The position numbers were made by a program, and so were the translations under genes. A model generated the notes under the pieces. The model was not told the DNA's origin and made no database searches. It was given only the letters and a program-made list of their open reading frames with translations. Below are positions 1 through 64,000 of a stretch of 64,000 nucleotides of DNA, piece after piece. The stretch is from Rhodosorus marinus CCMP1338 (taxonomy: Eukaryota > Plantae > Rhodophyta): positions 868,001 through 932,000 of the forward strand of contig JAMWBK010000003.1 in NCBI GenBank assembly GCA_029953675.1, in the 5' to 3' direction. Each line of letters starts with the position of its first letter. Positions within the stretch are counted from its first letter, which is position 1.

Positions 1-900
1 AACCAAAATCAAAGATAACTATCGTCCAAATTAAGAAAATATCTTCTAAATATATTCTCTAGAATTATAAAAACAAGACTATATCCATAATTAATAAAAA
101 CAACGCAAAACGTTAGAATATGCCATCCTTGTTTTAGAGCACTTCGAGCCCGTCGTGGTTAAGCAAATGTGCCAAGGGGGTTGCTAAGGAGCGCCATCGG
201 ATGGCACAAAGCTGTGAGTTCGTGGTCAGTGGAGAGAGGGAGAAAGAGAGAGAGAGATAAGAACTCTTTCCTATAGTTCTCATAGTCTATTTCATTTCGG
301 TTTTTTCTATAATTCAAGAAGAAGACACACTTCGGATCATAGGGACGCGCGAAGTGGAGGAGAGAGGAGTTGAGTTGAGTATATAAACGGTAGAAGGTTA
401 GGAGAGGGAGAGAGAGTGCGGGTAGTGAGCAGAGATGGGCTTCCTTTCCTTTTGATTAGCCTTCCTATGGTCCTAGTTTTGCGGATCACGAGACGAAGTG
501 GAAATCCGTTTAGTGACAGAGGTGTGGTGTACCTTTGCTGTTGATTGAGAGCTAAGCTAGCTTTGAGAGCCTGATCTGGAATGACAGAGAAGCTTTCTGT
601 CCTTTCATTGTAGGAAGAAGAAGTTGGTTTTAGGGACCGTCACGGATTGTATAGTGAATCAGATAGAGAGGTGTTGGATATCTGTTTGGAGCATGGAGGA
701 AAGTCGGAAGTAGGAATCCCATATGTGTCTATGCGGTTCTGTGTAATTTTTTTTTGGTGGTTTCGATTTGTAGAGAATGGAAGCATGGAGACGAAAGTGA
801 TGTGATCCGTGAAGACGTAAATGTAACGGACAGCAAACCCTAGTGAGAAGAGTGTGATCTTTTTAGGGGCGTTTTGGGAAGGATCTGCTCGCAGTCAACG

Positions 901-2970
901 ATGGATGCAGACGTCGGTGACTATGTGGTCTGTTCAAGTCCAGAGTATATGGGAACGACTGGAAGGATTGTGCATATTGAGCGGGGCGGATCTGATCCAT
1001 GTATGAAGCTGAAATGGTATTGGGGGTTTTATGAGATCCTTAGGAATATTGATATGACGGGGAAGCCACCTATTGAGATTGGTGAACTGTACGCGACTAC
1101 AACAGAGTAAGTCCTAAGCACTACTACGCATCATTCTTCAAAAAAAAATTCGTGCGGTAAGTGAGAACGGACTTGCCGTTGGAGCTGGGCTAGATCCTAA
1201 ACTATGTTTTTGTTGAACCTCATTTAGAAAGAAACTGCCCGCGAACGTAACGATGCGGAAGATTAGGATAACTTCGAAGGATGTTTTTGACACGCTTCCT
1301 CAGGCAGGAAAGGGAACACAAGTTTTCTTTTGCCGCTTCGTTTGCAGTCTATCAGATAAGTAAGCAGTGGAAGCTTAATCTCGGAATCTCTTAGCTGGAG
1401 CTGCTTCTGATGACAGAATCGCTGCTTTGTTTTTAGGAAACTGACGGAGGCGAAAGAGGAGGACCTGGATTTTGAGCCCAGCCCCAGGAAGAGGAAAGCC
1501 GAGGATGTCGACGACACAGACGATCGTGTTCAGTGAGTACCAATCCAACGAAAGCTTGCACATCCTCCTACAGGAAAAAGCCTCCACACCCGCTTCTGAT
1601 TCGAGTTTACTTGCTTCGCTTTTGCAGAAAATCCGTCAACAAGATCAGGGAAGCAATGATTCCGGACTTCAACAAATGCAACATCGAGGACAAGAGGTTC
1701 GTGATGGATGCTTTGAAAACATACGCGAAATCTATGGTAAGAATAGACAGGAGACTTGTCCGATCTCCTTTGAAAATTGTTTCTGCTTTCAGCGCTGGTG
1801 CGTTCTAGGAACCCCAAAGACGGTCTCCACCGCCCTGACATCTGCTTCTAATTTGATGTTTAGAAAACCTTCCTCGACGACAACAAGAAGGCTGAGAACA
1901 AAATCACGAGGGTACTATTGACAACTTTTATAAGGTCACTGCCTCCTGCCAGTAAGAACCCGAAGATTAGACTCCGAAAACCCGCCACAACCGCGGAGGA
2001 TGAGAAGGTACTAAGAACAAAAGGTTGTGGTAAATTCAACTATCTTCCGTGAGCCTTTCTCAACCAGCGGTTGGTTTCATTCCTTTTGGATCAGGCGGCT
2101 GCAACAGCCACTGCGACAGCTGAAAAGAAGGATGACGGAACGGAGAAAGGAGAAGCGGTAAGGAAAGAAGGCGGTGCAAAACAAGAACAAGCGAAGGCGG
2201 CTGCTGAGCCTCGGGGACAAAGATTGAAGTTCGTGTCAGTCATGCCAGGTGTACAAGTTCCTGGCCAACCAGGACAGGTTGAAAATGATTTAACCATGAC
2301 GGGGGTCGCGCTAAATGGTGGGAATAGCGCTGCAAGCTTACCCCTGTTCGCAGCGGGGTCTAGTGTACCAGGTGCTCTGCTGATGCCACCGAGCCAGGCA
2401 ATGGCTTCGAGTGGAGGAGGAGCTCTGGCAGCTCAAGGAAACATCGCCGCAGCTCCAGTCTTGGCTATTAAGCCGAACAGCCCGTATCCAGAGAGACAGC
2501 TCATCCCAAACCTCGGCCGCGCCATGCCAATAGCAGAGGCTCGGCAGAACTTCCCGACGCAGCCGACTGTGATGGCTTCTACACCGCCGCGGACGTTTGA
2601 GAACGCTTCAGTTGTTTCAAAGCCGAGCTTGCCGGGTGTGGTTCAGCAGGAGAACAACAAAGCGGCGACGAAGGCGACAGAATCGCCTGCTAGAACGGTT
2701 CTAGAAAATGTAGTGGAGAACGAGGGGGCTTTTGACGAGCTTACGCTAGGGCAGCTGAGAGCGGACAAGCAAGGCCTTCAAGGGCTGGAAACTGGACTAC
2801 AAGGCAGCGTGATGAGAGGATCGGACAGGTCAATGTCCAGAGCGGAGAGATCACAAGTAGGAAGTGGTTTTGTGAATAGTCTAGATGCTTCTACCGATGA
2901 GAACTCCAGCCCGAAGATCGAAAATCAAACCCCTAAGAACGAAGCCTCTGATCTTCAAGGCAAACAATGA
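901..2970 (+). CDS. BAH-domain protein with a helical middle domain and a long low-complexity tail (multi-exon; both ends uncertain)
   Basis: Exon 901-1106 gives VGDYVV..TGRIVHI..LKWYW..GELYAT; exon ~1230-1370 gives KIRITSKDVF..VFFCRFVC, the typical BAH C-terminal strands. GT-AG introns are present (e.g. GTAAGT at 1107). The A/P/Q/S-rich ORF 2071-2970 follows. Confidence 0.55.
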
Positions 2971-3754
2971 GATGGAGGAAACTCAATGTCAACAGAGGAA
3001 CGTAGGCTTTCTAATCTGGACAAACCGAAGCGTGGACCTTTTTCTTTGGAGTCTACAGGCTCCGTGTGCATTCTTTTCGTCGTGAGAACCCAAACCTGGA
3101 TTTGGGTCTTGTTCGAAGGCCATTACGAGGATGCAAATGACGGTGAAGCTTGCTCGTGAGTCTTCGCTCTGCGACTGCTGAAGGACTACGACACTCGAAA
3201 GGTAGATCGTAACAATCGGATTGCGGAGCGAGGAGAGCGATTGGCAAGGTAGGATGGACTCTGATCTAGCAGACAGTGGCCATGAACTGTGGACGGGCTT
3301 GCATTCCATGTCCTGGCAAACCTGTAGGATGCAGGATTGGGGGAATGATACCATTTTTCTCGCGCTAATCAAACCGTGCTGACCAACTCTGGGGCAACAG
3401 TTTCTGCTGAGAAGAGGGCAATGATCGTTGTGCGGGCGCTGCGCTACTCTAGCAGGCTGCTTCGCTAAGGAGAGCGCATTCGATACGTTTTAGGAGGCAA
3501 CATGTATTTGTGTTTTTGAGGTCTAAATAACTAAATTGTTTTCAGAGTGGAACAGCTTGGCACTGGCTTTGATTTCCTGGATCCCTCACCACGAAGGCTG
3601 TCATAGCTTTTCTTGGATAGCAAGCAGTGGCATATCCCAGGCTTTATTACGACACGGCTTCTACATGCTTGCTCTACCAACGAGCGTGCAACTTGGCCTG
3701 ATATACTTGAGTTGGTCAGCTGCATACCCAGTACACTTCACGAGCAACGTAGGA

Positions 3755-4180
3755 CAGATCAGCTGTTCTCCAGTCCTGGTCTTGTGATTGAAAAGTGCTG
3801 CTGGAGGAACAGCAAGACAACGTTCTGGTTGAACGCGATGGGAACACTGAATGGGTGAAAACCGTTAAAACCGTGCCAGAGAGCCAAGCAGAATCGGACG
3901 ATGTCCGATTCTGCTTGTTCCTACTGCGCGCCGTGAACGCGGTGAACTTTAGAGTTTTGCACGCCCTATGCGCTTGACGAACAATATGGGACGGAGAAGC
4001 TGTTCTCCAGTCCGGGCTGGGCCTTGTGGTTAAACAAGCCCTGGTGAAGGAACTAACTCTCAGGCGAAGGTTCAGAATGAACGCGACTGGAACACTGAAA
4101 AGCTGGAACGATTGAAGCAATGCCTGAGCAGAATCAATCCGACGATGGCCGGCTGCTGTGCGCTGCGAACGCGGTAAAAA
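3755..4180. repeat. Diverged two-copy tandem duplication (~240 nt period)
   Basis: GCTGTTCTCCAGTCC..GAACGCGA..GGAACACTGAA..GCAGAATC..GACGATG..GAACGCGGT occurs at ~3760-3945 and again at ~4000-4170. Confidence 0.6.
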
Positions 4181-5804
4181 ATCACTAATTGCACGAGCAC
4201 AAATTCCAGCCATAAAGTGGATCGGAGCGTAAATCTCAAATCGCGTGCTGGCTGAAGATCGTATCATGAGGAGATCTTATTCGGGAACTGATGTCCCTAT
4301 CCTCACATCAGAATCAAAGATTCTTGGCATCATGTCGGTGTGCCCGTTCCAGGCCCGAAGCTTCCCTCGGAAAAGAGAGGAAGAAAGCGACAACTTTCTT
4401 TTTCTAACAGACACGTGGGAACGGCAGCCTCCAACATCCCCAAACCCTTGAGATAGGGACAGGTCTCCTCTTTTGGACCCATGACATCAACAGCTAAAAA
4501 AAAAAGAAATAGTATCGTCTACATGGCCCGGGGCAGGGACCCGTGTCACACATCCTGACGCTGTTCAACGCCTCGTAACGACAATCGACAAGTGTCGGTC
4601 CGGCCCTGATAACAAACTCCAAAACACGGGGCCAATCCTCATTTCCAATCATTTACTCAGATTCATAATTTTGTTTTTTTAAAACAATCTCACCCTTGGT
4701 GAGATGGAACTATAAAAATTTGCCAAATTTCATGGCTCGTCTGACATCGCCTAAAAAAAAACTCTAAAACAATAGCGCCCAACTTCCAATCCTCCCCGAC
4801 CAAGAAAAATGGCCTTTTTAAGAATTAGAGCCTATTCGGGATACAATGATTCCATTTTTTATTGACTATTCAATAGTATTTGGATATGCCTGGAAGATTG
4901 TCCAACCAGTAGTTGAATTCCAGAGATATTTTGTGAAACAGCAAGTTTTATCTTCAACCTTCCCCCACCCCCCTTCAAACGTAGCCAGATAGATTCAGAT
5001 TTCGCGTGGCAGTAAAAATTTGAGGCCTACTTTTGTGGTGACGTACTGCTCTTTTTTCGGCTTTTTTGTTTGCTTTGGGTTGCTTAATTGAATTTTGTCC
5101 AATTCCGCTATAGGGGGTATGAAAACAAAGAACAACTGTTGTCATACTACCTAGGCGAATTATGTAGAATATGATTCTATACTATTTTATTTCCAAATTA
5201 TATCTTTTGGTATAGCAAAATGAGAGGGAACAGAGGGGGGTAAGATTTTATGCGTAAAACTCATATGTTTGGAAGGAGGGGTGTTGCTGGAGGTAAAAAA
5301 TAGTTTTTTTTTGTCTATAAATATTCCGTCAGCTGATTGCTTACCCTAGAAAAAAAAAAAAAAAAGCAAACTCGCATATGCGTCTTCAATCATCTTCTCG
5401 AGATACTCTTTTGGGTGTGGGAGGGGGAGGGTTCTGACACCTTCAAAATAAGTTAGAAAACATAAATTACTTTTGGATTGATTGCTTATCAGATGACACT
5501 GGGAAAAGAAAAAAAGCAAAATCAGTCAAAAAAGAAATATGGAAAATGTTTTGAAAAAGGATAGTTGGGAGTTTCTGAGCTGGGAAATGACTGGTCAGGA
5601 ATTGCAATTCGGGAAGGGTGTCCCATGTCATGATGTTGGACGGGGCACGGGAGAAACGGAGGCACAGAAAATGTCATGGAAATGAGGGTATATGAGGTGC
5701 TGGGAAGCAGAGGATCTGGTAGCTGTCGATGGTTACGGAGGGCAGGGACATGACAAGATCCGTGAATCACAGAGCAAGATTGGAAAATTCTTTTTATTGA
5801 CGAC

Positions 5805-7776
5805 ATGGATAGTGCGTATTCAAAGTACACGTCGAATCGTAAGATTCTGACATGGGTAGGGAAGGTTGCAAAGCTGTGCCGTCCCAAGAACGTTGTTTTC
5901 GTAGATGGATCGCGAGATGAGCACGATAGATTGTGTGAAGAGCTGGTGCAGAGTGGGACCTTTATTCGTCTCAACGAGGAGAAGCGCCCCAACTCGTACC
6001 TGGCCAGGTCAGATCCGAGAGACGTTGCACGAGTAGAGAAAGCTACCTACATCTGTACATCGAAGCGGGAAGATGCTGGTGAAACCAACAACTGGGAGGA
6101 TCCCGCGGTTATGAAGGAAAAGCTGGATGGATTACTAGCAGGTTGCATGGCGGGAAGGACGATGTACGTCATTCCCTTTTGTATGGGTCCTGTGAAATCC
6201 CCATTTGCTCGTTTTGGAGTGCAAATAACGGACTCCCCATACGCAGTTGTCCACTCGTACATAATGACGAGAATTGGGCAGAAGGTCCTAAACGCGATTG
6301 GAAAACGCCAGGACTTCTTGCCTTGCATTCATTCTGTCGGATACCCGCTTGAAGATGGCCGCCCCGATGTACCGTGGCCATGTGACCCGGACAACAAGTA
6401 TATCTGCCATTTTCCGGAGGACCCATCCGTCCTGTCTTATGGTTCCGGCTATGGTGGCAATGCTCTGCTGGGGAAGAAGTGCTTTGCACTGCGCATCGCT
6501 TCATACATGGGGAAGCAGGAGGGCTGGCTGGCAGAGCACTGCCTTATTATCGGATGCAAGTCTCCTAGTGGAGTGAAGAAGTACTTTGCAGCTGCCTTCC
6601 CCTCCGCCTGCGGTAAAACCAACTTGGCCATGCTCCGACCGAGTCTTCCCGGCTGGGAGGTTACTTGTGTTGGAGATGACATTGCTTGGCTAAGAGTGAG
6701 TTTTTGTTAACCGCTATGTGCACTGAGCTCGTCGATGTTGTGAACGCAACTCTAACAACGATGTTGCTTTCCCTACCAGGTTGGACCAGACGGCCGCATG
6801 TATGGAGTGAACCCAGAGGCTGGTTTCTTCGGGGTTGCGCCCGGGACATCGATGACAACAAATTACTCTGCGATGCAGGCCATCTCTCAGGATACAATTT
6901 TCACCAACGTGGCTTTGACACCTGACGGGGATGTTTGGTGGGAGGGCATGACGAACGAGAAGCCGGAGGAGGTTAGTCTCTGGATCTCTCTTGTGCTAGC
7001 TGGCAAAAGGTTTCTAACTTCTGCGCTTTCCTATCCATGCGACATAGCTGATCGACTGGCGGGGAGAAAAATGGAACCCGAACTCCGATACCCCTGCTGC
7101 CCATCCGAACTCAAGATACACGTGTCCCGCTCAGAATTGTCCAATAATTGATGAAGACTGGGAGGCACCTGATGGTGTTCCAATTTCCGGGATATTGTTT
7201 GGCGGCCGCCGAAAGACTGTGATTCCACTTGTGCAGGAAGCCCGAAGCTGGAGGCAGGGTGTTTTTATGGGATCATGCTGTGCATCGGAGAGAACCGCAG
7301 CTGCCGAAGGCAAAGTGGGAGAACTTCGCATAGACCCCTTTGCGATGATTCCATTCTGCGGATATAACATGGCGGACTACTTCTCCCATTGGCTTGAAAT
7401 GGGTCACAGAATGGGCCCTCACGCGCCAAAAATATTCTTCGTTAACTGGTTTCGGAAAGGAAGCAACAACCAGTTTCTGTGGCCCGGTTTCAGCGAAAAC
7501 ATTCGAGTTCTAAAGTGGATCATGGCTCGAACGGAGGACGATGTCGCCGTGGAGGACTCCCCGTACGGGTACCTTCCAAACCCGACGGACATTGACATGG
7601 ACGGGCTCGACCTTGACCAAGACACTGTTAATACGTTGCTTAGCGTTGATGCTGATGGCCTGGAGCATGATATTCAGCAATTCGGTGCATTTTATAAGCG
7701 CTTGGGTGACCGTCTACCAGAAACCCTGATGGAGGAAATGTCCCTGCTGAAGCAGCGACTTTTAAAATATATCTAA
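5805..7776 (+). CDS. pckG: Phosphoenolpyruvate carboxykinase, GTP-dependent, cytosolic type (3 exons)
   Basis: Signature [12 protein letters not shown] (~6596-6630), plus [54 protein letters not shown] and [15 protein letters not shown]. Introns at ~6696-6780 and ~6972-7045. Confidence 0.97.
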
Positions 7777-8104
7777 GCCGCGAATTGTTCCTAAACCATG
7801 GAAACGAGAGAGAGACAAATCGTTCAAGTCTACGGCTGAAGCGAAGACAGACCCAGACGCCAGACCGGCCGGCAGAGACCGGACTGTGCGTCTTGCGTAT
7901 TGAAACGAAACGCATGAGTGAGAATGGACGTTCTTCTCAAATCCAGTAGTTCTTTCAAGAAGTAATCTTTCCTGAACCTTTTTTTCCAGATGTATTTAAA
8001 TGAACTGATGGCGAAAGATCCGATCCTGCTCTCACACGAAAATCACATTCGAAGGGATCCCGTCCACAATATTTTAGCTCTACACACGCATACAAACACT
8101 GATA

Positions 8105-9577
8105 CTATGTACTACCCCGTCGCTCCTCGAACGATACACGACTGGGAGTGGTCTTGTTCCATACGACACCCAGAGTTGAAGTTACGATGATAGTCGCACC
8201 GATCATTGAAGATCCACTCGGGATTTCATCCAGGAAGACGATTCCGAAAATGAACGAGAACACGATCTAACCAGAAGAAGAGCCAAAACCTCAGAACAAC
8301 CAGAAGCAGAATCCGTACGAGCCGCGATTCGATGGCGCAGTGATCATCTCCGACTACGGTGATGGCGCTAAGCCCATCAACGACCGGGAAAATAACGAAC
8401 CTGAAGATTTGTAACCGCAGCTCCCAGACCAGCTCGACAAAGCTGTAACCCACGGCTTATAAAGACCTGAGCAAGCAGACCGAAGAATCCAACTCCCAAG
8501 AACACCAACCATTCAGCAGCAGCACTTGGCATGTGCCAACGCCGTTCACCAAAGACGAATCCACCTGAAGAGCGATGACGACGTGTGAGCCATCAGCTTT
8601 AAGCGGGTCTTCAGTTGGGAAATCTTTGATTCTAGATCCGTACCAATCGGTGCTAAGACAATACCAAGGATTCCCAGGTACATGACGTTCATCATATAAT
8701 GGACCGATACTCCCATCTTCTTTATGACGATGTAGATCGATGCCTGGGCCAATGCAGCCAGGATGGCAGCTCCAGTGCCAAGGAGCCTCTGCTGCATCTC
8801 ATGTGTGACCTCATGAGCGAAAAGCAAGTGCGGCTTTGCGACGAGGGCGATCCCACATAGGCAGAGAACCCCGAAGAACCCGTCGACGACCTCAACCTTC
8901 TCACCGAGGAAGATCCTCGAGAAGATGAGAGTGAAGATCGGCATGGTAAAGATGAGCACCGTACATTCTCCCAGCGATAAGAGAGAAAGAGAGTAGAACA
9001 AACAGACTACACCAAAACCACCAGCGAGAGCTCGGATCACCAACCAAATTCTTGAAAGTCAGGAAAGATCTGGTTGAGTTGCTCGAAATCTCATTTCAAC
9101 AGTCTCGAAGGCTAAAATTCGCAACTCACCGCATATCTGGTGGGCCAAGCGGATCCTTCTTGATCCACAACAACACGATCGTTGCCGCAAAGAACTGGAA
9201 CAATGAACGGGACAAAACCAGCTGAAAGGATGCAAATCTGTTCTCCTTGAAGACGACACCTGAAAGATACAAAGCAAACAGGATGTTTTTCGCGCCGAAT
9301 TTCGTTAGTAGAGCGGGAGAAAAGAAGGCGAAAGATTGTTCTAACCATCACTTGAGCTCTTTTTTGGAGGTGGTTATAGCATACCCACTCTCACCAGAAG
9401 CGCCATCATTGAAAAGCATGCTGCCGAGCATGCCACGAGGAGCGCACCAGCGACCTCTCTCGTAGCTGAATAGTTGGATTGGCTCCCTCTTCTTCTAGCT
9501 CTTCTTCGATGTGGAGGAGGATGCTGTGTTGGATTCTGCGCGGCAGTTAACGGCGTCCTCTCCCCATCCTGGTCCAT
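8105..9577 (-). CDS. EamA/DMT (SLC35G-like) transporter, multi-exon
   Basis: Start MDQDGERTPL; TM segments GALLVACSAACFSMMALLVR, RALAGGFGVVCLFYSL..LGECTVLIFTMPIFTLIFSRIFLGEK; last exon IVFSFIFGIVFLDEIPSGSSMIGATIIV; stop at 8105-8107. Confidence 0.88.
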
Positions 9578-10421
9578 CCAACTCAAGAATCCGTTCTCGC
9601 CCTCGCCCTCCTCCCCCCGCGAAAAAACCTTCCTCGCGAATCAGCCTAAAACCAGATTACGTCCTTTTGCTTGTTCAGATAAATCAATGATCAGAGACCC
9701 TTGATAGAATCCTCTGATGTAGACACACGCTGCGCTCCTTCAGCAGAGCAATTGAGTTGTAGCCCAGCACCGCCGTTTCCCCAAGCTTGTGAGATCCAAT
9801 ATCCAAGCACCAAACCCTAGGCGTAAACCCCAAGAGCGTCGTAGGAGACAAAACCGCAAAGTATTTGCTGCTTGATGACGCAAGGGAGGTTACAGGGATC
9901 GTGAAAGCGCTGCCCTCTCAATACTACCTCCGTGACCATCCAGACGGACTCCAGTACTTGAATGAGAGGGCTGGTAATACCGAGAAGATGGAAAGCTGAG
10001 GAAGACTGAGCTTCAAGAAGCTTCCTTGCAAAAGCCACTTACTACGACTCAACAAGATCGGAGTTTTCAACAAGTGCAACGAGATTTGGCACCAGGCAGT
10101 GAGCAACAGGAGATTCGAAAGTGTTAGGCCATACCTCCAGAATGGATATGAAGAGAGTATGCAACAACTCTGTGGCGTAAACGCTAGAACTGAGCTGAGA
10201 TCCTCTGGTATAGCAACCTGCGCGACGCGTTTCACAGTTGGCGCTCTGATAATGTCCCGAGGCAGTGCTAGCTTCACGTAGCGAAGTCAGTGAAAAGGTC
10301 TCTGCGTGACGGAATTGATAGAGAATAAGGTGGAGAACTGCCCGAGTAGACGAGCCAGCTGGCGATGAGCTAATGGCCTGAGCAATCTGCTTGAATCGAT
10401 CGGTGGTCAAGCACTAGTCAC

Positions 10422-11946
10422 ATGAGCGTCACCATGTCGGATGTTGAAGCTGGCCGTGGCATTGGGACGTCTGCGGAAGGTGGTCGAGCGATGGCTCGAT
10501 TTTTGGGCGTGTATCGACGAGAGCTCGAGCTGATCTTCTGCGTGATCGGCCTGTACCTCTCCTACTTATCATATGGAATACTACAAGAGAAAATGTGAGA
10601 TCGGCGTGGGCTGCTCTGCTTTTCCCATCGGGACGAAGATGCGCTGCGCGTCTTCTGCTTGTTCTGACAGACCTTTTGGCACTGTTCCTTCTTTCTGGAC
10701 TTTTCGGTTTCTTTCGTTGATTCTAGATTTAAGGCGGAGTACGGTGGTGAAAATTTCAGATCCCCGATGCTTATGGTGCTCTGCCAGTGCGCTGTTGGCA
10801 GCATCACGGGGAAGGCGATCGTCGCCTTCATGTCCACGGAAACGGACGTGAACTCTTCCAAGGCAGATGCTCCCCAGTATAAATTCAGCCTTTGTGCGTT
10901 TGCGGTTCTGTCTTCAATGGTCCTATCGAATGCTGCCATTCAGTTCATCAGCTACCCGCTCCAAGTGCTTGCAAAATCCTGCAAGATGATTCCCGTGATG
11001 TTCATTGGAAAGGTCATCCTTCGTAGAGTCTACACAATCAAAGACTACGCCAGAGTTTTCTTGCTCACGGCCGGTGTCCTACTGTTCTCCAACGCCAACA
11101 TTGAACTGTTGAAAACCAGCGATGATGCGCTTGGGAGTCATGGGGGTTTGGGGCTGTTGCTCGTCGTCGCCGCGCTCTGTTTCGACGGGGTCGGCGGTCC
11201 GTACGCTGAGCGTACTTGCAAGGAATACGGCACAACCAGCCATGAACTCATGTTGTATCAGAATCTCTGGTCCGTTCCGATACTTATCGCCGGTGAGGAA
11301 AAAAGCATCAACATCGAAGAAACACTCGCAGGGGAATGGAGCGCGCTCTTGGCTTCTGCTCCCGGCAACCTTGCTTGGAAGTATTGTGCTAGAAACGGTC
11401 TTGCACAGGGCTTGAAAGCTTGGAAATGGTGGCATGATGTTCTTGATGGAGAGGGTGCCTAGCTCTGTCAGAAGTATTCAGCGAATTTCCGAGCTTGCTA
11501 GCAGTGCTCATCGTTGCTAGATCGTTGTCAGTACTAAGAATCAGCAAGCTGTCTCATGGAAAGATCCGAAAATTCAGTCTCAAGTTTACACTTGACGTTT
11601 GTTCCACTTCTCTGCAGGTATTCTCGTTTATGGAGAATTGGGATACATTATTAGCTTCATAAGCAAGCATCCGGAAGTGCTTATGGACTTGTTCATGTTC
11701 AGCTTATCGAGCTCTGCGGGTCAGGTTTTTGTGTTCTATATCCTGAGGAACTACTCGGCTTTGATATGCACGGCAGTAACGACCACGAGAAAATTCTTCA
11801 CGGTGCTTGTGTCAATTGTATATTACAATCACTCGCTTAGCTTGCAACAGTGGCTTGCTGTTTTCATGGTCTTTGGAGGAATTCTGTGGGAGGTTGTGGA
11901 CCATATTGCTCAGAAAAGATCAGTGACTCAGACCCGGAAGGGTTAG
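10422..11946 (+). CDS. SLC35B1: UDP-galactose/nucleotide-sugar transporter (SLC35B1/UTR-like)
   Basis: IFCVIGLYLSYLSYGILQEKI, SNAAIQFISYPLQVLAKSCKMIPVM, LCFDGVGG, GQVFVFY..AVTTTRKFFTVLVSIV. One intron spans 11293-11617. Confidence 0.9.
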
Positions 11947-12234
11947 ACATGGGATGAGATCTTCCACGTTCTGTGACCATGTTATCGTAGTCTTTAGCTC
12001 GACGAACTTGAGGGGCTGTCTGGCTGGTAGCCAACGCTCAGCAACGCTTGGTGGGATAGAAACTGCTCTGCGCAAGGCGAAGGAATACGACTTACGGAAA
12101 GGCCTGATAATGCTTTTCGAGCTGATGCTTATCCCAGCAGCAACACAAACGTGAAAGGTGAGAAAAGGAAAGTGCGACTGGCTGTCCGTATCTCGAATAA
12201 TCTCGACACGATCACAATGAATGGAGATGTCAGA

Positions 12235-12512
12235 TTAGCGTAGGCTCTTGACCTCTTGTCCAAGGTCAAAGTAGATGGCGACAACCATCAACAGCGTCCC
12301 ACAGTGGAAGACCAGCAAACCAAGAACGCCCCAGGAACGTTTCTGATGTGGAAAAGAGCAAAAATATAGTTGCAATCAGCCCGTATCAGTACCATTTTAG
12401 TGGCCATAGAAAGATATGAAGGATAGACACAGGCGGACACAAAAGTTCCATTCGTCAACAACACATAGACTGTCCCATCCTCACCCAAAAATCCATCCTC
12501 AAGATGTCCCAT
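12235..12512 (-). CDS. Small hypothetical membrane protein (~75 aa, 2 exons)
   Basis: MGHLEDGFLG..LSMATKM, a 50-nt GTACTG..CATCAG intron, then KRSWGVLGLLVFHCGTLLMVVAIYFDLGQEVKSLR-stop; two hydrophobic stretches. Confidence 0.5.
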
Positions 12513-13272
12513 TCCATCCAAATCCAATCACAACGGAAGAATTGATTGAATATGCAATCAATCAACAACCTACAACCCCGACCCCCTCCCCCCCCCTCCT
12601 AGAACGTCCTGAAGGGTACTGTCATGATCACAAGAAAGTTATACGCAGGGTAAGGGGTGAGAAATATCTCTTTTAGTTTTGTATTTAATTCTATAATCCC
12701 CCCTGACGGACTTTTCAAAGGGGTAGCAAAAAGGTCTACCTCGGAAATTTTCTGATAATGAGGAAGGGGGTAGTTTGAGTGAAGCTGAAGGATGCCGTCG
12801 GTAGGGGTTTTTTGGAGGTTGACCGAACATGTCTGCGCCGATGGGGTTCTAGCAGTGCGAGAGAGACTAATGGTTTTGATCTCGATACGAAGCTGAGATA
12901 GATCATTGCAATTTTTTGAAGATCAGAAAATCCCTGAGGAGGAACTCCTAGTTCACGGATCAATGCGGGCCTGGAGGTATTGGGCACCGACAGTAGGTTC
13001 GGGAGGTGGAGTGATCAAAGGGAAGAGGTGGAATGGGGCAGGTTGGAATAGGATGGGGAGTCGCTGTGGGTAAAATCGCGTTTGGGTGGGGGGAGAGGAA
13101 GAGGGGGAGTTGTAGGCTTTGTTTAGTTTTGTTGCTTTAATAGAAATAAGATTTATCTGATCCATCATCTTGTAGGACGGGCTTTTCTTCTTTTTTGTTG
13201 GTAGTTTGGTCAATAGTTTTTGATCAGTGCTTTTGTTGTTCTGCTCGTGTTGGTGTTGAATTGCTTGGGAAG

Positions 13273-13691
13273 ATGTCTGGATTTGGAGATTTTAGCGGAG
13301 GCGGTCACTCAATGAGCTCTGAGGATAGTGCACAATTGGAGATGCAGGCTTTTATTGAGGCTGAGAATCAGAAGGCCGCGATTCAGGTAAGCGGAGGTTT
13401 GCTCGGGGCCTCACGAGGTGTCTCTTGGTCTTTCGGTTCGATCTGTTGCTTTCTCTTGATGGTTCGCGAGCGCTGAACGGGAATTTGATCGCGAATTTTG
13501 TCACGTTTGGTTCGTAGGCTGCGATTTCGAAGCTCACTGAAACCTGCTGGGATAAATGCGTCGGAAAACCTGGCGCAAGGTTATCAGGTGGCGAACAGGA
13601 GTGCATATCGAATTGTGCGGAGAGATTTATCGATACTAGCCAGTTCGTTATGCAGCGAATGGCAAAGCTTAGCGTTGACGGGAATCATTAA
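13273..13691 (+). CDS. TIM8: Mitochondrial small Tim chaperone Tim8
   Basis: EMQAFIEAENQKAAIQ|AAISKLTETCWDKCVGKPGARLSGGEQECISNCAERFIDTSQF; twin CX3C motif; one intron. Confidence 0.93.
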
Positions 13692-14071
13692 GTGGTGGTG
13701 GGGATTAGTTTTATGTAAGAGCCAGCCCAAGATTCTTGTTCAAGTTCCGCGGTTTTGAGTTTCAAATCTGTTGTTGGCCGGTGAGAGCGATATCCATGAG
13801 GAGCTTCTGGTTGTAAATTGTCCGGAGAGTAAAACGAGGTCTAATTAGTCTGTGAATTGGTTTATTCTGCCTTTTCCTTTATTCGAAAGGCCGATATGTT
13901 CGTCGTTTTCCCCCTTTTCCCTCTGGTTTTGAATCGCCCAAGCAGCCAAAAATGCCTTTCATTTTCTTTCTACAAACATCACGATCCCGTGTTTCTTTTT
14001 TTCGGGCAGAGGAGTCTTTTGCACTTTGCGAGTTAGGAAATGAGGCCCTCTGCCTTTCGCACTTCACCTCT

Positions 14072-14779
14072 TTAAGGATAGAACTGCAGCAACTTATCCA
14101 AATCCGCTGCCATCTTGTTGAGCCTTCCCTCGGTCTTCTCAATCTTCTTTGGTGAGCGAACTTGTCCCGGTTTCAATGCCCCAACTCCCTTGAGCTCAAA
14201 GATATCCTCAATGATGGCCCTAACGACTCGGTCCGTCTTGATCTGGGTATCTTCATCGAACACCGTGTTGACAACGTTTAGGTCCTCTCGGAGGACTGAG
14301 ATCTCCACTAAACCGTTTGCTCGTGAAACGATATCGAGCTGTCCATCAGCCTTGAAATCTGCCTGCAGTTTCTGGACACGTTCCCGGAGTGCTCTGAGAT
14401 TCTTCAATTTGCTCTGTACGGCAGACGACTTCAGAATATCCTGATCCAGCTCAAGCTACCAAAGACGATAACGCAGCAAAATAATTAGCTAAACCTCCCC
14501 TTCAGCTTCGAATCTTCCAAAGGAATAATCAAGAAAATCGCAGCTTACATCTCCAGGCTGCAGCTTAACGCCGTTGTACCCCGGCTTGGAAAAAGCAAAT
14601 CCAGCTGCCGATGCAGCCGTGCTCGCGGACGCCGCACTCAATCCCAGAATAAGTGAGAGTGCTTCCCTACGTGAAAAATCGTTCCCAGCAGACATACACA
14701 CCACACCAGATCCCCGTCTGCTCTCCACAATCCTCTTTCCCCTCACTCCACTCACACCAACTGATCCAACGAACGCCAT
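14072..14779 (-). CDS. psbQ': Photosystem II extrinsic protein PsbQ' (red-lineage 20 kDa), nucleus-encoded
   Basis: MAFVGSVG transit peptide, twin-arginine lumen signal SRREALSLILGLSAASA, and mature ELDQDIL..LREDLNVVNTVFDEDTQIKTDRVVRAIIEDIFEL..RSPKKIE. One intron ~14458-14549. Confidence 0.85.
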
Positions 14780-14879
14780 GACGTCAAAAAAAAAATTAAA
14801 TCCGGCAAACAAAAAGAAAAGACAACAAAAAACACACACTACTCTTACTTTCACGAAGAACAACCCAAGCAAAATTTTT

Positions 14880-15430
14880 ACTGCATAATGCTACTCCTCC
14901 CCAACCTCTCCCCTCTACCAACCTACCCGGCTAGCCTTTAACAATCAGACACAGATTACACGAAAAGCCTTCCACTTCCACGCCTTCCTTGTAAAACCGA
15001 TCCCCTTCACTAATACGAGGACGATTTCGATCCCCCTTTCAGTGGCCAACGTCCACACATCCACGCAATCGATGTCTCCAATCAGGGTTTCTTCTAATTG
15101 GATTAAAGATATATCAAAATATTTATAACTTTATTCACATATGATGTTATTTAAATACTTATTCACTATTTGGGATATAATATAATATTAATAATATTGA
15201 TGAATCGTTTTTCGAATTGTACCATTGGAATATAAGGATCTATATGGATATTAACTGGTTGAACTTAGTTTGTAATGTAGAAGTTATTAAGTTATTTGGA
15301 TTTTGGTTGGATAATTATGGTACGTGAGCGGGATCTGTTGGATGATTTTGGGATCTTGATTTTAAGTAGATATTTTATCACTGTTTTGGGTCGGTTTGGA
15401 TGGAGTGGGACGGAGTGGGATAGAGTTGGT
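14880..15430. promoter_or_regulatory. Putative bidirectional promoter spacer (C-rich flank / AT-rich core / G-rich flank)
   Basis: C-rich 14890-14930 upstream of the minus-strand psbQ', AT-rich 15100-15250, G-rich 15390-15430. The same layout recurs in most spacers of the window. Confidence 0.4.
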
Positions 15431-16407
15431 GAGAAGCTTCCTGGGGTAACCTGAGATCGCCTTGGCTGCCTAGAATTTGCTCATCGGCACGGTGAGAGTG
15501 AATGTATAGATTTGTAGCCAGCAATCCATTTGTGTCGTTTGAAGAGGATTTGTTAAATTCGCTTTTCTGTGGAGAACTCCAGGAAAAGCCTGCTTGCCTG
15601 CGTGAACCGTGATCGACGGGAACTCTTTCACGAAGACGACAATCGATGTGTAGCATCGAAAATCAGCAATCGAGAAGCGCAAAACAAAAAGGAGAAAACT
15701 AAAAACCCTAGCGCCGAAAACTGAAAACTTGGAAAGAAATCAAAATGCCAGTCTCCTTGAGCAATGATTGTTTCAACCAAAGAGGTCTGTGCGGTAGCGG
15801 CTATCGATCACGAAACACTCGCTCAGGGGACGAAAATATGATCTGATAAATATCTGTTATATTTCTATTGACTGGAGCCACTGACAAGCAGAACGCTTGG
15901 GCTTGGGAGTTTTCGACCAGGGTCGGGTTGGGGATTTCTACTCACAGAATACCGTGGATGCTTAGGATCCATTAAAACTTTGTTGAGGTGGACCTTACAG
16001 ATCTGTAGCCCACACCAAGGGTGAAAAGATATTGCTTTGTGCTTAGGGCCGTGGCGACTCGATTGGGTGTTGTTGTCGAGCTCGGGGGAAGGAGTGAGTT
16101 GTATCCGTCGCATGCAGCGTTGGCTACGCCTCTAGCGTCATCTTGGTATAGCCCCCTTGGCGGAGTTCACCCGCCCTTATCCTTGAGACTCGTTCTCTGC
16201 GGCGAGGGTAGTTCTTCCTTCTTGGATTGTTAGTCCTCGAATGAAGCTCTCAATCTATAGGGATCCCGACGTGAGCTCCGGAAGCCGTTCGGGTCGCGAA
16301 GACCCAATGAGTTCGCTCCGTCCGAGTGTCAGCGCTCATCCGTCTAGGGAATATCCAGACGCCTGCCCATTTCCGGTGAAGCTCATTGTTACATATTGCA
16401 TTCACAT

Positions 16408-16515
16408 CAGACCAACTAACTTCCAGTCGACATGCGCACAAATGTTGCACTGATCACACACATTACTGACACCAGACCAGCTAACTTCCAGTCGACAGGC
16501 ATGCAAATGTTGCAC
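16408..16515. repeat. Two-copy direct repeat (~43 nt, 65 nt period)
   Basis: CAGACCA(A/G)CTAACTTCCAGTCGACA..CAAATGTTGCAC at 16408-16450 and 16473-16515. Confidence 0.85.
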
Positions 16516-17369
16516 AAATCATTCGGTCCACTTTGACCTTCTACGAACTCGATGAGTGCTTACAGAGGGATGACGTGAAGTCTGTAGAAAGAAAACCTGT
16601 CGATTAGTTGGTACTTTAGGTCGTACGGGCCATGGCTTTAGCAGCAGAACTTCTTAGATTAACGCAGTTGTCAGGTGCCCTTTGGGCGCACGGTTTAGAA
16701 ATCTGCTAGAAGAAGCGAAAAAGTACAAACATCCGACTCGATATCTGTCTTAACTGAGGAAACAGACCGACAAAGGATACTATCCAAAGATATTTTCACT
16801 GGAAGACGACGTCTGGTCAGGCTTCGTCCCTTCAGGCAGAGGTATTTCCATCAAGCGCAGAAAAGCAATCCCAGTCTAGCCAGCATGTTAAGGTCCTGAC
16901 AGATAATCTGCAAAAGGGGAAGGATCGAATAGCAGGCCAGACGATGTGAAGATGACCGATAAACCGGCTTACTAAGAAAACAAATGAATCGACAGAGAAT
17001 ACAATCCAAAACATAACTTCGATGGAAAACGAAAGTTGACCAAACTTCGTTCTCCTAGCAGACAGCTCCATCGCACTCAATGGCAATCGCAGGGCCAGTT
17101 CGAGTATCGGTAAGGATTTACTGACAATCGGCTCCGGGACGATGACTGTGAACATTGTTCTTCAGGAAGTTTCTGTTGGATAGTGGAGTTGTGTATGAAG
17201 GAAAGATCGTTGAGTTGTTTTCCTGGTTCTCTTCTTGAAGAAGACAAAGAGAAAGAGGGCGAGAGAGAACGATGTTGTAAAGTAGTGTACAATGAGGACC
17301 TGTCTGAATTAACATTTGGAAGGACGAAAGTCTTTCTGCTGTCTGTATGTGTTTCGTTTTTTTCCCAGG

Positions 17370-18236
17370 ATGATTGTGAGGGAGTATAGGCTGGTGATGC
17401 CGTTGACTGTTGATGAGTATCGAGTTGGGCAGCTGTATATGGTTGCGAAGGCTTCACAGCAGGAGACCGGTAAGACAGCTGGTGAAGGGATTGAGATTGT
17501 GAAGAATGAGCCTTACGTTGAAAACGAGCACGGTATGGGTCCTGGGCAGTACACGGAGAAGAGGATGTACTTGAAGAGTAAAGTGCCCAGCTTCGTTCGG
17601 ATGGTGATGCCTGAGAATGCACTAGTTCTGACCGAGTATTCGTGGAATGCTTTTCCGCATTGTAAGACGGTGTATGAAAATGAATGGCTTGGACAAAAGT
17701 TCATCCTCTCCGTGGAGTCCATGCATGCAAATGAGCCAGGCCTCGCTGAGAATCCACTGAATTTGAAAGGAGCAGATCTAGAGAAGAGGAAGGTCGAATA
17801 CCTGAACATTGCATGTGAGGACTCCTATGCTCCCATGTCGAAGGGTGAGGATCCCAGGACCTTCGTTTCTAATGAATCAGGACGAGGCAAACTCGCTGCG
17901 AACTGGTTTCTTAGTCCAGCGATTCCCGTCATGTGTGCATACAAAGTTGTCCGTTTGCAGTTCAAAGTCCTCGGCCTCCAGAGGAAGGTACGAAATCAAG
18001 CTTTTACATCCCACTTCCTCGGTCTGAGATCTCGTAACTGAGCTGTGCCTTTGTTGCATTTTGGCTAGGTCGAGGAATGGGGACAATTCTACGGAATGCA
18101 GGTGCCCTTGATCCAGTACCACAGAAAGCTCTTTTGCTGGATTGATGAATGGTTTCGACTGGACATGAAGAAAATCAGGGACATGGAGCAAAAGACCCGA
18201 GATATAACAAAGCAGAAACTGCAGCAACCTGTTTAA
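17370..18236 (+). CDS. PITP: Phosphatidylinositol transfer protein (class I PITP, START-like fold)
   Basis: MIVREYRLVMPLTVDEYRVGQLYMVAK, GEGIEIVKNEPY, GQYTEK, EYSWNAFPHCKT, PVMCAYKVV, YHRKLFCWIDEWF. One intron ~17988-18068. Confidence 0.95.
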
Positions 18237-18317
18237 TACCAAACTAAACGCATTTCACCTAGTCGACGCGAAAAGGCGAAACGCCGTGGTCTGAACACCA
18301 ACATCGGCCATGTCTAG

Positions 18318-21300
18318 CTATGTCTGTAGATGCTTGCTTGAAGTGTGCTCGACAGTCCAAGTTGATTGTGGTCTTTTGATGCTCCAAGAAAACCTGGCAA
18401 ACGGTTCACTCCTCTCTAGAGGACTGCCTGATCGCATCCCGAGGCTCAGCACACCCCTTTTCCTCGTGGATTCGAACACTGATTGCTGACTCTGTGTCCC
18501 TCGATCCACAGAATGGCGATTCCCCGTGGAAAGTTCCGTTGTTAACTGCAAACTGTCCAGGCGGCTCGGCATGAGCCTGAGCCTCGCGGTCTGTCTGAGC
18601 TCGAATCAGTCCGAAATGGCAAGTCAGCTTCAAAGTCGACAGCTACGTTTCTATCAGGAAGTATTTGCGACGGAGAAGAGGAGCTCAAGAAGGATAATGA
18701 ATCCATAAAAACAGCACGGGCAACCAGAGGACGATGAAATAGTTCCATTTGCGGAGAATCTGTTTCCTCACACTGTGAATCAGTTTTCCGGGAACTAGGT
18801 CAGAAGTTTCTGCTTCTTTCCAGCTTGAGCTCGCGCTCCTATTATACCTCCAAAAGTAATCGCACTTTGAATTTTATACATCTGCGGCCTCCTCTATTTC
18901 AAAGTCATCTACGCAATCTACAAGCAGGAGCTAATCTCAAAACCGCAGGGTTAGGTGCAAGACACCCCGATCTGCGAAGAAGATACTTGGAGCTTGGTTC
19001 TAACCTAGTTCAAGGAAGGCAAACAAATATCCGCATAACTCTGCCTAGCACTCCATCGTCATCGAGGGCGGCTGAACTTCCTCGCAGCCCTGATCAAAAG
19101 CTCCTTCTGAGCACCAAGCAGGAAGCTCAGTCGCACGAGCACGAAGAACAAGACTATCAGGAAGACGAAAATGATCGAGGCAATTATATATACAGATATT
19201 GGCGACGTCATGAACCCTACAAAAGCTGTGTTTGCCACAACGAGTAGAAGATTTTAGAAAACATCGCAGCAGCGGGTTCTGAACGACGAATGCACTCTAG
19301 AGGGTTGCTTACTGATTTTGGTCGATTCCTTGTCAGGCTTTGGAACTCGTTCGACTCCCTCATGCTCCGAAGGGAACCCTACTGAACGGAAGCTTTCCTG
19401 AGTTAGAAGCTCGTCCGTAGTTGATGATGCTCTCTTGGCAATTGCATCCTCTGCAGTAGGGATTAAAGATGCAGAGTTGGAGCTTTCTGGTTCCAGCGTA
19501 TGTGGAGATGAAAATTCGGTTGGTTCTAAAAGTACTCCTCGATCTGAATTGCGAATGTTAATTTGTGAGTCTCGCACGGACGTGAAAGTCCCCAGCTCCC
19601 CGTCATCCATAGGTTCAGTGCTCATGGTCCTGTTTCGAAATGAGTAAAGCCCAAACAGGAAACGACTATGAGAACGCCATCCGTGTGAACTTCTGCAAGG
19701 TGTTCTCTGACGCTGCTTTCACTCACCGTAAAACGGACGCGTTGGTAGGCTCGTCATAGTTATCAACCTTAGCTGTGAATAATATTTCCGGTTCTAAGTC
19801 TGAATTTCCCGCGAGACGAACACGGAAACGATCTTCTAACAGCGCTATCATAGCCGGTTTTGAAAACGCATCGTTGTATGCGTCTCCCATATCAACTGTT
19901 CCCCTTGAAATAAGTTCACACCTTCAGGGTGGATGATGATGGAGAAAACGGAAAACCGTTAGCAGCCATTCGCCTCCGTCAATCTTGCAAGGATGGCTTA
20001 CGTGTTCTCATCACGAGCGATCAGCTGTTCCTCAATGACTATGACACCACCAGGAAGTTGGTCCACTCCACCAATTCCGCGCAAAATGAAGACCCCATCA
20101 GCCGTAGTCTCCAAAGACTCCTCAACCATTGCGTCGTATTGTTGGCCGTTGAATTCAAATTGTCGATTCCATTGACGTTTCCCTGCTCGTGTATATTCCA
20201 CCATTACAGAGATTCTCAGACAAACCATACACGACCCGACAAGATCGCACCAAAGAGTGGGCCGCTGCCCATCAGCATGCGCTAGCCATGCAGCTGTATG
20301 ATTCTCACCATTTTCCGTCGTCCCGGCATCGAGAAGCCGGTCCTTCGCTACTGCCAAAGGGGTATGAAGTATGGCTCTGCCAACATCCTCCTAGCGATAC
20401 GAGCAGCGGGTCCAAAGAGGGTGGATCCTCGTCAGCAAACGAAGACCGGAGGAGTGCACAAATCATAGATGGAACGGAGCCGAGGAGAAGCACATCGAAG
20501 CGAAGAGGAGCTTTGTGAACCAACGAAAGGGGTAATTGGCGACGGGGGCGGGGGAGTGCTGAAGCAGCTAGAACACTCCGCAACAAACTTCTGTGGAGAA
20601 TTTTTTTTGGGAGTGTCTCATTACCAGAATCACGTGAAGACTTGTGGCGTCGCCCACTACCTCATACTCGATCACCTCCTCAACCTCTTCGAACTCGTCT
20701 TGTCCCGGGTCTTCGCTAGGTTCCGAAGCGACCTCCTTTGGGGTCTGCAGCGAATCAGCTACAGCTGTTAGTGGTGGCAGAGCGGCAACTACGTCGGTAG
20801 TCGAGGGAGGAGCAACGTCAGGGGTTGGAGTCGCATCAACTCCGACCTGCTGTTCCTCAGCTTGAGCGAGCTCCAGAACGTTACTATCAGAAATGACCGA
20901 TGAGTACGAAGCCTCAGCTTGAACTGCCTCTGAAAGTGGATGCAGAAGTTCGTTCAACTCCTCAGGTTCTGTCAGTTGTATGACCGAGTAACTGCTCCCG
21001 GAGCCTTGTTCAAGCGAGGGCTGCGCAGATTCCGACCCAGTCATCTCGCTCTGTTGCAAGTTGTGATTTTTAGTTGGGCCTGAATTCCCGTCCTTCGGAA
21101 CGCTATCCCGTGGGAAATACCCAAGGACACCGCGGATCCTCTGCATAGCCCTGGGTCGATTCGCAAAGCTGATCAAGCTAGCCTCCTTCATGTCGGGATT
21201 ATCGAGCGTAATAAGAAGAGCGTTGATCCCCTTTTTCTGAATGCTAACGATTTCCGAGGAATGGTACAGTTCGGAAATACCTCCAAATACTGGTGAAGTG

Positions 21301-22017
21301 AAGACAAGCCTGTAGTCGAGAACGACGAACAAAAATAAATACGGAAAAACGTAAGGGGGTAGCAATGAGCCATTGAAAAGAACTGAGCAAAGTCGCTGGA
21401 AGGATGCACAAAACTTCCCAACTTCTTCAACGCAGAACACCGACGGCGCCGGGTGAGCGTTCTTGTGGGAATACGAACCTGTCAGTGTAGAGCTCCAACT
21501 TTCCTTGATAAATCAGCATTTTTTTTTGAAGAGCGCATAGGTAATACGCAACGAACGAGTCCGAGTCCCTCCTTGACAAAGTCATTCTCAGCTTCGAACC
21601 TTTGACGCTTGTGGAACGTTTTCCAAACCCCGCTTCGTCGGGGTAGGTTTGTGAATTCATTTCTAGTCTTTTCCTCTATGGCAAATACGTCCTCCAAACG
21701 CAAATATTGTACAAGAAAAAAATCCCTGGCCAATACAACCAATCAGCTCCCACAGGCTCCTCCTGTGTCAAGCCCTCCCGGCCAACCCGAAAACCGGAAC
21801 CCAGCTATCGACAAGCCACCAATCAAGAGCCCAGGCTCCTCACTGGACTAAAAACTTTAAACCTCCCCTTTTTGCTATCCAAATATGTACTGTTCTTGAC
21901 TGTTTCATCGGACACGAATCGCCCCGCCGCCTTCCATACATCGTCCTCACCAGACTCAATCCACCCAAACTCAGAGCATTCATAGCTCTTCAACGCATGC
22001 GTTGCGCAACATCTCAT
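18318..22017 (-). CDS. GRAM-domain protein, probably with a VASt/StARkin-like domain and C-terminal TM (LAM/Aster-like); exon structure approximate
   Basis: YYLCALQKKMLIYQGKLELYTDRFVF..LVFTSPVFG..EIVSIQK (GRAM); acidic low-complexity linker; beta-rich segment 19998-20357; hydrophobic KWNYFIVLWLPVLFLWIH near 18720. Confidence 0.55.
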
Positions 22018-22398
22018 CTCATCCAAACTGTCCCAAAAGTAGATATACCCCAAAATAATTCTTAAAAAACATGCAAATTCTCCGTTATTGACTTATCGAT
22101 GAGCAGTGACCGGCGACCAACGGATGTCTGTTTTCTTTTTTGTGAGGACTCTATGTGGATTGATGAGGCGATCGCTGGTTAGAAATGAGCTGGTTAGATT
22201 CTAGAGAGGGTGTCAACAGTTTTCTGGACTGAGGTTGTGGGTCTGAATCCGATGTAGTCTGATACGTTCTGTGGGAACTTTCAGTGTAGTTCTATCTTTT
22301 TCTTTAAAAATACATTGGTTTCCTGGAGCGAAAGGCGTGACAATCCGTTAGCTTCATATTGCCGGCTTGTGTGAACTCGTCGCCTAGCTTGACTGGCT

Positions 22399-23683
22399 CT
22401 AGTCCTCGTTGTCCTCATCTTCGTCGTCGGACAAGTTGTCTTCCATGTCACCGAGGACGTTCTCCAACAGTTCGGCCAATTCGTCCACAGCGTCACGGGC
22501 AATCGAGTTGCTGTTCAGATTCAGCTTCTCCAGCGACGGCAGGTCAGAGCACTTTTTACCGATCTCACGGGCCCCATCGGCGGTAATAGCGTTCTCTTCG
22601 AGAGAAACTTCCTTCAGGTTCTTGTGGAGCTCTTTGTCAAGAGCATCGGCAATTGTCTTTGCACCATCGGACCCTAGCTCGTTTTCATCCACAATAAGCT
22701 TCTCTAGTCTTTTCTTCGTCTTCAGCATACGAGCAATTGCCTCCGCGCTATCCTCCGTCAGCTCATTTGTTGAAATGTCTAAAACTTTCAGGTTCGGTGC
22801 GGATTCGCAGAGTGCGTCCAAGAGCAAAATCATACCATCATCCTCGACTGACAAGTCCCTAATGACCGCATACTCCAGACTGTCACATTCCTTCAGAACA
22901 TCGGCCAACGCCTCGGCGCCTTCCTCTCCGAAAGTATTGTCACTGACGTTGATCGTTCGCAAGGACGAACAAGTGCCTAAGGCTTTGCTGATCGCAACAC
23001 TTCCCTCTCGTCCAACCCTCGTTGACGTCATTTCAAATTCTTCCAGGGATGGACACTTCTCCACCAGATAAGATGCTTCAATGGCTCCAGCAGATTCCAG
23101 CAAGTTGTTTGAAATGTGAATAGCCTGATTTCCGATAGAACAAGTGAGGGTTGGATCCAACGTTAGCCATCAACAAACGCGCCGTGCTTCGCAGTTTGAG
23201 ACGTACCTTTAGAGTAGATGATTTCGCATCTCCTAGGAGGATCTCAGCGACCACCTTCATAGCTTCGTAGTTGAGCCCGTTGTTTCGGAATGATACTCTT
23301 TTCAGCTGCTCAGACTTGTTGGAGAGCAGCTTCTTGGCTACCAGGACGCCCTTTGCACCGAGAGCATTGTCCGATATGTCGATGCTCTCAAGCTTTGGTG
23401 CTTCCTCAAAACAATCACACAAGTGCTGGAGAGACGCCAAAGCTTCCTTCTCTGGCCTCCTCGCGATTGAGTCTGCGATGTTCAAACTGAGAACGGTCTT
23501 GTTAATCTCTCTCTTCAAGAAAAAATCGCGGATCGCTTCGGCTGCTTCTGGACTATAGCTCTTTCCGGACACTACCAACTCATCAACTCCGTCCGCGATC
23601 GAGGAGAAAATCTCCAGCGCCCGTTCGCGTGTGGAAACCATCTCGCGGTCCTCACCAATGCCGCTGACGACGAACCTCGACAT
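22399..23683 (-). CDS. RANGAP: Ran GTPase-activating protein (LRR plus acidic tail)
   Basis: VSGKSYSPEAAEAI, IDISDNALGAKG, FRNNGL, HISNNLLESAGA, VSDNTFGEEG, repeated LRRs and C-terminal DMEDNLSDDEDEDNED. One intron ~23126-23207. Confidence 0.93.
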
Positions 23684-24051
23684 CGCAACCGTGTTGGTAG
23701 AGGTATTGCTTCTACCGAATGGTCGATATCTCCCTTACAAGAGATACTATTACAACAAAATTAGACACGGAACGACGATACCTCTCCTCAGCCGGATGCA
23801 GCCCTATGCTAGTCCTGCACCACCCCCATCGACCCTAGCCGGAAGGATAGGAACCCTCTCAAATAGATAGGCCGAGGAGCAGTGCACGGAAAACCAGAAC
23901 CTAGCCTATGCTTGTCCGATGATGTCCTTTTTTTATGAAGTAGAGCCTCTAATAATTCTTAATTGGTTAACTGGTTTGCTTGTTTTTTTTTCAGTTGTTT
24001 TTGGTGGTCTTTCGAGATTGTTCGTAGAATTTTAGAATTTTCGGACCAAAG

Positions 24052-24520
24052 CTATTTATGCTGGAATCTTAGTTTATTTTGGCTTTTCCGGACCATCTTT
24101 GGCTCTGTTTGGAAGGACTTGTCCGGCTGGAGATCTGTCAGCGTTACGTCGGTCCATCCTTCTTGGACTGGCCTGGAAACTGCCAGTGCTTGTTTGCAGA
24201 GGACAAAGCTCTGAATCTCCTGTAGCAATTTTAATTTTATCAAGGCAATAACGAGTGGACCGGTCTTGACATGGTGATTCGAAGGAGTGGGATCAGAAGC
24301 ATCCGCACGATCGATCGGAGCAAGGCCATTCATAGCAATGGCAACAATATGCTTACTCCCCCTCTCGCCAGAGCAATTACTTGGGAGATGACGGTTTCAG
24401 GTACCTGGGTCACAGTAGAAAGAATTTCTGATCGCGTGGCTCATAAGATAGTCCCACAATTCCGCAGTTGCTTTTGTCTGGATCTTCAAGACTGCAAACT
24501 CGAACTCTGTATATTACAGT
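24052..24520 (-). CDS. Possible hypothetical protein (fragmentary exons)
   Basis: Candidate exons EFEFAVLKIQTKATAELWDYLMSHAIRNSFYCDP (followed by a GT donor) and ORF 24052-24333; promoter-like flank upstream at ~24800. No homology recognised. Confidence 0.25.
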
Positions 24521-25759
24521 TGCCTCCGAAGAAGCGCAATGCGACTAAAGCTAAAAGAACAAACCCAAACTTTCGAGAAGAGTGTAGTACTAGACTACAT
24601 TCGGGCACAGTCCGGGGCTATCACTAGAAATGAATTCGCTGGTCCCAGAGACAAATCCACGTGAAATCAATCTTCAACGTGTAGAACTGGGCAGACAAGA
24701 ACTACAATCCGGATGCTTAACAAACGAAAAAGAATAACTGAGCGTATTCATCGAGTTTAGCTAATCGAATCAGGCTTATTGCCTAGCCTGTTGGCGAAGG
24801 GGGCGCGCCCCCCCCATAACACCCTACAAAACTCAAGGCCGGTAAACAGTTCAGTTAAAAAAGGAAGTAAATATTGTAAACTCTCGGAAGGTGTTCACTC
24901 CCCCCGGAGAAAAATGCTTTGTGAACCTTCTCGTCAAGAGTCTGAAAGCCCTCTCTAAAGGGCTGTTCGCAGCTACCATACCCGGCTCCGGAACAATTTC
25001 CCCCACAGCAACAAACCATTGCCAAAAATAAAAAAAAGAGGAAGAGGATACCAAAGAATTCCCCTCCTTCAAAAGGCGCCCAAAATACGTCTACTCTAGC
25101 TCTAATCTATCTATTTTTTCCACCTAAAGTATTTTCATGTTTTTAAATTTATTTACGACAACAGTGATTCAGTTTTTTGTTTAAAAATAAATTTATATCC
25201 CTTTGAGACCAACTATATATTTTAAGACAAATATGCTTGAGACCAAATTTATGAAAATTCTGGATCTAAAAATCCTATATGGAAAGTATCTAGTTTTATT
25301 TATTTGGTGGAAAATCTATGACTAGGACGGACAGAAACAATCGGAATTTGATTGATGTGGAGTAACATTCGCCAAAACCCTCGATTGTGAATATCGATTG
25401 ATAAAAGCGGGAGGAATTTGTGTTAATTTTTTTTTTGAGGAATGGAAAGAGAAAGATGGGACGGGTGTTGGTACATATATGCATTCAAATAGACAGGATG
25501 AGGTGGGAAGGCTCTTGGGACGGGTTCGGGTTTGGTGTGAGAAGTTTTAAGCTGGAGGCTTTAACAGAGAGAGGGGAGATGGTCAGGACAATTTTCTGCG
25601 TATGTGAAGAAGAAGAACATTGCGTTTGATTTTCGAAGGGAGGGGGGTGGGGTGGGGTTGGGGGTGTGTGTGTCTGGTGCTAGATATGTTTAGACTCGTT
25701 TGAATGGAGGTTGTTGTCGGCAAGTGTTTTTCTGGGCGGGTGTTTTGAGAGGAAGCGAG

Positions 25760-27728
25760 ATGAGTGGAGAAGGTGATGTTATGGAGCGTGTGCGTGCGCT
25801 AGGGCTCTGTTTGGATGACGCTGTTGTGACTGGCGTTTCAATTGGACTGCCGAGTGCGGACGCGAGCGGGCGTTTGCAGGAGTTCTCAAGTCCTTTTGAT
25901 TTTGAGAGACTGTTTGAAGGTGAGTAGCGACTGTGGTTTGTAGAAAGCGTGGACTGGGCGTTCGTTTTTGCCCATAGTCCAGGGCTGTGTGATTCTCGTA
26001 CTAGGGTGGTTACATTTGTACTGAGCCTGAGGTCTCGTCAACGTTTTCCTTACAGGTCTTTGCGGCATTTCAGCTTTGCCAGATGAGGATGTGAACTTAA
26101 TGTTGGAGAAGAACGTTGTTCAGGTGCGCAAAAATGAGGACGGAGTGAGAGAAAAGTATCAGTTGTCATCCCCGGAAGAGGTCATTCGGATCGCCGGTAG
26201 GATTGCTGACTTCGACCTTGCTGCACAACATGGAGTTCCGGAGTTTATTCTGCCAGCGCTGGATATCACTTTCAAGATGGCCATCAGTGTTGGACTAGAG
26301 GCACTCAAACATGCCAAGATTCGTCTAGAAAGAACTACCGCGGGGAAGATGTTATTGCCTGAGGAACTTCGAGACTCGACTGGGGTCATATTTGCTGCCA
26401 GCTTCCCTGTTTTAGACTCTTTGATAGAGGAAGTCTCGAAACATCTCAGGTACAAACTGCAGAAGCAATCAACACGAGAAAAGGTTGAAATGCTTCGTAG
26501 AATAAGCAAGAATGTGAAGTCCCAGTTTCCGGGGATCGCTAAAGTAATTCTAGGGGAGTTGGAGAGCATCGAGAGGTCGAAGGAAGATCTGAGCTATGAG
26601 TTCAACAGAAAGCTGCTCTTCCAGATCCTCGTTATGGCAAACTCCCAGTTGGCGGAATTGATTGGAGCCAGAGGCCCGAACGTTGATGTGAACGCTGCGT
26701 GTGCTTCATCCTCCATGGGGATCGCCATTGCCGAGGACTGGATACGAGTGGGGAGGGCCTCGAGGGTAATTGTTGTGGGTGCGGACAACGTGACTTCGAG
26801 GAACATGTTGCAATATGTTGGTACTGGGTTTCTGGCTCTAGGCGCGGCTAGCACCAAGGGGTGCGCAGAAGAAGCGGCTTTGCCTTTCAGTCGGAAACGG
26901 AACGGCCTTGTTTTGGGATCGGTATGTATGAATTCACCTCCCGCTGATACGGTCAGGTGTACTGACGGAAAGCGCTTTGGATCAATTCTGGTTGGACTAC
27001 AGGGAGCGGTTGGCTTGGTAATCGAATCAGAATCAGCAGCCAAAGAAAGGGATGCGGAAATTCTTAGTCGGATTCTCGCAACGAGAATTGTTAATAGCGC
27101 ATACCACGCCTCTGGGATTGACACCAAGCATGTGACAGGAGAGCTGCATGTGTTGCTGGACAGAGTTGAGAAAATTCACGGAGTCAAGGTACTTTATGAG
27201 TTTTGAAACCACGAAACTTATGAGCCATCCTGTCATCCTGTCGTTGCTAGTGCTAACCACGGAGGTATTTTGGGGTCTTTTAGAGGGAGGCGTTTGCTGA
27301 GAATGGTATTTACATAAGCCACGAGACCTTTACTTGTGTTAATGGAGGCTGTGCTGCAGTGGAGGCTAAAGCGTTGAGGGAAGGCTTTGGAGATGAAACT
27401 GCCTCAAAGCTCCTAATTGCCAATACGAAGGCTTTCACTGGTCACCCTATGGGGGCTGGAATTGAGGATGCTGTGGCTGTGATGTCCTTGCACACTGGAA
27501 GAGTTCCTCCGATACCCAGGAAGGCGGACCTCGATGAAAACCTGGGGGAGCTGAATATTTCATCCGGCGGTTCGCATGATAAATTCTATGCATTGCGGTA
27601 AGAAGCAAAGAGAGCAGCGCGAGCATGGTTACGAATACTAACTCTAGCCTTGGTCTGCATTCTGAGTATTCAGGTTTGCCGCAGGATTCGGTTCGCAATG
27701 TGTGTTCATTGCATATGGCAAGGTGTGA
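25760..27728 (+). CDS. Stand-alone beta-ketoacyl synthase (KS) domain protein, 5 exons
   Basis: Intact Cys-His-His triad: GPNVDVNAACASS (~26690), YISHETFT (~27315), NTKAFTGHPMGAGIE (~27430); C-terminal RFAAGFGSQ. Introns at ~25921-26055, 26923-27002, 27190-27283 and 27599-27673. Confidence 0.9.
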
Positions 27729-29350
27729 GACGATTTTCGTCTGGCCGTCAATTTGCTTGGAAATAGTTTCTTGTTTTTTTGACTTGATGTTCTTAGGTGG
27801 ATGGGAATCTGACCTCATTAGCTCGAATTTGGCGTATCCAATGCCGGTGGGGACGGTTCCAAATCCAAGCAGCTTGCTTCCGCGTTCATCAAAACCCGGA
27901 ATTCCTAGTTTCAGAACCTTCCCGTTTTCAGGGCACTCCAACAGCTTATTGAGCTTCTGGTTTGGATGTAGGTTGAGTGTAGCTGGTTTTGCAGCGAATT
28001 GGTCTGTCGCAGATGGTAGAAAACGAGTATTGTACAGCTGAAAACAGTGGGAAACAGTCTACCCTTCGTTGCCATACCCTGCGTAGTGGGCCATATCATA
28101 CTATCGTAAAGCACTGCTGCTCCAAATCAACAACCCCAGCCCTATCCCGAATCCCACCTTGCCAATGACCTCTGCCTATCCTTGATCAGCAAAATAGACT
28201 ACTCGCGGGTTAAAATACGTCAACTAACCTCCGCCCCCCCAAACCTCCGTTCAGTCTCCACAGTACCTAACCCACCACCAGTCAAATCAAATGATTGAAG
28301 GAGCCTGCTATTGATTGACATGCTTCGCTGGCTTATCAAATTCATTATTTTCCAAAGAAAAAACGAATCCGATGAAAAAATATTGAAATTAAAGCGATGA
28401 ACTCATGTGGATCTAAAGTGACAGCGGTGAGCGTCTTTAATGCCGCAGCCTTATTTGGACGGGTTTATCCCCCCTTGTCCCGGCGTTGTCTATATAGTAG
28501 CAGAAACTCAAAGCTCTACAAAACCATAATTCTGTTCTTATCGTCTGGAGTGAGTCTTGGTAATGTTGCCCTTTGAGGATTTCAGGCCCAGTTGAAGAAG
28601 GCCGTCCCCTCCCCCACTCCCTCCCCCACTCCGCTTTCTAGGCATTGCCAATGCTTTCACCTACAAAAAACCCAGTTTCTCCACAAGACAGAAAATTAAC
28701 ACAAAACAGCAAAATCAGGTTCAATTTCGCTACCCCTTTAAAGCAACTACCCATCATCCGAATATTCTTTAACAATATATTAATTTCGAACTTTTTGACT
28801 CTTTCACAAAGGGGCTCTTAGATGTTCTAGAAAATAAGTACATGACAGGCTGTCCCTTTTTCTAAACCGTGAAAAGGGAGGGTTTAGTTTTTTGATTAAG
28901 TAGGCAGAATTGTCCTCTGTCGGAGATGATTTTTTGTAAAAACAATTTATGAGTGTCGTTCAAGCAGGGGTGTGTGTTCTGTGTCAGACATATTGATGGA
29001 GGACTTTGGCCAGCTGTATGGGTTTAGGGTCGGATGGTTGGGGAGGGAGGGATAAGGGTGAGGAGGGGGGGGAAAAGCTTTGAGTTTTGTGGGAGTGTGA
29101 ATGGAAAAGACGATAAATTCGAAGGGTGGGAGTTCTGTAGTGTATTTGTGAGATCCTACGATGTGTTCTGAATCATGGTTTTAGTGGTGGTGGTTGGGTT
29201 GAGTGCGGGGAGGAGAGAGGTGATCGGTTTGGTTGACCTGAGGGTGTGAGGCGGGAGTGGTTTTTTCTAATTTTTTTCGCGGGAGAGAGATAGAGAGAGT
29301 AGTGATCGCGCGGGTTTGGGGTCCGCATCCGCCAGGTCTCTTTGCTAGAG

Positions 29351-32115
29351 ATGAAAGAAACTGGGGATGATATCGTCACCCTCAGGAAGAAAGCATCGCA
29401 AAAGGCGGTGAGCAAGGCCGCAATCGTGCCTCCCAGTCCGCCTGATGCGAGCGAAGGGAGCGCTGGAGAACAGGTGAGCTGGCTCTGGGCCTAGCTACTT
29501 TTTGGTGTTTTGGGAATACACCTTACCTGCCTTCATGTTGTTTTGATCGGTTTTCTAGTTGGCTGGGAATGGGGGCGTTCCAGAGAAAACGGGTGATCTG
29601 AAACTCAGGTCCGTAGGCTCTCATGCTAGGGATCTTAACGGAAAGGGCCCTTCGGATCCAGCTCCATTGCCGGTGAAGATGAATCCCGAGTCTGGAAGAG
29701 GGAGGGATAAGAGTTCTTATGCAAACTTTAACCTTAGTATTGACTTGAGAGATGCCATTCGGCAACTACGCAAGCTCGCTAGGAAGAATTTCAGGCTCGC
29801 TTTGGCCCCTGTGATTGTCTCCTGCCTGCTTTTTTATTTCTATTTTACTAACGTGGTAATCCACCCGCGTGTTACGAGAGAGTTCGTTCCGGGCCAGACT
29901 GAGATTGTCGCTGGACAGAAGGATATGAAGTCGCTCCAGCAAGGAACTTCGCTAATAGCCGCCTGCAAAGATGAGAATGGCCTACTAACGGTTTTGAGGA
30001 CTTGGCTAAAGGTCAACAACGTGGATGAGGTTGTCTTGGTGGATTGGGGTTCTGAAAAACCTTTCTCGAAGGTGCTGTCGAGACTCATGGACGTGAGCGG
30101 CATCGTCCTCGTTACTGTAGACGACGCTGGAAGCTTCAACGTCGCTAGCGCTTACAACCTGGCGATGCACTATGCCAGCCATGACATCGTGATCCGAGTT
30201 GACTGCGATCAGATATTGGAGCAGGACTTTGTTGTTTCTCACCCCCTAGCACGCGAGCCCCTTTTCTATGCCGGAAGTTGGACTGAGGCGAGGAACTCAA
30301 ATGAGCTACAGCTGAATGATGTGCTTGTAGTACGCCAAGAGTACTTCTGGAAGACGGGCGGATACGACGAGAGGATTGAAGTGCGCGGAGGTGAAGACGA
30401 AGATCTTTATGCTCGCCTCCTCGCGATTCCTAGAATGAAGAGAAGAAGTGTTAATTACGAGAAGGTTAAGCATTTACCTCCTCTGCTGGACACAAAGTCA
30501 CAATTGAGCGAATTATTATCTCCTGTCGACATCGATTGCAACAAAATAATGCTCAGTTCGCTACCAGCTTGGGATCCAAGCGCAGTTCAGGACCGAGCGC
30601 TGTACAGAATTGACGTTAGCTCGTCGGATCGCTACTTAATAAGCTTGCTGCGGTAAGTTGCAACCGCACGCTCCTGGCACGGTGCTTTTTTGCGAAAGCT
30701 CGGGTATCTTAGGCGTCGTGTTGCACCCCAACTTTTCCAAACAAGCAGGAAACCAACATCCCTGGCTGATCGTCTATCAGAGAAGACCTTCGGCGATACT
30801 CGAAAACTCGCGCTGCGGACAAGGTTGAACTCTGACTTCCGAGTTCCGAATGCGTTTCTGGAGGGAATGGATACAAGGTCCCTGGAGATGCTTCTCGGGA
30901 AGCTCTTGATGCGGGTGAGGAGCTCGGGATCTAGTAGCAAACCCACCGTGTTCTTTGCACATTGCATGCATGGACTCGGCAATAGAATACGTGCGCTCGG
31001 ATCTTCGATGGCAGTTGCACGTAATACCGGAAGGTATGTCCGCTGTTGTCTTGCCATTTGTTGCGTGATGCCATAGGAGGAGGCTCATGGCCGATTTCAT
31101 GTTTCAAATGTTGTTCACTTCCTCCAGGGAACTAGTTGTGATTTGGGATAACGATTCGCATTGTAGCGCAAAGTTTTCAGATTTGTTTGGCAACGACTAC
31201 CCTGTCATTGAAAATTTGAAGGCGACGTTCCCCTTCACTCAGGAGGCGTTGACAGACCCTGCATGGGCCACTGTCAAAGCTTTTAACTATATGGATACTG
31301 AGGAGGGCTCTGAGAAGAACAAGGAGGTCACAGAATTGAAGGGAAACCACATCTACTACAAAGGTAGCAGCGGATGAAAAGCCTAAGCTCAATCCTATTC
31401 AGGTTTCCTCGAGAGACCAGGTTCTGATTCCACATACCCACGTACATGCTATTCACCATAGGAGCGTTCATTATGAACGCGCCGAAGCTATCGTCCTGGA
31501 AAATGGACAACGACGAACTTGCAAAGCTCAAGCCATCCGCCGATGTTCAAGAAATCCTGGACAAGTTTGATCCGAGACAGGACTTTTCCGACGTCGTGTC
31601 AGTGCACATTCGGAATAGGGGCCTTGACACGGACATTGACGGAGTTGACAGTAAACGTGAGTATACAGAGAAAGGCGCCGCGGACATGCAGTACTGGAGG
31701 GAGCGGAGCCATTACACAAATTTTGTGAAGAAGGTATGCATTTTCGCTGAAAACCGTCAGAGTACCAAAATGCTGGAGAGAAGCTGACCCTCAAGAACGT
31801 TACCGCAACCAGATGCAAGAGATAGTCACGGCTGAGCCACAGACAAAGTTTTATCTATCTTCGGATACGGTGCACATACTCGACGAAATGAAGAGATTGT
31901 TTCCTGGGAAGATTCTGGTCACTCCCAGAGATTGTGACGATCGAGGGGGGGATTGTATCAAGTATGCTTTGGCTGACCTGTATCTATTAGCGCGTGGAAA
32001 ATATGTTCTTGGTAGCAACTGGAGTTCGTTTACGGAGGCAGCGCAAAGACTAGGGGGTTTGCAGGGGTTTATGGCGGGTCGCGACTTTGCAAACGAAACT
32101 CTCTCTACGAACTAG
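29351..32115 (+). CDS. Type II membrane two-domain glycosyltransferase (GT-A/GT7C-like plus fucosyltransferase-fold)
   Basis: TM LALAPVIVSCLLFYFYF; GT-A motifs LVDWGS, RVDCD, GGYDERIEVRGGEDEDL; second domain HCMHGLGNRIRAL, VSVHIRN, FYLSSD, DLYLLARGKYVLGSNWSSFTEAA. Confidence 0.82.
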
Positions 32116-32337
32116 AGGGATGGCAATCTTCTGCGTTTAATCTGCACCTGAACGGCTAGGACCTAGAGACGCAGATCCTACCGCTCTTAACCAACCACTG
32201 GACTCTAATTTTTTTTAGCTTTTCTATGAAAAACTTGTTTGTTCTTAATACACGTTTTGTTTTGGTACTTGTATAGCCTTCCCAACTCCCATGAGATCTT
32301 TCCATCGGTATGAAAGCATAATCGTGGGTATGCGAAA

Positions 32338-34824
32338 TCAAGTCGCGGCCGCCGACACTGGGACTGCTTCTTCAAAGTTGGGCTGACCAGTTGTTAGCAT
32401 TACTTCTTCCCAACTGCGACTTTCGACATCAACCTAGGGGTGGATAAGCGCTCACAGGAAACGAGTGAGCGATTGTGGACCTTCTAGGTTGTAGAACGGC
32501 CGTCCTACCTCCATCCTTCCTTGAGAAATAACTTCCATTGGGATGTAGACGTAATGAGTTCGAATAAGCCCGACAGTGAAACCACTATCGTTTCGATATA
32601 TTCGAAGGCACAAGATTACCGCAGTTAGCAAAGGCCTGTACACGAGATCGTGATCGAATTTCTGCCTAGAGTCGTAGGGACATTTGAATTTTGCTCACGT
32701 GTAACCTGCAAAAGCGCCATGCACTGCATTCTGTGCCAACATGGCACAGTAGAGGTTGTCTGCTGCGTTCGGAGGAACAGTTCGGATCATATAAGTAGGA
32801 TCAATGTACCTAAGATAGTTGGTGAAGAGCGAAAATGTCAAATTGATTGTCCAGAGCTCGAACCAAGAACGTTGTACACTCTGTGTTTCGTACTTGAGCG
32901 TGACCTCGTCTTGTCTGAGGGAATTAGTTATATGCTCTTTCAACCAGAGCCCGACGTCGGGAAGTCTCATATTTCCAGATGCGTCAGTCTCGTTCTTAAT
33001 CTCACTTTCAATATGCATTCCGGCGCCTTCCGCAACGACAACCACGCAGTGGCCTTTTCGATGAAGCACTTTTCGAATATGTGCAATAAGGCCCTTCGCG
33101 GAGAGAAAGAATATTAGATTGTGGCATTCAGAAATCCATACTGTTCAATGCTCATAAAGGGATACGAGAGCTGGTTTGGACGGGATTCACCTTCTCCCCT
33201 TCTAGAACGAAGGGTACTTCTGGAATCAAGCAAACGTCTACATCTCTTGATGCCACTGTAGCCGCCATCGTAATGTGCCCTGAATGTCTCCCCATAAGTT
33301 TCACCAATCCAATTCCTACTTACGCGCGGAGGTTGGAATGGTAAGAACAAACTCACAACAAAGAATTGGAGATGCTGGGTGCCTTCTGACCATTAAAGTA
33401 ACTCGTGGCTTCAGTTTTGGCGCTCTTGATGGCTCTCTGAGCTTCCTCGACTGCGGTAGCAAAGCCAAAACTCCTGTCTATGAGTGCTATATCGTTGTCT
33501 ACTGTTTTCGGGATACCAATGACCGCATAGGGAAGTTTCCTCGATCTCAGCTCGTCTTGGGAAGGAAAGCAAAAAAGAAACAAAAAGGACTAGCAGAGTG
33601 AGTATTTCTGCTCATGTCCTCTCGGGAGAGAGTTGTGAAGACTCCTTGTTCCAAGGCGTCGGTCACTAGTAGCCACTCGAGATGAACTCAAGTCGAAAAC
33701 TCGAACCTCGCAGGGATTCTATATAGGTCGATATGGTCGATGCGAAGACCACTCTAACTGTCGCAAGGAACAAGGCGCGACTATTGAAAGACTGTCTTTG
33801 CACAAAGGAACGTGCTGCTCGAAGAAACGATTTCCTTACCAAAGACTTTGATCGCTCCCCGATGGCTTCCGTCTCCTCCAATGACAAAAACCATGTTGAA
33901 TCCGAAATCGACAATTGCATCCACGATCATCCGCGTGCTATGGCCTCCGCGGGAGGACCCTAAGTAAGAGCCTCCATCGTGATGGATATCGTCAACTTCC
34001 TCATCCTGTGATGGTGCAAGGGTTCAGTTTGCCGAGTGGAAAAGGGGCATCAGGCTCGGCAAAAGCAAAACGTTCAGAAAGGCCGGAATGCGGTGTTACC
34101 GTTAACGGTTTGATCTCATACTCCGGTTCATAAAAACCGCGAAATCCAAACGGCACGCCATATACTTCTCTTACACCGTACGTGTACTTCAGGCACATGT
34201 AAATCTCCCTAATAACCGTATTCAAACCAGGGCACAGACCTCCACATGTGACAATGGCAGGCTGATCACCGGACAAGAGAGGAAATTCTGTCAGATAGAA
34301 GGCAAAGCGAGCTAAAATTTCTAAGTCTCCCTGCTCAAGCATACCTTTGCCTTTCTCGGATCGTGCAAAATCGCCTTTCGAGGTCCGCCTCTCAAGAACT
34401 CCCTTGAAACCGTCTCATGTTTCGTATGGCTCACAATATCAAGGAGTACAGTCTCAGAATTTGACACGAAAATATTCTCGCCTACCCCTTGTGCTCTGTA
34501 TGGACTAGGAAGAGACTCCACATCCAGGAAATCTGATATCTACGTTTCCATCATCCCACCAATCATTCAGTTCTAAGTCCACGAGATACGCCCCGTTGTC
34601 CAGACGCATACCTTGCAGGGAATGAAGTTCCCAACATCATCCTCGACTGTTGAGCCCACTATCTTCGTATAGCTTGCCTCCGCCTGCTTGGCTATGGACT
34701 GGATCTTGGGCTGATCATGTACAGAGGCCACATCCTCCAGCGACTCCTGATGCAGCTTCGCAATCAACTCCATCGTATTCGTCCGAATCATTCGACTCGA
34801 CTCTCGTTTCCCACTTGAAGCCAT
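32338..34824 (-). CDS. PFK: ATP-dependent 6-phosphofructokinase (plant/group X type), multi-exon
   Basis: [41 protein letters not shown] (Gly form indicates ATP), [63 protein letters not shown]. Confidence 0.95.
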
Positions 34825-35809
34825 ATTTCAGTACTTGCGTAAGACTCAACCCTGTCCTTCTCCTGAATGGGTTATCCGATCTCCTCTGCTAGACCCAACG
34901 CAACCCATTCTCCTCTTCCAACTCCAAGATCCATCAGCCAACGGATTTTCTCCCAAATGCAATACCTCTCATAAATTTCCAAAATACATTAGCGATTCTG
35001 CCATATAAGATGTTAGCGTACATTGCGTTAATGATCGATTATCCAATTAATGGAGATTACATGAGTTAACTTTCCTGATAGTGATAATTTACCCAATCAT
35101 GTTTATTAAGTAGAATATTGATGGTATATTCAAGCTATTGATTGGATTATACTGGTGTGATAGCATTTTTTACGTTATTTTGTTTTCGGAAAGGGAGGGT
35201 TCCTGTTGGGTCTGAAGATGTTCGGTTGTGTGGTTGCTCCGCTGGATAGGCTCACTTGGCTCTTCAGAAGTTTTGATTGATAGTTTTGAGGGTTTATCAA
35301 CAAAAAAATTCTTCTCCCTTCTTCCGCCCCGAAATGAAAACGACCGCGGCCCCAGGTGACTTGAGGTTTTGGGTCCTGTGAACTTGCGAGAGTCGCTGCT
35401 TGATGTCCATGTGTTGAGTAACATGGATGGAAGAATGAAGTCTATCCTTGACAGCGCTTAAAAAAACAGCGAGAGAAAGTGTCGAAAACAATCGAGGCTG
35501 TTTTGTAGAGTGCGTGGGGGCATGTCGCTAGTTTCGGTGATAGCAGTACGCCGTTATCCCGAGAGCACAATGTTTATCTGCTTCACAATGCCATTGGACT
35601 ATCCCTCGTAAGTGGATGACACGTTGCTCCCTCAAGGGTAGCTGTTATCTCCGCAGATCGATGAGAAGTAAAACATGGTATTTAGAGAGTACGACCACTG
35701 AGGCTAGTGAAAATGCTCCGGTCGATTTCGAGGTCTGGGGTTCGCGGCAAATGAGAACATCGACAAAGGCTGCTGGATTTGCAGCAAGTTGGTGCGCCTT
35801 TCCCTTGTA

Positions 35810-36669
35810 ATGAAGTATTCTGAAGGCGGAGCCGAAGGGACTAAGGGTGCACCAGCGCTGAACTCGACAGAATCCGGGCCAATGAATGGGATTAAGGAGA
35901 ATGAAACCGGTGTAGAGAGCAACGCGGGTCATCACGCAGAGTTCCCAATGAACCTTGTTTTTGCGCTTAGCCCGGAAGATAGGAGAGCATATGGAGGAGC
36001 GTCCGAAAAAGATCTATTTGATAGCCACGTGCACTATACCAGTTCCTGGCCAAAGGATGCAGTATTTTACCTGTTCAACAATAACGTGCTTCTTTCCTTG
36101 TTGTTTGTACACAAAAACCATCCGTTTACGAAGAAGATGAGATGGATGGTTCAGTTTTGCGCTTTGTCGCTGACGTTCTTGTTCTCAACATTTGGACTCC
36201 TCCTTCCGAGAGGAATACGAGCAGTGTGGAGGTATGCCTGTTCTATCTGTATTCACGTCATCGGAAGTCGCTATCAAAACGCGCCTGTGCTTACTGGTTC
36301 TAAAATTTGCGGCGAAACTTTCACAGGCTTGTGGTTGCTCCACTGCTTCTACTAACGTGGAACATATACATTGGAACACTAGCTCAGTGTCCTTGTCTAT
36401 TCAGCGGGTTTATCTCGGAGAACTTTCGTTCGCGCGTTTCCAAGATCGGACGGATCCTGCTGTACATTGCCGTCAGCAGTTCCGTCATATTCGCCCTCCT
36501 CGGGAGGCTCTTCCTATCGATCGCGCCTGAACAGACTAAGGGAGATTCTTGGATGATGGACTTCATCGAAACCCAGCTATCCTCTCTATTATGGTCCATA
36601 CCAACCGACCTCCTCGTCTATAGCTTCCTCCGACGATTCCAAAGCCCAATCAATCCATCGCCAGTCTAA
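35810..36669 (+). CDS. Hypothetical multi-pass membrane protein
   Basis: FYLFNNNVLLSLLFVHKNHPFTKKMRWMVQF followed by several hydrophobic helices; ORFs 35789-36355 and 36307-36669 are joinable by a short intron. Confidence 0.6.
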
Positions 36670-37233
36670 GACGATTAATCAATCACAAAAGAACACATGT
36701 CGAAAATCTCACTATAAGCCAATAAAAACCAAGCATTCATCATATATCCAATACTTAAACAAAAATCAAACTAATAACAAAGAAAAAGGATAATTTATTG
36801 ACCGCGTACGTTTTTAAAGGAATATTCATGTTTAATAGTGAAGCGTCTTTCACGTCAACAAGATTGACGTGAAACACCCCAGATTCGCTTTCCTATTCGT
36901 TTTCCTTGTTCTAGATGGCGTTTTCTGTCGAGCGGGGATGATGGGTGACGGCACCATATTTTAATGGGAAGGGAGGGAGGCGATACTGGCGAGGGGTTGA
37001 AGGAGACTAGAGAGACAAAGGAAAGGGAGCGGATTTTCAGGTGAGGAATTAGGATTTTTCGTAGTCATCTGTCTATGAACTGGTGTTGATGAGTATACTA
37101 ACCCCTCCCTTCACTCTCCCCTCGTTTTTGTCAGTGAAGAAGGTTCTTGAGGTGCGCTGGAGATTTATTTTGGGGGAGGAGGAGGTTGAGATCTGAGATT
37201 TTGAGGTGTGCGCGGAGAGCTCTTTTGTGAAAG

Positions 37234-37935
37234 ATGGAGAATTCGTGTTTTGTGTTGGGATCCGCTGGGTCACTAGGTAGGAATAAGGTGGTGGCTAAGA
37301 AATGTGGTGTGAGGGGCTTGAGCATGGGAAATGGGCAGGTGAAGGGGGATAGTCGTTCTGGCAGTGTTCCGATATGGAAGACTGGGCTGCTTGGTGTATT
37401 TGGTGCTGCTTTGGGATTTATGGGAGGTTTTCAGCATGCACAAGCGGGAATTTTTGGATCGAGCAAGTTGAAGCTGTCCGAAAATGAGAAAGTAACAACG
37501 GGGTTGACGACGGTGGCTGCTGGCATTGGGTTTGTGTACATTGCATACAAGACGAACAGAGAGGAGGACCAAAATGAAGCCTCAAGCATCAGGGTATGAC
37601 TTAGTTTCCTTTTTTGCGTGTTCACCGAGAATGTGGTCGCTCGATCTGAGCCCGTTTTATTGTTGTCTTTCGAGTAGGAGGAGGCTGATCGACTGGAGAA
37701 ATGGAAGCAGGAGTTTGAGGCGGAGGAGGACGAGGAAAATTCTGTTTCAAACGAGGACCTGATGGCGTCTCTCCGAGATCGGCTTCAGAAGAAGGAGTCC
37801 GCTCCCGCAAGCGCAGAGGACGTGGAAAAATTGAACCGAATGTTTAAAGGAGAGGAGGAAGACGACAGCCCCTCTGACTCTGCCGAAGATGATGAGGATC
37901 AAGACGATGATTCCTCCGACACTGACAAAAACTGA
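37234..37935 (+). CDS. Uncharacterised plastid (thylakoid-type) single-TM protein with acidic tail, paralogue A
   Basis: Basic Ser/Gly/Val-rich transit peptide, hydrophobic signal ending AQA, TM LTTVAAGIGFVYIAY, intron ~37594-37677, then VSNEDLMASLRDRLQK..SAEDVEKLNRMF and a D/E-rich end. Confidence 0.7.
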
Positions 37936-38882
37936 TCCACAATTGCTGATGAATTTGCGTAGAGAGAAACAAAAAATTGAGACTTGAAACAAGATGGAAT
38001 TCAGCCGTGCAGAGGTCGGACATTCCTACCGAACGGCAACGCTACCCAACGTAGCGCATAGTTCTACATCTTACAGGAGCTCTATGCAGAAACAGTCAGC
38101 GGAAAGTCGGCACCGTCCTTGCGCGCGACGTTCTCGGCTACTAGGGCTGGAACTGGATATCTGCCGTGCCCCTCAGAGAAATCGCGTCGCCCACACCAAT
38201 TCCACTGCTGGCAAGTTTAATCAAATGGAGGCGCACTCGACAACGAGCTCAGCGAGAGGCAATCTCCTACACAAGGGTACACATCCATGTCTTCCAACGC
38301 ATCCTGAAAAACAAAACCTTTCTGGTCAACAACGGGCCCGCTTCATACAGGCCCAACGAGGACGGGCTGCTTAAAGAAGTCTTGGAAGAAAGTAGTCGCA
38401 GTAGTGACACCCCAGAGATCAACCAAGGTAGCGAATATCTATCTATTCATTAACACTCTCAATTCACCGGTGAGATTCCTTCGTTTCCATTGCCTTTTAA
38501 TGGAATAACTCCTCGTCGAGAATTGGTTGGTAACACTTCCCTCAACAAATTGGTCGTCAGCGGGACGGGCGTGGAGATGACCCTCTCCATGTGTAAGAGC
38601 TGTGACACTTCGGGAAATGTATTCCGGACAGAAAGGGAGGGGGTCATTGAGGTAAATCAGAGTTGGTGCGAGCGGAAGAGCCGAGGTGAGGGACCTTCGA
38701 AAGATATTCTGGTCGGGAGTCCGCGGTTATAAGAATTATTGCAAGCCGTTTTTTCGGAAAGGTAATTTTAGGACGAGGTTAGAGGGGAGCCAAGCTGAGG
38801 TTGGTGGTGACGAGAGTCTTTTGACTTTTGTGGGTAGGTTTGCTTCGAAAGTATTTTCGTTTCTTGTAGTTTGAGGGCAAGC

Positions 38883-39705
38883 ATGGGAGGAGATGGGGGT
38901 ACATTGAACAACTCCCGCATGGAGTTGGTACGTGTGAGAAAAGAGATGATGAAGAAAGGGAGTTCCTCAGTAGTGGAGAAGGATGTAAAGGAGAGGGATA
39001 GGTGGATGACGTGTGCAGTTTCAAGGGAGCGTCTGAAGATTCCGGTGGTTGCTTGTAGACTAGGGTATTTGTATAACAAAGAGGCACTTATTAACTTGAT
39101 TTTGGACTCGGCACGGAGGACGAGGATGGCAGAGTTTGCGCACGTTCGTTCCTTGAAAGACATGCTTGAGTGCAAACTTGAGCTTGTGGAAGACGGAAAA
39201 AATGCAGTTTTCAAGTGCCCAATATCTTTGAAAGAGGCAACAGGGGCGATTAAGTTTTCTGTCATGTGGGGTTGTGGACATGTCGTATCTGACCAGGCTT
39301 TGAATCAGCTTAAGAAGGAAGAGAAGAAATGCGTTCTGTGCGAGGAAACGTTTACAGACCTTGTAAAGATACACCCTGATGACAAGGTAAGAATGATTTT
39401 CTCGAGAAACTTGCAGGTTTATGTTGTGACTTACATTCCCTCGCTTGCCAACGTATGTCCAGACGAGAACAGAATTGCGTGAACAGCTTGAGGCTAAACA
39501 AGCTAAGAAAAAGAAGGACCGGAAGAAGAAGCCTGATGAGACTACCAAAGTGGATCAGCCGAAGAAGAAACAAAGGGTCTCTGCGCCGGATGAGAAGACG
39601 CCAAAGATTTACGAATCACTGTTCACGAAAGGACACGATCACAAGCATACTGCTAACGCCAGGGGTTCCTTCACTGGAGTCTCTCTGCGTCCTTCTGGGG
39701 TCTGA
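38883..39705 (+). CDS. RTF2: Replication termination factor 2 (Rtf2 RING-like)
   Basis: MGGDGGT start, RWMTCAVS, CRLGYLYNKEA, FAHVRSLKD, FKCPIS, WGCGHVVS, CVLC, Lys-rich tail and YESLF. One intron. Confidence 0.93.
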
Positions 39706-39898
39706 GTGTTGTATATTCACACAAAAAAAAATACGCTTTGCTACAAACTAAGTACTCATTTTAATATCAAGTGAAAAGTTCCGGTATGAAGAATTCATAC
39801 CGGAATCATAAGTGTTCTATAAGTAAAAAAGGCTTGGCTATAAGCATAAGGAAGTACTTTGCCCCATCCGCTCGGTGCGTCTGTCTTGAATTCGCCTC

Positions 39899-40491
39899 TT
39901 ACCCGGCGAATCTATACTTTGGGGGTGGCAGCGCGCCATGGTCGCACCACTATCCAGTCAACCGGAGCGTCAATGTTAGCAAGTTTCGCACTTTAGAAAG
40001 AACCACCTTTCCATTCTTTTAAAACTTACCTCAATTGGCATTGGGGTATACCGCTGGAAATAAGTCCCGCCGGGTAGGTATGGTACGACCATTGGTTGCC
40101 AATGGCGATTTTCAAATAGTTTCTCCTTCCCAAGCTCAACAAGCATTTGCCCTTGTTCCAGAGACACCTTTTGTCCCATACAACAATTCCGAGTATCCCA
40201 ATCAAGAACGGAAAAGCAAAAACTGGTTAGCATACAATCCCAAGACGTCATCTATCCGTCCAAGTGCTGTCACGGAAAACAAAGAAGAGAACCTCCGACA
40301 CTTACGTTTTTATTCTTCTTAAACTCCCTTTCAATTATACAACACTTCGCTTCCCAATTATGGAAATCCGGATCGTAATCCCTCAGAGTCTTAAAAGTCT
40401 GCCGATACAACCTCATCACCTTCTCCTTATGCGTCAAGCCCTCAGCCCAAGGACCTCGCCTTGCAATAGGCATCGATACCCGAACACCCAT
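39899..40491 (-). CDS. NDUFB9: Complex I LYR subunit NDUFB9 (B22), 3 exons
   Basis: THKEKVMRLYRQTFK..IEREFKKNKN|VSLEQGQMLVELGKEKLFENRHWQPMVVPYLPGGTYFQRYTPMP. Confidence 0.85.
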
Positions 40492-41569
40492 AACGTCGTC
40501 ACCTACCCCCCGCACACCTCCCTCTCCCTCTGACCAAAAAAAAAAAAAGCTCCTCGACTATTAAACAGGTACTCTTCTCCCAACTTCTCTACAGAGAATT
40601 TAAAAACAAACAAGAACCAGAACGAGGTCAACCCCTTCCCCCCCTTACCCAACCCAGCCTCTACCTCTACCCTCCCTCCCCACATCTCCCTCTCTCTCTC
40701 TCTCTCTCTCTGTCCCTCCCTCCTACTCAAATACCCGTTTTTACAGCAAATCATCAAACTGAACAAAAAAGAGCTCTCATCTTCAGGATTTCTTCGGCTC
40801 TCATAAAATAATGATAAAAGGACAAAACGGGAATCCGATCGGATCGATGCAAAAACTCGTATTCAATCAATTCATCAAATAGATCAAAAGGATTGAATAT
40901 TCAATCAATTAAAGCTTTGGCAAAAAAGGGGGTTTTGGTGTTGGTTTTCTTGAAGGGAGCGGACTTTTTTGAGGTTGCGGAGAGCCTTCGGCCGGGAGGA
41001 GCTTGATGATAGAGAGAGAGAGCTGCTAGGATCCACGCGTAGAAATAAGAACACGTTCCGGACGGGATACCACTGCCTAAAAGCCCCAGGACTGATCAAC
41101 AAGGTCTCCAGACGCCGTTAAGAGGGAAGGATGAGAAGGTGGTACTCATGGCTAATTGATTGAACTGTCTTCCGGGGAAAGCCAACGTGGTCCCCCGGAC
41201 GTACTTTCCAGGCAGCATATGGATACCGAGACGAGGGTGACCCTGGTCTCAACTGAGATGTTGACGGATCTTGCGGCAACTGGAACCGACCACACAGCTT
41301 GCATTCTTGGCGGTTCTGTTCGGAGAGGCGATTGAACATTCATGTAAAATGCCTCGCGTTCCCCTTTGTACGAAACCTTGCATGCGAAGCGGACGTACGA
41401 ACAAGATTTCACCTGGACACCCTTTTAGGTTGGACTCAATACGCCGCATCCTAAATCATTCTATCACCAGATCGCCGTCCCCTGCCATTTGGGTGTACTG
41501 GCGAGTTAGCCTTCGGTAAGTACACGCGAAGACTTCATTCCTGCCTCTGCTCATGGCTTTCTTCGCTTC

Positions 41570-41999
41570 ATGGTTGTCACCACAAGAATGCAAAAGGTGG
41601 ACTAGTATATGTGTTTTGATTTTCGTCGACTTTTGTAGAGCCGTTGCTAAAGGTGTTCGTTCTTGTGGCGATAGAGGTGTTTCGTTTTTTTTTGGATTCA
41701 ATGAGAAGATCCATACATGAGTTGATACAGTTGGAAGATTTCTCCAGGGACTGGACGTTGTGCTCTCTTGTATGCCTGGACTTCACGTCCTTGATCTTTG
41801 TCTTGCTGTCTATGTTTCGTGTTTGCAACTGCAGTATGTGCTGGCTTGAGCTTACTTCGGGGTCTACACGATCGGGTTTTGATGTTGGCGTTGTCCTTCG
41901 GACACCTTCCAGACGCGCTCTAATGGTTTCCCAGTCGAGTTGTTCTTTGGAGATGTTTTTCAGACCTTCGATGGTTGCATCGAAAACGCTTTCATCCAC
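41570..41999 (-). mobile_element. Degenerate Ty1/copia gag fragment (C-terminal part, eroded zinc knuckle)
   Basis: DESVFDATIEGLKNISKEQLDWETIRARLEG, then a frameshifted FC..CGDNHEAKK relic at ~41570-41600; inverted copy of 42315-42445. Confidence 0.5.
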
Positions 42000-42015
42000 C
42001 GCGATGGATGATGAT

Positions 42016-42445
42016 TAAGACAAAAGAGTTCAAGCAGCATCCTTAATCAAACTCAACCTCGGAGCTGAAGCAATGCTGATCGCCGAACAGACATCTGACC
42101 GGAAGGAACTAATGGACAAACTGGAGAAAAAAAACCTACGTCACCAAAACCATCGCGGCCCAGATCGAAAGACAAGTCGACCTTCTGACGCGCAAATTAA
42201 AACCCGACGAAACAACACTCGGGCTCCTGACGTGGCTTGAAGAATACTACTCGAAGGTATTCAAACTCGATGCAAGGCCACGCATTGTTTGGGCCACAGC
42301 TGTCTGATCCTGAAGGATGAAAGCGTTTTCGATGCAACCATCGAAGGTCTGAAAAACAGCTCCAAAGAACAACTCGATTGGGAAACTATTAGAGCACGTC
42401 TGGGAGGGGGGTGTCCGAAAAATAACGCCAACATCAAAACCCGAT
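42016..42445 (+). mobile_element. Degenerate Ty1/copia gag fragment (UBN2/Retrotran_gag_2-like)
   Basis: DKRVQAASLIKLNLGAEAMLIAEQTSDRKELMDKLEKK(frameshift)YVTKTIAAQIERQVDLLTRKLKPDETTLGLLTWLEEYYSKV matches the copia gag helical pattern; contains a frameshift and stops. Confidence 0.55.
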
Positions 42446-43557
42446 TCCTCCTTCCATAAAGAATTCTGATCATACGAGTGGCTACACAACCAGAATACGA
42501 CCTGCCGAAAACAGAAATTCTGACAGAGCCCCGCCCCTACGACTCGAGCAAGAAAGACTAAGCCCTTCCAACTTGATACTTTTTCCAGAAACGAACAATT
42601 CCAACCAGCCATTCACACTAAGAAGAAGCTCAGCAACAACATAAATACGTCGAACTATCTTACACACATACACACCTCTTCGATTGAACTCACGTCAGCA
42701 TTGCTGTTTAGCGGGCAGGGGGAAGTGGGGAGGAGTTGCACTGGGTGGCAGTGAACCAAACTATCGAATCCACAGCCTTACCTCCACAACCTCCAGAGAC
42801 AGAGAAAAAAAAAAAAAGGGAGAAAAAAAAAAATTCCCCACAAACGCTGATTGAGTTTCTCGCTTCTCAGGGTAGAGTTAGGCTCTTGAGCATACGGGGC
42901 AGATGATTGAGCTAATGCACAGAAAACAAGATCCATTCCTTTCCGATAAAGAAACAGAAAAGGACAATAGACAAAAAGCCATACGTAACCCGGGCTGTTT
43001 TCCCAAGTAACGGGCTCCTCTTACACTCAATGCTTCTCAAACAGGACCAACCTCTTTCTCAACAGCGATGCACACCACATTCCCCAAACTGTTCATATTT
43101 CGCCAACATTTCTCTGTTGGAAATGGCCGTGTGAGCTGAAGGGCATAATCAAACATAGATACGTCGAACAAGATATATCTCAAGACTTAACTTTTTTATC
43201 AAAATACACCGGGGGTTATGAAAACATAAAATCTAGATTCAATGAAAGAAAACCAAAATAGTTTTCTGATTATAGCAAATGAACCTGAATTCGATTTTTT
43301 TCTAGGGGGGAGGGTGTTTCGTATAGTAAGAAGAGTTAACTTTTTTTGATGGTAAGGAATTTGGTAAGTATTCTGGCGGGCATATTGGGGGATTGGTATT
43401 TGAGGAGTGGGCTGGGGTGTTGGGGGGGAGGGGATGGGATTTGGGATAGTTGGGAACGTGTGTGGGTCTGAAAGTGCGGGTGGGCTCGAGGCTTTCTGGA
43501 TTAGGCTTGTGTAGCTTTCAGGGGGTTTTTTTTTTTATCTAGGGGCGTTTGATAGCG

Positions 43558-44115
43558 ATGGCGGAAGTTGAGCAACAGTCGAAGAAACCGCGTATCGATG
43601 AGCAGAACGGAGAGGACTCGAAGACTGCCGAGAAGGTGACCCCGATACCGGAAAATCATGAAGGGTTCCTACCGTACCTCTCGGTGAAGGATGCAGATGC
43701 AAGCTTGGAACTCTACAAGAAGGCGTTCGATGCTGATGTTGGGATTACCCTGAAAATGCCAGACGGCACGATTGCGCATGCATCGTTGCAAGTGGGTCGG
43801 ACCCAGATTATGCTGTGTCAAGAAAATGATATGTTCCCCATGAAAAGCGCGAAGTCAATTGGAGGATGCCCAATGAATCTGACTAGGTATGTGGAAGACG
43901 TGGACAGCGCGTTTCAGCAAGCTGTGGATGCAGGCATGGAGGTCAAGGAGAAGCTCAAGACGCATTTTTACGGGGACCGAATGGGCACGCTGGTTGATCC
44001 CGATGGTTACGAGTGGACCCTCGGCTCACGTTTAGAGATCGTCTCCGAAGAAGTTATGCAGGCACGCATGGATGAACAAATGGCAGAAGCTGCACCTCCT
44101 CCAAAAGCTGAATGA
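43558..44115 (+). CDS. VOC/glyoxalase-bleomycin-resistance family protein (PhnB-like bacterial subtype), intronless
   Basis: TPIPE..PYLSVKDADASLELYKKAFDA..MPDGTIAHASLQVG..IML..YVEDVDSAFQQAVDAG..FYGDRMGTLVDPDGYEWTL. Confidence 0.92.
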   Translation: MAEVEQQSKKPRIDEQNGEDSKTAEKVTPIPENHEGFLPYLSVKDADASLELYKKAFDADVGITLKMPDGTIAHASLQVGRTQIMLCQENDMFPMKSAKSIGGCPMNLTRYVEDVDSAFQQAVDAGMEVKEKLKTHFYGDRMGTLVDPDGYEWTLGSRLEIVSEEVMQARMDEQMAEAAPPPKAE

Positions 44116-44688
44116 GCAGTGCTCCGCATGCCCGCCACCATCGATCCTAGTGAGAACCCTCTTTCCCCGCAGAGAGTTGATCACTAAATTTTCCAAAACT
44201 GAACCGCTTCCACCCTGTCGAGCACGGGTACATAGACGAAACCCGGTCCCGACATTATGAACTTTGGGCCATATTCCCCCACAGCCCATCCGTCCGCACC
44301 AGACGTCTCTGTAAATTCCTCCCAAGCCCTACTCAACACATCAGCAACTGACCCGCTGCCGTCGCTTTTGAAGCGACTCCTTTCTTGACATCGATCACTT
44401 AGATTTTCTTCGTATGTGAGGAGTAAGAAGCCCGCTTTCGGCGGGTCGTTCTCTTCATCAAAAATTTGAACAAGGTAATAATAAGGTGTATAAGTTAAAA
44501 AGCAAACATACTATATGAGCCCGTCCAGCTCTTCCCTAAGGCTCTTCATAATGCAGCCACGGAATGGGCAAGATTAGCTGCATTGGCTCCGTGGCGATGG
44601 ACAGACGTGGTCCAGGCTCAAATTTCCACGGCGAAGAGCCGGCCTGGACTTCTCCCTCCACGTTTAAAATTTTCATTGCTCGGATGAT

Positions 44689-45840
44689 CTAGACAAGCTG
44701 ATCAACGGTTTGGATCTCAACCCCCGCGCTACGCATTCGAGCTTTGGCTCTGCGGGTAGTATCCGGAGCAATCCCTCTCTGTATGCAGAGTTAAAAATAC
44801 AATTCAGCACGACGGAGTACGATGACTACGATGGTAGTCACAATGCGAAAAGTTTCCATGTTGCAAGTACTAACTGTGAGATCCTCTAGTAGCACGACTG
44901 AAAACCCTTGATCAGCGCCGTCGATCGCCGTTTCACAAACACAGTAGTCCGTCGCGAGTCCTAGATTTGCCATGGCTGGTATGTTAACATTGATAACTCG
45001 TTTACAAGAAGTTGGTCAGGCTGAGCAATCAACGTACCACATACGTAGAGCTTAGAAATGCCCCTGCTTCTAAGCTCCTCTGCGAAAGTTGTGAACTTTC
45101 CCATTTCAGAATTCCCAAAGGCCGAGTACTCCTCCCAATCCTTCGAGGTGCCCTTGCTATAAATGAAATCACTGTGAAGTGGCCCACGATGAGCAGTGAT
45201 GAACTAGCTTACTTGTGACTGGGTGCTCTAGGGTTCGTGACGTTGATTACCTGTCCCTGACGTCCAGGTCTTCGTGAAAGCTTGCCCCGACAGTTCCCTC
45301 TTCGCAGTGAGCTGGCCACAGCGTCTGCGGCAAGCCATTCACCTACATTGAAGGTCACATCTAATTAGACGCATCACACAGACCAGATTGCGCTGTGTGG
45401 TTTTGTACCAGTTTCTTGCTGAACTCTGGCTGATTTGGGTGGTTTCTTGCGAAAGAAACGTGGTCCTGGGGATGCCAATCCTATTGCGTAGAAAGCACGT
45501 TGAAAGGCATAAACACGCATGACCCTCAAAACGAAATTCGAGCTGATGGAGGAAGTAAAATATTACTCTTGTAAAGATCACATGGCTGAACTCTGAGGAG
45601 TCTCTTATAGCATTGATTCCTTCGACTACTTCGTGACCGTCCTTCACAGCCTGTCACGGCCGCAATTCAAAAGGACGGTGCCCAAGCAAAAAAACAGAAA
45701 GTGCGCCAGCTCGTGAGAAAAACGAGAATCACATAGACCAAACACAAACCAAACAAAAGGGGAAAGATGCTCTAGTTTACCAAATTTCCGCCCGGGCAAA
45801 AGTCATTCTGTACATCAACTACCACCAGCGCAGAAGACAT
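44689..45840 (-). CDS. pncA: Nicotinamidase/pyrazinamidase (isochorismatase family), ~6 exons; not captured by the ORF track
   Basis: MSSALVVVDVQNDFCPGGNL|AVKDG..|DWHPQDHVSF..LWPAHCEEGTVGASFH..YSKGTSKDWEEYSAF..LYVC|GLATDYCVCETAIDG..|RGI; Asp-Lys-Cys triad present. Confidence 0.93.
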
Positions 45841-47870
45841 CTCCAAACCCTCAGCGACTACTCTCTCCTCCAACCGGCACTCCAACAAAAGAAAAACAAC
45901 CTCAGCTTCTTCCTTCTACGCTCAATCTTCCTCCAGACATCAATCATATAGACTAACAGACATCGTTCCAGAAAACACTAAACCTGTCATATACCATCGC
46001 AGCACATGTATTCACAAGTTGCACCATCTTTCAAACGACGCAAAACTGATCAATGCTCCAACCAAAATGTCATGGTGGGCACGTTTGTGAATTTCCATAC
46101 AATTTTCAAGATATCCACCCGCCATCCCCACCGACACTGTCAACGGTAAGCCACAATCAGTTTTCTAAAAAGACTGAATATCAGTCAAAATTGTTTTTTG
46201 ACGTGTTTTATGTTATTAGGATAGAAATAGATTGGATTGTCAAAAATAAGATTTTTTTTGGCCATCAACGTCAGCGAGAAAGAACGTTCATATTCATGAT
46301 TGGATTATTAAAAATGTATTCTTCCAATCATTGTATTGTTCGTGTCAATGGTAGTTTTGGAAAGGTATGATTGGTTTCTTGTGCAAGTTTGGTTTTAGGT
46401 AGATACGAAAGGGTTTGAAAATTGGAATTTTTGATTGGTTTTGACAGCTTAGGTGCTGAATTTTTTATTTTCTTTCGGGGGTGGGGGTGGGGGAGTCGGG
46501 AGATTGGTAGTTGTTTTTTCGTCCTTTTTTCTGGGGTATTCTTGCGGATTTTTTTGGCGAATAGAAATCCAGGAGATGGCCTCCGCTCGGTAATGGGAAT
46601 AAATTTAATCAAGATGATATATTTCATTGAACCAGAAAGTACTCCGTCCACGAATCATATTGAAGAACATCTATGAAAGGGTAATGAAATTATGTCGTTC
46701 TCATTTTCACTGGAAGAAGGAACGGAAATGGAACCTTCCCAAAGGGCGATTTTGATCTGTGCTTTTTTTATTCTCTTTTTTTCGGGGAGGAGGGGAGGAG
46801 GGGAGGAGAGCGGGGGAGCGAAAGAAAGAAAAAAGGTGGGTCCACATTCGCCAGCGGACGGGAACCTTTTTTTGCCCCCGTCCTCGTCCGCCAAGAAAAA
46901 AAAAAACAGAAGAAAACCCTAACGACATCTCGCCAAAAAAAAAGGAGTTTTTCCTGCCGGGTACTTGAAACAATAAAAAACAACTACATCGATTGAAACT
47001 ATGTCACTCACCCCCCTCCTCCCATTTTTGCATTTCAAAACTCATCTACAATATTTCTTCAAAATTTCACTTTCATCACTTTCGGCTTAAATAAAATTGC
47101 TACCCTGTCAGTTTCTTGTTTGCCTTCAGCTTCTTCCCCGCCCTCCCCTCTCCACTCCTTCCCCCTTCCAATCAAGGAAACATCTCCAGTGCCCTTCTAC
47201 GGCCATACCATTTTTGACTGATTTTGTTCCCTTCGCGACCAAAACGTCACAAAATTGATGGTTCAATCAAAACATATTGCATATTTAGTAGAAGTTTTTT
47301 CGAAGCCATTTTCTGCTAACTGGTTTAGTCTGAGCTTCATAGAGATTGCCAAGCCATAGGGGGGTATATTTACCGACGTCTTTTTCGATGCCGACTATGA
47401 AGATGGAACTTTCATAAGGCCGGTAACCAGAATATTGAATATGAATAATCAAATACTTAAAAATTTATACCCTACTATTAATTTTGAAGTTCTGAACCAC
47501 CGTGCTTCGGGCGGGGAATACGGAAATTTAGAAAGGGGGGGTATGAATATGTACTATGAATTAGAGCCAGTTCGGTGGGTGGCAAAGCTTTAGAGTAGAA
47601 ATTTTGATTTATATAGGATGTCTCCAAGCAGCCGGGGAAAGGGAAGGTTGGGGTTGGTTCTGGAGTGTGTTCGTGTGTGTGTGGTGAGGGGGGGGGGATG
47701 GTTAGGAGTTTGAGGATAGAAGAGGTAGGAGGACACTGGGCGACTGTGATTGAGTTTATGTGAGAGCGATTTGTTTAGGTTTAGCGTGTTTTCCTTTGTT
47801 TGCTTTGCTGTCGATTTTCAGAGGGCATTTGAGGGGTGGGTGTGTGTGTGTTTTTTGTAAGGGGGAAAAG

Positions 47871-49082
47871 ATGGAGGGAAGAAGTTTGCGTTGTGGGTTT
47901 GTTGGATCGGGTCGGATCGTGCTGCCGTCTAAGAGCGTGAAGAATTCGGCAGTATGCGGGAGGCCGCTGGTATCTAGCAGGGTGATGGTGCTGAAGGCCG
48001 GTATCCCCGTAGTCTCGATGACCGTCGGCGAAGGGGGATGGTTCAACAAGGCACGATTCACCGCCCTTGCTGTGCTCGCTGGGGTGGGTATGATGTTTTC
48101 TCCAAAGGCCGCGGTAAGTTTTGAGATTTTCAGGAATCGAAGCGTCATATGCTGGCCGGAAAATACGGTCGTGGCTGTTTAGTCGAACGGAGTATTCCCT
48201 TGTTTCGAAGTTAGCCGGTTAGGATTATGATACTGAAGGGTTGGCTCGAATTCTGTTCCCCTGTTTTTAGAACGCTGGAACGGATTATGTTGAAAGCGCG
48301 ACAGCGGAGGAGAAGAGTACGGATGTTACCTCGCTCGTCCTTGTCGGCGGCGCGGTGCTTGGAGGACTCGCCCTGAAGAAGAAGCTCGACGGAAGAAGAG
48401 AGAGTCGAGATCTTGAGATGCGCACAAAGGTAAGTCCAGCGGCAAGTACGAAAGCCTACCCAGCATCTAAAAACTTCCGCTTTTTTCGAACTGAGAATAG
48501 GAGCAGCAAGAGCTCATTCAGGAGGGCCGTGCCCCGTCCCTTGACTTGAGAGATATAGAGAGAAGAGAAAAGGCTGAGCGCGAAATGGAGACTCTGGATG
48601 CGGACAAGGATGCCGCAAACGACGAGGACCTAATGAGTGACCTGAGAAAACGAATGGAAAAGATAAAGGGAAGTCAAGATGAAGACGATAGTTCCGACGA
48701 CCCGAACAATAGGCCTGGAGTTGATGGTAGGGTTGCCTTCTGCAGTGGTTTTTAGCTCGTAATCCCATGGATTCCTGAACCAACGTTTATCCTGTTTCCG
48801 GCAGGCCGTCGTGATCATTCGTCCCGGGGAAACACCGGGTCTGCAACCCTCGAACCTCCGACCGACAATCAGCCAAGAAAGAGAAGACCAATTCGGAGGC
48901 CAAAACCGGGTTCGAACGACCCGCGACGCCCGCCCCAGAGCAGAAAGGCCGATCAGGACCAGGAGAAGGGCGGAACCGTACCGCGGAACGAGCAGGGCGG
49001 TGATGAGAGTGTTTCGAAAGAGAACCTGGATATGCTGAAGCGAATGTGGGATCTCTCCGGCGATGGTGAAGTAACGAAGTAA
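47871..49082 (+). CDS. Uncharacterised plastid (thylakoid-type) single-TM protein, paralogue B, 4 exons
   Basis: Transit peptide MEGRSLRCGFVGSG.., signal FTALAVLAGVGMMFSPKAA, TM SLVLVGGAVLGGLAL, ANDEDLMSDLRKRMEK and C-terminal VSKENLDMLKRMW. Confidence 0.72.
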
Positions 49083-49549
49083 CTTTGAAGCGTTGATGCT
49101 TGATGTAACAAATTCCTAGAATTGTCACTCGCCGAGGAGAAGTACTCGGTAGCCACTCTCGAGGTGGGGAGCAATTGCCTGTCATTTCAGAATGGAAATC
49201 CTGCTGCTCTTTCTTTTTCTTTTGTGGGATGAAAATGAGGCGCACAATTGTCTACGTATTTAAGTAAAACATGACTACCCCATTACGTAACGTCGAAGTA
49301 TTTTTAATCACTCTGATGATCGCAGGCACTGCGGAGCGTCCATGCCAGTTGTCCTTTTTCACAGCATGGCGCTGCTTGGAGAACTAGAGCAGATTATTTG
49401 ACGTGGGGAAAGTACCATACGGTTCCCTCCTCAGTCAACATGAATTAGTACAGCGTGCGTTCTACCTTGCCAAATCTCGGACTAGGAAGGGAGGCGACCT
49501 GACTATGTTGATCTACCGTCGAGCCCAAATATCCGTGAACGCCTTCATC

Positions 49550-50270
49550 AACTCAGGCCGACGCGAAACGGTTCTCAAGCCAGGTGGAATACCATTCTAC
49601 AACATCTTTGCAGATCGGGTGCACCATGAAGCAATACAAGTGATATTACAATCCAATTCATCTATGTACCAACATTTTCATAGAGTTAAAATACAAAAAA
49701 TGGCGAGGTTGGTCATCCAAGGATGTGCGGATCGAGAGAAGGAGTCCATACTGACTCAATCGCCAACCGCGAAGGCCATGAGCGTGAGCGTGCTCGTAAT
49801 CCTCCGAAAGCGGACATGCAATGAGAACAAGAGATGTTAAGCGGGCATTCCTGTAGTCCGACAAGAGGACACTGACGCGATACGTATACCTGAAATTACC
49901 AGACAGCGGAATGAGTTACAGAGTGCTCGGGTCCATCTACGATCTGAGGTACTATTGACTCCAGTCGATGCGCACACCACCGTATGACCAGCCCGCCTTG
50001 TGGACGGATTCTTTTTGGTCGTCTCGACGTCCTTGTTGGCCAGAAAACAAAAGTCCGCCGATTGTGTTTGCCTCCATTGGAATATCCTGTGAGAAGAACC
50101 TTTTTCCAATGTCCCCACGTCAATAAGTTTCTTAAATCCTCCTGCTCCTTAGCCGTCTCAAACCGGCTGTCCCAATCATGGAGACGCTCCTCAAACTTCA
50201 TAGAAATCGGCTTCTGCGCAGAATTCAACCTGTCCCGAAATCCATTTCAGCGGGACGATTTGTCCCATTC
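49550..50270 (-). CDS. Hypothetical protein (multi-exon, boundaries uncertain)
   Basis: Candidate exons FEERLHDWDSRFETAKEQEDLRNLLTWGHWKK, YEHAHAHGLRGWRLSQYGLLL..FNSMK and FMVHPICKDVVEWYSTWLENRFASA-stop. Confidence 0.4.
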
Positions 50271-50452
50271 AATTTCAATGGGACAATGAAAGAAATTGTC
50301 CCACTGAAATGGGACAACGAGAGTAGGCGGGAGGGGCTTAACGGGATAAGAGATGATGGGAAATTGGAAAGGGGGTTTGGGGTGGGGATGAATGGGATTC
50401 CGAACTGCTTTGGCCAAGGAGACGGATAGAAGAAAAGCGTTTGTATTCGATC

Positions 50453-51024
50453 ATGGAGTCTAATGGAGAGACTGATTCTATTACTGAGTTTCAGCAGAAA
50501 CTTGATGAGTTTGCGGTGATGATGTATAGTTATATTGGAATTCTCCAGAGGGATGCGCTTCCGGCTGGATCGAGTGATAAGGATGTTAAGGTGGAGGATT
50601 TGAAGTTGAGGGAGGACAGGAGGAAGGAATTGGAGCAGCAAGCTGTAGAGTATGCTACAAATATTGGTAAGGAGCTTGGCTGATATTGTTTTGTGGTTCT
50701 TTCCGGAGGTGATTCCTTTTCGAGCCCGTCCTAAAGTTTATGGTTTTTGTTGCTCTTTGCGTTTGTTTGGCTTTTTGCTATTCATTTGGAAACGCAGTAA
50801 AAACTGCTGAAGATGTCGACGATACAATAACCAACATCGAAAAGGAGGTGGAGAACACGGCTGAGGGCATCGAGATCGGGATAAGGGAGGCAAACGAAGT
50901 GTCCAAGCAGGTGGGAGTTAAGCTCAAGTCCAAATCAGAAAGAGTACGACAAACCATGGAAAGCATTCGCGTCGCTTTCGAGGAAATAGAGAAACAAGAA
51001 GATACAAGCAACTCATACAGCTAG
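50453..51024 (+). CDS. MED21: Mediator subunit 21 (Srb7)
   Basis: DSITEFQQKLDEFAVMMYSYIGILQRDALP..YATNI|VKTAEDVDDTITNI plus a coiled-coil end; one intron. Confidence 0.8.
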
Positions 51025-51049
51025 AGCGCAAACTCGTCGTCCTCACACG

Positions 51050-52437
51050 CCCTCCGGTAAAAAAAAAAAGGACGTTGTAGATAAACCCGCATTCCATGCA
51101 AATTTGAAGTACACATAAAGAAATAGAGATCCCCTGAATCCGTCCGAACTGTCGATACGTGTTGGAAAGCTTTCTATTTCTGGTCCGCAACCCCTTTCTA
51201 AGCCAATCTCTCTTGCTGCCCGTTGCTAAGAGCATCGTTCAGATTCTCGACTCTCCTCTCCAATCTAACCACGGCTGAGTAGCTGTCATGCTCAAAAAGT
51301 CTGAGAACCGAAGCCGCAAAGGGTACCGATACCAGCCAGGAGCACACACCAGCCAAAGTAGAGCTTCCACTGCACAGAATACTTGTCATGGCGATAATAA
51401 AGTCCCAGCGGTTGAACTCCGCGTTTCTTTCTCCGAGGCGCTTGGCTTTCTTCTCGATCTAGACGAGAACAAGGAAGAAAAGAACCCGCATCCTTCAGAG
51501 CTGTGAGAGGTGAAGACGGTTCAGGAGGCTACTAACTAGTCGCAACCAGAGTCTGAGAGAACTGGATGATGACTTAAATAGCAATCTAATCCGCTGGAAA
51601 AGACGAAAAGACGAAGACCGCAAGCATAGTACTCACTTCCTCTGATTCATTCTGAATCTTCGTTGATGTCCGTACTAGCCTCTGACACTGAACCTGGTCC
51701 GTGTACCTGAGAATGTCTTCTACTGCTTCATTGATACGGGCGGTGTAGGACCTCAGCAGCGGCGTAAGCTGCGGATCTAAAAGCTCGGTGTTGGTTGACT
51801 CGAACGCAGCCAGCTGTATCTCAGTCTGCTCATGGAGTTCACGGATTTCGTTGATTTCTCGGTCTTCCGTGTTACTTGGTTTGAGTTGCTTGGTCATGCT
51901 TGTGGAGCTCAGTGCTGTCGAGTAGGCGGTGGAGATAAAGTCCCGACCCTCGCGGTCTCGCCAGAGGACCAGCATCGCCAGACTGACGCTAGCTACGAAC
52001 GAGATGGCAACCGTCGGAGCGAAGTTAGTAATCCATTCCGTAAGTACTGCCTCGATTGTGGATTCGTCGTTGTTCCCCTTGGACTCAGCAACCGGACCAT
52101 AGAGACGACTGGCGACAGTCCCAGCAAGTGCGGCTACGCCCACCCCAGTGCGGAAAAGTAGGGATCGATCTGTGGGCTTTGTCAACTCCAGCTCGTTCTT
52201 CGCCATGTCGATAGCCGTCATCGCAGACGAAACCTTCTCGTCGTAGGCTTGAGTATCCTCAGAGCCTCGATCCCTCAGCATTCTAAGCGCCTTTGCTTCA
52301 GCCTCAGCTGCCCTGGACGCTTCCTCCGCGCTCCGCAGGACTTTCGGAAAGCTGTCACATCGTGTTGACCTTGAGGAGGAAGCCCCGGCACTGCTCAGAG
52401 CCACCACGCCAACGAAAATGCTCTTAAGCGTCTGCAT
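51050..52437 (-). CDS. Hypothetical coiled-coil/membrane protein; probably extends upstream toward ~53300 and has further 3' exons
   Basis: 283-aa ORF 51586-52437 with two hydrophobic segments and heptad-rich parts, flanked by splice-like sites. Confidence 0.5.
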
Positions 52438-53440
52438 CCGGGTTCTCTCCTCTCTTGAACAACGTCAGCACATCATCTCCATACGACAATTTGGGCTTTT
52501 GTGTTAAGACGAAAACTTGTCAAGGGATCAATAAGACTCCAACTTCAGTCAATATGCCCAGTTTGGCATTTTCGACGTCCAGCTATTCTGACCTTATCAA
52601 TGTCAAATCCATCCGCTTGCGAACATTCAATGGACTCCAGATGTAGCTGAGCATCGGCTGCGAAGGAGTTCACGTCTTCATCCTGATAGGGGCACGAGGG
52701 ATGTCAAAGAACGTGTCTCCGGTGAGTTGAGCACTGAGGCCGATGGGGATTGAACGTGACAGCCAGGCAGTAGCAGGTTGCAGTTGTTGATGAACTGGCG
52801 AATCGAGTTAGGCGTCAAAGGGTCAGGTTTCGGCAGTGAGCCTGAGGTTCGGGCTGACGGAGATACACATCGTGGGCAAAAAGTAGCGACTTCGCACCGA
52901 GGGCGGTCAGCACATCCCAAAGTGGCTGTGTAGGTGTACACTGCTATGCCATCCCCTCTTGCGGGAGGGGGGGACTTCCTCCTCACGGCTGCTTGGAAGC
53001 TGCTCTGGAGTCGGACGCTAGAGGTGGAAGGCTGAGGGGTAGCCTTCCCCCGCGATATTGTCTTGTTTGGGATTTTTCGTTTGAACTGTTCGTTTTTTTT
53101 GCTCCGAAAGCGGCGTCGCCGCTCCCGCTCTGTGCATTAGGAACCGAAGTGATTTGTTCAGGATCGAACGACTTGGGTTTATTCCAGAACCTCTTGGAAA
53201 GCCGTCCTCCACTGTTGGCATTGCATATAGTATGTATTCTGACCTCAGCAACGACCAGAATTTCAATGAGCAAGCGTGCATTTGAAGTCACTATGCCCAC
53301 CCTCGTGCCCAGCTCCTGCCCGGTTTGGCTTTCAAAACTCTATGACGGGTGAGGTCCAAACGTCTTGTTTCGAAGCAATGTTTCATGGAATTTCATGAAA
53401 AGACTCTGCACAGCTTCCCCAAAGGAGTGTTCCTGAAAGA

Positions 53441-55757
53441 CTACTGCGTCTTCGGAAGCTCTCCATTAACCGCATGCCCAGAGTAGTGCAATGAAGCAAT
53501 GAGGGAATCGCCGCCGCCTGTTTCTGCACTGGAAACCGACGAAATTTCGTCGAGCCCAGGCGGATGTTTCTCACGTAGTTCTTCGTAATCGATACAGCCC
53601 CAAAGATGTAATCGATCGCCCTGGATAAGGAAGAATTCTACAGCGCAGATTGTGCAGATCACAGCAAACACAATTCCTACAACCGAAAGGGGGCTCAACG
53701 AGGTAGACAGTGGCACCGACGTAAGGAGAGACGCTATAACAATCACCGTTCTTGCTCCCAGGCGATAACTAAACACGAAGAAACCCCGAGTCAACAACTC
53801 CTGCTGATACCAACCACACTCTCCGCATTACTGGCCAAGCTTACTATTTCGTGACAGAGTACGGTCCTTTTTGATGACACATACTTAGCAGCGTCGAGAA
53901 CAAAATCGCAGCTCCATATCCAGCACACAAAAGCCATCTCCATTTCGCGTCAAACACCGTGGTACCGCCTCCCTCTTCTGCGCGGATACCTCGTTTCACG
54001 AACGCACAAGATCATAGCCTAAGCGCGGGGAAGCTAGGAGCATTCGACCCAAGTGCTGGGAGCCCTTGTCTGGATTCGGTACTTACTTGCTTCTATCACT
54101 TCCCGAGCAGATTTTTCCACTTTAGTGATCGACTCCGCCGATGCTTGAAGCGCTTCCCCAAGTCCGGTGGCTCCTAGAATCAAGCAGGCATGGTAGAAAA
54201 GGTGAACCAAGGACCACAGAAGTCCTTTTTTCGCTGCGTATCGAATCGCGTGTCTGGCACAGATGGTAACAAAAGTGTGATGGTTAGGCCACAAGATCAA
54301 GGGTTGTGTAGAAACCGCCGATAAGTTTCATACTTCTCTCCTGGGAGGATCTTGTTGTCAATGTCAAAGTATATCGTCATTAATGAGTACGTGATACCCA
54401 AACCCAAGATTCCCACTGCGACTATAACGCCAGCTCTTTCTGGTGATGCGACCAAAGCTGACTCGAAAAGCAGCGAAATGAAACTCTCACCGAGCGTGAT
54501 CAACGTAATCAGCCCGAACTTTTCTGAGAATGCCTCAATATTTATGGCCGGTGTAACAGCACTTCTTCTTCGTTTATGAAGGAACTCTCGCAACGTCAAG
54601 GGTACCGAAATGGAGTAAGCGATTTGGATGCCAAAGGAGGTCCAGAACATTGCTCTAGCCACTTCCGCCTGCACGTGTTGACGAAAAGCAACCAAAAAAA
54701 CGGTAAGCAACCGCAAACCAGCTATCTGTGAGAAAGCAGCACACCTACACTATTAACCACGGCAGAGATAATGTACGGAATTGAGAACACTATAGACGCC
54801 AAGCCAGTCAACATCACCGTATTGTAGATTGGATTCTTCGTCCCAATCTTTTTGCTCTGAGAACCAAGAGCAAAAACCACTAGGCCACTGAAACACGTCA
54901 CAGCAAAGGAACTCCACGAAGTCCACGGAATGGTGCTGCTGAAAGAAGTATGTGCTGACAGTCCGATGCTAATCTACGCGATCAGAATAAGGACGCAAAC
55001 ATTAGAATCCCAGCAACCCTATAGATTGTTGGGAGTGAAACCCCTCACGGAAAGCATGCTCCTTCAACAACGGATTTCACGTTTGATGTTTTCCGTACCA
55101 GCCCAATCATGACGCCTAGCATTATGGACTTCTGCGCGAAATCTTGCTCTAGGGGAAAAAGGTTCAAAATGAACGCCACCGTGCGCCAAACCATCCAAAC
55201 GACTTGGAAAAGCAAGAAGAACTGGGTCGACGCATGGAGATTAGGAGTTGTTCTATCCACAACTATCGTACACAGCGTAGTCAGATGAAGAATTGTCCTA
55301 CCTTTTCAATGCTTGGCCACCCGTTAAACGTGTCCCGAAGCTCATGTCCAAATTCCGCGAAGCACGCGACAAGGATCAAGTCCATGAACAGCTCATCATC
55401 GGCGACTTTGCGCTTTTTCTTCTCTCTGTACAGCACATCTCTACAGAAGAACTGGGCTAAGTGTCGCCTTCGACACAAAATGAAGAGCACCTTCTCTCGT
55501 ACGCTCGCGTCTAAGCTTATCGGTCGTCTGCTCTTCAAATGCATAACGTCGACTTTTCCAAATTCTTCGTCCAGCGATGTCACCGATACCCTTTTCTCCA
55601 GATCCAATTCGCACTTGTCAGACGTTACAAGTCTTACTGGGCCCGAAACATCGCCGAGGCTGAGAGAAATCCCCGTGCCATCCTCAACGTCAACTGCCTC
55701 AAACTCTTTGCCCTGATCTCCCTGCTCCTCAGGGTGATTCCTGTTCTCCTCTCCCAT
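53441..55757 (-). CDS. ltrA: Low temperature requirement protein A (LtrA) family membrane protein, multi-exon
   Basis: RKVADDELFMDLILVACFAEFGH (cf. WLELFFDLVFV) and INIEAFSEKFGLITLITLGESFISL (cf. ERFGLFTIIVLGE); many TM helices. Confidence 0.82.
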
Positions 55758-57618
55758 GGTGGTCCCTTGCCTTCCACTAACGAAGCCGCAGCTCCTCGCG
55801 GGAAAAAAACCGTTTGAAAATCGACAGCAACAGAGGGCGACTCAAACCGCTCAATACAAACGAAAATAAACAATCTCTCTCTCAAAGAAATAGACAACCC
55901 TACCTCCTCCCATCCCCTCCAGGACATTCATCCGCACCACAACCCTAAAGCGTTAAGTAGGGCCTAATTTCTTCAGATATGCACTACAAGCCTCGACGCA
56001 CAAAAATTATTTCAAATACATGTAATCTTTGCACAGCCAAAAGGGAATATTGAGTGCTTCGAGGAGACCCGTCTAATCAACAGATATACTAACTCGTTCG
56101 AGGGCCTAGCTGATGATACCGTACGCGATCTGAAAATCTTTACTTTTTGCTTGGCCAAACCAACGACCTGGACAAGAAATATACACATTGCTCCAAAATA
56201 TTTCCACTAGAAAGAAAGCTGGTCGAGACTTCCAGCCTTCCCCTTCAACTCTTCAAACAAATAGTTTTTAATATGTTCAATATTATGATTGTTTTCTGTA
56301 ATTAATACTTCCGGCCCTGCCACCGACTTTGGCCAAAAAGATTCTTAGGGGGAGAAGAAAAGCTGGAGAAATTAGTACTTGCTCTATGGGCAAAATGTAC
56401 AATAGTCGGTGCCCATTTAGGCTGTTGAAAAATTGAGTTAATTTGGGTGGTGTGGAGGAGGAAGATGTTTATTCAGAGAATATGTTTTTCGGGAAGGGAA
56501 GGACAGTTCTGCATGCGTTTGAGGACTTTTTAAGTTACTCGATTTGGGTGATCTTGAATCACTATTTTATGAAGATGTCACCACCCTGAAATCAGCTGTG
56601 CTACACCGGTTCGTTCTGCTTGTTTTTGAGGTCTTTGGATTCATCGAGAGCTTAAGACGAGCAGGCGCGGGCCGTGCGGAGTTTGTGAAACTCACGGAGC
56701 ACTCTATGGTAGCTAACGAGCACCCCGGCTCGTGAAGGACGTGAAATTCGTGGGACAGCTTCAGGTAACTGTGAAGATGATACGTTCAGGTTGAGGAGGA
56801 GTCTACCCTGTTTGGTTGGAATGGTCCGTCTGCTTACATGGAAAAGTTCAATCGATACAACGGATCAACTCGCCCGCAGTTGATCGGCTCGTATACCTGA
56901 AGCTCAGACCTTACCAACTCAATAGTCATTCCCCCAAAAGGCGCTATCGTTCCCCAATGCACAATTCCTTCCTTCGTCAGTACCTCAGCGCAGCCGCCAG
57001 TACCAAACCAAACTTCCCTTCATATCAGCAAAAAATCTCAACCGCCTTCCCCAAAAAACAAAATACTTTATCAATAATATGTAAAACATAACTAAATAAA
57101 AGTACTTTACCCCAACCCATTACAATTAAAATCATCACAATTTTTATATTCATATGTCAAAATAAACTTACCCCAAAATCGTTAAAATTCCTCCAATAAT
57201 AAAGATACGATCAATTTAATACTTTAAACTACAACAATGAAAATTAATTTGGTTAGTTTTATACGATTAGATACTACAGAATATTTATATTTGTTTTTCT
57301 AAATTGGAGCTTCATATCGGAAGGAGGTGTTGAGATTGCTTTGCAGAGGAGGGATCGTTCAAGTATAGAAAAAGTGAGCTTTTTTCGGAGGGGGAGGGAG
57401 GAGGTTAAGGAGGGTGGAAGGAGAGTGGGAGGAGGGGTGTTGCTAAGTGTTTGGAGGAGTGGGTGGGAGATTTTTCCTTGTTTAGGTTTTTATTTTTGTG
57501 TTTTCTTGTTTGAGTAGGATTATTATATTTTTGTTTGGAAGGAGGTTTTGCTCTTTTGGGGGTGTTTGGTGAGGGAGGTGATCGGGGGTGTGTGTGTGTG
57601 TGTGTGCTTTGTTGAAAG

Positions 57619-57870
57619 ATGTCTGAGAGCGACGAGAAGAATAAGTTGGTGGAGTTGATAAGAACTGGGATTATTATAGCTGCTGCTGTTGGTGTTGCGA
57701 TTCGGGCGGTGCAGGAGATCCAACGTAGGCAGCAGAAGTCTGAGCCGATAGCGGCTGCCGAGCCGGCTCAGCAGGCGGCTGAGGAGATCGTTGACAAACT
57801 TGAAGAGACGAGTGCGGTAGCTGCAGACAAGTTCAAGGCGGCCGTACAGTCTGCAAAACCTTCCTCTTGA
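57619..57870 (+). CDS. Small single-TM hypothetical protein (83 aa)
   Basis: ATG follows a G-rich promoter-like flank; TM GIIIAAAVGVAI then an Ala/Glu-rich helix. Confidence 0.65.
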   Translation: MSESDEKNKLVELIRTGIIIAAAVGVAIRAVQEIQRRQQKSEPIAAAEPAQQAAEEIVDKLEETSAVAADKFKAAVQSAKPSS

Positions 57871-58789
57871 ACCCCGCGTTGTTAATTCTTTCGATACTAC
57901 TGTAAGGGGATATAAAAAGACTTCATTTCTTGCTGAAGCCTATTGAGCAGCTATTGGGCTTAGACCCTAGCACCTAATTTCAGGCCTGAACGTATCTTTT
58001 TCCCTCACTGTCGTCAAAGCCAGTCTGCTCCTTCCCTATCACTCTCTTAACTTACATATATGATTCGCCCTGCTGTGCGCAACTCACATTGAAACTCCTG
58101 CTTCTCTCGAAGCCGAGTTCTTTGACACTAGGTCATGCACTCGGGCCTCAGCGGGCCTCAGCGATCGTCCAGCGTTCTTCTTGGATCCGCAGGCGATCAA
58201 CCGATATCAGGAAAACAGCACCCCGAACGTGCGTCGGAAGATGTTGACGGACGAAACCTGGGGTTGGTCAGCGTATGCCAATTCAAGATAAGATCCAGGA
58301 CCTGAGCAGGAAGAAGTTGATGAACTCAGCATCATGGAAGGCGTGAACTGTGAGATCCCTCGTTGAGAGATCAAGTCGAAAAAAACCATGGTGGATGCCA
58401 GGATAAAATTCACAAAACCAATGCAAGCAAGCGGGCATCAATACAGCTCCTCTCCTTCACAATCGAGCCCTAGCCTGTGCTCTTCCTGAGCGATAGTCTG
58501 CACAGTTCACTTAAAAGCACAAGCATTCAACTCAAACATGCTCCAGCTTATCACCTGGGCGCCCACGGATCAGAGTTTAGTGAGCTCTTCCAGGCCAGGT
58601 ACCGTGCTAAGGATCGTGAAATGGGTTCCTACGCTACCTGTCAAATCTCTTACCGGTGAAACAAGTGGATCACATCAATCACATCCAGGCTTCTCTCAAT
58701 CATTGATCTTCCTTTCTCTTAAGCAAAGCAAAGCAGATGAATGCGAATGGATGCTCAATAGAGAATCAAGAGGAAGAACTTGGAAGAGA

Positions 58790-59850
58790 CAACTGAATCC
58801 ATCGAGCAGGAGCTCCACGAGAGCTCCAACTGACAGTGCCTCTTTGCTATTCACATCTGTCGCTGAAGGCGATTTGGATCCGACACGTTCACAACGATGA
58901 GCTGTGGACATGTGAACGTCCCTTTGGAGGAAGGGGATTGAGTCCGAGAGTGCCACTCAGAAGGCACACCTGAACCCATCCAGCAGCAGTTCTACGAGAG
59001 TTCACTGAAAATGCATCTTTACTATTCAATTTTTTTCTGTCGCTAGGGCGATTTGGGTCCGACAGGTTCACAATAATGAACTGTGGATATGCGAAAGTCA
59101 CTTTGGAGGAAGAAGATTGAGTCTGTCGGCCCTCGGAAGCCACTCGGAAGGCACACCTGATCCAGCTAGCAGGAGCTCCACGAGTGTTGAACTGAGGGAT
59201 TTGGTTCCGACACATTCAAAACGATGAACTGTGGATATGTAAAAGTCACTTTGGAGGAAGCAGTTTGAGTCTGAGAGTGTCACTCAGAAGTTACACCTGA
59301 ATCCATCTAACAGGAGCTCCACGAGAGTTCAACTGACAACGTCTCTTTCCCCTCCGCATCAAATCGCCCTCCGCATCAGTCGCGGAGGGCGATTTGATCG
59401 GACAGGTAACGGGGATGAACTGCGGCTCTGAATGTCACTTTGGAGGAAGAAGAAGATTGAGTCTGAGAATGTCACTTTGGAGGAAGAAGATTGAGTCTGA
59501 GAACGTTCTGAGGAAGAAGACTCGGCCTTGAGGAAGTAACGGGACAGGAGGAAGAGGATAGGACGGCGTCACCGGAAAGGAAGAAGATTAGGTCTGAGAA
59601 AGTCACAGGGAAGGAGGCACAGGATTGGATCAGAAAACGTCACAGGAAAGGAAGGAGATTGGGTCTGAGAAAATCGCAGGGAAACAGGAAGAGGATTGAA
59701 TCTGAGAACTTAAAAGAGGAGGGGAAGAAGATCGGATCTGAGCACCTCGCGGGGAAGGAAGTTTGGATCCGAGAAAGTCACGAAGGAAGGAAGAGGAGCA
59801 GTGGATCTGAGAGACCTCAGGGAAGGAAGAAGAGGATTGGGACATCGAAG
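58790..59850. repeat. Degenerate minisatellite grading into 140-190 nt higher-order units
   Basis: ~34-nt motif GAGTCTGAGAATGTCACTTTGGAGGAAGAAGATT and variants at 59430-59850; longer units anchored on CTGA..CC..C..GCAGGAGCTCCACGAG at 58793, 58970, 59157 and 59297. Confidence 0.85.
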
Positions 59851-59972
59851 GGAGGAAGAAGCGATTGATTTCTTGAGAGTTGAAGAGGAGCGTGGATGTT
59901 GAATTGACGACTCCTTGACCTTGTTTTTTTCTTTTTCGGTGTTGAAAGAAGTGAGGATCAATTGTTGCAACT

Positions 59973-61011
59973 ATGACTGGTGATGACTTGCATTTGGATG
60001 TGAGGATCCGGGACTGGGTCTTGATCCCAGTGGCCATTGTGACATTCTGCATGGGAATCATGCTTCAAAGTCTGGGAATCTTGGTGAGGAGACCTCTAAA
60101 GATCCATCAACACAAGATTAGAGAAGGTGCGACTTTGAGTCGACTCGGGCAGTTCAAGCGAAACGCCGGAGTTCTCCCTCCGGATCAGTTTGCGTCGAGG
60201 TTGGCGTTTTTTGTTGAAGGCGACGACGCGTTTTTGAACCAGCAAAAGGCACAGAAAAGTCTCATAAACTCGTTTATGAGTCCTGATTTCATGGCTTCGC
60301 AGCTGACGGAATCAATGCTTTCCTTTTTACCTCAAATGGGTGAGATCTGGATGGAAAGCAGACCTTCAACACGGTGTAACTGGAGCTCTTACTATTAATC
60401 TTCTGTGGCTTTCGTTTTCACAAGTTTTTGGAGCGTTTATTCGCTACACGTTTGGCGGATTTACGGTCTGTAAGGTTCCGTTTCCTCTCCCACAAAGGTT
60501 TGGTTCAATGCTGCAGAGCGGTATCGAGGTATGCTAGACATGGATCCGCTCAACGCGCCTCGGACTGCGCGATATCTGACGAGTTGAACCAAAACAACTT
60601 GATGTTTCTAACAGTTGGCCAGCAGAGATTTGGACGTTACCTACGTGAGCGCGCTTTCTTGGTATATCCTCAACTTGTTTGGATACCAAGGAGTCTATAG
60701 GCTGGTTCTTAGCTCGCCGAACATGACTGCCGGGACGCAATCTGCGAATAGTCGATCTTCGGCGTCTGCACTTAGCGGGATCATAACAGACCAGGTCGAG
60801 ATGGGATGGAATCAGAGCATACAGGGTGAAAAGGCAACGTTGAAAAAGTTGATATGCAAATGGTAAGAATCTTGGCCCTTGGCTTCTCCGTCAGCGATTT
60901 CTGTGGACTTTACTAATTCCCTGTGGTTGGGGCGCTTACCCCTTCAGGGACGTCCCTTCGGCTGAGGACGAGCTGCTCCAGATCAAGTTTAAAGAAGTGT
61001 ACAAACAATAG
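59973..61011 (+). CDS. EMC3: ER membrane protein complex subunit 3 (TMEM111/DUF106)
   Basis: DLHLDVRIRDWVLIP, FGGFTVCKVPFPLPQRFGSMLQSGI, SRDLDVTYVSALSWYILNLFG; multi-exon. Confidence 0.93.
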
Positions 61012-61042
61012 TTTAATTCGTGCCCAATTTTACTGTGGAATA

Positions 61043-61652
61043 CTAATCCGTCCTACTAAACTCTGAGGCTACTTGACGGTAAATTAAGAGTGCTTTCAGA
61101 GCAGCCTTGCTCTTTGGACTTGGAGACCGATGCGCATGTTTTACATCTCGGGCTGGATGCCCAAAATGTTGCAAAAGAAACGTACACCACAACCAAGTGA
61201 TGAAAACTAGCCCCAAACTGGAATCAGAAAAGGTGACCTGCTGGACCCATGTCGGCAAATTGCGCGAGCACGAGCTGTCCATCGATATTGTTCACTGACG
61301 AGAGGAAGCTCTTCAGCTTCTCCTTTCCCCATGGCTTTGAACTCGACTTCTCCACTTCCCGTTTTCTCCTTGCATATTCAGAACGGAAATCTGTCATCAG
61401 CCTCTTCTCCATTTCCGTCCACACGACTATTTCACGCATCATCGACTCCCCCCTACATATCGGACACCTGTCCGCATTGACCGTTGCTCTTTCCACGCAG
61501 TCCATACAAAATCCGTTTCCACACCTATGGAGAACAGGTCTGTAGAGCATCATCAGACAAATCGGACACTCTACATCACACGGAGGTTCATCCTTTCCAT
61601 CTCTTCTCCAGAACCTTCCCAGTCCTCTCTTCTCCACCACAACCTCACTCAT
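61043..61652 (-). CDS. RING-finger protein (RING-HC variant); 3' end uncertain
   Basis: CPICLMMLYRPVLHRCGNGFCMDCVE..RCPICR followed by EMEKRLMTDFRSEYARRKRE. Confidence 0.75.
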
Positions 61653-62443
61653 GATTCCCACACGTTGCTTCTCAAAACACCCGCTCTATCTCCTTCCTGG
61701 TCAGCACAAATCAGCAAGTTCCGCTCACTAGCAAACTTTTCAAAACCTTCTCAATTCTCTACAGCAAACCGATTCCTTCCCATTCGCCTCTGGAAGGAGA
61801 CAAGAACCACGCCAAACTCTTTTTGTACTGAACGTACTCTCGTCACCACACCCACCAAATCATTCAACCAAAGGCTCAAACAAACAGAGCCCTCCCGCCC
61901 TTATCGAAACAATACCCGAAGAAGACGTTGATACTCTCGTTCTCTCCTTTACGAAGAACAAAAAAACAAATCCTCAAAAAGCTTTGAAACTCAAAACGAA
62001 ACCACTCGAAACTTAACACAGCCACACCTGTGACCAGGTGGTCACAGAAGACCTCTAGCCCTTCTCGCTTCTCGCACAGCTTTCAACGAGGAGCGCTACA
62101 AGCCTTTTGTCTACTTCAGCCTGCCAATCTCCTCCCCGAACCCCTCCCCCGAAAAAGACAGACTTCGTCAGGTGACCTGTTTGGCCACACACTCTCTCTA
62201 TAATGAAGAAGACCGAGCACCTTCCAACGGGAGGATGAACGGAATGGTATCTCTTTTCAACCTCTTAAAGAAGACCAGCAAAGAACCTTTTCAAAAAGAA
62301 ACCACCTGAACAAGTATGCAGGTGAAGTGATTATGCCTTTTCACCCTCGAAGATGATGCAGTTAAGCCCATGCTTATCTATTGAAGAAGATGAAAGTGAA
62401 TTCATGAACGCCTGTACAACGCTCGCGATCGTCCAAAGTCATG

Positions 62444-63115
62444 TCAACAAACAACTTTCACTGTTGATGGTAACCCTGACACCAGGTGGGCCTCTTGAGG
62501 AAGAGGGTTTCCCCGCCAGTAGTTATGGGTTTGGATGGTTTGTGATAACAACAGTTGAGGAGGAATTCCGCGCGTTGTTGAAGCAACAGAATTGTTCTTG
62601 CTTTCTCTCTCATCTGCAGCTTTGCTAAGCGTTGATGATTGTGCTGAACTGTTCAACATCAAGAAGGCGATAAGGACTGAAAATCTTTAGAGAAGAACGC
62701 TTCCATATGGTAACCTCAAATGCCTGCTTTTGGATGAGAAATCCTGGTGTCAGGTCGTGCTGACTTGATCCGAAGCTCTTCGATTCACTCGACGATGCAG
62801 ATTTATTTCCATCTTTCTTAGTGTAGACGAAGACGAAGATAAAAAGTAGATTAGCGGCAACGGAAGCCAACGTTCCGTGCAAATGTCTCGAGCAGACTTT
62901 GCGCTCAGCATCCGATATCGTGACTCCTTGAAGGTCAACCCACAGAAGAAATTCGCCTTTAGCAAATATATTGTCGTTGACGGGTTGCCTTGAAGAGCTT
63001 CAAACGCGTACGCTTCTACAGCTTCTGGGAGCAGGTCAAAGTCTAGGACGTCGATTTGGTCGACTTGACTGTCTCCTCCAACGTCGCAACAAGAAGTTTG
63101 GGAATTTTCTCTCAC
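62444..63115 (-). CDS. Possible hypothetical protein (fragmentary)
   Basis: Overlapping minus-strand ORFs 62750-63115, 62625-62882 and 62444-62662 with splice-like junctions; no family recognised. Confidence 0.25.
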
Positions 63116-63184
63116 TCTTTTGGTGCGTCTGCTGGTCGGGTTGTGGTTAGTTAGCCATCACTCGAGCTACGTACTACGGCTCTC

Positions 63185-63789
63185 TCACATAGCCCCGCTG
63201 TTTGGATCTCTGGCAAGCCTCCTCCGTCGTTTGTAGTAGTCATACATCCACGCTAGAATAGACAGATGTTGCGAAAGAACCGATGAGGTCAGTGAAAGCA
63301 TTTGTAAATGACTGTTAGCAACGGAAAGAGATCGTTTACCCAGCGATGCGGTCGGAATGAGGTCCGTCCCTGGGAGCATTTCCTCAGCGAAGCCCAGCAC
63401 TGCATAGAACACGGAACCTGAAACCACAAATAGTTCAATCCAAACCTTTTTGTATTCTGTTCGACAAGGTCGAGTGGGATGAAATTCCTATGCCTACCAT
63501 ACATTGCGTAAATAATCGAAGCAGAGAGAGGCGCCCACCACACTAGGAAGAATGAAGACGACCACATAAGAAAATATGGTATCAGAGCGGGGTGATTGCT
63601 CATATCCTGCTGCATGGGCTTACCGTCTGCCACCTCCCCAACAGCGGGGAAAAGGTAGGTAAAGCAGCCGACCAAGTCGACCAAAATGCTAAGAGCGAGC
63701 TTTACAGCTGGTGGCAACCGCCTAAACAGTCCGATGAGCCCAGCCCCGGAATCATCTGGCATCGAATACTGCGGCCTTCGCGATCCCAT
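63185..63789 (-). CDS. Small conserved membrane protein resembling a Bacteroidetes-type hypothetical family, 4 exons
   Basis: KLALSILVDLVGCFTYLFPAVGEVAD|VWWAPLSASIIYAMYG|SVFYAVLGFAEEMLPGTDLIPTASL|AWMYDYY. Confidence 0.72.
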
Positions 63790-64000
63790 ATCTTTTTTCT
63801 TAACAGAGATGAATCAAGCAAAGGTCGCATTTCAGAAGCTGATCCCCTGATCAATAATCCTCATCGGCTGACGGTCCTGACGTGGTCAGCATGCTCCATC
63901 CCTCACGTGACCTTGAATGACGTCACTCTTCTGTCACCGATGCTTTGCGTCGAACGTAGATTCTTGTCATCAGCTTGACAAATTCGACCATGTCCATCAA

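Follow-up and report, generated by a model that had tools for sequence, protein, structure and literature searches.

A free-standing, intron-bearing ketosynthase gene of a red alga and the KS-X clade to which it belongs

The ketosynthase gene and its surroundings

The window, by which we mean the whole 64-kb stretch of DNA that was analysed, carries a ketosynthase gene of five exons and four introns, all GT-AG, at positions 25760-27728 of the forward strand. Its coding sequence of 1581 nt runs from an ATG at 25760 to a TGA at 27726-27728 and specifies 526 amino acids. We refer to the clade to which the protein belongs as KS-X, a name coined in this analysis. The parts of the gene are given below beside P0001, a 526-aa protein from the MMETSP transcriptome of a related strain of Rhodosorus marinus.

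25760-27728, forward strand: coding span of the free-standing KS-X gene, from spliced translation, collinear with the transcript-derived P0001
25760-25919, forward strand: exon 1, residues 1-54, short N-terminus and first beta strand VVTGVSIGLP
25920-26055, forward strand: intron 1, 136 nt, GTGAGT...CAG; junction ERLFEG/LCGISAL identical in P0001
26056-26921, forward strand: exon 2, residues 54-342, N-terminal half with the family-specific insertions and the active-site Cys
26922-27002, forward strand: intron 2, 81 nt, GTATGT...CAG; same junction, LVLGS/GAVGL, in P0001
27003-27188, forward strand: exon 3, residues 343-404
27189-27283, forward strand: intron 3, 95 nt, GTACTT...TAG; junction GVK/REAF, GIK/REAF in P0001
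27284-27597, forward strand: exon 4, residues 405-509, both catalytic His and the Lys
27598-27673, forward strand: intron 4, 76 nt, GTAAGA...CAG; same junction, YALR/FAAGFGSQ, in P0001
27674-27728, forward strand: exon 5, residues 509-526 and stop, FAAGFGSQ gating loop

The spliced window protein and P0001 are 96% identical, differing by 23 substitutions and no indels across the four junctions, with start and stop alike; this collinearity means that the gene model is backed by an independent transcript. UniRef names P0001 'beta-ketoacyl-ACP synthase I'. The gene has a GC content of 0.50, that of the window being 0.48, and its flanking genes are typically eukaryotic (PITP, LRR/RanGAP-like, GT2, PFK and Rtf2). 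The gene is real and transcribed, and with its introns it belongs to the nuclear genome of a Rhodosorus-like red alga.

The conserved core of the protein begins after only about 20 residues, as in the archaeal free-standing homologue, and no in-frame ATG lies upstream of 25760, where the in-frame sequence has stops, which leaves no space for a transit peptide. When the window was searched by tblastn with 130 homologues and five complete megasynthases as queries, the KS-X gene was the sole match, and no AT, ACP, KR, DH or HMG-CoA synthase (HMGS) was found in the 64 kb.

Active site and place among ketosynthases

The best solved-structure matches to the window protein are FabF and mitochondrial KAS. 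The nearest PDB structures by Foldseek are those of FabF (TM 0.87 on the target, about 20% identity), and the AF2 model predicts a FabF-like fold with a pLDDT of 92.8 and a pTM of 0.92. Alignment to FabF with hhalign, together with an alignment of 101 homologues, locates the following features.

26403-26408, forward strand: Phe170-Pro171 of a FASSFP-type motif; Phe170 aligns with FabF Ile108, the acyl-pocket floor
26412-26588, forward strand: family-specific insertion, residues 173-231, predicted by AF2 to be a long helical hairpin; gap opposite FabF in hhalign
26595-26654, forward strand: YEFNRKLLFQILVMANSQLAE, residues 234-253, including the signature residues Lys239 and Asn249 (Arg and His in the embedded type)
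26700-26702, forward strand: codon of Cys269, in NAACASSS; aligns with FabF C163 in hhalign and is invariant in the 101 homologues
27317-27334, forward strand: SHETFT, residues 416-421; His417 aligns with FabF H303 in hhalign
27428-27445, forward strand: KAFTGH, residues 453-458; Lys453 corresponds to FabF K335 and His458 to FabF H340 in hhalign
27675-27698, forward strand: FAAGFGSQ, residues 510-517; Phe514 aligns with the FabF gating Phe400 in hhalign

Thus E. coli FabF C163, H303, K335 and H340 align with Cys269, His417, Lys453 and His458, all of which are invariant across the 101 homologues. Glu418, which replaces the Gly of HGTGT, is invariant within the clade, as is Pro171, while position 170 is Phe in all but one of the 101 sequences. 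The window protein carries the clade-conserved residues C269, H417-E418-T419, E431, K453, H458, F170-P171, F312 and AGFGSQ. In the model the insertion forms two helices (residues 173-207 and 212-231, pLDDT about 88-92) that follow the FASSFP loop and precede the F(N/D)RK(L/F)LF helix, and it is kept, at varying length, in the homologues. Judged from its sequence and predicted structure, the window protein is a beta-ketoacyl synthase of the FabF/FabB fold with a complete decarboxylative Claisen apparatus, gating Phe514 included.

KS-X shares with FabF/KAS II the thiolase-type KS fold over its whole length, the Cys-His-His and Lys set and the gating Phe. It differs in having SHET(F/Y/C)T for HGTGT and AGFGSQ for GFGG and, as far as sequence and model indicate, in an extra N-terminal beta hairpin, the inserted helical hairpin of about 60 residues, a bulkier pocket and the lack of organelle targeting. 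The bulk of the pocket is clade-wide, FabF I108 being replaced by Phe170, G198 by I/L/V/F/M and L197 by W/Y/F in a profile alignment that runs near an indel here. The presence of Phe at the I108 position may be taken as a hint on the acyl pocket and as no more than that; B. subtilis FabF carrying I108F (PDB 4LS6) is reportedly still functional in vivo, which counts against the pocket argument.

At E <= 1e-30 the clade comprises 471 clusters at 50% identity, and over its full length the window protein is 40-55% identical to KS-X members. In a neighbour-joining tree of Kimura distances KS-X was monophyletic and separate from FabF/FabB and canonical PKS KS domains in 100 of 100 bootstraps, the outgroup being small (E. 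coli FabF and FabB and five canonical PKS KS domains). The window protein scored 80 bits by blastp with FabF and at most 54 bits with the canonical KS domains of the megasynthases in which other KS-X sequences reside, and by these scores KS-X lies nearer to FabF than to canonical PKS KS domains. No Pfam match to AT or to KAsynt_C_assoc, the KS-AT linker, was found in the window protein, and PF08545 matched only a 38-residue stretch around Cys269; the protein has neither the FabH-type fold nor the Cys-His-Asn triad, both fold and triad being of the FabF type. A keyword literature search, not an exhaustive one, returned no description of the KS-X clade, of an HMGS-KS fusion or of a two-KS PfaA-like operon. 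KS-X is a distinct clade without an experimentally characterised member found in that search.

These results bear on two deflationary readings of the gene. It might be an ordinary but diverged organellar FabF/KAS II or mitochondrial KAS, as the best solved structures and the UniRef label would suggest, but the fabF equivalog model TIGR03150 gives it 119.4 bits against a cutoff of 493.75, with the match confined to residues 243-516; its identity to FabF is about 20% against 42-54% to KS-X members; the clade stands apart in every bootstrap; and the HGTGT and GFGG motifs are replaced and no transit peptide is present. We consider this reading very unlikely. That the gene is an artefact, either a piece of a larger misassembled PKS gene or bacterial contamination, could be argued from its relatives, which are domains of giant bacterial proteins. 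Against this stand the four spliceosomal GT-AG introns, its own ATG and stop matching those of the transcriptome protein, a GC content near that of the window, the eukaryotic neighbours and the absence of other megasynthase-like sequence from the window, and we find it scarcely credible. An earlier note on this DNA had named a misassembled fragment as a way in which it could be wrong, and this is not the case. What that note had read from the letters stands: a complete Cys-His-His ketosynthase, to whose set Lys453 can be added; the four introns; the three unusual motifs, SHETFT, FAAGFGSQ and the segment at residues 234-253; the lack of a transit peptide, so far as the sequence tells; and the lack of AT, ACP and KR domains, here within the window. 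Its view that the protein differs from plastid or mitochondrial FabF holds too, the protein not grouping with FabF/FabB in the neighbour-joining phylogeny.

Embedded and free-standing KS-X

In more than 588 prokaryotic species KS-X occurs as a second KS inside PfaA-like megasynthases of 2600-3260 aa with the layout KS-AT-KSX-ACP(2-6)-KR-DH(-PPT), the hosts belonging to Chloroflexota, Myxococcota, Acidobacteriota, Actinomycetota and Thermoplasmatota. The window protein is 40-45% identical to these internal domains, bacterial and archaeal, which agrees with the earlier note's view that it resembles a KS module of large bacterial FAS/PKS-like proteins. The megasynthases pass the PfaA model TIGR02813 and share the architecture of the PfaA of PUFA synthases (KS-MAT-ACPn-KR-DH) and of PfaA-like 'secondary lipid' synthases, but the second KS that they carry between AT and ACPs is missing from classical PfaA. 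Neither PfaC nor PfaD was seen at the loci examined, where the operons instead have genes for acyl-CoA dehydrogenase, PPTase and acyl-CoA carboxylase. The window gene, unlike these hosts, consists of the KS-X domain alone and bears the N249/Y414 signature described below.

Free-standing KS-X is found among archaea in the Heimdall type and among algae in red, glaucophyte, haptophyte and ochrophyte lineages, the free-standing or differently fused copies including those of a glaucophyte, Prymnesium, Haptolina, Emiliania, Ectocarpus, diatom-like contigs and Heimdall-type archaea. One homologue, P0005, is assigned in its record to the ciliate Euplotes focardii and may come from the alga on which that ciliate feeds. 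The free-standing type is marked by K239, N249 and Y414, usually with S169, L390 and F510, where the embedded type has R, H, F, A, M and L, respectively; all 127 embedded copies compared have H249/F414 instead of N249/Y414. The window protein has Q76, S169, K239, N249, L390, Y414, C427 and F510, as do all eukaryotic and most archaeal free-standing copies. Given that N249 and Y414 differ from the embedded copies and lie beside the active site, a changed partner or substrate is suggested.

The earlier note had proposed a domain excised by HGT and domesticated. As an event in the Rhodosorus lineage this is not borne out: since free-standing copies with a common signature occur in other algae and in archaea, the domain was freed long before, and outside, Rhodosorus. 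The neighbour-joining bootstraps were 42% for monophyly of the eukaryotic copies and 41% for that of the eukaryotic and archaeal free-standing copies together, and the outgroup states at the signature residues did not polarise the free-standing against the embedded state. At the archaeal free-standing loci (L001, L055 and L090-92) only an SDR was seen nearby, and HMGS, thiolase and ACP were not seen.

Fusions and candidate functions

KS-X is fused to canonical HMGS in Ectocarpus and in diatom-like contigs. At one locus (L005) the end of HMGS and KS-X form one uninterrupted ORF, with the remaining HMGS just upstream on the same strand. Ectocarpus P0119 shows the same linkage, as do about 25 metagenomic clusters. 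Two single proteins have both Pfam HMGS halves ahead of KS-X, P0376 with a near-complete HMGS that is cut N-terminally and P0341 with a degenerate HMGS-like domain. The fused HMGS has the catalytic Glu/Cys/His motifs and is eukaryotic in type, its best PDB match being plant HMGS (E 5e-78). The P0341 domain, inspected by eye, lacks the catalytic Glu and Cys, so that KS-X function cannot always need an active HMGS; and at the HMGS locus of the diatom Seminavis robusta (L093) no KS-X was fused or adjacent, which makes the fusion lineage-restricted. Another eukaryotic subgroup has KS-X fused to a degenerate methyltransferase-like domain (a search with one such fusion, P0051, returned 15 proteins), and in haptophyte copies the N-terminus bears a hydrophobic anchor. 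Among the eukaryotic homologues seen, none was fused to ACP, AT, KR or DH, and the CoA-dependent HMGS was the only catalytic fusion partner. It is also the only functional clue found, and it hints away from the undescribed lipid or polyketide route that the earlier note had inferred.

Given the HMGS fusion, read as a Rosetta stone, and the pocket residues, we tentatively propose, at somewhat less than an even chance, that the window protein is a short-chain initiating enzyme that would condense acetyl-CoA with malonyl-CoA to acetoacetyl-CoA for HMGS. It would do so in the cytosol, where we place it because a targeting peptide is lacking and no carrier protein that could be its partner was seen. 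The acyl group would be loaded on Cys269, the malonyl thioester would be decarboxylated with the help of His417 and His458, a beta-ketoacyl thioester would form, and the acetoacetyl-CoA would pass to HMGS at the entry to the mevalonate pathway, a role like that of NphT7 in Streptomyces. In the megasynthases, priming would fall to the embedded KS-X and elongation to the canonical N-terminal KS. The glaucophyte, haptophyte and brown-algal groups, to which all named KS-X eukaryotes belong, keep the mevalonate pathway, consistent with such a role. Coupling to HMGS likens KS-X, through the fusion, to NphT7 of the Streptomyces mevalonate clusters, and decarboxylative formation of acetoacetyl-CoA would be a further parallel, proposed by analogy; NphT7, however, is a KAS III with the FabH-type Cys-His-Asn triad, KS-X has the FabF-type Cys-His-His set, and the two share no homology beyond the thiolase superfamily. 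The archaeal thiolase/HMG-CoA synthase/DUF35 complex, in which the acetoacetyl-forming step is likewise coupled to HMGS, is a conceptual precedent for the fusion, although it joins a non-decarboxylative thiolase through a scaffold protein, whereas here a putative malonyl-dependent KS is fused.

Several observations count against the acetoacetyl-CoA role. The chemistry in which the embedded KS-X takes part, within a PUFA-synthase-like protein, is clearly ACP-bound, the HMGS fusion is not universal, as Seminavis robusta attests, and neither the methyltransferase-like fusion nor the haptophyte anchor is explained by mevalonate entry. About equal in likelihood is a role in lipid or polyketide synthesis: KS-X may well act in trans as the elongating ketosynthase in a cytosolic pathway not yet described, one that has kept PfaA-like chemistry, with carrier protein, acyltransferase and reductases encoded elsewhere. 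We regard this as a serious possibility, itself short of even. The nearest kin of KS-X sit as domains in PfaA-like iterative synthases that also have ACPs, KR and DH, its own catalytic residues are intact, and the methyltransferase-like fusions and membrane anchors suit specialised lipid chemistry better than mevalonate entry. Dinoflagellates are known to have single-domain KS transcripts (PMC5725682). The proteins are likewise eukaryotic, nuclear, free-standing and kin to megasynthase domains but, unlike KS-X, fall within the canonical type I PKS KS clade, with the usual motifs. Set against an elongating role are a 64-kb window free of AT, ACP, KR and DH, eukaryotic homologues never seen fused to any of these, N249 and Y414 beside the active site, which set free-standing copies apart from embedded ones, and an HMGS that acts on CoA esters as sole catalytic partner. 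A further reading has KS-X as a malonyl-thioester decarboxylase or non-condensing scaffold of the KS-Q, CLF or KS0 type, supplying acetyl units or organising an HMGS-like complex. The association with HMGS, including the one fusion to a degenerate HMGS (P0341), would fit, the HMGS cassettes of bacteria likewise pairing HMGS with a decarboxylating KS. Yet in decarboxylating KS, CLF and KS0 the nucleophilic Cys is replaced (Gln/Ser), Cys269 is invariant in 101 sequences, and the HMGS in the fusions is canonical, eukaryotic and CoA-dependent rather than of the PksG type; we think this improbable.

Carried to the whole clade, the proposal of acetoacetyl-CoA synthesis becomes more speculative, and we offer it as a doubtful though conceivable extension. 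KS-X would be a FabF-fold, malonyl-CoA-dependent acetoacetyl-CoA synthase, by which many algae, and with them some Asgard archaea, would enter the mevalonate pathway irreversibly and without thiolase, with channelling through the HMGS fusion in ochrophytes. The free-standing gene would have one origin, common to Heimdall-type archaea and eukaryotes, in the priming KS of a PfaA-like megasynthase for fatty acids or secondary lipids that is widespread but undescribed.

Ketosynthases are among the best-studied enzymes, and KS-X is a large clade of them, with hundreds of clusters at 50% identity; it is present in several major groups of algae and in more than 588 prokaryotic species. The embedded copies point to an undescribed, self-contained FAS-like system of acyl-CoA dehydrogenase, two-KS PfaA-like synthase, PPTase and carboxylase, and the signature common to the eukaryotic and Heimdall-type copies offers a small case, open to testing, of genes shared between archaea and eukaryotes. 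Should the HMGS fusion mirror what KS-X does, there would be a second, decarboxylation-driven way into algal sterol and isoprenoid synthesis, which would bear on algal metabolic engineering and on flux control at the thermodynamically weak thiolase step.

The KS-X gene and its surroundings

The ketosynthase gene at 25760-27728 (+) is real and expressed. Spliced translation of window positions 25000-28500 gave five exons, separated by four GT-AG introns of 136, 81, 95 and 76 nt:

25760-25919, +, exon 1
26056-26921, +, exon 2
27003-27188, +, exon 3
27284-27597, +, exon 4
27674-27728, +, exon 5

The coding sequence of 1581 nt, with its TGA stop at 27726-27728, yields a protein of 526 aa in which every motif quoted by the earlier note (SHETFT, YEFNRKLLFQILVMANSQLAE, FAAGFGSQ) was found. 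Its top database match, P0001, comes from the MMETSP transcriptome of Rhodosorus marinus. This protein, likewise of 526 aa, is collinear with our translation, with 23 substitutions, no indels and identical first and last residues; as an independent transcript it therefore confirms the start, the stop and each of the four splice junctions. The GC content of the coding sequence (0.50) and introns (0.43-0.50) is close to the window mean of 0.48. The earlier description of a free-standing ketosynthase was right.

A G-rich and then GT-repeat tract, GGGAGGGGGGTGGGGTGGGGTTGGGGGTGTGTGTGT, lies at 25638-25674 (+), ~90-120 nt 5' of the ATG and presumably in the promoter or 5' UTR. On the opposite strand, an ORF of 164 aa (27447-27941, -) overlaps the 3' end of the gene from exon 4 to exon 5 and had no match in a Pfam search; the initial ~45 residues may represent an exon belonging to a convergent neighbour, and the remainder is probably a chance ORF. 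Downstream, a perfect short tandem repeat (CCCTCCCCCACT x 2.2) occupies intergenic positions 28607-28632.

The flanking ORFs are ordinary eukaryotic housekeeping genes, and there were no lipid or polyketide partner genes among them:

17316-18041, +, phosphatidylinositol transfer protein (PITP)
22399-23683, -, LRR (RanGAP-like) protein
29559-30656, +, family-2 glycosyltransferase (GT2)
32695-34342, -, phosphofructokinase exons or pieces
38871-39482, +, Rtf2

When 130 homologues, including their AT, ACP, HMG-CoA synthase (HMGS) and methyltransferase-like parts, and five complete megasynthases were searched against the window by tblastn, matches fell inside this gene alone. Both a fragment of a larger PKS gene and a contaminant were rejected as explanations.

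A distinct ketosynthase clade

Pfam returned only weak matches to the ketosynthase N- and C-domains, the NCBIfam fabF model scored 119 bits (cutoff 494), and a PDB sequence search found FabF at E 3e-20 over the C-terminal two thirds only. An AlphaFold2 model built with 101 homologues (pLDDT 92.8, pTM 0.92) was matched by Foldseek to FabF structures over its full length, with a TM-score of 0.87 on the target and ~20% identity. Profile alignment to E. coli FabF gave the following equivalences, at positions that are fully or almost fully conserved across the 101 aligned sequences:

Cys269 = C163, catalytic
His417 = H303, catalytic
Lys453 = K335, catalytic
His458 = H340, catalytic
Phe514 = F400, gating
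Glu431 = E314

Features specific to its clade are an invariant Glu418 where HGTGT has Gly, an AGFGSQ loop instead of GFGG, a helical hairpin of ~60 residues inserted at 173-231 and an additional beta hairpin at the N-terminus. Phe170 of its FASSFP motif (100/101 sequences) occupies the position of FabF Ile108, and across the clade the residues at the FabF I108, L197 and G198 positions are bulkier than in FabF. The protein belongs to a distinct, uncharacterised clade, which we call KS-X, separated from FabF/FabB and canonical PKS ketosynthases by neighbour-joining (NJ) bootstraps of 100/100.

When one genome per GTDB species was scanned, relatives turned up in at least 588 species and, among the matches listed, mainly in Chloroflexota, Myxococcota, Acidobacteriota, Actinomycetota and Thermoplasmatota; exhaustive phmmer gave 471 clusters at 50% identity (E <= 1e-30). 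At complete prokaryotic loci the match lies ~1000 residues into single ORFs of 2600-3260 aa. The resemblance that the earlier note proposed, to bacterial type I FAS/PKS-like proteins that are large and uncharacterised, was borne out. These megasynthases have the order KS-AT-[KS-X]-ACP(2-6)-KR-DH, some with a C-terminal PPTase, and pass the PfaA model TIGR02813 (1181 bits, cutoff 1010). Their operons recurrently carry an acyl-CoA dehydrogenase upstream, and a PPTase and acyl-CoA carboxylase subunits downstream, and look like a self-contained FAS-like system, found in Thermoplasmatota archaea too. Conserved examples are:

L052:5189-21213, two-KS PfaA-like operon
L010:5082-18634, two-KS PfaA-like operon
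L004, two-KS PfaA-like operon
L002, two-KS PfaA-like operon, the one case with ETF genes

At another locus, a KS-X-containing PKS cluster is immediately preceded upstream by a pair of aromatic amino-acid ammonia-lyase genes (L003:3220-6341), which suggests an aromatic starter unit for that variant.

Free-standing and fused forms

Free-standing KS-X proteins of 471-561 aa were found in Heimdallarchaeota MAGs (P0011 on L001, P0039), and a further one on the archaeal contig L055, which also holds a Ras-family small GTPase (20511-21272), consistent with an Asgard origin of that contig. Named eukaryotic carriers are the glaucophyte Gloeochaete, the haptophytes Prymnesium, Haptolina and Emiliania, whose copies bear an N-terminal hydrophobic segment, and Ectocarpus. 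A eukaryotic subgroup (P0003, P0005, P0006, P0017, P0051, P0291; L089:10001-12700) has, fused at the N-terminal side of KS-X, a class-I-methyltransferase-like domain without the GxGxG SAM motif; contig L089 also holds a BAHD-type transferase.

In the NJ tree, bootstraps were 100% for the eukaryotic subclade fused to HMGS, 70% for the subclade with Rhodosorus, 42% for all eukaryotes as one group and 41% for eukaryotes with the archaeal solo proteins. Column analysis is clearer than the tree on free-standing versus embedded KS-X. K239, N249 and Y414 occur in every eukaryotic and archaeal free-standing sequence, mostly with S169, L390 and F510; embedded sequences have H249 and F414 (127/127), mostly with R239, A169, M390 and L510. 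P0020, a fragment of a Heimdall megasynthase, has the embedded signature, and the L055 protein is intermediate, with N249 and Y414 but A169, M390 and L510. Outgroup states at these columns do not polarise the two sets of residues. The sensible reading is that KS-X was freed once, or under one shared constraint, and that this took place outside and before Rhodosorus, whatever the direction of transfer. The proposed excision by HGT and domestication must be broadened from an event in Rhodosorus to an old free-standing lineage common to other algae and Heimdall-type archaea.

The HMG-CoA synthase fusion and a possible role of KS-X

Pfam analysis of the homologues detected the C-terminal domain of HMGS immediately ahead of KS-X in Ectocarpus and in ~25 metagenomic clusters; the carriers are Ectocarpus and diatom-like contigs. 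One such locus lies on a 1.68-Mb contig:

L005:8287-12043, +, HMGS-KS-X fusion gene (also in P0119, P0376, P0341, P0289, P0419)

Here one strand carries in succession the exons of HMGS, its C-terminal end and KS-X, and the HMGS end and the whole of KS-X share one uninterrupted ORF. Both Pfam HMGS halves precede KS-X in single proteins in P0376, which is N-terminally cut, and P0341. The L005 HMGS has GTET, NACYGG and FHSPY motifs, a top PDB match to Brassica HMGS (E 5e-78) and diatom HMGS as its nearest named relatives, and is of the canonical eukaryotic type. No description of such a fusion was found in the literature searched.

That KS-X is fused to HMGS, a consumer of acetoacetyl-CoA, suggests a role for KS-X in forming acetoacetyl-CoA through decarboxylative condensation. 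NphT7 of Streptomyces makes acetoacetyl-CoA in this way and is found beside HMGS; the proposed role of KS-X resembles it in both the reaction and the HMGS association. A CoA-dependent partner would suit a cytosolic protein without ACP, the bulkier residues at the three FabF positions may likewise hint at an acetoacetyl role, and a priming KS-X beside an elongating KS would make sense in the megasynthases.

On the other hand, several observations tell against an acetoacetyl role in the mevalonate pathway. The fusion is absent from the Seminavis HMGS locus, which we inspected for it; other eukaryotes join KS-X to the methyltransferase-like domain; and embedded KS-X operates with ACPs. In addition, the HMGS-like domain of P0341 (1088 aa, with an N-terminal hydrophobic segment) has VTSAS for GTET and GAKDGG for NACYGG, appears to have lost the catalytic Glu and Cys, and may be a pseudo-enzyme domain. 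Given these observations, we put the acetoacetyl/mevalonate role forward tentatively, as a possibility, and regard the lipid or polyketide route with trans-acting partners, envisaged by the earlier note, as almost as likely. For the function of KS-X, the HMGS fusion is a concrete, testable lead.

Follow-up and report, generated by a model that had tools for sequence, protein, structure and literature searches.

The glycosyltransferases (GTs) that build agar, porphyran, carrageenan and the sulfated polysaccharides of red microalgae, a set of economically important polymers, are unknown, and the backbone GTs of agar and carrageenan are still listed as such in reviews (PMC9127767, PMC7359372). 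This agrees with the original prediction for the Rhodosorus marinus locus analysed here, which knew of no established enzyme for the agaran backbone and offered the product of one gene as a candidate. Our literature search likewise found no described red-algal galactan synthase. The gene lies in a 64-kb stretch of DNA (hereinafter, the window, to which all positions refer), and its product, NDN08_003019, belongs to a family that brings together the two chemistries on which a beta-D/alpha-L disaccharide repeat would depend. The question is what these two activities jointly make, in red algae and elsewhere.

A membrane-anchored fusion of two glycosyltransferase domains

The gene begins with an ATG at position 29351, ends with a stop codon closing at 32115 on the forward strand and comprises six exons; all five introns are of the GT..AG type and 79-98 nt long. 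The 770-aa translation is identical to the deposited R. marinus NDN08_003019 (P0001). The features of the gene are:

29351..32115, + strand: whole NDN08_003019 gene; exon model, product identical to P0001
29351-29473, + strand: exon 1, with the start codon and cytosolic-tail residues 1-41; donor GTGAGC
29559-30652, + strand: exon 2, with the remaining tail, the transmembrane (TM) anchor and the complete GT-A domain
29805..29861, + strand: single TM anchor, aa 124-142; KD19 = 1.94, helix in the AF2 model
29937..30485, + strand: GT-A domain, aa ~168-350; Pfam, profile and fold matches, near-invariant across 68 family members
30357-30407, + strand: GT7C-like motif GGYDER..GGEDEDL, aa 308-324, within the GT-A domain
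30486..30932, + strand: interdomain region, aa ~351-467; conserved in alignments A1 and A3, with intron 2 (30653-30748) inside
30749-31033, + strand: exon 3 (gene model)
31128-31363, + strand: exon 4 (gene model)
31462-31733, + strand: exon 5 (gene model)
31813-32115, + strand: exon 6 (gene model)
30933..32112, + strand: NodZ-like fucosyltransferase-fold domain, aa ~468-770, on exons 3-6; profile, Foldseek and motif conservation

An alternative acceptor of intron 2 at 30712, yielding 782 aa, was dropped because it introduces a 12-aa insertion relative to the aligned homologues; the acceptor at 30748 reproduces the deposited 770-aa protein, from which this insertion is absent. Both domains are thus encoded by one six-exon gene, as originally proposed, and the catalytic motifs are intact in each half. 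Furthermore, in the transcriptomes of Porphyridium and Compsopogon the fusion is a single transcript with a single open reading frame, which refutes the possibility, raised with the original prediction, that two separate genes are involved. We searched the 64-kb window around the gene for a glycan gene cluster and found none, and so no hint of a substrate; a gene for a UAA-family transporter, ~18 kb upstream, is the only related gene in the window.

The predicted type II anchor is borne out by the hydrophobic segment at aa 124-142, which is preceded on its N-terminal side by RKLARKNFR, in accord with the positive-inside rule. Both catalytic domains, each with its motif set intact, follow this single TM segment. 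An equivalent segment is present in the homologues P0002 and P0003 but not in the bacterial or viral ones. In the family comparison, the N-terminal anchor, the Cys711/Cys718 pair and the D-C-D version of the metal site are all confined to eukaryotic members, a combination consistent with the oxidising lumen of the secretory pathway.

The GT-A half carries the metal site D256-C-D258 and the GT7C-like motif, as claimed from the initial inspection, as well as a VDWGS motif (D203). NDN08_003019 scores above threshold against PF10111 (Glyco_tranf_2_2; 45.5 bits, cutoff 27.3, E 8.6e-12) and PF00535 (Glycos_transf_2, GT2; 24.2 bits, cutoff 23.3, E 3.6e-5), and just below it against PF02709 (GT7C; 22.5 bits, cutoff 23.0, E 8.8e-5). 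The GT7C cutoff is passed by bacterial and other red-algal members of the family, with precomputed matches for P0002, P0003 and P0030 and 30.3 bits for the Cognatishimia homologue. When the family profile was compared with the PDB, the nearest solved relatives of this half were the GalNAc-transferase (A1) half of the K4 chondroitin polymerase, K4CP (3.2e-10), and beta4GalT1 (6.7e-6). D256-C-D258 and G318-G-E-D-E-D-L324 find counterparts in residues 173-257 of beta4GalT1 and, in an alignment with beta4GalT7, in the region of its catalytic base. A fold search with the AF2 model points to similar relatives, namely, PmHS2, K4CP and 6p61. D256, D258 and D321 are conserved in at least 90% of 68 diverse family members. 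The Rhodosorus protein nevertheless departs from the family consensus in having EVRGGEDEDL versus QTYGWDDEDL, and ND versus NG at positions 294-295.

In the C-terminal half, each of the alpha-1,2/1,6/O-fucosyltransferase motifs named in the original prediction was located, and the matches, like those in the GT-A half, are far beyond chance: HGLGNR (480-485), VHIR (627-630), FYLSSD (683-688) and DLYLL..GSNWSSF (725-743, motif III being D725..GSNWSSF743). All three motifs of the alpha2/alpha6/O-fucosyltransferase (FucT) superfamily accordingly accompany a NodZ-like fold, and the Cys711/Cys718 pair lies in the same domain. The family profile matches NodZ (2hhc) with E 9.6e-13 over NodZ residues 4-296, pairing VHIR with VHVRH of NodZ, such that R630 aligns with NodZ R182, and ADL..SNWSSFTE with IDM..PTSAFTR. 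Against the curated NodZ family (PF05830), the single protein scores 18.3 bits, under the cutoff of 28.3 (E 1.1e-3), in a match confined to aa 492-537. An AF2 model computed from an alignment of 68 sequences (pLDDT 85.8, pTM 0.79) predicts a confident two-domain arrangement in which the interdomain region forms a beta-hairpin and helices packed against the C-terminal domain (pLDDT >90); it replaced an earlier model, from three sequences, in which the GT-A half was poor (pLDDT 52). NodZ was the top Foldseek match with both models (E 6e-12 and a target-normalised TM of 0.56 for the 68-sequence model), and the modelled C-terminal half also matches POFUT1, FUT8 and AtFUT1. Given that the GT7C and NodZ scores of the window protein both lie below the curated cutoffs, these families are relatives at the superfamily level only, and specificity is not readable from family membership. 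Enzymes of the FucT fold are, moreover, not limited to GDP-Fuc, the plant GT106 family using UDP-L-Rha.

Distribution of the family and bacterial gene neighbourhoods

Both domains are found in the same order in 145 of the 153 best relatives, and in swapped order in P0069 and P0092. Among 68 diverse members, DWS, DxD, GYDER..GWDDxDL, HGLGNRxR, HxR, D688, R714, D725 and GSxWSSFxE are conserved in at least 90%, and these catalytic motifs are common to the eukaryotic and bacterial clades; judging from the sequences, the two domains are under joint selection. An exception is a subclade (P0032/34/35/37/38/59) whose GT-A half no longer has the DxD or the acidic motif, the FucT-like half being kept.

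The taxonomic distribution was derived from an exhaustive profile search, exact cluster look-ups, a scan of GTDB genomes and viral scans. A word-indexed search, which returned three matches when queried with NDN08_003019 alone and an identical set of eight with either of two family alignments, one of them stripped of low-complexity sequences, was not used as a source. The profile search retrieves more than 1,000 representative clusters. In red algae, the fusion occurs, with paralogues, in five classes (Stylonemato-, Compsopogono-, Porphyridio-, Bangio- and Florideophyceae), including Pyropia/Porphyra, Gracilaria and Porphyridium. The same protein, devoid of the membrane anchor, is encoded in at least 60 bacterial genomes, mostly of marine Rhodobacterales, Alteromonas, Vibrio and Limnohabitans, as well as by giant viruses such as Edafosvirus (A0A3G4ZUI3). 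At the family level, homologues are therefore common in lineages for which no L-Gal glycans are known (many Proteobacteria and some giant viruses), a distribution that the original prediction itself named as counting against it, and the fusion is not specific to red algae. The red-algal/eukaryotic clade is, however, separate from the bacterial one. Substitutions specific to the clades are seen near the donor site (H477/D, Y647/W and A515/C), which we regard as leads and not as evidence of a donor switch.

The literature search revealed no description of a GT7+NodZ/GT23 fusion and no assay of a family member, and we know of no member that has been assayed. The fusion is real and, as far as the literature was searched, uncharacterised. 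Its FucT-like half seems to have been missed by CAZy-style surveys, where such proteins carry no label beyond 'GT7' or 'GT2'.

In bacteria, where the products are annotated as 'galactosyltransferase-related protein' or 'glycosyltransferase', the genes lie in polysaccharide loci, with the GDP-L-fucose synthesis genes gmd/fcl and genes for pyruvyl transferases, FkbM methyltransferases and sulfotransferases nearby. Bona fide gmd and/or fcl occur within 3 kb in 20 of the 79 bacterial loci; for instance, the order in locus L004 is GT-gmd-fcl-wzt. A census of the 135 nearest ORFs recovered 18 pyruvyl transferases, 11 proteins of the GDP-Man dehydratase type, 10 FkbM proteins and nine sulfotransferases. 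On an annotated plasmid of Sulfitobacter dubius, the neighbours are fcl, manC, gmd, a GT10, cysDN and galE, and on one of Salipiger profundus, a pyruvyl transferase, fcl, gmd and a sulfotransferase. Additional GTs (GT2, GT1/GT4 and GT10) are present in the loci, and in some of them the gene adjoins one for Wzt, the ATPase of an ABC exporter, together with genes for FkbM methyltransferases or long coiled-coil proteins. It is the genes for synthesis of GDP-L-fucose, not those for GDP-L-Gal, that adjoin the bacterial homologues, and this context points to GDP-L-fucose as the probable donor and to decorated polysaccharides as the probable products. Neighbours of the Wzt/FkbM kind are usual in systems that depend on an ABC transporter, where the chain is polymerised by multidomain GTs and ended by methylation; as to repetitive alternating addition by the present family, the occurrence of such neighbours in some bacteria is suggestive only.

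What the two domains may build

We consider it fairly probable that NDN08_003019 is a dual-activity enzyme making a disaccharide unit of a beta-hexosyl residue (probably Gal) and an alpha-L-6-deoxyhexose or L-Gal in sulfated matrix glycans. The protein would then reside in the Golgi as a type II membrane glycosyltransferase, its two domains both active, inverting and facing the lumen. The GT-A domain, presumably metal-dependent given the DxD and the GT7-like acidic motif, would use a UDP-sugar to place a hexose, with D-Gal or GalNAc the likeliest, in beta linkage. The NodZ-like domain would draw on a GDP-sugar to add, in alpha linkage, a sugar of the L configuration, probably L-fucose in the bacterial relatives and either L-fucose or its 6-hydroxy analogue, L-galactose, in red algae. 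The resulting beta-Hex/alpha-L-Fuc(L-Gal) unit would become part of a sulfated extracellular-matrix polysaccharide, assembled either repetitively, by a co-polymerase, or in two consecutive additions; the red-algal lineages that carry the family do make sulfated galactan-rich matrices (PMC9031348, PMC7359372). The analysis demonstrates the gene structure, the nature of the two domains, the preservation of their catalytic motifs, the signals of topology, the spread of the family and its gene neighbourhoods in bacteria, whereas the identity of each donor, the acceptor, the positions linked and any processivity are inferred.

A possible, if not probable, alternative is that the enzyme is non-processive, adding one Gal and then one Fuc or L-Gal as the cap or branch of a glycan or glycoprotein (for example in a linkage region, side chain or O-glycan) instead of building a backbone. 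PgtA, a fusion of GT2 and GT74 domains and the sole characterised GalT+FucT fusion, indeed acts sequentially and not processively (PMC6939170). Several extra GTs per bacterial locus are typical of repeat-unit assembly with one sugar per GT, and a diversification of side-chain specificity would fit the several paralogues found in red algae. By contrast, the neighbouring Wzt ATPase and coiled-coil/FkbM genes in some bacterial loci, and the structural proximity of the GT-A half to GAG co-polymerases, argue against a strictly two-step enzyme.

The proposal from which this analysis started is narrower, namely, that the red-algal enzymes are co-polymerases of agaran-type backbones, in which beta-D-Gal (1->4, by the GT-A domain from UDP-Gal) would alternate with alpha-L-Gal (1->3, by the NodZ-like domain from GDP-L-Gal), or of an equivalent D/L-Gal repeat in the mucilage of red microalgae. 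As far as sequence can tell, the idea is chemically coherent, with inverting UDP-sugar-to-beta and GDP-L-sugar-to-alpha-L chemistries in one putatively lumenal polypeptide, and with a GT-A half whose nearest solved relatives are beta1,4-Gal/GalNAc transferases, among them K4CP, a polymerase; we nonetheless regard it as unlikely. GT7 enzymes have already been suspected of forming the beta-1,4 bond (PMC7359372, PMC9127767), and the family occurs in producers of porphyran (Pyropia/Porphyra), agar (Gracilaria) and L-Gal-containing EPS (Porphyridium; PMC9693049). In Stylonematophyceae, the bound polysaccharides are sulfated galactans, almost free of fucose, with 58-87 mol% Gal and, in three of the five strains, Fuc at or below 0.6% (PMC9031348). 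In florideophytes, CAZy-type surveys have not reported the classical FucT families, GT10, GT23 and GT68 being unreported in Gracilariopsis or Chondrus (PMC5970526), and on the red-algal GDP-fucose pathway the literature search yielded an indirect statement and nothing more. Taken together with the separate clade, the near-absence of fucose from these galactans and the lack of reported classical FucT families keep GDP-L-Gal plausible as the donor in red algae.

Against a backbone synthase stands the wide occurrence of the family in bacteria and giant viruses, the linked sugar pathway there being that of GDP-fucose, so that an agar-backbone role is just one possibility. Each red alga has several paralogues, which leaves the assignment of one gene to one backbone unjustified, and the subclade with the degenerate GT-A site fits such a role poorly. 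In addition, the relatives of the NodZ-like half make alpha1,6 linkages (NodZ/FUT8) or modify Ser/Thr (POFUTs), leaving the alpha1,3 regiochemistry unpredicted. It is correspondingly improbable that the red-algal clade including NDN08_003019 is a synthase of D/L-galactan (agaran/porphyran-type) backbones that derives from, or shares ancestry with, bacterial Gal/Fuc enzymes and has switched its donor from GDP-L-fucose to the 6-hydroxy analogue.

Finally, it is very improbable that only one half of the Rhodosorus protein is catalytic and the other a carbohydrate-binding or scaffolding module, as might be suggested by the subclade lacking the GT-A motifs and by the off-consensus GT7C-like motif, because the GT-A half keeps D203, D256xD258, G309/E312, D321 and R327, and the C-terminal half keeps H480-R485, H628/R630, D688, R714, D725 and S741-F743.

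A dual-activity enzyme, our preferred reading, has consequences whichever donor is used. Should the red-algal enzymes use GDP-L-Gal, the long-standing question of the backbone becomes directly testable, and should they use GDP-Fuc, unrecognised fucosylated structures in red-algal matrices would be revealed. The bacterial members, which are soluble, occur in genetically accessible marine bacteria and lie in loci suggestive of GDP-fucose, pyruvylation and sulfation, offer a tractable entry.

Comparison with known systems

Among the close counterparts are the bacterial and viral proteins that are true members of the family, for example those of Salipiger profundus (WP_076625978.1), Sulfitobacter dubius (WP_317406961.1) and Edafosvirus, which share the domain order and the invariant motifs and are 27-36% identical to NDN08_003019 over aa ~170-762. 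They differ in lacking the TM anchor and Cys711/Cys718, in having D-A-D in place of D-C-D and in being cytoplasmic, and the bacterial ones are embedded in operons with gmd/fcl and genes for pyruvyl-, methyl- and sulfotransferases.

PgtA of Dictyostelium and Toxoplasma combines a GT2 beta1,3-GalT with a GT74 alpha1,2-FucT, modifies Skp1 by making a Fuc-Gal disaccharide and has a domain order that is swappable between species (PMC6939170). Compared from its published description, it resembles our family in joining a galactosyltransferase-type GT-A domain and a FucT in one polypeptide and, with regard to P0069 and P0092, in the swapped order. Unlike the TM-anchored window protein and its red-algal relatives with their lumenal-type Cys pair, PgtA is cytoplasmic and soluble and has a single protein target; by the same description, its FucT belongs to GT74, whereas the FucT half of NDN08_003019 is nearest to NodZ/GT23.

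NodZ of Bradyrhizobium, a GT23 alpha1,6-fucosyltransferase (2hhc/3six), aligns with the C-terminal half over nearly its full length and shares the GxG loop, HxR and the D..S-x-F of motif III. The identity is, however, only ~18-19%, the NodZ-like half is here joined to a GT-A domain in a membrane-anchored protein, and the red-algal donor may differ from GDP-Fuc.

The GT-A half resembles GT7 enzymes (beta4GalT1 and beta4GalT7) and the A1 domain of K4CP in its fold, in its DxD and in an acidic motif, C-terminal in position, that aligns with the WGxEDDD region, and differs from GT2 in having DWS in place of DDGS. Two domains also work together in K4CP, CHSY and PmHS2, co-polymerases whose products are alternating disaccharide repeats, and it is by functional analogy with them that the polymerase idea arises. 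In K4CP, CHSY3 and PmHS2, the partner is a second GT-A domain, whereas in the present family it is a GT-B-type FucT fold. Like K4CP, CHSY, PmHS2 and LARGE-type co-polymerases, NDN08_003019 carries two GT domains with intact motifs on one polypeptide and in the same predicted compartment.

Gene structure and domain architecture of NDN08_003019

The glycosyltransferase gene of Rhodosorus marinus, a unicellular red alga of the Stylonematophyceae, consists of six exons of eukaryotic type, the 770-aa translation of which exactly matches the deposited hypothetical protein NDN08_003019. The coordinates of the original prediction proved precise, running from the start codon to the stop codon. All five introns (79–98 nt each) are of the GT..AG type; a nearer alternative acceptor for intron 2, adding 12 residues, was dropped, as the alignment of homologues supports the deposited model.

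Features of the window
5805-7776, + strand: GTP-dependent PEP carboxykinase gene with at least one intron (PEPCK_N, 1.2e-97; PEPCK_GTP, 1.2e-69)
10767-11462, + strand: UAA-family transporter exon (PF08449, 3.4e-35)
17316-18041, + strand: phosphatidylinositol transfer protein
22399-23160, - strand: LRR protein
26076-27601, + strand: beta-ketoacyl-synthase-domain gene, immediate upstream neighbour
29351-32115, + strand: NDN08_003019 gene, ATG to stop codon
29351-29473, 29559-30652, 30749-31033, 31128-31363, 31462-31733, 31813-32115, + strand: its exons
32695-34342, - strand: phosphofructokinase-like gene, immediate downstream neighbour on the opposite strand
38871-39482, + strand: Rtf2 RING-finger protein
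43549-44115, + strand: glyoxalase-family protein

Both immediate neighbours are unrelated to glycans, and hence there is no gene cluster around the glycosyltransferase gene. The UAA family comprises Golgi nucleotide-sugar and PAPS transporters; its representative here lies ~18 kb upstream, with no sign of a functional link.

The first ~120 residues of the protein, modelled with low confidence, are probably disordered. The sole strongly hydrophobic segment (aa 124-142), also present at the equivalent position in the Porphyridium and Pyropia homologues, is preceded by the basic stretch RKLARKNFR, indicating type II orientation. Two catalytic domains follow:

aa ~168-350: GT-A domain, with VDWGS (D203), D256-C-D258 and GGYDERIEVRGGEDEDL (aa 308-324)
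aa ~468-770: fucosyltransferase-fold domain, with HGLGNR (480-485), VHIR (627-630), FYLSSD (683-688) and DLYLL..GSNWSSF (725-743)

The anchor, both domains and the motifs named in the original prediction are real and far above chance. The GT-A half matches the Pfam families Glyco_tranf_2_2 (8.6e-12), Glycos_transf_2 (3.6e-5) and, slightly below the cutoff of that family, Glyco_transf_7C (8.8e-5). A profile built from 68 family members and compared with PDB sequences retrieved NodZ (9.6e-13, NodZ residues 4-296, with HxR and D..S-x-F in register), the GalNAc-transferase (A1) half of the Escherichia coli K4 chondroitin polymerase K4CP (3.2e-10) and beta4GalT1 (6.7e-6), as well as plant FUT1/FUT4, POFUT1 and human CHSY3. 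AlphaFold2 with a deep alignment produced a confident model (mean pLDDT 85.8, pTM 0.79; residues 160-767 mostly >93). In Foldseek searches of the PDB, the C-terminal half matched NodZ best (6e-12), followed by POFUT1, FUT8 and AtFUT1, and the GT-A half matched the heparosan synthase PmHS2, K4CP and a Leptospira GT-A enzyme.

The Rhodosorus protein carries EVRGGEDEDL (within aa 308-324, nt 30357-30407) in place of the family consensus QTYGWDDEDL, and N-D instead of the near-invariant N-G at aa 294-295. The former deviation happens to bring the protein closer in appearance to the canonical GT7 motif WGGEDDD; despite it, the near-invariant catalytic residues are all retained.

The fusion is encoded by a single gene and not by two separate ones, given that only a conserved linker, interrupted by a 96-nt intron, lies between the domains and that the fusion is one open reading frame in the transcriptome assemblies of Porphyridium (MMETSP0313) and Compsopogon caeruleus (MMETSP0312). 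Two more MMETSP transcripts marked as complete also encode it as a single frame, and an uninterrupted 812-aa fusion frame is found on intron-poor, 66% GC contigs of Bangiales appearance.

Distribution of the fusion family

Searched exhaustively with the family profile, 1.84 billion representative proteins yielded 9,769 matches at E<=1e-3, of which 1,042 reached E<=1e-30; the best 150 all lie below 1e-96. Both domains are present in conserved order in 145 of the 153 sequences examined; the order is reversed in two (P0069 and P0092), where the FucT-like domain precedes GT-A. The closest relatives by exact look-up are red-algal:

Porphyridium purpureum: two paralogues, FVE85_3634 and FVE85_0808
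Porphyra umbilicalis: BU14_0961s0003
Pyropia vietnamensis: MMPV_009491
Compsopogon caeruleus
Gracilaria domingensis: KAI0560665.1

Alignment with the deposited 638-aa Gracilaria model is lost past ~aa 540 and motif III is missing; a frameshift or truncation in the gene model seems a better explanation than genuine loss. Another member resides on a compact eukaryotic contig with proteasome, SUI1 and HisRS genes.

A scan of prokaryotes with a single motif pattern, one genome per species, gave 142 loci, 79 of which were kept; in ~60 of these, both domains (query residues ~170-762) matched at 27-36% identity. The carriers, many of them associated with algae, include Pararhodobacter, Nioella, Citreimonas, Cognatishimia, Ruegeria, Leisingera, Hyphobacterium, Oceanicaulis, Alteromonas, Vibrio variabilis, Limnohabitans and Rubrivivax. 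In several Ruegeria assemblies, the gene lies on contigs of only 5-7 kb with a similar layout, which suggests that a repeated or plasmid-borne element interrupts the assembly. The whole fusion also occurs in giant-virus bins and BFVD entries, for instance, in Edafosvirus (A0A3G4ZUI3; 641 columns, E 6.6e-50), with a match in Solivirus as well, and many phage contigs carry the GT-A half only.

In a rough neighbour-joining tree without support values, a eukaryotic clade, which holds every named red-algal sequence in several paralogous subclades, is separated from a bacterial and giant-virus clade. Catalytic residues are essentially all common to the eukaryotic and bacterial clades. The N-terminal anchor is a eukaryotic feature, bacterial and viral members having no TM segment at all; eukaryotes have D-C-D where bacteria have D-A-D, and the eukaryotic Cys711/Cys718 pair is conserved, whereas bacteria have Q at 718. 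All three traits are in keeping with an oxidising environment inside a lumen. One eukaryotic subclade (P0032, P0034, P0035, P0037, P0038 and P0059) has lost the GT-A DxD and WDDEDL motifs (e.g. VACAH, VDCGY) with the NodZ-like half intact, and may represent single-activity derivatives.

Genomic context of the bacterial members

In Hyphobacterium, the gene follows a long coiled-coil protein and precedes gmd and fcl (both well over the equivalog cutoffs of NCBIfam), followed by a Wzt-type ABC exporter ATPase. The Alteromonas gene likewise has a coiled-coil protein as a neighbour, together with a TPR-FkbM methyltransferase, a pyruvyl transferase and a sulfotransferase; the Cognatishimia locus includes a Wza-type exporter. 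Within 3-kb flanks, bona fide gmd and/or fcl are found in 20 of the 79 loci and a pyruvyl transferase lies directly downstream in ~17. When the 135 ORFs closest to the family genes were assigned to Pfam families, PS_pyruv_trans (18) ranked first, followed by GDP_Man_Dehyd (11), FkbM methyltransferases (10), sulfotransferases (5+4) and further glycosyltransferases. On a 59-kb plasmid of the kelp-gametophyte isolate Sulfitobacter dubius (NZ_CP136701.1), the gene is surrounded by GDP-L-fucose synthase (fcl), ManC, gmd, GT10, WcbI, rfbABCD, cysDN and galE; apart from WcbI, these make up a complete gene set for a polysaccharide related to fucose, rhamnose and sulfate. On a Salipiger profundus plasmid, the gene, annotated 'galactosyltransferase-related protein', is followed by pyruvyl transferase, fcl, FkbM, gmd and sulfotransferase. 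These neighbours make GDP-L-fucose the best-supported putative donor for the bacterial NodZ-like half, and pyruvylated, methylated and sulfated polysaccharides the products.

Possible activity and relation to known two-domain enzymes

For NDN08_003019, we favour, with some confidence, a type II enzyme of the Golgi in which both active sites are inverting. Its GT-A site would transfer a UDP-hexose, most likely Gal or GalNAc given the relationship to GT7 and K4CP-A1, into a beta linkage, and the NodZ-like site a GDP-L-sugar into an alpha-L linkage, jointly producing a beta-Hex/alpha-L-Fuc (or L-Gal) unit of sulfated matrix glycans. By analogy with K4CP, PmHS2 and LARGE, these additions might be repeated, as hinted in some bacteria by the neighbouring ABC exporters, coiled-coil proteins and methyltransferases. 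They might instead be made in a single pass, as in PgtA, a GT2 beta3-GalT/GT74 alpha2-FucT fusion that adds sequentially (PMC6939170). In other bacterial loci, the many additional glycosyltransferases hint at assembly by repeat units.

The original prediction went further, proposing polymerisation of an agaran-type D/L-Gal backbone, in which beta-D-Gal(1->4) alternates with alpha-L-Gal(1->3). The idea is chemically coherent: UDP-D-Gal and GDP-L-Gal have been proposed as donors for a backbone whose glycosyltransferases are unknown (PMC9127767), and in Chondrus and Porphyra the beta-1,4 bond has already been tentatively ascribed to GT7 proteins (PMC7359372). The family is found in producers of porphyran, agar and L-Gal exopolysaccharides; in Stylonematophyceae, the bound polysaccharides carry much sulfate and contain 58-87 mol% galactose and, in three of five strains, <=0.6% fucose (PMC9031348). 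Furthermore, no GT10, GT23 or GT68 is reported in Gracilariopsis and Chondrus (PMC5970526), so that a FucT-fold domain in these algae needs another explanation. However, homologues are widespread in bacteria and giant viruses, lineages without known L-Gal glycans, where the linked donor pathway is that of GDP-fucose; red algae have several paralogues, and regiochemistry cannot be deduced. The agaran polymerase remains a hypothesis, one that the wide distribution of the family makes weaker and that we consider unlikely.

Two-domain glycosyltransferases are well known, and a GalT-FucT fusion exists in PgtA. New here is an uncharacterised GT7/GT2-like and NodZ-like fusion family that red algae share with marine bacteria and giant viruses, the members of which are named 'hypothetical', 'Glycosyltransferase 2' or 'galactosyltransferase-related' in databases; our literature search found no paper on this combination or on an assay of any member. 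The family offers a concrete candidate for the synthesis of red-algal matrix glycans that can be put to the test, soluble bacterial orthologues allowing easy first experiments. The reversed domain order in P0069 and P0092 parallels the domain swap known for PgtA between Dictyostelium and Toxoplasma (PMC6939170).
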